Source of the DNA: an uncultured virus (IMG/VR IMGVR_UViG_3300020576_002679) | Lineage: Duplodnaviria; Heunggongvirae; Uroviricota; Caudoviricetes | Strand: one strand, 5' to 3' | DNA: 20,000 nt | IMG/VR virus record: IMGVR_UViG_3300020576_002679 | In this document: in pieces, positions 1 to 20,000 of the stretch | Numbering within the stretch: position 1 is the first letter of the stretch | How the letters are laid out: each line of letters begins with the position of its first letter | Position numbers and translations under genes: made by a program | The notes under the pieces: model-generated | The model's database searches: none | What the model was told of the DNA's origin: nothing | Seen by the model: the letters and a program-made list of their open reading frames with translations, nothing else

Positions 1-16
1 TTTGACCCGCTATAAA

Positions 17-316
17 TTAGGCACGTATCGGAATCACGAGAGGTATATCACGGAACGCTGTCGCAGCGGAGGCGATACCCTTCTCTCCTTTATCCAAAGG
101 GAACGTTTGATGAGCCTCAAAATCAATGAGCTCTTTTGTTACGAATATTTCTAAATCGGAAATCTCATCATATGGATTGAATACAGGTAAAGTAGCTTCT
201 GTCAAGTCATTGGTGCCGGCAACAACAATCAAGGCCGTATCATCTGTAACGCAGGTATGCAGGAGAGCAGATAACCCCGCTCCACACATTCCTATTATGA
301 TTATTCCTCTTGACAT
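17..316 (-). CDS. hypothetical protein (99 aa) with hydrophobic N-terminus
   Basis: ATG..TAA ORF on the same strand as all neighbours; N-terminus IIIIGMCGAGLSALL; no family recognised. Confidence 0.5.
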   Translation of the reverse strand: MSRGIIIIGMCGAGLSALLHTCVTDDTALIVVAGTNDLTEATLPVFNPYDEISDLEIFVTKELIDFEAHQTFPLDKGEKGIASAATAFRDIPLVIPIRA

Positions 317-343
317 TACAGATGCTTTTTGAATGATTAAAAG

Positions 344-430
344 AGCGGGGCTTCTGCCGGAAATCAGAAGAGTAATGGTCAGACTCAGTTTCCGTTTTCG
401 CCCAACACTTCAACTTACTACTTCCCCGCC
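344..430 (-). ncRNA. candidate structured intergenic RNA or terminator-like element
   Basis: On the minus strand GGCGGGG pairs with CCCCGCU, enclosing AGUAGU/AUUACU, GUUGGGC/GUCUGAC and the hairpin CUUCUG-N8-CAGAAG; followed by CUUUU. Confidence 0.35.
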
Positions 431-435
431 TTTAA

Positions 436-1269
436 TTAAAATCCTCCTTCCGGCAGTTCAGGCTTAGTAGCGCCTTTAACCGCCCACATTGCCGCAGTTT
501 CCATATCGTTCTGGGCACCGGTAAAGCCACGTTGAGCTAAACCGCTTAAAGATTGATTTGCAAAACTTACAGCAATATTGAAGCAACGCGCAGCTTCCGG
601 GTTAGTTGCGCGAGCTTCTTCCACTTCGCACACAGCCTTGAAGTCCTGACCAGTCTTTTTAGCATCCTCATCCGCTCTTCTTTCGATTTGTTGGATGAAG
701 CCCGCTGCCAGTGCCTTAAGTTCATTTACCTTCGCATGGCCGCCCGGATTGAACGAAATACCTACACGATATTCGCCTAAAGTCAATTTTCTAGGCAATA
801 AACCAGTTCCACTTTTAGGGTCCACTTCAGGCTCAGGCTGTTTATCACCTGCAAATACCTCCTCCTTTGCAACTTCTTCTACCAATTCTACCTTAGCAGC
901 CTTTAACTCTTCTTCGGTTTTATCCTTCAAAGCATCCACTACCGCGCAGAATAAGGCATCTTTCTTCTGCTGAAACACCGGCAATTCTTCGAACGGAACG
1001 ATACAAGGGTGCGTTTTTGCATCGGCATCCTTTGTTTCTCCGTAAACCCAACCGGCATCTACTTTGTCCTTCATCCAAGCATTGTGCTGTGCATCTTTGC
1101 CGGCTTCAGGGTTATCTAAACGGAACTCAACGCCCTTGATAGCGCTTTCACGCTGCCATTCTTCGGCTTCGTCCCAATCCTTTTGTGATGTGTCACCGTT
1201 GGCTTCACACCACGCTTTGTTTGCCTGATGGCAAACGATGGCGATTAATACTACCATTTCTTTGTTCAT
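436..1269 (-). CDS. RyR (ryanodine receptor repeat) domain protein fused to a C-terminal Acb2/Tad1-like helical hairpin domain (277 aa)
   Basis: The N-half has RyR hallmarks: QHNAWMKDKVDAGWVYGETKDADAKTHPCIVPFEELPVFQQKKD. The C-half reads TLGEYRVGISFNPGG..VNELK..R..METAAMWAVKGATKP, typical of Acb2/Tad1-like hairpins. The start is moved from 1356 to the ATG at 1269 (MNKEM), which removes the overlap with the upstream gene and follows an A/T-rich leader. Confidence 0.8.
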   Translation of the reverse strand: MNKEMVVLIAIVCHQANKAWCEANGDTSQKDWDEAEEWQRESAIKGVEFRLDNPEAGKDAQHNAWMKDKVDAGWVYGETKDADAKTHPCIVPFEELPVFQQKKDALFCAVVDALKDKTEEELKAAKVELVEEVAKEEVFAGDKQPEPEVDPKSGTGLLPRKLTLGEYRVGISFNPGGHAKVNELKALAAGFIQQIERRADEDAKKTGQDFKAVCEVEEARATNPEAARCFNIAVSFANQSLSGLAQRGFTGAQNDMETAAMWAVKGATKPELPEGGF

Positions 1270-1297
1270 GATATAATTGATTTGGTTAAAAAAACTA

Positions 1298-1942
1298 CTA
1301 AGTGAGCGAATCCAGGTGCCGGTAAATCCAACCCATTTCAGTATGACCGTTGCCATGCCATAACGCAGGAACGGTTTTATGAACGGTATTGATTATTGCG
1401 GAACCCTTAATTTGGAAATCGCTTTCAGGGCAAAATGCTATCGTTTGAAACAAACTGCAGCGGTAATCTAGTCTAATCGCGTTATCTTCTGCCTCCCGAT
1501 TTAGAAACCGGTCAGTTAAATAAACTTGATCGTTCAACTCATTTGTAGGAGGGTTTTTCTCATACATATCAATAAACGCCTGTATCTCTCCTCCCCATCC
1601 ACCACCGTTTACGAATCTCCATGGTGAATCATACTTAGGATATAAAGGTTCTTTATCTGCATGAGGATAACATGCGCGCTCCGCGGAGAATATCAAACCA
1701 TCAAAAAAATAGTCCGGCTGCTCCAACATAGCCACTGTGTCCCAAGCATCCGTATAAAGGAAATGAGAGTATTCGCGCTTAATACATGCTAGATGCTTAT
1801 ACGTTTCGTGTATCTTGCTGAGAAACCCATACCAAGGATGAACTATTATCTCATAATCCCACCCGAAAAAACCGAGCGACTTTTCCAGTTTATCACACTT
1901 ACCTCTATTGTCGGTAGTAGTTATTAGCTTCAACTTCTTCAT
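1298..1942 (-). CDS. PLOD/LH3-type glycosyltransferase domain protein (GT-A fold, like the N-terminal GT domain of procollagen lysyl hydroxylase)
   Basis: Ordered motifs FLYTDAWD, IFSAERACYP, RFVNGGGWGG, NDQVYLT, LDYRCSLFQT, WHGNG match the PLOD GT pattern (F.D.YD, FSAE..CWP, LNSG.FIG, DDQ, LD....FQ, HGNG). Confidence 0.8.
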   Translation of the reverse strand: MKKLKLITTTDNRGKCDKLEKSLGFFGWDYEIIVHPWYGFLSKIHETYKHLACIKREYSHFLYTDAWDTVAMLEQPDYFFDGLIFSAERACYPHADKEPLYPKYDSPWRFVNGGGWGGEIQAFIDMYEKNPPTNELNDQVYLTDRFLNREAEDNAIRLDYRCSLFQTIAFCPESDFQIKGSAIINTVHKTVPALWHGNGHTEMGWIYRHLDSLT

Positions 1943-2673
1943 AGCTTCTGATAGATTCTGTTATGAACTACGTTTCCTACAAATTTGTAATCGCCCGAAT
2001 CAACTAGCGGGACCATTATTTCAAGAGTTGCGGCAGTGCAGGCCGCAATACCCTGAAAGAAACCATACGGCATCCTCATATCTGCGCAAGCATCATCTAA
2101 CACCAAAAAACCATTGGCGTTCAATATCGGCATGTAATGTTTCATATCACTAATTACAGCATCGTAAGTATGGTCCCCATCAATATAGAGAATATCCACC
2201 TTCAATTTTTGCGCCTCTACGATAATAGAAGGTAACATAGAAGACCCGTGAAGAATGTTGTAATCCTTCTCAATTCCGAAATGGTCGTGCAGAAGCGCGA
2301 TATCTGCCGCATAATCCGACTCCCAATTATCACCGGAAGTATCAAGAGGGGTTACACCGTATCGAATTACCGTCTTCCCCTGCATATCAGCTATCAGGCG
2401 AATCAATCCAAGTATTTGCCCGCGGAATACACCAATCTCCATAAAAGAGAATGTTTGCGGCATTTCTTGTATAATTAACCACCACATCCAAAGGAAAGAA
2501 CGCTCTCCAAATCCAAAAATCTTTTGTGGAGTATCGTTAGCGCCCTCCACAAAATCACGGTAAGCCTTTAGCTTAGGTGAATTGTTTACCAGTGAATCAA
2601 ATTGCTCCTTCACTGCATTGTGAAATTCGGGCGTATCAGTCCAGTTGTTTTGAAGTTCTACTAGATTTTGCAT
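1939..2673 (-). CDS. class I SAM-dependent methyltransferase (Methyltransf_24-like, probable sugar/small-molecule O-methyltransferase)
   Basis: FMEIGVFRGQ (SAM motif I), ILYIDGDHTYDAVISD, GFLVLDD; ATGA overlap with the downstream gene. Confidence 0.85.
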   Translation of the reverse strand: MQNLVELQNNWTDTPEFHNAVKEQFDSLVNNSPKLKAYRDFVEGANDTPQKIFGFGERSFLWMWWLIIQEMPQTFSFMEIGVFRGQILGLIRLIADMQGKTVIRYGVTPLDTSGDNWESDYAADIALLHDHFGIEKDYNILHGSSMLPSIIVEAQKLKVDILYIDGDHTYDAVISDMKHYMPILNANGFLVLDDACADMRMPYGFFQGIAACTAATLEIMVPLVDSGDYKFVGNVVHNRIYQKL

Positions 2674-3482
2674 GTATTTAGATTAAGGTCAATAAAAGGG
2701 TTATAATAAAGAGGTTCAGTTCCGTTGTAATAGCCATCACGAAGTTTGGCAAATGCCTCTCCGCTGCGCGATGCCTCATGCTGTTTCCAGTCCATGTATT
2801 TAGTTCCGCCCGGATCAATGTGAGAAATATCCACTCCGCACAGGAAAGCATTTTTAAAGCCTGCTACACGGCTACGGCAGGAAATATCTACATCGTCATA
2901 CCCATACAGTCCAGGCTGACGAAGATAGCCCACTTGGTCGAGCAGGGCGCTATTAAACATGGTGCACGTTCCCATGATATCCTCCGTTTGCTCCACAATC
3001 AACCATTTTTCACCGGGCTTGTGTGGAAGCATTACCAGTTTCGAACGGAAGAAGGAAGTTTCATGGTCGGGGAATTGTTGCAGGTCACGTCTTTTCAACC
3101 CTAGCACTCCTATAGCAGGGTCACGCTCTAGCGCATCCACCATATCATCCACCCAACTGTTAGGATAGTGAACAATAACATCGTTGTCAATCTTGATAAC
3201 GTGCTGACCGGGCTTACGGTACATGTTTATTCCCTGATTGATAGCGTAAGCAGTTCCTTTGTTATCTGTGTTAGAGATAACAGCAACATTCTCATTAGTA
3301 TTACAGAATCTATAGATAGCACTAACAGTTTCCTTACAAGAGCCATTATCTATAATCACAACTTTGTGATGTAGTAGTTGCTTCTGCAGTGTTCCGTAAA
3401 GCGTAGCAATAGTTAAATCAGTTCTGCCACTTCCTTCTAGGTCATGCACAGCCATACAAATCAATACTTCTTTCATATTCAA
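2661..3482 (-). CDS. family 2 glycosyltransferase (GT-A)
   Basis: VVIIDNGS, NKGTAYAINQG, DxD motif KIDND, GTCTMF..LLDQVGYL, YGYDDVDISCR..AG. Confidence 0.88.
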   Translation of the reverse strand: MNMKEVLICMAVHDLEGSGRTDLTIATLYGTLQKQLLHHKVVIIDNGSCKETVSAIYRFCNTNENVAVISNTDNKGTAYAINQGINMYRKPGQHVIKIDNDVIVHYPNSWVDDMVDALERDPAIGVLGLKRRDLQQFPDHETSFFRSKLVMLPHKPGEKWLIVEQTEDIMGTCTMFNSALLDQVGYLRQPGLYGYDDVDISCRSRVAGFKNAFLCGVDISHIDPGGTKYMDWKQHEASRSGEAFAKLRDGYYNGTEPLYYNPFIDLNLNTCKI

Positions 3483-3485
3483 AAT

Positions 3486-4019
3486 TTAAAATGGTAAATC
3501 ATCATCCTCTGCAGTAGTATAACCAGTCCACACCTTTGCATTAATCTGCTCCACCTGAATACGGAACTGCTCGATGCACTGCGTCCACACAGTAACATAC
3601 TTCTCCTTTCCTACTTCTATTTTGTTTGGCTGAATATAGTCCACTGTGCGACCTATCTTCTCCTCCCCCTGTTTCAACCAACAGAACGAAATTTTTTCAT
3701 TCTTTTCAGAACCCGACACCCCGATTGTTATCGCCTTGTCAAAGTCCTTTACGTTGTTAATGCGGTCAAAGAAGCCCAACGCATAAAAAGATTCTGCCGT
3801 GAAGGTGAGTAAGCAGGTTTCATCTGTCTTTTCATCTTTCAAAGTTACACGGACCTTATCCATCGGCTTTCCCTCAAAGTCATCTTCGAAGATTTCTACC
3901 TTTTCCAGTTTGCCGGAGTAGGCATAGGCGCTAATATTTTGTTTCTTGTTTACGAGCTTGCCGCAACTTACGTTTAAGTAAAGTTTTTTGCCGCCATCGC
4001 CCTGAGAGTGCATACCCAT
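3486..4019 (-). CDS. putative single-stranded DNA-binding protein (non-canonical phage type)
   Basis: Beta-rich sequence ending in the acidic SSB-type tail EDDDLPF; adjacent to RNase H. Confidence 0.55.
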   Translation of the reverse strand: MGMHSQGDGGKKLYLNVSCGKLVNKKQNISAYAYSGKLEKVEIFEDDFEGKPMDKVRVTLKDEKTDETCLLTFTAESFYALGFFDRINNVKDFDKAITIGVSGSEKNEKISFCWLKQGEEKIGRTVDYIQPNKIEVGKEKYVTVWTQCIEQFRIQVEQINAKVWTGYTTAEDDDLPF

Positions 4020-4031
4020 AGTGTTACGTTT

Positions 4032-4691
4032 TTACCAAATGATTTTAATGAATAATGATTGATTGAATTCTTGTTCACTTACTGCAATTAAGTCCCCGGA
4101 GGCACCCTGATACGCCCGCTTCAGTAATATATTCCCGCTGCCCTCTAGCTTCGCATACACCTTATACACCTTTGTGTAAACACTACCTTCCGCCCTAGCT
4201 GCCACGCTATCGCCCGCCTCCGCCTCTTTATAGCTGATAAGCTGTCCGTCCTTGAACTGCATAGCCATCTTCCTAGCTGTAGCGTCTGCCAGTTCATTAA
4301 ACGGGTTACCGGCATGGCCTACTATATACTTGAATTTAGGCTTTAGCTTCATACCTAACACAAATATCTGTTTGAGTAGAGATAAGTTAGCCCACCCTTC
4401 GCAGCCCTTCCAATCTTTTTTCCCCATCACCCACGTTCTTTCAATATACTCTAGCGCCTGATGAGAATCAACATGGAATATGATATCTGTAGGCGTATTC
4501 TTTTGCTCATCTGCCCAACGCAATGCCTCCAATATTGCCATTACCTCCATCTGTAAAGCGGAAGTGTGACAAGCTCCACCGGAGCGAATAACTGTGTTTT
4601 GAGAAATGGCTACTTCATTAGTAGCTACAAAAGCCCATCCACCGGGTCCACCAGGGTTAACTAAACAGGAACCGTCTGTATAAAATCTCAT
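4032..4691 (-). CDS. rnhA: ribonuclease HI with a C-terminal extension
   Basis: FYTDGSC..NPGGPGGWA, QMEVMAILEAL, HVDS, GHAGNPFNELADATA: all four DEDD catalytic residues and the His are present. Confidence 0.9.
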   Translation of the reverse strand: MRFYTDGSCLVNPGGPGGWAFVATNEVAISQNTVIRSGGACHTSALQMEVMAILEALRWADEQKNTPTDIIFHVDSHQALEYIERTWVMGKKDWKGCEGWANLSLLKQIFVLGMKLKPKFKYIVGHAGNPFNELADATARKMAMQFKDGQLISYKEAEAGDSVAARAEGSVYTKVYKVYAKLEGSGNILLKRAYQGASGDLIAVSEQEFNQSLFIKIIW

Positions 4692-4936
4692 TTTGTAGAC
4701 TTTTTTCTTTTGCTTTTCTGCTCCGATACCTCATCTAAACTTTGACAAAGGTCACTGTAAGACTCTGCTTTCTGATTCAAGATGATAACCTTAATGCCAT
4801 AAACATAACCGTAATCAAGAAACCCGCCACTAACGGCCTTGTCAATCTGACTGCGCTTCCGCTTTACAGCATCCGCAAACCCCTGAACTAAAATAACAGG
4901 TATGTTGGTAGTTACCTTTACTTTAACCTCAGACAT
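4688..4936 (-). CDS. small basic hypothetical protein, possibly DNA-binding
   Basis: 82 aa; FADAVKRKRSQIDKAVSGG resembles a short helix-turn-helix; basic tail; overlaps both neighbours. Confidence 0.55.
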   Translation of the reverse strand: MSEVKVKVTTNIPVILVQGFADAVKRKRSQIDKAVSGGFLDYGYVYGIKVIILNQKAESYSDLCQSLDEVSEQKSKRKKSTK

Positions 4937-7001
4937 CGCTATCGTTTATAATTACCGGTAATCTGTAATAGCTATTACCCTCAATATGAAATCTTGTTTC
5001 TTCTTCCTCACATTTAATACTGTTAGAAGCACCTAGCATCCAAAAACAGTTTCCGGCATAATGCTTTTTCTGTCCTGCATCTATCACTAATCCAACGGAC
5101 TCATAACCCTCAAGAATTTTAATATAGCATGACCCCCACTCTATAACGAGTTTTTGCATTATCGTTTCAGTAATGGCAAAATCAGGAATACATAGTAGCA
5201 ACGCAATTCCATCAGGATTTTCACCGCACCAAGTAAACATATACTTCTGTGCCTTATCTACGGCAGTTCCCAAGGCAGCATATTCTTCTACCCGGTTAAA
5301 GAATGAATCTTTAGGGATGATATTACCTACCGTATCTTTTGGAGTAAAGCAGCCTATCGCTGTTTCTGCTTCCGGTAACAGACCTGACATGGCAAGCATA
5401 TTGAGCGCCATTTGAGTATTCTCATTTTTCAAGTTACCCGAAACAAACACACCTATCTTTCTCATAGGGAAGAACTTTTTAGTATCGGGTGCGTTCACTT
5501 CCTTACGGCTAATTTCATAAACCTTCGCACCTGCTTTACCTACCCACATTTCAGCCTCATAGCGATTGTCACGCTTTAAACTGAGGATAGGAGGAAGGAA
5601 TTTTATATAGTTAGTACGGAACCAAAAGAAGTTTCCCGAGAAATGGTCCTCCCATGTGTTTTGAGCCAAAAGCCAGTTACAGCCGGCTAGCTCATAGCCT
5701 GCATCTAGCGCGCAGATGCTTTTCTTCCACAGGCGCAGATTGTAATGATTAAGATAGTCCCGCCAGTTCTTACAGCTATCGCGCTGCTTCGTTACTCCCT
5801 TAGTATGGAAGTAAAACCCGTAAAACTCCTTTTCCGTTTTATCGGCATCCGCTTTTATTAAGTCCAGTGCAGGGAACTCAAACACCTTTGCATCGGTAGT
5901 ATAATAAACTACTTCTACCTTTTTATAGGAACGCATCAATTTCCGAAAACTATCTAGCTCCACCGCGTTACCAACAAACGAAACTTTAATAAGCTCTAGC
6001 CTGTCATACAGGCCCGAGTTTGATATGATAGCCATTTGCTCACAAACTACGTCCCCCCAATTATTAGCAGCCATTACATGCCAGTAGCCCACTACCTTAA
6101 TATCCTTAGATGGAATACGGTTTTTAGCATCGCTAGTAAGAACAAAGTCAGCAGCAATACCGAAAGCACGTCTGTAATACGCAACCAGTTTGTTATAGAA
6201 ACGAGCTAATCGGTAATCGTTTTCATTACCGAGCTCCGAGCCCGCAAGAGAGAACGCAGCATAACCATGGTATAGAGTTTCCTCCGTCCAGTTCTGATGG
6301 TGCATGGTTATAAAAACAGGGTAAAATACCTTTGCCGGTTCAGGTGCAGGATATAGCCCCTCAATAGCACAGGCCATATTTATACAGAACTCTTCTGTCT
6401 TCGAACGGTGATGCTCTACATACCCGGTGAAGGTTTTATCTTTCCATACCCGCAAAGCAGTTGAAAACAAACGTTCAGCCGCTACCGACTTTCTAAAGAA
6501 CAGAAAAGAAGCATTAATCTGAGGAAGAAGATTGTTGGCCGGCACCATAAAGTGATTCATAGCAGGTTCAGGCTTTCCGTCCTTTACCCACCATGTATAT
6601 TTATCTGATGATTTGCCGCCTCTTTCATAGAAGCCCGTTGTCATGGCTAGAAAATCCTTTCCACCCTCACACTTATTAAACAGTGCAGCAGCGCCTTTAC
6701 CCGGAAGTATTAATGTATCGGCATCCAGTAAAATAGTTTCCTCAAATGGCGATAATTCATACGCAAGAAGTTTGGCGTACATTGCCCGGTGAAGATTTAC
6801 ATGGTAATCTTTTAACCGCTCACTGATATCCCTGCAATGTGTGAAGAAAGAGGAGCGAATAGATACTGATGCGGGTAAGCCCTGATGAAGGAGCATAACA
6901 TCAATATCGTTTGATTTGTTGGCGCGTATAGATAGGCACAGATTCAATGCCATTTCGCAGTATTTATCTCCTAGCGCAACTATTACTATTCCTTTGCTCA
7001 T
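4929..7001 (-). CDS. multidomain glycosyltransferase-like protein (690 aa): N-terminal GT-A (GT8-like) domain, a central HTKG/HFSGNFFW domain and a degenerate repeat of it
   Basis: AKLLAYELSPFEETILLDADT (DxD) and QINASFLFF; then YFHTKGVT..WRDYL..HFSGNFFW..RYEAEMWVG; then a third segment with HYAGNCFW. Confidence 0.75.
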   Translation of the reverse strand: MSKGIVIVALGDKYCEMALNLCLSIRANKSNDIDVMLLHQGLPASVSIRSSFFTHCRDISERLKDYHVNLHRAMYAKLLAYELSPFEETILLDADTLILPGKGAAALFNKCEGGKDFLAMTTGFYERGGKSSDKYTWWVKDGKPEPAMNHFMVPANNLLPQINASFLFFRKSVAAERLFSTALRVWKDKTFTGYVEHHRSKTEEFCINMACAIEGLYPAPEPAKVFYPVFITMHHQNWTEETLYHGYAAFSLAGSELGNENDYRLARFYNKLVAYYRRAFGIAADFVLTSDAKNRIPSKDIKVVGYWHVMAANNWGDVVCEQMAIISNSGLYDRLELIKVSFVGNAVELDSFRKLMRSYKKVEVVYYTTDAKVFEFPALDLIKADADKTEKEFYGFYFHTKGVTKQRDSCKNWRDYLNHYNLRLWKKSICALDAGYELAGCNWLLAQNTWEDHFSGNFFWFRTNYIKFLPPILSLKRDNRYEAEMWVGKAGAKVYEISRKEVNAPDTKKFFPMRKIGVFVSGNLKNENTQMALNMLAMSGLLPEAETAIGCFTPKDTVGNIIPKDSFFNRVEEYAALGTAVDKAQKYMFTWCGENPDGIALLLCIPDFAITETIMQKLVIEWGSCYIKILEGYESVGLVIDAGQKKHYAGNCFWMLGASNSIKCEEEETRFHIEGNSYYRLPVIINDSDV

Positions 7002-7023
7002 TATATCAATACAATTACTGTTT

Positions 7024-7047
7024 CAAATATATAACTGCAATTATATA
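7024..7047 (-). promoter_or_regulatory. Bacteroidota-type -7 box (TATATTTG) overlapped by a 20-bp near-palindrome
   Basis: Minus-strand TATATTTG at 7024-7031, 22 nt upstream of the GT start; TATATAACTGCAATTATATA (7028-7047) is 18/20 palindromic; no clear -33 TTTG. Confidence 0.55.
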
Positions 7048-7050
7048 CTT

Positions 7051-7086
7051 AAAACAGGAAAGCCGCCAGTTCCCCTGACGGCTTTC
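7051..7086 (-). terminator. rho-independent terminator after the 7114-7629 gene
   Basis: Minus strand GAAAGCCGUCAG-GGGAA-CUGGCGGCUUUC (12 bp, one G-U pair) followed by CUGUUUU. Confidence 0.8.
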
Positions 7087-7113
7087 TTTCCACATTAAAG
7101 AAGATGAATGTTA

Positions 7114-7629
7114 TTAAATCAATACACCGGGTCCAGGGTAACCAACACCTCTATTGGTATTAGTTTGATCGCCCTCTACAGTAAGAATCTTGCTGTCCTT
7201 TTGGGTAATTCCACCATCCAAGTAAAGATTTGTATCACCGGTATCAGCTTTTAACTCGCGCTGCGTAATTCGGTCATCATTAATGATAACAGTTTTATAC
7301 GGAGTCTTTAGCTCATTGTAAATGTTCACCGCTTTCAATCCTGTATATTTACGAAGAGCGTTAGTGTAAGTAGCTAACCAAGTATATAAATCATCAATAG
7401 TTTGACCGCCAGTGCGGAATACATATACTGACTCTCTGATAGCATACGGTTGACGGTAATGAATTTCGAATACCGGAATCTTATTATCGTTTTCATCTAG
7501 CGCCTGAGAAACAAGTGCAAGATTAATATAGTCCGTATTCAAATCGGCTAAGTAAGGACCCGGTTGAACATATTCACCGTTTACAATAAACGCAGTGGTT
7601 ATAGGAAAGAACTTGTTTTGTGCAGACAT
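7114..7629 (-). CDS. hypothetical protein (171 aa), apparently monocistronic
   Basis: Clean ORF with its own promoter upstream and terminator downstream; no family recognised. Confidence 0.75.
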   Translation of the reverse strand: MSAQNKFFPITTAFIVNGEYVQPGPYLADLNTDYINLALVSQALDENDNKIPVFEIHYRQPYAIRESVYVFRTGGQTIDDLYTWLATYTNALRKYTGLKAVNIYNELKTPYKTVIINDDRITQRELKADTGDTNLYLDGGITQKDSKILTVEGDQTNTNRGVGYPGPGVLI

Positions 7630-7694
7630 GGTTAAAGTTTTTACCTAGCGGTTGGAGTAATGCAGGTTACAGGAGCAATTCTGCAAGGACGATT

Positions 7695-7725
7695 CAAAAA
7701 TAAAGATTGTTTCCAAACTTCCAAA
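7695..7725 (-). promoter_or_regulatory. Bacteroidota primary-sigma promoter
   Basis: Minus strand TTTG (7722-7725) - 19 nt - TATTTTTG (7695-7702), matching the -33/-7 consensus TTTG-N19-21-TAnnTTTG. Confidence 0.65.
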
Positions 7726-7728
7726 CCC

Positions 7729-8472
7729 CTACTTAAAAAATCTTACCTGATACTGGATATTTAAAGTATGCGCGTTATTATGGCCGTCATAGATATAACC
7801 TAGCTGACCTATCTTAGGAAGCGATAGCCCGATAGATGGCCCTAGTCCCCACCTGTCTTTAAATGAACCATTATAACTGCCTGCAATACCTACATATAAA
7901 TGTATTTTCTCCTTCTCAAATTTAGTCACCTTCTTTTCGGTTACCAAATCTAAGTTCTGATAACTGATAGCACCTCCGACCAATTCACCCCTTACAGTAT
8001 CACGAACTAGAATACGATAAGTGTGGACGCGCAGCATGGTCCGCTTAAATCTGCCATCCGTCCAAGTAGTATCGCTAATAGTAGTATCGCGCTCATAAGC
8101 ATAAAGCTCATCGCAATTATCATACCCTATAAACTCCACCTCCGATTCAACGGAGGAATCGGGTTTTATTCCAATGCTATCGGGTTGACATCCCTCCAAA
8201 GGAGAACTCTTCACAATAACTACCTTAACAGGTTTTTTGATTATTTTTTTTGGTGCAGGTACCGTATTAACTACTTCTCTGATTTTATCCGGCTTATGCT
8301 GAAGCGTATCAATTATCGTAACATACTTCTTATCTAGGCAATCATCACAACTAAATCCCTGCCGGCACTTGATGAAGAAATAAAGCAGGATGAAAAATGC
8401 GGGTATAAATATCAGGTTAGCACCCAAAGAGTAAAACCGAAGTTTACGCCAAAAAGTAGTTTCTTCTGCCAT
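7729..8472 (-). CDS. membrane-anchored protein downstream of the endolysin; spanin candidate
   Basis: N-terminal hydrophobic segment (LGANLIFIPAFFILLYFFI); C-terminal amphipathic beta strands (HLYVGIAGSY..RWGLGPSIGLSL..LGYIYD..LNIQYQVRFFK); directly follows the amidase. Confidence 0.55.
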   Translation of the reverse strand: MAEETTFWRKLRFYSLGANLIFIPAFFILLYFFIKCRQGFSCDDCLDKKYVTIIDTLQHKPDKIREVVNTVPAPKKIIKKPVKVVIVKSSPLEGCQPDSIGIKPDSSVESEVEFIGYDNCDELYAYERDTTISDTTWTDGRFKRTMLRVHTYRILVRDTVRGELVGGAISYQNLDLVTEKKVTKFEKEKIHLYVGIAGSYNGSFKDRWGLGPSIGLSLPKIGQLGYIYDGHNNAHTLNIQYQVRFFK

Positions 8473-8474
8473 GA

Positions 8475-8912
8475 TTATATGTTTTTGTATTCTTCTTTAG
8501 CATCAAAGCAAGGGCACAATTTCACCCATTCAGACTTTTCTACAATACCATTTTTATTTAAGTCAGGAGAAAGGTCACGATGACCGACAATTCTAGCCTG
8601 CGGAAATCTTGTTTTGTAATTAGTAATCAACTCGAGCATCTTCTTTTTCTGTGCATCGGTGCGCGTGTCTGTTCCATCCCAACCGCCCTTATAGCAAATG
8701 TGTATAGCATTTGCATTATACCCCTTAACGCCATTACTTACTTCATCATCGGGAGTTAAATGCTCCGCGCTTCCATCTTCACTAATAAGCCAATGGTAGC
8801 CGTATTTATTCCACCCTAATTTATTCTTCCAATAAGAAATAATGTCGGTAGTTTTCTGCTGCGCTCTCCCGGCAGTACAGTGCAAAACAATATGAGTAAT
8901 GGTCCGCTTCAT
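8475..8912 (-). CDS. endolysin, N-acetylmuramoyl-L-alanine amidase (Amidase_2, T7 lysozyme-like)
   Basis: IVLHCTA, GW..YGYHWLI, GVKGYNANAIHICYKGG, DTRTDAQK, IVGHRDLSPD, KLCPCFD: Zn ligands H/H/C and the catalytic Y are present. Confidence 0.93.
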   Translation of the reverse strand: MKRTITHIVLHCTAGRAQQKTTDIISYWKNKLGWNKYGYHWLISEDGSAEHLTPDDEVSNGVKGYNANAIHICYKGGWDGTDTRTDAQKKKMLELITNYKTRFPQARIVGHRDLSPDLNKNGIVEKSEWVKLCPCFDAKEEYKNI

Positions 8913-8922
8913 GGTATAAAAA

Positions 8923-8958
8923 TAAAAAACCCTCCCAAATACATGAGAGGGTTTTTTA
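8923..8958 (-). terminator. hairpin with A/T tracts on both sides (bidirectional intrinsic terminator)
   Basis: TAAAAAACCCTCCCA-AATACA-TGAGAGGGTTTTTTA; the single mismatch becomes G-U on the minus strand. Confidence 0.8.
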
Positions 8959-8976
8959 CCTAAACTTAAATTAAGC

Positions 8977-9339
8977 CTACTCTTGTAGCTTCAACTTTTT
9001 AAACAACGAAGTAAATATGCCCTTCACGAAATCAATGTTGTCAATGTTACCATCGCCATCCGGGTCCAGTGCATTTACAAATTGTTCACCTTTTGCAAAG
9101 AACTTATCATCGCCTGTTCCTTCTGTTGTAGAAGAAATTGCCGCACCTATTTTAATACTTGCGCGCAAAATCTTAACCGGATTAGGCTTTTCAGTGAAAT
9201 CGGCAACGACCAACTTCGCCTTGATACGCTCCAAAACCTCGTCAGCAGATACACCGGCTTCACCAGGTATAGTCTTTAACGACTCAATAACAACGTCAGC
9301 AACATTGTCAACTAACAAATCAATTTTTTCTTTTTGCAT
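8977..9339 (-). CDS. hypothetical protein (120 aa) within the lysis module
   Basis: Clean ORF with a DxDxDG-like loop (DPDGDGNID) and an amphipathic C-terminal helix (FVKGIFTSLFKKLK). Confidence 0.75.
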   Translation of the reverse strand: MQKEKIDLLVDNVADVVIESLKTIPGEAGVSADEVLERIKAKLVVADFTEKPNPVKILRASIKIGAAISSTTEGTGDDKFFAKGEQFVNALDPDGDGNIDNIDFVKGIFTSLFKKLKLQE

Positions 9340-9370
9340 AAAATTGGTTTAAGATTATAAATAATGAGGA

Positions 9371-9398
9371 CGAATGTAAAAAAATTATTCTTCGTCAA
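9371..9398 (-). promoter_or_regulatory. possible Bacteroidota-type promoter (variant)
   Basis: Minus strand TTG (9396-9398) - 17 nt - TACATTCG (9371-9378), one mismatch to TAnnTTTG. Confidence 0.4.
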
Positions 9399-9663
9399 TA
9401 TCTTTTTTCCTCCACAGCAAATAAGTCTTTACTACGTTGAACACGATAAGTGAAATGGAAACACCTGCGGTAAGACCTAGTTGAATCAACGGAATAATAT
9501 CTAAGGGCATTGACATGATAAAAACTTGTAGGTATATTGCTCCAATTCCTACGCCAACGTTTATAGCGTTTACCTTATCCCATATAGCATCTACTACCAG
9601 TATGAATAAATGTTTAACTATTTCCGTTATCTGCATTGGCTGTTTTCTGTGTATTGTTTTCAT
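9385..9663 (-). CDS. small membrane protein, holin/antiholin candidate
   Basis: Two hydrophobic segments and a charged C-terminus (WRKKDIDEE); upstream of the endolysin; alternative start at 9636. Confidence 0.6.
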   Translation of the reverse strand: MKTIHRKQPMQITEIVKHLFILVVDAIWDKVNAINVGVGIGAIYLQVFIMSMPLDIIPLIQLGLTAGVSISLIVFNVVKTYLLWRKKDIDEE

Positions 9664-10042
9664 TAGTCTTTGATTTTGTCAACCACTTTATTTTCATGGC
9701 TATAGCATCAGCCAATAGGCCAGCCAAGATAAAAGGAGGTATATTCTTGCTTATTTCCTCCGGCAAATGATCCATTCCGCTTCCAACAATAGCCGTAGCC
9801 CCTGCTATTACAACAACATTGCCTATAAGAAAAGTGTAAAAGAACCTCCATCCATTGTCACGAATAGAAAACCAAAAGTCAAATTTTTCGGGAGTGCGAG
9901 AACTTAATTTATCCCTTGAAGCAAGTTCAATTCCAAATACTATACCGGCACCAAAAAGGAACTGAATCAAACTGCCAATTACATTGCCAGGTATCGCTTC
10001 TGCCCCATAAACTGCATGAAATACATCATTGAAGAAGTTCAT
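9614..10042 (-). CDS. membrane protein with about 3 transmembrane segments, holin candidate
   Basis: Three hydrophobic segments, loop RDKLSSRTPEKFDFWF..DN, hydrophilic C-terminal tail; first gene of the lysis block. Confidence 0.65.
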   Translation of the reverse strand: MNFFNDVFHAVYGAEAIPGNVIGSLIQFLFGAGIVFGIELASRDKLSSRTPEKFDFWFSIRDNGWRFFYTFLIGNVVVIAGATAIVGSGMDHLPEEISKNIPPFILAGLLADAIAMKIKWLTKSKTNENNTQKTANADNGNS

Positions 10043-10051
10043 AAAGTTTAT

Positions 10052-11215
10052 TTAATCGGTGAATATAAGATTTACCCAAACTTGAATACCATTAGGATTC
10101 GTTGCCCATGTAGGCGTTACCCATTTCATTTCAATTTTATCCCCTGCGGTTACTGCGGTGGATAGCGAATTATTATAGTATTCTAATGAAGTTCCGAACG
10201 CTTGCGCTGTGCTGTTTAAGGTTATGTCGGTTGTGTTATTCACCCTCAAATACATCGTGCTAGTTTCGGCCGATGCGTTGGATATAGTATTTTTAGTGCT
10301 GATACACACCGCAATTAAATTACCTGTAAATGGAATTATAAACTGCCTTACACCTGCCCCTATACCCATTGGCGCGCCTTGAATAGTTCCCCAATAATAA
10401 GTTGTAGCATCGTTAGGGGAAAATGCAGTATGTCCCGCGAATGAAAGCGTATATCTGTTACCTGTCGCCCCCGTTGCGCCAGTTGCGCCAGTTGCCCCTG
10501 TTGAGCCAACCGCGCCAGTAGCGCCTATACTTCCTGTCGCACCTGTCGCGCCCGTATTTCCTGTAACACCCTGCGCTCCTGTTGCCCCTGTAGCACCAGT
10601 ATTTCCCGTTGCGCCTGTGACACCACTTACCGTTTGCCATGTTGCAGTTCCCGAACCATCAGTTGACATTACTTGATTTGGCGTTCCGTCAGATATAGGT
10701 AGATAATAGCTATTTGAAACCTTAACTGAACCGCCCGCAATTTTTATATTTCCCGTAACGGCATTTGTAGATAAATTTATTTCTTCTGCTAACAGAGTAA
10801 ATGGCATTGTGTTAGGAGTAGTATTGTGTAAGTCGTTACCGGTAGAATCCCAAAAAGAAATATCACCACCTGTTGGACCCGTTACACCTGTATTCCCTGT
10901 TATTCCCTGTGCGCCAGTTGCACCGGTACCGCCTGTGCTCCCTGTTGAACCCGTTGCACCTTTAGCCCCAGTTGCGCCAGTTGTACCCTGCGACCCAAGC
11001 GGGTACCAAGCTCCTTCATCGTAAAACCACGCTCCTAAAGGTAATCTGTTTGCCGGTGTAGGCACACCTTTGTAATTTCTTACTATCACTAAATTATTAG
11101 GAGTGCCCGGAGTAGCTTGAGTGATATTGCCATGAGTAACCAATACTGTTCCACTTTGAGCGAACCCAAAATAAATCAGACAGGCAAATAAGACGAGTAG
11201 TATATTTTTTTTCAT
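10052..11215 (-). CDS. collagen-like fibre protein with N-terminal signal peptide and beta-rich C-terminal head
   Basis: Likely start 11215 (TAATG coupling with the upstream stop), [20 protein letters not shown]; two G-X-Y runs dominated by G-X-T; C-terminal ~135 aa beta-rich domain. Confidence 0.85.
10463..10624 (-). repeat. collagen-like repeat block 2, 18 G-X-Y triplets (9-nt period)
   Basis: [54 protein letters not shown]. Confidence 0.9.
10871..10996 (-). repeat. collagen-like repeat block 1, 14 G-X-Y triplets
   Basis: [42 protein letters not shown]. Confidence 0.9.
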
Positions 11216-12459
11216 TAATTCGCAAGAGTCCAATCTGCGCTACTGCTAGTTCCTGTAGCAAAGTAAAGTTTTTTCGTATTTGTATCAATATACATATCTC
11301 CTATTTTGCCAGGTGTGCTTGATGGCGAAACAGTTCCACTACTTATAGCAGGTGCGGCATTTGCCGCCCAACTTGCCAAACCTGTAGCGTCAGAAGTTAA
11401 AACGTAGCCGCTCGATTGCGTTCCGTCAGATACCTTCAATGATCCATGAACGTGAAGCATCGCATCTGATGGAGTAGGTATATCTGTAGACCTTAATGCG
11501 CTACCGATAGCCATATTCCCGTTTTTTATAATTAAGAGATTTGACTGTTCGCTATCTATACTAAGTGTAATTCCACCATAGTTACCCATAGATAAGTACA
11601 AATCTCTATTATCCCATCCACCGGAATAATAAGGTGACCTATTGGCTACTGCGGCAGGTCCTATAGCGATTTCGTGATAACTGTGAGTAGTATCGCCATA
11701 CCCTCCCAATATTAAATTATGGGAAATATTATTATATGGATTAGCCGCAACACCCCTAATTGCGCACTTAAACGATGCCAAAATGCTATTATCCGAACCG
11801 GTATCTATATGGCAGGAATCGGAGCATATAATCGAATTACTCGTATAACTACTAGCCGCAATTATCGTATCTCCATTTCCAACAATAACCGCATTTTTTG
11901 CAGAAACAACAAATTGATTCTGCATTTTTATCCTTACGTTATTAGCGCTTTTCATGTCAATGTTTCCACCTGCGTATGTTTGAAATAATATATGCTTAAA
12001 CCTAGTAAAAATACTGCTATCGCTTCTACCTAATATCGATAGATTTCCGATGTATGTATAGTTACCCAATCCGTAAGATGCACCATAAAGAGAAGCCGCA
12101 AAGGTGGTGCTCAATACCGCTCCATTTGTGCCAGTATAACTATCCGTCCGACTTCCATCTGCATTTATGGTTATCCTTGTTATGCCATTTGTCTTTATCA
12201 TTAGCTTGTTACTATCCGAAGTTCCCAAGTAATTTGAACCGGTAGTGCCTGCATTTCCAGTTAACCCCCAACCGCTACCGGCACCAACCGACTGCCAACT
12301 AAGACCACCAACTCCGTTTGTTTGCAAGAACTCTCCTGCATGGCCGTTAGAATTAGGAAAGCAAGCTCTACATGGATTAGCGGGTCCACCACCACCTCCC
12401 TGCGCTGAAACCATGGAAAAAAGAATAAATAAAAACAGAATAGATAGTGTTTTTCTCAT
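11215..12459 (-). CDS. fibre/adhesin-like beta-repeat protein with N-terminal signal peptide
   Basis: [51 protein letters not shown] repeats; [47 protein letters not shown]. These motifs recur in phage fibres and Bacteroidota surface proteins. Confidence 0.75.
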
Positions 12460-12464
12460 GGTAA

Positions 12465-12959
12465 TTATTTTTGCTCATATACTTCTACAATAGTTCCAGT
12501 AGCATCTACAAATACCACATCTTTAAATTTATAGCCGGAGTTACCAGTCCATAAAGCTGCTGATGCTGTTTCTGTTTGGGCGAAAGGAATTTCAATACCA
12601 TTAGAACTATCACCATTTAGATAAGCAGAAGTATTGCCCTTATTTAAAAGTCCCCAATTTTTACGGGTAGCAAACACTATCTTAAATGCTTCACCAGTAA
12701 CAGCTACATCAGGAGCGGTTTTAGTTTGTACCCATTCTGCACCATTAAATGCCTTAACCTCTAAAAGCTGAGGAGGCGTAGTTCCCGGAATGAATATCCA
12801 AGGCTCTGCATTTTTACCTAGCTCTACATCTAAGTCAGTGCCGGTGCCGTTAAAAACATTACTTACTTCAACATTTTGAGTAAGTGTGCCAGTGCCATCT
12901 ACCCCCTGCGGTATAGTATCTACCTTATTGTCTATTACTCTGAATACTTCGGCTGCCAT
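12465..12959 (-). CDS. hypothetical protein, probably virion structural
   Basis: Beta/Gly/Thr-rich (GTGTLTQN..VFNGTGT); first gene after a promoter, upstream of the fibre genes. Confidence 0.65.
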   Translation of the reverse strand: MAAEVFRVIDNKVDTIPQGVDGTGTLTQNVEVSNVFNGTGTDLDVELGKNAEPWIFIPGTTPPQLLEVKAFNGAEWVQTKTAPDVAVTGEAFKIVFATRKNWGLLNKGNTSAYLNGDSSNGIEIPFAQTETASAALWTGNSGYKFKDVVFVDATGTIVEVYEQK

Positions 12960-12975
12960 AGTGTTATAGTTTTTA

Positions 12976-13007
12976 CAAATGTATATTATTGAATTTACTT
13001 ACGCAAA
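12976..13007 (-). promoter_or_regulatory. Bacteroidota primary-sigma promoter for the fibre/lysis block
   Basis: Minus strand TTTG (13004-13007) - 20 nt - TACATTTG (12976-12983): exact consensus. Confidence 0.7.
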
Positions 13008-16000
13008 CGGTTGAGATAAATCAATGTTTGGTTAGTTATTACCCCGCGATGAATGTAATTCTTTATCATCTGCTGTTGAGTAATGGCATCCTTACCATCT
13101 ATGTTTTTAAAAATTAACCGAGCACGTTCTTCATTATCCTTCCCTTTCAAAACCTCCTCTTCGGCAAGCTGCTGTATTTCTTCACGATTTATAGTTACTG
13201 CCTGTTCCGCTTTTGCGCGCAATTCCTCTAACTTTCCCTCCTTTCCTTTCTTTTTCTGTTCCATTCCGCGTCTTCCTCGTAGAGTAGGAACATACTTCTC
13301 ATCGCCCTGAAAGTCTTTTACTATTTCCCGGAACTCCTCATATTTTGTATTATCGGCCAGTGTGTTTACCTCATCAATATCTTTTTTGGTTTCCACCATC
13401 CAGTCTAGCACTTTTGCATAGCGCGCCTCATTAGCCGAATAGTATTTATCGGTAACCGCTTTCATTGCCTTATCCTTTTGCTCCTGCGAACGCTTTTCAT
13501 CCTGCACGATTTCAGAAATATCACGATGATATTGGTCCAGGGTATTATTTAGTTGAAATTTCAAATTTTCAAACTCCCGGTCACGAGTTTTCATCCGCTT
13601 CTCTACTGCGCGCCCAACTTCCTTATCATCAAAGCGCTGCACCTTAACCAATAAGTTAAGAATAGCATCCGAAACGGTTTTATATCTGCCATACCGATCA
13701 GGCTCTCCGCGGGAAGCGTTCCACAAATCATCAATCAGCGCAACGTATTGGCCGCCATAAGCTCTAGTAAGATAAGAGGCAATATTTTTCAACCGGTCAT
13801 TATCATCTAGGTTTACATCATAGCCCCACTTGCCACTTGACGGGTCCTGAACAGAACGCATGCGGAAATCCTGATCGTCCATAGCCTGAAACAACGGACC
13901 GAGAATAGGGTCACTATACATGAATTTAAGTTTGCGAATACCATTGTCTGTCTTCTCCCCCTTGAACGGATAAGGAGATGCCTTGTTTATCCACTGGATA
14001 TAAGACTGATAATCGTCACCTTGATCCCAAATGTATAAAGGCTCAACAAAGCGGGCGATATCTAACCGCTTACCATTTACAACCATACTCAACGGCATAT
14101 CTCCCCACTTCCATTGCTTGTCTGCATTATCGTAATGATAGGTAGGTGCGGAACGAGGCACAGACGTAGCAAAGTCCTTCCAAACTCCCTTTTCTTCCTT
14201 ACTCAATTCTTCGTTATCCTCATCACCACTCATTAACGCAAACGTCAACCACGAAAGGAAGCTGTACCAAGCTATTGTATACAAAGGACGCTTTACTACA
14301 TTGTTCTTTTCAATTCTAATTGCCTGTGCCACGAATCGGGCAAACATATTACCGATAAGCGGAGTCTTAGCAGCTAAGTCCCAATAGCGCCCTACTTCTT
14401 CACTTGTTTGGAAGCTGTCGCGTATTTGCCCTATTGCTTCTTCCGGTGTGTAACCATTCAAATCAGTAAGAACCATGTAAGCCTGAATTTTAGCCACATC
14501 ATCCACTCCGCTGTAAAACCCTTTCGCTGAATTGAGGAACCCTTTTTTACTAGGAGCTTCGCCCTGCAGGTTAGCAAGTGAAATATTATTGCCTATTAGT
14601 CCATTGCGTAACATAGCAAGATAAGCAGGACCGCCATTGCGTATTTCCATTACTGCCTTTGGCAGCATCCCCATAAATGCTACCGGGTTTATGCCGGCCT
14701 TGAAAGCCCAAACGTAGTTCATAGCAACGTTACCCGCAATTACACCCGGATTGAGCACGGTAAAATATGCCCGATACATTCTGCGAAGCCATAAACTATC
14801 GTAAGCCTGTGCAACATCATTGAACTTCTGCATGAGGTAAGTGTTATACATATACCCCTTTAAATCTTCTGCATAATGTTTTGCTACCCACTTATTAGAA
14901 AGTAAGCCGTAACCAAATCCGGGCATTCTTACATAGCCGTGGTCTATTTTAGCTGATGGAGCAGTTCCGAACTTCGCCATAAATTGAGCAGAAGTAAGAA
15001 CTCCTTTACCCGCCTGTTCCGCAAATAATTCACGGCTATACTCGAAGATGCTTAAATTCTTCATAGTCTGTGCGTACCGCTTTACAGTAAGATACACAGG
15101 GTCCTTCACTGCCTCTAGCACCTTATCCATACTTACATCAGTTCTACCTTTGTAAATACCCATCTCCGCCATTATCTGCTGTGTAAGAGCTTTAGCGTCC
15201 TCATCTTCTTCCGTCCAGTTGTATGAACGGGCGATGTAATCTGCTTTACCTGTCACCGGGTTTCTGAATTTCTCCCAAGTATCTTGATTGATACCCATTG
15301 TTCCGCCACTGGCAATCCCCATCATACGGTTAGTATCATGCGTTACAGTATTAAGTGAAGTAAGCAAACTCTTTAATGTGATTTCTTCCGGTGTAAGCCC
15401 TACGTTATTAAGCGTATCAATGTCAGTCAACACATTAGCTAAATCTGCCTGCTGTGCTGTAGTAGACAAGCCTAACCTGCGCGCATCATATATTTCTTTA
15501 TACAAACGTGCCTTGTCTGCCGCTAGTCCTTCATAGGCCGCCTGTTGAGGAGTGCCAAAGTGTAGATGCAATTCAGGGTCCATAACAGAAATTACCTTCT
15601 CCAAGCTACCCGGATTGTTTCCTACAATTTCACGAAGCGCTTTACCCATACGATTAGCTGCTTCCCCTCCAGTTGCTATTCCGCCTTTCATTTCACCGCG
15701 GCTCTTCACATAATCATTATTATCAATTACCCCGCGAAGCCATCCTACTGCAAGGTCCGATAATTCACGTAATGCCATGCTGCGCGATGTAGCCGCTTCC
15801 TGAACTCGTTTAGCTAACCATTCCTCAAACCCGCCTACTATTTTATCAGAAAGATAATCCTGCACCGGTATTTGCACTAACCCTAAATCAATTCGGTTAG
15901 GAGCATTGAATAGCCTGCTAGATACCGTGCCGGCTGCTTTTATTGCACCAGGTGGAATAAATGCCATTTGCGTCATTCCATCTACAACTTTCTTAGCAAC

Positions 16001-19000
16001 CTGTTTAGGTTTTAATTCTGCCTGCTTCAGTAAAAATCCCTCATGCACTTTGAGCGCCTTTGCCAAATCTTTACTTAACACCTCAATATTCTTATTCAGT
16101 TCGGCCAGTTGCTTTTCCTGATTATCGTCTTTAAATAAGTCTTCCAGTTTGCCGCCAAACATCACATTATCTTCATTGACAATGAGAGAACCCATTCCAC
16201 TTCCCTTAACCAAAAAATCTATGTTGCTTTCATGCGCTAGCTTTACTGGAAAGTTTTCTATACCGGTTTTATTGCTTTTAATATCAATGATATCAAGCAA
16301 TCCGTAGGGAAGCGTTCCGTTAATTGGCTCACCATCTGTAACAATTACATATCTACTAACCCCATACTTTGAGCGATTAGTAACTAAGCGATTTACAAAA
16401 TCAGGCTTATTAAGCTCCCCATTTGATATAGGCTCAAATCCATGAATATGATTTGCCGCACTTAGATAAACAATGGCCGTTTTAAGTCCCTTCTGTTTTA
16501 AGATAGCTTCTGCAACTAAAAACATATTTCGTTCAGCATCGCCCGCAGAACCTATTTTCGCGCGCTCATAATGGAAACTCTCCACCGGGTTCTTGTGCTC
16601 TCTTTCTTCTACATAACCCATACCAGTGATAAATGAAAATTTATCTGTATCAATTACTACATGCCCTCCGAATTTTATTCCACTTCCCCTAACCATGTCT
16701 GCCGTTCTTTGCGTAAATAATATATCGGCCTGACTTGCCTTATGATTACCGGAGGGGTGATTATGAACGACCATAATCTCATCCGCCCCCATAGCAAAAG
16801 TAGTTTCGACTATTGATTTTTGACTAGGAAATATTGTCATTTCGGGTAAGCCCAATGTTTGAAAAGAGGAATGAACCACTTCCCCATTTCTTAAATATAC
16901 CACCGCAGCAATCTCCATGTGCGGGTTTCTGATAGCAGTAAAGATATCAGCCAATGTTTCCGGGCTATCAATCAAAGCTCCGTTAATGTTGAACGACATT
17001 GTTTTTTCTAGTTGCTGCTTAACGCTATTCTCTCGAATAGAAAGAGGCTTCTTAACTAGAGAACCGTTTTCATACACCTCTGCTACATATACCTCACCTG
17101 CAGGTGAACGGTCAGGCAGACTTGCAATAGCTTCCTTTAACTGCTTTTCACTACCGTAAGCAATATCAACATGCTCCGCCTTTATCTTCTTCTTTGATGG
17201 CGCGCGCTTGATTTTTTGTTTTACCTTTTCGGGAACTTCATACCCGGCAGAAGAAAATAAATCAGCCTGATGCTCGGCAGTTATACTACCTACCTCTGCC
17301 ACATATTTTTTAGCCAAATCAACAGTTTCAAAGTCACCAACCTTTTCTTTATCTGCATACAAAGTGTATCTCTTACCGGCATCGCGCTCAACTGTTATTC
17401 GGTAATTAACTCCGTCTTTGGTTGTTTCTGCTAAAGGGTGCTCAAAACTAAACATATCTGTACCCTTCAATCTTCCTTTTTCATCTATAAGCTCAGGGAA
17501 GTTAAATATTGATTCTTCTACAATATCATCATCTAATGCGGCATCTTCATTTTTTTCAGGTGCCTTATTAATTACCTCCTCTTTCATTTTCTCCTCCACT
17601 TCTGCTACTTCTGTACGCAGGCGGGAGAGTTTATCGTTTTGAGTAAAAGGCTTTTTAAGTTCCGATTCGATAATCGGTATTCTTTCCTCTAGTTTCTTGA
17701 TACGATTATGAATATCATTCGCCTCAGTAGCGATGAACTCTAACCGGTTACGCAAGGAATTTATAAAACCTACACCCGCTGTTATAGGGCGAGAAAGATA
17801 ATGGTCATAATATTTTTCAGGGAAATGCGGATCTATAGCATAGCTTACATATACGTCCTCCGGCTTAACGGCTATACCCGAAGGTCTATCACCACCTATA
17901 ATACCTGAGTCAAACAATATCGGCACACCATTCACTTCTATTTGCTCCAAATGCTTCTTACCATCCTGAACAGACTTAATAATAAGCCCCTGAATAACGC
18001 TATCCACTACCGTAGCAAACTTTTCAGTGTGCGTAGTTTCTCCACGTTTCAAAGTAGTTATGTTGCCATCAGGTATCTTTTCATTCACATCTTTTACTAC
18101 CTGATTAATTTCAGGAACGCGGGCCTTTAACGATTCCAATACCATTTTATCATTCTTCAAATCTCCATTAAGCTGTATTAGTCTGCGCTCATGGTTTTTA
18201 GAAGACGTTTCCAGTTTACGGAGCTCGTAAGTTTTAGCATGCCATATTACAGCGTATTGACTTCCCGATAACGCGGCCATGCGCTGCTCAAAGCTCATAT
18301 CTGCCGGGTTGTCCTCGTCTGCCTCATCATTCATTTCACGGTCTAGTCCTTCACCTTTCATCATTTGATTGATGAATTTCTGTTTGATAGCCAACCGGCC
18401 GTAAGCAGTAGCATCAAGAGTTTTAGCCACACCGTAAGTAACTATATCAAAATCTTTATCCAGGTATGCCAGTTCATTACCCTGACGCAATCCCCGTCCG
18501 TTTCTTTGTTCAAAGTCCATCGGGCGCGGAGGTGCATCTACGTGATGTAGCGCTACCATCTTATCCTGAACATTCACACCAACACCCATCTTCTCTGTAG
18601 AACCTAGCATAACCCTCACCCTGCCTTGTTGCATCATTTCAAATACACGGGCGCGCTTCGCATCGGCTGACTTACCGGTACCTAAGTCATGGATGATTAC
18701 TATTTCATTTTCAGGTATGCCGCCTGCAATCAACTTCTTTTTAATATCGTTATACAAGTTAAATCGCGATTTCCCAAATGCCGGATTAGGTATTGTTTCT
18801 TCTTCATCCAACCATGCACCTTTAGGCGCAGGCGATTGATACATATCCGAGAATATTAATTGCGTTCCCTTGATATCGGTAGACTCATGGTAACGTTCTA
18901 ATACTTGCTCAACTACTTTATTTGTCTTGCTTCCCGGATCATCGTCTGCTTCAGGGTTCAGTAAACGTAAATCAATAGCCGCCTGCTTCGCCCGGTTAAA

Positions 19001-20000
19001 AATCAGCAGGGGAAAGTGACGGTATTTTCTTTTCTCTTTACCGGTCAGCTTCTCAAACCATTCCATTTCTGCGCGAAACTCATCCATCTGCTGTTTGAGC
19101 GCTTCCGATTGAGGAATAATTATATTGGTAAAGCCTCTGCGAGATAAGAACTCTACTGCTCCTTCGTTTGGAGAAGTATTAGTAAAGTAATCAACTAGCG
19201 CAGAACGTTCAGGCTTTCCTCCTAGCAGTTTAACCGCATCCGATATCGCTTTCCTTGTATCTTCCGTTACTGATATATTCTCTAACGGAATACCATTGAA
19301 ATAAGGAGTACCGGCAACATAATTAACGTTAGTAGGTTTAAGTTTGGGAATAGTTTTATCTTCCTTAAACTCGGGTATATCCTCTGTCAACACCACGTCA
19401 GTTTTACTTCTAAACGCTGTCAGTAATTCAGGTGCATTGATGTAAGACTTAAACCTTTCAACCATTTTAAACTTACCCGCAGCGGTAAATTCTAGTGACG
19501 GCTCTACTGCTCCAAACGTAGAAGCGAACTGATCGAAGTTAGATATCTTGTATTTTTCAAGAATATCAGGCTGTATGAACTTCATCATGGTCCATACTTC
19601 CGCCATCGTATTGGTGATAGGCGTACCAGTAGCAAACGTTACGTTCTTCCCTTGGTTAAGCTCCTGAATCCATTGTGCTTTCATATACGTAGAGAAAGCC
19701 CGCTGACTTCTACCGGTATCAACTCCCTTGATATTACTCATCTTCGTAAAGAATCCGAGTTTTTTATTTGCATGCGCCTCGTCATAAAACATGGCATCTA
19801 TACCCATCTTCTCAAAGGTCATTACTTCATCTGTCTTCCGGTCACTTTGTTTACGGATGCTGCGCTCAATAGCCAACTGCTGACGGGCAATATCCTTTAT
19901 CTTCTGACTGGAGTTTTCAATTTCCCCCTTCATTTTAGAAACGATATCAGATATGTTTTGCGCCTTTTCTTCTCTAGTTAAGCCGGTGCGTTCATTAGCA
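12995..20000 (-). CDS. giant DarB-like polyvalent protein (5'-truncated, >2330 aa): SF2/SNF2-type helicase, RadC-type JAB domain(s), helical C-terminal region like ejected internal virion proteins
   Basis: The frame stays open to the window edge (ANERTGL..VSKM). Helicase motifs FYDEAH (19772-19783), FATGTPITNT, QLIFSD, MGVGVNVQ, EQRNGRGLRQGN; Walker A must lie beyond the window. JAB motif VHNHPSG..ASQAD..GHVVID near 16765. The C-terminal part has GYTPEEA..PLIGNMFARF and PILGPLFQAMDDQDF. Confidence 0.9.
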   Translation of the reverse strand, partial: ANERTGLTREEKAQNISDIVSKMKGEIENSSQKIKDIARQQLAIERSIRKQSDRKTDEVMTFEKMGIDAMFYDEAHANKKLGFFTKMSNIKGVDTGRSQRAFSTYMKAQWIQELNQGKNVTFATGTPITNTMAEVWTMMKFIQPDILEKYKISNFDQFASTFGAVEPSLEFTAAGKFKMVERFKSYINAPELLTAFRSKTDVVLTEDIPEFKEDKTIPKLKPTNVNYVAGTPYFNGIPLENISVTEDTRKAISDAVKLLGGKPERSALVDYFTNTSPNEGAVEFLSRRGFTNIIIPQSEALKQQMDEFRAEMEWFEKLTGKEKRKYRHFPLLIFNRAKQAAIDLRLLNPEADDDPGSKTNKVVEQVLERYHESTDIKGTQLIFSDMYQSPAPKGAWLDEEETIPNPAFGKSRFNLYNDIKKKLIAGGIPENEIVIIHDLGTGKSADAKRARVFEMMQQGRVRVMLGSTEKMGVGVNVQDKMVALHHVDAPPRPMDFEQRNGRGLRQGNELAYLDKDFDIVTYGVAKTLDATAYGRLAIKQKFINQMMKGEGLDREMNDEADEDNPADMSFEQRMAALSGSQYAVIWHAKTYELRKLETSSKNHERRLIQLNGDLKNDKMVLESLKARVPEINQVVKDVNEKIPDGNITTLKRGETTHTEKFATVVDSVIQGLIIKSVQDGKKHLEQIEVNGVPILFDSGIIGGDRPSGIAVKPEDVYVSYAIDPHFPEKYYDHYLSRPITAGVGFINSLRNRLEFIATEANDIHNRIKKLEERIPIIESELKKPFTQNDKLSRLRTEVAEVEEKMKEEVINKAPEKNEDAALDDDIVEESIFNFPELIDEKGRLKGTDMFSFEHPLAETTKDGVNYRITVERDAGKRYTLYADKEKVGDFETVDLAKKYVAEVGSITAEHQADLFSSAGYEVPEKVKQKIKRAPSKKKIKAEHVDIAYGSEKQLKEAIASLPDRSPAGEVYVAEVYENGSLVKKPLSIRENSVKQQLEKTMSFNINGALIDSPETLADIFTAIRNPHMEIAAVVYLRNGEVVHSSFQTLGLPEMTIFPSQKSIVETTFAMGADEIMVVHNHPSGNHKASQADILFTQRTADMVRGSGIKFGGHVVIDTDKFSFITGMGYVEEREHKNPVESFHYERAKIGSAGDAERNMFLVAEAILKQKGLKTAIVYLSAANHIHGFEPISNGELNKPDFVNRLVTNRSKYGVSRYVIVTDGEPINGTLPYGLLDIIDIKSNKTGIENFPVKLAHESNIDFLVKGSGMGSLIVNEDNVMFGGKLEDLFKDDNQEKQLAELNKNIEVLSKDLAKALKVHEGFLLKQAELKPKQVAKKVVDGMTQMAFIPPGAIKAAGTVSSRLFNAPNRIDLGLVQIPVQDYLSDKIVGGFEEWLAKRVQEAATSRSMALRELSDLAVGWLRGVIDNNDYVKSRGEMKGGIATGGEAANRMGKALREIVGNNPGSLEKVISVMDPELHLHFGTPQQAAYEGLAADKARLYKEIYDARRLGLSTTAQQADLANVLTDIDTLNNVGLTPEEITLKSLLTSLNTVTHDTNRMMGIASGGTMGINQDTWEKFRNPVTGKADYIARSYNWTEEDEDAKALTQQIMAEMGIYKGRTDVSMDKVLEAVKDPVYLTVKRYAQTMKNLSIFEYSRELFAEQAGKGVLTSAQFMAKFGTAPSAKIDHGYVRMPGFGYGLLSNKWVAKHYAEDLKGYMYNTYLMQKFNDVAQAYDSLWLRRMYRAYFTVLNPGVIAGNVAMNYVWAFKAGINPVAFMGMLPKAVMEIRNGGPAYLAMLRNGLIGNNISLANLQGEAPSKKGFLNSAKGFYSGVDDVAKIQAYMVLTDLNGYTPEEAIGQIRDSFQTSEEVGRYWDLAAKTPLIGNMFARFVAQAIRIEKNNVVKRPLYTIAWYSFLSWLTFALMSGDEDNEELSKEEKGVWKDFATSVPRSAPTYHYDNADKQWKWGDMPLSMVVNGKRLDIARFVEPLYIWDQGDDYQSYIQWINKASPYPFKGEKTDNGIRKLKFMYSDPILGPLFQAMDDQDFRMRSVQDPSSGKWGYDVNLDDNDRLKNIASYLTRAYGGQYVALIDDLWNASRGEPDRYGRYKTVSDAILNLLVKVQRFDDKEVGRAVEKRMKTRDREFENLKFQLNNTLDQYHRDISEIVQDEKRSQEQKDKAMKAVTDKYYSANEARYAKVLDWMVETKKDIDEVNTLADNTKYEEFREIVKDFQGDEKYVPTLRGRRGMEQKKKGKEGKLEELRAKAEQAVTINREEIQQLAEEEVLKGKDNEERARLIFKNIDGKDAITQQQMIKNYIHRGVITNQTLIYLNRLRK

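Follow-up and report, generated by a model that had tools for sequence, protein, structure and literature searches.

The question raised by this locus is whether a single phage gene could sequester the signalling nucleotides of two bacterial defences at once. Thoeris and CBASS are two of the commonest bacterial signalling defences. The window, i.e., the whole 20,000-nucleotide stretch analysed, comes from an uncultured virus of the Caudoviricetes (IMG/VR record IMGVR_UViG_3300020576_002679). On its minus strand, the gene at 436..1269 had been predicted, from the letters alone, to encode an RyR domain followed by an acidic/Pro linker and an Acb2/Tad1-like domain. The reading that we favour, and consider fairly probable, is that the product is a phage counter-defence protein: a two-module signal sponge on a flexible tether, acting against Thoeris and CBASS.

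The gene, its surroundings and the RyR half

The gene at 436..1269 (minus strand) comprises 277 codons and a TAA stop (436-438), with the start ATG at 1267-1269. The earliest nominal start of the open reading frame ending at 436 lies at 1356 and overlaps the upstream gene, whose stop is at 1298; ATG 1269 was taken as the start because the N-termini of the homologues in alignment A1 begin there. This ATG is located 29 nt past the stop of the upstream glycosyltransferase-like gene. Glycosyl- and methyltransferase-like genes precede the locus, all of its neighbours read as phage genes, and there is no obvious anti-defence cluster around it. A promoter and terminator scan of window positions 1-2000 yielded nothing usable: it gave one promoter-like and one terminator-like site, each on the plus strand, and shuffled sequences contained more of them. 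Megablast of the whole window against GenBank phages returned no match, and the 277-residue protein had no match in the PADLOC and NCBIfam libraries.

The peptide quoted in the original prediction is present exactly in the translation of 436..1269, and the three-part layout that it described was confirmed by Pfam, homologue searches and modelling. The 277 residues form an N-terminal RyR/R12 domain, a helix with an acidic/Pro linker, and a C-terminal Acb2-family domain. In the full-length model (pTM 0.51), the linker (residues 117-161, positions 787..921, minus strand) starts with a helix at residues 119-137, after which the acidic/Pro part appears as a low-confidence stretch at ~138-160; pLDDT is 48-56 over residues ~131-160. 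Both the length and the sequence of the linker vary among the homologues in alignment A1.

The RyR/R12 domain covers residues 1-116 (922..1269, minus strand). Pfam RyR (PF02026) matches the protein at E 1.5e-10 with 41.6 bits, above the cut-off of 27.4, in agreement with the RyR repeat placed at ~925-1245 from sequence reading; similarity to characterised phage RyR proteins extends over residues 1-116, ~922-1269. A PDB sequence search matched RyR repeats and the 139-aa chain 35tm_A. When the full-length model was searched against the PDB with Foldseek, every listed row was a ryanodine-receptor or bacterial RyR-like structure and the top rows had probability 1.00, with E-values that were weak (best 7.4e-3) because of the two-domain query.

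Among characterised phage proteins, the RyR half is 51% identical (E 9e-41) to the RyDEP homologue H4, the sequence of which is, letter for letter, that of Ruegeria phage V21 gp52, and 44% identical (E 4e-31) to RyR Tad (gp68 of Pectobacterium phage vB_PatP_CB1). According to two 2026 preprints, H4 sequesters 3'cADPR/2'cADPR with nanomolar affinity and overcomes type I Thoeris (RyDEP preprint, PMC13232231), and gp68 is a dimeric nanomolar 2'/3'cADPR sponge (Kd 43 nM) whose activity is abolished by W132A (10.64898/2026.06.04.730250). The idea that phage RyR domains are signal-binding anti-defence modules, put forward from the fusion itself, has thereby been shown experimentally for members of the family; the accompanying statement that stand-alone phage RyR proteins have no settled function is outdated since the same two preprints (PMC13232231, 10.64898/2026.06.04.730250).

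The ligand residues of gp68 (H129/W132/K147/H154/K170/D171) align with H62/W65/K80/H87/K103/D104 of the present protein; all six are kept, and they are invariant in alignment A3. By homology, we infer that the RyR domain would bind 3'cADPR/2'cADPR in this predicted pocket, and that it would hold the signal without cutting it. Like its characterised relatives, which form back-to-back homodimers through helices alpha1 and alpha4, the domain probably dimerises.

An Acb2-family domain with two extra segments

The C-terminal domain, proposed at ~460-786, was delimited to 439..786 (minus strand; residues 162-277). Pfam Acb2_Tad1_hairpin (PF24729) matches the whole protein at E 5.1e-4 (20.6 bits) and the domain alone at E 1.9e-5 (25.2 bits). 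Both scores stay under the 27-bit gathering cut-off, which is an operational threshold and not a biological feature, because two extra segments split the match; it nevertheless covers profile positions 4-57 of 58. With the domain as query, phmmer found 274 matches at E <= 0.01 among 5.8 billion proteins; of the 120 matches listed, 117 carry PF24729, and the best stand-alone PF24729 relative was found at E 8.9e-14. An exhaustive phmmer search against 1.84 billion representatives gave 166 matches at E <= 1e-3. PF24729 is matched by 34 of the 35 rows of alignment A2 (best E 9.9e-17), the profile of which finds T4 Vs.4 (Acb2, 7uq2) at E 0.0039. In the protein atlas, the domain falls nearest to the clusters Acb2/Tad1 hairpin (0.89) and 'Anti-CBASS protein 2' (0.87). 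Searched as a single sequence, it retrieved nothing from the PDB at E <= 10, and tblastn of the long-form domain against GenBank phages gave no match at E <= 0.01. Judged by sequence similarity, the C-terminal half is clearly homologous to the 70-95-residue stand-alone phage Acb2_Tad1_hairpin proteins.

The most conserved residues of the domain are the head motifs of the family, including its Tyr and Lys: L-G-E-Y167-R-V-G-x-x-F-N-P-G-G, N-E-L-K185, E225, R228 and E257-x-A-A-M261-W262-A-V-K265-G-A-T-K-P. In Table S1 of PMC12393519, the G-E-Y-R-V-G / A-A-M-W-A-V-K-A clade is found among the Acb2 homologues with 125 and 310 occurrences of the two motifs. Both motifs that had been named for the sponge families could be traced to known proteins: the mutagenesis primers of Acb2 from Pseudomonas phage PaMx33 read N-R-V-K26, corresponding to N-x-x-K, and the (E)..MW..(K/R) pattern is seen in the T4 Vs.4 alignment. 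The Tad1 label was rejected for this domain, as the protein has no Tad1 N-domain and the clade profile reaches Tad1 chains only at E ~1.

Two segments distinguish this long form from ordinary family members. The first lies within residues ~197-221 (607..681, minus strand; boundaries approximate, from alignments A2 and A4 and the model) and forms an extra helix in the model (domain residues 51-71), where ordinary members have a short loop. The second consists of 19 aa (residues 233-251, 517..573, minus strand; columns 101-119 of A2, gapped in 33 of 35 rows) and splits the second helix of the family, with the conserved R228-x-x-N-I on one side of the break and A-Q-N-D-M-E-T-A-A-M-W on the other. 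The segment EAARCFNIA, originally taken for part of an insert, was found to align with the normal start of the second helix (E-V-x-R-L-K-A-L), with extra material flanking it on both sides. Material at the position of the second segment is present in 14 of the 19 long-form relatives, and the long-form domain also occurs as stand-alone proteins of 100-131 residues (P0116, P0238, P0241, P0246, P0250 and others). As 17 of the 19 long-form relatives fall below Pfam's PF24729 cut-off, this branch is underrepresented in present-day surveys of sponge genes.

Modelling of the C-terminal domain (pLDDT 92) gave a four-helix bundle, with helices at 30-47, 51-71, 75-97 and 100-118 in domain numbering; the two extra helices would thus turn the family hairpin into such a bundle. 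In the superposition check, Foldseek against the PDB and VIA-align wide retrieved generic helical bundles and not the Acb2 or Tad1 structures. The PDB search gave nothing at E <= 0.001, its top rows being hemerythrin-like and designed four-helix bundles. With VIA-align wide, the matches were designed or unrelated helical bundles at Z values of up to 11, within a range common for helical models. In BFVD there was likewise nothing at E <= 0.001, with Acb2/Tad1-hairpin proteins at ranks 3 and 9 (E 0.28 and 0.57). The extra helices interrupt the helix that forms the cyclic-trinucleotide site of Acb2, so this second site is probably changed or lost, and the insert may alter specificity.

Predicted dimer and candidate ligands of the C-terminal domain

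ESMFold2 was run on two copies of residues 160-277 together with 3'3'-cGAMP and predicted a homodimer with ipSAE of 0.96, 0.96 and 0.93, the best of three controls reaching 0.00. In the calibration, 20 of 30 proteins solved as one-chain pairs attained the mark, compared with 1 of 23 single-chain structures; unlike the calibration, the dimer run used a purpose-built alignment and a riding ligand, and it may lean on the solved Acb2 complexes. The runs agree in 100% of contacts, the partner pLDDT is at least 93, and the arrangement is symmetric and head-to-head through the conserved motifs, with Y167, R168, E225, M261, W262 and K265 in the predicted interface.

This pairing can be compared with the nucleotide sites of Acb2. 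PaMx33 Acb2 holds dinucleotides with Y11 (in G-Y-R) and K26 (in N-R-V-K). Their candidate motif-level counterparts are E-Y167-R and N-E-L-K185, a by-eye match with a spacing of 18 residues here and 15 in PaMx33. K185 is invariant in alignment A1, and Y167 lies within the predicted two-fold interface. The candidate motif-level counterpart of R67, a residue of the trinucleotide site of Acb2, is R228, which is at least 90% conserved. At the position equivalent to T74, there is an Asn, or the position is displaced by the 19-residue insert (A2); according to the Acb2 paper, the trinucleotide-pocket residues R67 and T74 vary among true Acb2 homologues.

We hypothesize that the C-terminal head is formed by the G-E-Y-R-V-G-x-x-F-N-P-G-G strand, Lys185 and the A-A-M-W-A-V-K-G-A-T-K-P end, and that two such heads pair about a two-fold axis, as the model predicts, at the place where, in Acb2 proteins, Tyr and Lys residues contributed by two protomers enclose a cyclic dinucleotide. 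From this placement, the domain would capture a cyclic dinucleotide of the CBASS type. The closest relative with assay results points in the same direction: in PMC12393519, clade member no. 42 has a 'y' in the plaque-assay column for E. albertii CBASS, the signal of which is 3'3'-cGAMP, and did not block type I Thoeris. With cADPR isomers held by the RyR half, the protein would neutralise two different classes of messenger. The analysis itself shows the domain identities, the conserved residues, the models with the predicted dimer and the fusion counts; every ligand named here, the choice of a sponge over an enzyme and the oligomeric state of the whole protein are what we infer.

RyR fusions, alternative readings and known systems

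Among 113 RyR relatives, the hairpin domain was found in 34, Tad2 in 15, and Acb4 (PF13876) and DHHA1 in one each. In IMG/VR, such a fusion at locus L001 has a Tad2 gene immediately upstream. Literature searches on phage RyR proteins returned just the two 2026 preprints; we found no discussion of the RyR-Acb2 pairing, and RyR-Acb2 fusions stand unremarked in a published supplementary list. In both 2026 RyR preprints, 'Acb2' together with fusion is absent, as is 'hairpin'; the main text of PMC12393519 has no 'fused', 'PF02026' or 'hairpin'.

These data bear on four alternatives to a sponge acting against two defences. Both halves could aim at Thoeris, since some Acb2 homologues bind 3'cADPR (PMC12393519). 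The C-terminal domain would then take up 3'cADPR or a related Thoeris signal, or another signal such as cUMP, cA3 or cA4, in place of a CBASS dinucleotide, and the fusion would add capacity or breadth against Thoeris-type signalling. In that report, ten Acb2 homologues inhibit type I Thoeris, Acb2_43 binds 3'cADPR and no CBASS signals, and both type I Thoeris and a CBASS are marked 'y' for tested homologue no. 12, the sequence of which contains F-N-P-S-G. Moreover, Tad2 is itself a Thoeris sponge, and its fusion to 15 of the 113 RyR relatives means that pairing two Thoeris binders is common. However, Acb2_43 binds through an N-terminal T-H-L-V strand and is without the G-E-Y-R-V-G / F-N-P-G-G head seen here, the dinucleotide-binding Tyr and Lys of PaMx33 have candidate motif-level counterparts in this domain, and clade member no. 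42 counters a cGAMP CBASS but leaves type I Thoeris intact. We regard a common target pathway as unlikely. A RyDEP-type glycosidase is quite improbable for the RyR domain. The founding RyDEP, an enzyme of mycobacteriophage DyoEdafos, has an active site made of the H75/D117 dyad, W78 and H100 (PMC13232231), and its counterparts here are H62, D104, W65 and H87, as matched by eye to the RyDEP sequence and consistent with A3. Yet sponge-type homologues keep the same residues, the RyR domain is closest to one of them, H4, and of the nine RyDEP-family proteins tested in the preprint only one cleaves, the others binding or doing nothing, so that none of the eight homologues besides DyoEdafos RyDEP cleaved.

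The C-terminal domain could also be a mere oligomerisation scaffold that binds no ligand and multimerises the RyR sponge, which would fit the confident predicted homodimer, the disruption of the trinucleotide-site region by the insert, and the result for relative no. 2 of the F-N-P clade, which inhibited none of seven systems (PMC12393519). We consider this highly improbable: the long-form domain exists as stand-alone proteins, for which a pure scaffold would have no reason, the head motifs with their Tyr and Lys are its most conserved residues, and RyR domains dimerise unaided, according to the preprints. Finally, the position of the gene, 29 nt after glycosyl- and methyltransferase-like genes and outside an obvious anti-defence cluster, would suit a role other than counter-defence, e.g., that of a nucleotide-sensing regulator of phage metabolism. 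Such a role appears extremely unlikely, as anti-defence activity has been demonstrated in each of the two domain families, RyR domains recur in fusions with other proven sponges, and a related fusion adjoins Tad2.

A bolder version of this reading is conceivable, though we hold it to be doubtful. The long form would represent an Acb2-family branch of its own, so far unannotated, in which the inserted helices replace the packing of a second protomer; it would act as a dimer instead of an interlocked hexamer, have no trinucleotide site and recognise a signal beyond those known for Acb2. The RyR domain would serve as a fusion hub for signal-neutralising modules, with Acb2, Tad2, Acb4 and DHH/DHHA1 all found joined to it. 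If the hub were real, the uncharacterised RyR-fused domains would form a direct list of candidates for new sponges or signal-degrading enzymes, for example, the gp68 N-domain, the central part of P0005, and what lies beyond the RyR domain in P0039, P0049 and P0080, which are 300-430 residues long. A lenient Pfam scan of this part of P0005 returned nothing credible.

What is new here is only the pairing of RyR with Acb2 and the unusually long form of the Acb2 module, both modules being already known. Because the modules themselves, like the joining of sponges to one another, have been published before, the advance is incremental and not conceptual. If the favoured reading is true, a single small gene disarming Thoeris and CBASS would explain broad immune evasion by uncultivated phages and would provide a compact tool to probe which signal a defence uses. 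The recurrent fusion of RyR to four signal-neutralising families lends independent genomic support to the newly published RyR function, and RyR fusions offer a guilt-by-fusion route to new counter-defence modules.

The RyR half of the protein shares the PF02026 family with gp68 and H4, both phage proteins, with identity spanning the whole RyR domain. In gp68, however, the RyR domain is C-terminal, behind an N-terminal domain of unknown function, whereas here it is N-terminal; H4 is a stand-alone protein of 122 residues, whereas here the RyR domain precedes an Acb2-family domain. DyoEdafos RyDEP is an enzyme, whereas the present protein is a predicted sponge.

On the C-terminal side, the domain has in common with Acb2 (PaMx33; T4 Vs.4, 7uq2) the PF24729 homology, candidate motif-level counterparts of Y11, K26 and R67, and, in the model, a two-fold head-to-head pairing where Acb2 holds dinucleotides. 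Acb2 proteins, however, are stand-alone, with 62-97 residues among the screen-table entries, and form a two-helix hairpin that interlocks into hexamers (PMC12393519), whereas the present domain has ~116 residues, two extra helices, a modelled four-helix bundle and a displaced T74 position, and is fused to RyR. Tad1 (7uav, 8kbh) shares the PF24729 hairpin model; the N-terminal beta-sheet domain that the tested Tad1 sequences carry is absent here, where the RyR domain and the linker stand instead.

The same order of domains occurs in a cultivated phage: SUFG_00048 of the N4-like Sulfitobacter phage phiCB2047-B (188 aa, annotated as 'hypothetical protein' and uncharacterised) carries RyR (40.5 bits) followed by Acb2_Tad1_hairpin (33.4 bits). 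It has the ordinary short form of the hairpin, and GenBank phages include none that closely matches the window. A functional parallel is gp59 of Pseudomonas phage Ab09, an Acb4-Sequestin fusion shown to act strongly against type I Thoeris and in part against type II-A CBASS. In gp59, likewise, two unrelated signal sponges are naturally fused, but the families differ, being Acb4 and Sequestin there and RyR and Acb2 here.

Gene model and genomic setting

The candidate sponge is encoded on the minus strand by an ORF ending at position 436. Because its nominal start (1356) lies within the upstream gene, whose stop is at 1298, and the N-termini of homologues in the whole-protein alignment coincide with the ATG at 1269, the start was set at that ATG. 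The resulting 277-residue product (P0001; 436..1269, minus strand) contains the peptide quoted in the original prediction. No Shine-Dalgarno-like purine run was detected ahead of the ATG within 1270-1300 (minus strand), where the spacer is A/T-rich. In Pfam the RyR domain scored 41.6 bits (cut-off 27.4; E 1.5e-10) and Acb2_Tad1_hairpin (PF24729) 20.6 bits (cut-off 27; E 5.1e-4), the latter match covering residues 175-268 and corresponding to profile positions 4-57 of 58. PHROGs matches of P0001 were to families of unknown function only, and PADLOC and NCBIfam scans of the protein gave no match.

The remaining genes of the window look phage-type by Pfam and PHROGs, including a collagen-repeat tail fibre, an amidase endolysin, an RNase H and several glycosyl- and methyltransferase-like genes. 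The gene at 12995-19933 (minus strand) encodes a 2312-residue DarB-like protein that matches an antirestriction PHROG strongly (E 8.2e-156) and also contains a JAB domain of RadC-like type and parts of SNF2/helicase; it is probably another counter-defence gene of the window. Three genes immediately upstream of the sponge gene (1298-3482, minus strand), coding for a PLOD-type glycosyltransferase, a class I methyltransferase and a GT2 glycosyltransferase, overlap or lie 29 nt apart; a 690-residue protein with a weakly mannosyltransferase-like N-terminus by Pfam is encoded at 4929-7001 (minus strand). No near relative of the window was found among 50,697 GenBank phage records. Its G+C content is about 42%, one RyR relative carries a Flavobacterium MAG name, and Cellulophaga phages encode RyR proteins; a Bacteroidota host is possible.

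The RyR domain

The role of phage RyR proteins has been settled by two 2026 preprints (PMC13232231; 10.64898/2026.06.04.730250). The RyDEP protein from mycobacteriophage DyoEdafos, a glycosidase, opens 2'cADPR as well as 3'cADPR and has H75, W78, H100 and D117 as key residues; six of eight further homologues bind the signals without cleavage, and two of these proteins, H4 of a Ruegeria phage and H7 of a Pectobacterium phage, are nanomolar sponges that overcome type I Thoeris (PMC13232231). The H7 protein is CB1 gp68, named RyR Tad, a dimer that binds 3'cADPR with a Kd of 43 nM through H129, W132, K147, H154, K170 and D171 (10.64898/2026.06.04.730250). In supplement 2 of PMC13232231, H3, H5, H6, H7 and H8 are far longer than the R12-like pieces cloned for the assays, which placed their partner regions outside these assays.

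The PDB entries retrieved by sequence were repeat domains of ryanodine receptors, RyR-like proteins from bacteria and 35tm_A, a 'RyR domain-containing protein' of 139 residues, and every fold-search row shown for the full-length model (pLDDT 88) was a ryanodine-receptor or bacterial RyR-like structure. The gp68 sequence was taken from its GenBank record (P0236); the GenBank sequence of Ruegeria phage V21 gp52 (P0235) does not differ from that given for H4 in the PMC13232231 supplement. Across the whole RyR domain, P0001 shares 51% identity with H4 (E 9e-41) and 44% with gp68 (E 4e-31). All six ligand residues of gp68 align with P0001 H62, W65, K80, H87, K103 and D104, each invariant in the RyR-domain alignment. 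The RyDEP catalytic dyad is also kept in P0001, as a glycosidase would have it; since the dyad occurs in non-cleaving homologues as well, and the domain is close to H4, we predict that it acts as a sponge rather than a glycosidase.

The Acb2-family domain and its long form

The C-terminal domain alone (P0002, 128 residues) was used as a query against a 5.8-billion-protein collection, yielding 274 proteins at E <= 0.01. PF24729 was present on 117 of the 120 matches listed, most of which stand alone at a length of 70-95 residues; the top match of this stand-alone kind is 90 residues long (E 8.9e-14). In the 35-row alignment of this domain, 34 rows match PF24729, and the consensus, G-E-Y-R-V-G-I-S-F-N-P-G-G ... 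V-x-x-I-K-x-x-A-A-x-L-I-D followed by E-V-x-R-L-K-A-L-A-x-T-H-x-E-D-A-A-M-W-A-V-K-A-A-T-K-P, is represented in its entirety in P0001. With the alignment profile as query, E was 0.0039 for T4 Vs.4 (Acb2, 7uq2) and no better than ~1 for Tad1 chains; the nearest protein-atlas clusters were Acb2/Tad1-hairpin (0.89) and 'Anti-CBASS protein 2' (0.87). The 9141 Acb2 homologues of PMC12393519 Table S1 include the clade, with 125 occurrences of the motif G-E-Y-R-V-G and 310 of A-A-M-W-A-V-K-A. The predicted co-occurrence of RyR and Acb2-like domains in one protein is confirmed by the Pfam RyR match above cut-off and the PF24729 homologues of the C-terminal half.

Compared with the remaining 32 rows, the domain of P0001 and two homologues (P0003, P0116) have two additional segments: a longer loop between the two family helices, and 19 residues between R-C-F-N-I and A-Q-N-D-M-E-T-A-A-M-W. 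Given this placement, EAARCFNIA, originally read as part of an insert, is instead the normal start of helix 2. AlphaFold2 with this alignment gave a confident model (pLDDT 92, pTM 0.83) with four helices (30-47, 51-71, 75-97, 100-118); searching structure collections with this model brought up nothing beyond generic helical bundles.

Exhaustive phmmer against 1.84 billion representatives identified 166 relatives at E <= 1e-3, nine of them at E <= 1e-10. Nineteen were chosen from the best 150 of the 166 (18 single-stretch matches over most of the query, plus P0239, matched in two stretches), and 14 of these carry both segments. Pfam assigned no family to eight of the 19 at E <= 0.001, nine fell below the PF24729 cut-off and two above. 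The motif A-M-W-A-V-K-G-A-T-K-P does not occur in the published list (PMC12393519 Table S1). The long form is thus a real sub-branch, one largely missed by annotation. Most members are stand-alone (100-131 residues), a few sit behind other N-terminal regions of unassigned kind (P0111, 193 aa; P0240, 276 aa; P0336; P0371), and among the relatives found only P0001 and P0003 join the long form to RyR. One relative (P0267) has the hairpin joined to a crAss001_48-related domain, an architecture that PMC12393519 purposely left out of its screen.

Two copies of residues 160-277 were predicted as a complex, with 3'3'-cGAMP riding along. The dimer scored ipSAE 0.96, 0.96 and 0.93 against 0.00 for the best of three controls, with 100% contact agreement and partner pLDDT >= 93. 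In calibration, 20 of 30 proteins whose solved structures are one-chain pairs reached the mark, as did 1 of 23 with single-chain structures; this calibration applies only roughly because our runs used their own alignment and a ligand, and the model may also draw on solved Acb2 complexes. The symmetric interface comprises the conserved head (K-L-T-L, Y167, R168, G170, P175, E225, I232, N254, T258, M261, W262, K265 and the tail at the C-terminus); in Acb2 this is where two protomers meet around a dinucleotide. The prediction supports a putative head-to-head dimer.

PaMx33 Acb2 binds dinucleotides from two protomers, by Y11 stacking and a K26 salt bridge, and trinucleotides through R67 and T74 from three; its mutagenesis primers encode G-Y11-R and N-R-V-K26. 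By eye, E-Y167-R and N-E-L-K185 of P0001 match the Y11 and K26 motifs, with slightly different spacing. In the screen table of PMC12393519, clade member no. 42 was plaque-assay positive against E. albertii CBASS (signal 3'3'-cGAMP), no. 15 against a 3'3'-cUA CBASS, no. 12 against one CBASS and type I Thoeris, and no. 2 against none, so ligands vary within the clade.

RyR fusions and comparison with known sponges

Fusions were counted from a precomputed Pfam column for 113 relatives of whole P0001, a list skewed to proteins having words in common with the query, and examples were rechecked. RyR was joined to Acb2_Tad1_hairpin in at least 34 of the 113, a lower bound as P0004 has a hairpin at E 0.0018 only, P0003 has no hairpin match, and those of P0015 and P0025 are seen only in the whole-protein alignment. 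Fifteen combined RyR with PF11195 (e.g., P0011, P0017, P0024), used as the Tad2 family in PMC12393519, one with PF13876 (P0096), the Acb4 family (PMC11722364), and one with DHH/DHHA1 (P0056), which suggests a sponge and phosphodiesterase pairing. The Tad2, Acb4 and DHH/DHHA1 partners occur on either side of RyR. Between the RyR and hairpin domains of P0005 (286 aa), the alignment shows an extra region of ~70 residues (~125-200) with no credible Pfam match, which may be a third module.

Seven IMG/VR loci held three RyR-hairpin fusions and four stand-alone RyR genes. In one (L001), the gene immediately upstream of a RyR-hairpin fusion of 210 residues (3947-4576, plus strand) is Tad2-like and encodes 91 residues (3504-3776, plus strand; 78.3 bits); the two make up a small anti-signalling cluster. 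A cultivated example is SUFG_00048 of Sulfitobacter phage phiCB2047-B (188 residues), with both domains above Pfam cut-offs.

Together, homology and the work published since support the original interpretation: P0001 is most likely a tethered sponge pair, whose RyR module would take up the Thoeris signals 2'/3'cADPR and whose putatively dimeric long-form Acb2 module would take up a cyclic dinucleotide, the CBASS signal. About 11 rows of PMC12393519 Table S1 are RyR-Acb2 fusions of a different Acb2 subtype; its main text does not discuss them, nor do the RyR preprints (PMC13232231; 10.64898/2026.06.04.730250) mention the pairing. New here are the RyR-Acb2 pairing, for which literature searches found no discussion, and the long form that escapes Pfam. 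The RyR module, the Acb2 module and the habit of sponge fusion are already known, and a fusion of two other sponges, Acb4-Sequestin, was demonstrated to work.

Follow-up and report, generated by a model that had tools for sequence, protein, structure and literature searches.

The giant protein encoded in the 20,000-nt stretch of DNA analyzed here (the window) carries two RadC-type JAB domains in one chain, the first live and the second dead, a structural description that we hold with high confidence. The pair is a conserved, near-obligate module of the proteins with which phages and conjugative elements enter cells: hundreds of polyvalent proteins of the phage ejection type contain it, conjugative elements have it as well, and stand-alone tandem genes of 320-450 amino acids also exist.

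The window and its giant polyvalent protein

All main genes of the window are on the minus strand, and together they resemble a segment of a tailed-phage genome. The giant open reading frame is still open at position 19999, and residue numbers therefore run from the first codon inside the window. The features discussed below are as follows.

12995..19999, minus strand: giant polyvalent protein (DarB-like, probably virion-ejected); 2334 aa visible, reading frame open at the right edge
17513..19987, minus strand: DarB-like SNF2/SF2 helicase region, residues about 5-829 (phrog_10089, E 1.4e-156)
17255..17269, minus strand: QADLF, residues 911-915, the sole Q-x-x-[LM]-F in the visible protein
17150..17176, minus strand: upstream "AYGS" element, a V-x-E-x4-Y variant common to many relatives (BLAST alignments begin near residue 942)
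16592..16981, minus strand: copy 1, RadC-type JAB domain with intact metal site (Pfam RadC, PF04002)
16274..16561, minus strand: copy 2, dead RadC-type JAB domain (profile and predicted-fold match to RadC)
16157..16180, minus strand: VNEDNVMF, residues 1274-1281, downstream V-x-E-x4-[YF] motif (motif scan)
12995..16120, minus strand: C-terminal helical region, akin to phage ejection and LPD38-bearing proteins (ESM Atlas lead)

Within the helicase region, Pfam SNF2-rel_dom and Helicase_C also matched, both under their cut-offs. This is the helicase half of a methylase-helicase dyad, whose methylase would fall past the window edge. The closest relative (P0001, 4348 aa, among the best 150 of 1547 matches) combines an Eco57I-type methylase, SNF2 and the RadC pair, which suggests that the N-terminal part of the window protein, beyond the edge, probably holds a DarB-like methylase. 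At the opposite end, the C-terminal ~1040 residues had no Pfam or PHROG match. In the ESM Atlas every cluster listed for them was viral (score 0.95-0.96), and LPD38 occurred in 61% of the members of one cluster set; the recognition value fell below the tool's threshold, so this is a lead only.

Other genes of the window encode collagen-repeat tail-fibre-like, amidase, glycosyltransferase and RNase H products, and the giant gene sits among virion genes, with the collagen-repeat tail-fibre-like and amidase genes coming after it. The first-pass annotation had proposed that the RadC pair is delivered at infection. The DarB-like helicase, the LPD38-like C-terminal third and the gene positions of relatives, which close blocks of virion genes or belong to transfer operons, all agree with this proposal, and on these sequence-based grounds the giant protein probably enters the host along with the phage DNA.

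A live and a dead RadC domain in one chain

Copy 1 matches the Pfam RadC family (PF04002) at 54.5 bits (gathering cut-off 22.1; E 1.4e-14). Its metal site is complete, comprising E1029, H1079, H1081, S1089 and D1092 with the exact H-x-H-x7-S-x2-D spacing, which bears out the initial assignment of a RadC-type JAB domain with the full E..HxH..S..D site. The eight peptides from which the two domains had been recognized all lie in a single minus-strand frame at the positions given for them. Those of copy 1 include LIDSPETLA (16975-16949), PHMEIAAVVYL (16924-16892), the HNHPSG block (16789-16724) and GHVVID (16666-16649), while copy 2 spans KIGSAGDA (16558-16535) to LLDIIDI (16300-16280). Zinc binding and catalysis are presumed for copy 1.

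Copy 2 gave E 0.62 against copy 1 in a single-sequence BLAST comparison and nothing meaningful against Pfam (no RadC match at E 0.5) or PHROGs. Its kinship emerged from profiles (73 rows, i.e., 72 relatives and the query): hhalign placed the copy-2 profile on the copy-1 profile with a probability of 95.9% (E 6.2e-9, score 46.6, 88 columns); the reversed profile scored 15.3, and none of 100 block shuffles exceeded 31.6. An AlphaFold2 model of copy 2 alone (28-row alignment, pLDDT 83.6) returned RadC 2QLC first in Foldseek (probability 1.00, TM 0.56, E 0.013). The same chain was the best of 48,161 PDB chains in VIA-align (Z 9.5, rmsd 3.1, 101 residues aligned; next 5.2), and RadC clusters of the ESM Atlas matched copy 2 at 0.84 (a lead only). 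Both by profile-profile alignment and by predicted structure, then, the second copy supposed at first reading has the RadC/JAB version of the MPN-type fold. Chance resemblance of copy 2 to RadC is ruled out by the reversed, shuffled and decoy controls.

The original claim that copy 2 is the same scaffold with HNHPSG lost stands on the hhalign and fold evidence, with one refinement: in the window's copy 2 every metal ligand is gone, and the whole S-x-x-D helix is deleted besides HNHPSG. The corresponding span measures 22 residues where copy 1 has 40 (the medians for the family are 29 and 38), and D1236 of the RadC "LLD" strand is retained. Among relatives, HxHP occurs in no second copy, and 2 of 363 have an H-x-H of any kind in this segment. 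Only one Gly, one Leu, one Ala and one Asp are conserved above 50%. Recent decay of a redundant copy is ruled out as an origin, as the dead domain is conserved across phyla.

An AlphaFold2 model of the tandem (31-row alignment, pLDDT 87.5) comprises two domains whose elements follow one another in the same order, except that the S-x-x-D helix is missing from the second. This model matched 2QLC with Z 15.5 (rmsd 2.5, 120 residues aligned; Foldseek E 4.4e-7), and since both copies match this RadC structure first, both belong to the RadC lineage. The next neighbors were JAMM1 (Z 9.1), AMSH-like Sst2 (8.4) and Cap3 (7.8), followed by BilC/bacterial Ubl deubiquitinase (6.9), Rpn11 (6.8), BubC (6.1) and Rpn8 (4.5-4.8). 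An active and an inactive JAB domain within one chain, as first proposed, is thus supported by hhalign and by the folds, but the likeness to Rpn11/Rpn8 packing that had been drawn with it is not established. The tandem model reached a pTM of 0.68, with pLDDT below 50 at linker residues 144-150. Mean-field coupling across 363 tandems yielded plausible contacts within domains and no coherent set between them at this depth. Complex prediction with copy 1 and copy 2 as two chains scored 0.00 in two runs without controls and is uninformative either way.

Recurrence of the pair

With the 258-aa tandem as phmmer query, 1547 of 1.84 billion representatives matched at E ≤0.001; the best 150 were used, and 72 of these 150 aligned over both halves. 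Longer relatives were also sought by a word-index protein search, which, like a single-sequence locus scan, found nothing. First-copy domains numbered 244 (from the 150 proteins and 80 viral loci), 190 of them with at least 100 residues downstream. Copy 2 was scored in 146 of these 190 at first pass and in 185 after iteration, the latter figure being partly circular, with reversed decoys below 10 bits.

For a held-out test, viral contigs were scanned with the copy-1 motif only, which favors the G-H subfamily by design. The scan gave 182 loci, 179 of them in frame; removal of 17 already-seen loci left 149 unique ones, with 120 or more residues downstream in 113 and too little sequence in the other 36, of which 34 were truncated by the locus end. 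A dead copy follows in 113/113 and an active copy in none, with controls at ≤8 bits; 57 of the 113 were detected with the first-pass copy-2 profile. Genome loci gave a similar picture: of 120, 72 could be tested, and 68 of those had the dead copy. They came from Clostridia, Treponema, Nitrosomonas, Bacteroidota, delta- and gammaproteobacteria and others. Two single-sequence tblastn queries, limited in sensitivity, found the whole pair in no phage record among 50,697, and a similarly sensitivity-limited search matched the Nitrosomonas version to 1 of 72,556 plasmids.

These counts bear on what copy 2 is for. Copy 1 could work alone as any RadC, with copy 2 serving as a stabilizing appendage or spacer that has no substrate role, and the fast evolution of copy 2, in which four residues are conserved above 50%, fits such a role, as does the low-confidence linker of the model. 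However, copy 2 is kept nearly always and at a narrow copy-to-copy spacing (median 73 residues, 10th-90th percentile 65-85), even in minimal stand-alone genes, and the subfamily changes of copy 1 at R1024 and G1112 accompany it. We consider it rather improbable that copy 2 is an appendage.

Subfamily features and origin

Of 185 tandem first copies, 184 have the complete set of five metal-site residues. Ahead of the catalytic Glu these copies have an R-x-P (R at 0.91) that was gained by copy 1, and they have G (0.79) at a position where solo RadC has D (0.95); the window's copy 1 bears both marks, as R1024 (in R-x-P-x-x-E) and G1112. Copy 2 retains the solo-RadC D (0.88; 335/363). From these alignments, it looks as though the features of a homodimer have been divided between two fused copies.

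A quick tree was built over 139 columns from 37 solo RadCs and 60 tandem first copies, namely the window's and 59 taken at random from 184. One branch (SH-aLRT 90) splits the two groups. The midpoint root lands within the tandem group, and the tree therefore allows a single origin rather than establishing it. The pair probably arose by one duplication and then spread as a cassette among entry proteins.

Partner domains and gene context

A Pfam scan of 60 of the best 150 (of 1547) relatives identified LPD38 (11), ART-PolyVal (9) and LPD39 (3) as partner domains, along with methylase-helicase, ddrB-ParB, InPase, PBECR and Toprim; RadC and LPD38 share one chain in 11 of the 60. Prok-JAB matched in only 4 of the 60, each time more weakly than RadC, and the MPTase-PolyVal family was absent from the same 60. 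A zincin-like HExxH occurs in 34 of 100 proteins of at least 1500 aa (shuffled mean 2.1) and is absent from the window's visible protein. The partner domains of polyvalent proteins are disparate by nature, which makes co-occurrence weak evidence.

Podoviral ejection-protein genes have a known block layout. At most of 16 listed loci the giant ends a co-oriented gene run in this manner, judged from the order of unannotated open reading frames. In Nitrosomonas, the stand-alone genes come after genes for ArdC-N/MPTase (TraC-like), TraF and a coupling protein, the ArdC-MPTase gene being the immediate neighbor; one stand-alone version, WP_107787995.1, lies on a sequenced Nitrosomonas conjugative plasmid, and on plasmid NZ_CP133084.1 the stand-alone pair closes a traJ-traI-T4CP-traF-zincin run. 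Stand-alone genes of Clostridia adjoin relaxase, MobC, Toprim or integrase genes. The common thread of these contexts is the entry of DNA into a new cell.

Gene context also informs the hypothesis that the pair is an injected deconjugase, an MPN+/MPN- pair like Rpn11/Rpn8 that strips the ubiquitin-like tags of type II CBASS, Bil or Bub defenses. The JAMM signature of copy 1 is complete, its next neighbors after RadC, with Z from 9.1 down to 6.9, are JAMM1, AMSH, Cap3 and a Ubl deubiquitinase from bacteria, and such conjugates are cleaved by bacterial JABs (10.1101/2024.11.21.623953). Nevertheless, both copies are far nearer to RadC than to JAMM peptidases, and Ubl, E1 and E2 families were absent from the window, from the 60 of 150 relatives scanned and from 29 neighbor and host proteins scanned. 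According to the same source, Bil targets tail proteins at assembly, whereas conjugative elements, which lack a tail, also carry the module, and ubiquitin-like operons are sparse, whereas the module occurs in many phyla. The first-pass annotation had suggested removal of Cap3- or Bil-type tags, in complement to an Acb2-like sponge. Given the RadC-like copies, the absence of Ubl, E1 and E2 among 60 relatives and the conjugative carriers, tag removal is poorly favored, and we judge a deconjugase to be quite unlikely. The complement to a sponge is unsupported as well: the Acb2-like gene scores 19.5 bits against a Pfam cut-off of 27 and lies ~15 kb from the pair, and a functional link between the two was rejected with nothing in its favor.

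Flanking motifs

Motifs in the flanks were picked after inspection of the sequences, and five patterns were tried. The first is the candidate clamp-docking motif QADLF, which lies ~95 residues ahead of copy 1 and resembles, in sequence, the motif by which proteins dock on the beta-clamp. In the stretch 50-100 residues upstream, 30/306 modules have Q-x-x-[LM]-F compared to 75/7376 bins elsewhere, and 19/306 have a hexamer clamp-like form compared to 23/7376. After clustering at 50% identity, either form is present 10-110 residues upstream in 37/143 representatives, compared to 2/132 and 4/128 further upstream; at 40% identity the counts are 14/51 compared to 1/45 and 1/43. The motif is missing in about three quarters of representatives. 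It also occurs just downstream in 10/143 representatives (50% identity), and the clamp-binding consensus, QL(S/D)LF, is called variable (PMC9690074); this looseness and the downstream occurrences count against a mechanism that involves the clamp.

The second pattern, V-x-E-x4-[YF], occurs 50-100 residues upstream in 82/306 modules and less than 50 residues downstream in 114/321, compared to 476/7376 bins (6.5%) elsewhere. Clustering at 50% left 37/143 and 44/146, compared to 7/132, 5/139 and 3/133. It also lies ahead of the fold in 14/38 solo RadCs, a count without a control.

This enrichment on both sides of the module, which persists after 50% clustering, raises the question of whether the pair is a peptidase for V-x-E-x4-[YF], with its own flank motifs as cleavage sites or groove plugs. 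Such an enzyme might free itself or neighboring domains from the polyprotein after entry, or it might cut host proteins that bear the motif. JAB grooves bind extended peptides (PMC3239186), and the window protein has the motif at residues 1274-1281. Elsewhere in the giants, however, the motif is at chance level, which leaves other domain borders unmarked, and its presence ahead of the fold in solo RadCs fits a structural strand. Stand-alone tandem proteins, moreover, have nothing to free, and polyvalent proteins already have a proposed processing peptidase, the zincin-like HExxH, which occurs in 34 of 100 giants (not in the window's visible part). We regard recognition of the flank motifs as unlikely, and the release of domains or cutting of host proteins that would follow from it as equally so.

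A proposed role at DNA entry

The reading that we prefer, although tentatively and with slightly less than even confidence, is that the module is a zinc hydrolase, often docked on the clamp, which works on the DNA coming in or at it and in which copy 2 takes the place of a second subunit. The module would arrive in the new cell together with the DNA of its element. There, copy 1 would act as a zinc-binding catalyst, and copy 2 may stand in for a second subunit as a scaffold or substrate binder. The target would be the incoming DNA or something bound there, and the putative chemistry either nucleic-acid or nucleotide processing or the cutting of a DNA-bound protein. The upstream Q-x-x-L-F, as a candidate motif, could often dock the enzyme on the host sliding clamp, and the presumed outcome is that establishment of the element is helped. 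Action on nucleic acid is favored because both copies are nearest to RadC, which is itself predicted to act on nucleic acids; it is also the best fit of the three options that the first-pass annotation had offered.

In a more specific version of this hydrolase, the pair is a pseudo-dimeric RadC that would disclose what RadC does in general: a clamp-docked zinc enzyme, arriving with phage or plasmid DNA, whose targets are host proteins bound to DNA or adducts on it, perhaps cut at V-x-E-x4-Y peptides, and which thereby disarms restriction or other DNA-level defenses at entry. We consider this version improbable, at about the level of the peptidase above. If it is true, pseudo-dimeric RadC would constitute a widespread, unrecognized class of anti-defense enzymes, a weapon common to phages and plasmids, and a prokaryotic MPN+/MPN- pair would have evolved independently of Rpn11/Rpn8.

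Relation to published work

RadC is listed among the domains of polyvalent proteins, with a predicted role in nucleic-acid or nucleotide processing (Iyer et al. 2017, PMC5512222). The main text of that paper places RadC only in conjugative elements' polyvalent proteins and LPD38 only in those of phages, and it mentions no second, inactive RadC copy. Predictions for RadC are that it acts on nucleic acids and has no groove for a ubiquitin tail (PMC5512222, PMC3239186). The second of these papers also reports that some fusobacteria have inactive RadC domains, and it reasons in favor of a nuclease role. In PMC11981726, a structure search with a RadC-like domain gave metalloproteases, not nucleases, as neighbors, and no functional study was found, while RadC is still termed a putative nuclease in PMC12826799. 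The JAMM motif is given in PMC300881, Cap3, BilC and BubC are treated in 10.1101/2024.11.21.623953, and the characterized JAB enzymes described in such sources are peptidases, which, like the metalloprotease neighbors, weighs against the reading preferred above. In the open-licence PMC and bioRxiv literature, we found no report of a demonstrated RadC activity and no description of a live/dead RadC tandem. That polyvalent proteins can contain RadC is known; we found no mention in print of its near-obligate dead partner, the phage-type carriers or the flank motifs.

The module constrains the function of RadC in several ways, as a live and a dead copy are kept together, almost only in proteins or operons of DNA entry and often beside a clamp-like motif. 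The small stand-alone versions (320-450 aa) suit purification and make RadC function testable. In addition, the published picture is extended to RadC in phage-type (LPD38, DarB-like) ejection proteins, and a name can now be given to a ~100-residue domain that hundreds of giant phage proteins contain and that goes unannotated by Pfam and PHROGs.

Comparison with known systems

The window giant resembles DarB-like polyvalent proteins (PMC5512222) in having a DarB-like SNF2 helicase, RadC and an LPD38-like end; in contrast to the polyvalent proteins described there, RadC and LPD38 share a chain in 11 of the 60 relatives scanned. Cap3, BilC and BubC have the zinc-site signature and overall fold in common with copy 1, but they are single active domains in Ubl/E1/E2 operons, and no such genes are among the annotated neighbors of the RadC pair.

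Solo RadC (PF04002; 2QLC from Chlorobium tepidum) has the same fold as both copies and the same metal site as copy 1. In the window the domain is duplicated in one chain with the second copy dead, copy 1 has R-x-P-x-x-E and G-H in place of the D-H of solo RadC, and the pair is of a kind embedded in or beside entry proteins.

In eukaryotic MPN pairs of the Rpn11/Rpn8 type, an active and an inactive domain are kept together. The same combination of active and inactive JAB/MPN domains is found in Rpn11/Rpn8, CSN5/CSN6 and BRCC36/Abraxas, whereas the window pair is one chain rather than two subunits and belongs to the RadC lineage. Because of this lineage, its likeness to the eukaryotic MPN+/MPN- pairing is probably convergent.

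Variants of the RadC pair

Loci recovered in the genome scan for the active RadC-type JAB domain include versions in which it and its dead partner form a stand-alone gene or are joined to an AAA+ domain:

L288:5442-6560, L383:15001-16107, L282:5475-6434 and L328:5448-6428, stand-alone live-plus-dead RadC genes (320-450 aa)
L275:760-6735, protein of ~1990 aa containing the RadC pair

The stand-alone genes, found in Nitrosomonas and Clostridia on conjugative or integrative elements, are well suited to testing. In the L275 protein, a single chain links the RadC pair to LPD16, LPD25 and an AAA+ domain resembling ChlI/Mg-chelatase. Among the best 150 of 1547 phmmer hits to the tandem, several giant relatives (P0010, P0021, P0038, P0041, P0042, P0044, P0051) contain the active domain twice, ~350 to 1500 residues apart, and in most of them each active domain has its own dead partner.

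A V-x-E-x4-[YF] motif flanks the module family-wide (16157-16180 and 17150-17176 in the window), and many RadC domains lacking the dead copy are also preceded by it.

Other genes in the window

436-1356, minus strand, 306-aa ORF, RyR-domain-like with an Acb2/Tad1-like hairpin (Pfam, PHROG)
1298-3482 and 4929-7001, minus strand, glycan-modifying gene cluster (Pfam scan)
4032-4691, minus strand, RNase H within the glycosyltransferase cluster (Pfam, E 3.5e-16)
10052-12459, minus strand, two tail-fibre-like genes (ORF calls, Pfam, PHROG)

Part of the 306-aa ORF falls in a phage family that resembles the RyR domain (phrog_5154; Pfam RyR, E 1.6e-10), and the ORF contains an insertion; its Acb2/Tad1-like hairpin scored below the cut-off (19.5 versus 27 bits, E 0.0012). 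Both tail-fibre-like products have signal-peptide-like N-termini, and one of the genes contains collagen repeats. Besides a mannosyltransferase-like multidomain protein of 690 aa, the glycan-modifying cluster comprises a PLOD-type glycosyltransferase, Methyltransf_24 and GT2; it could modify the virion or host surface.
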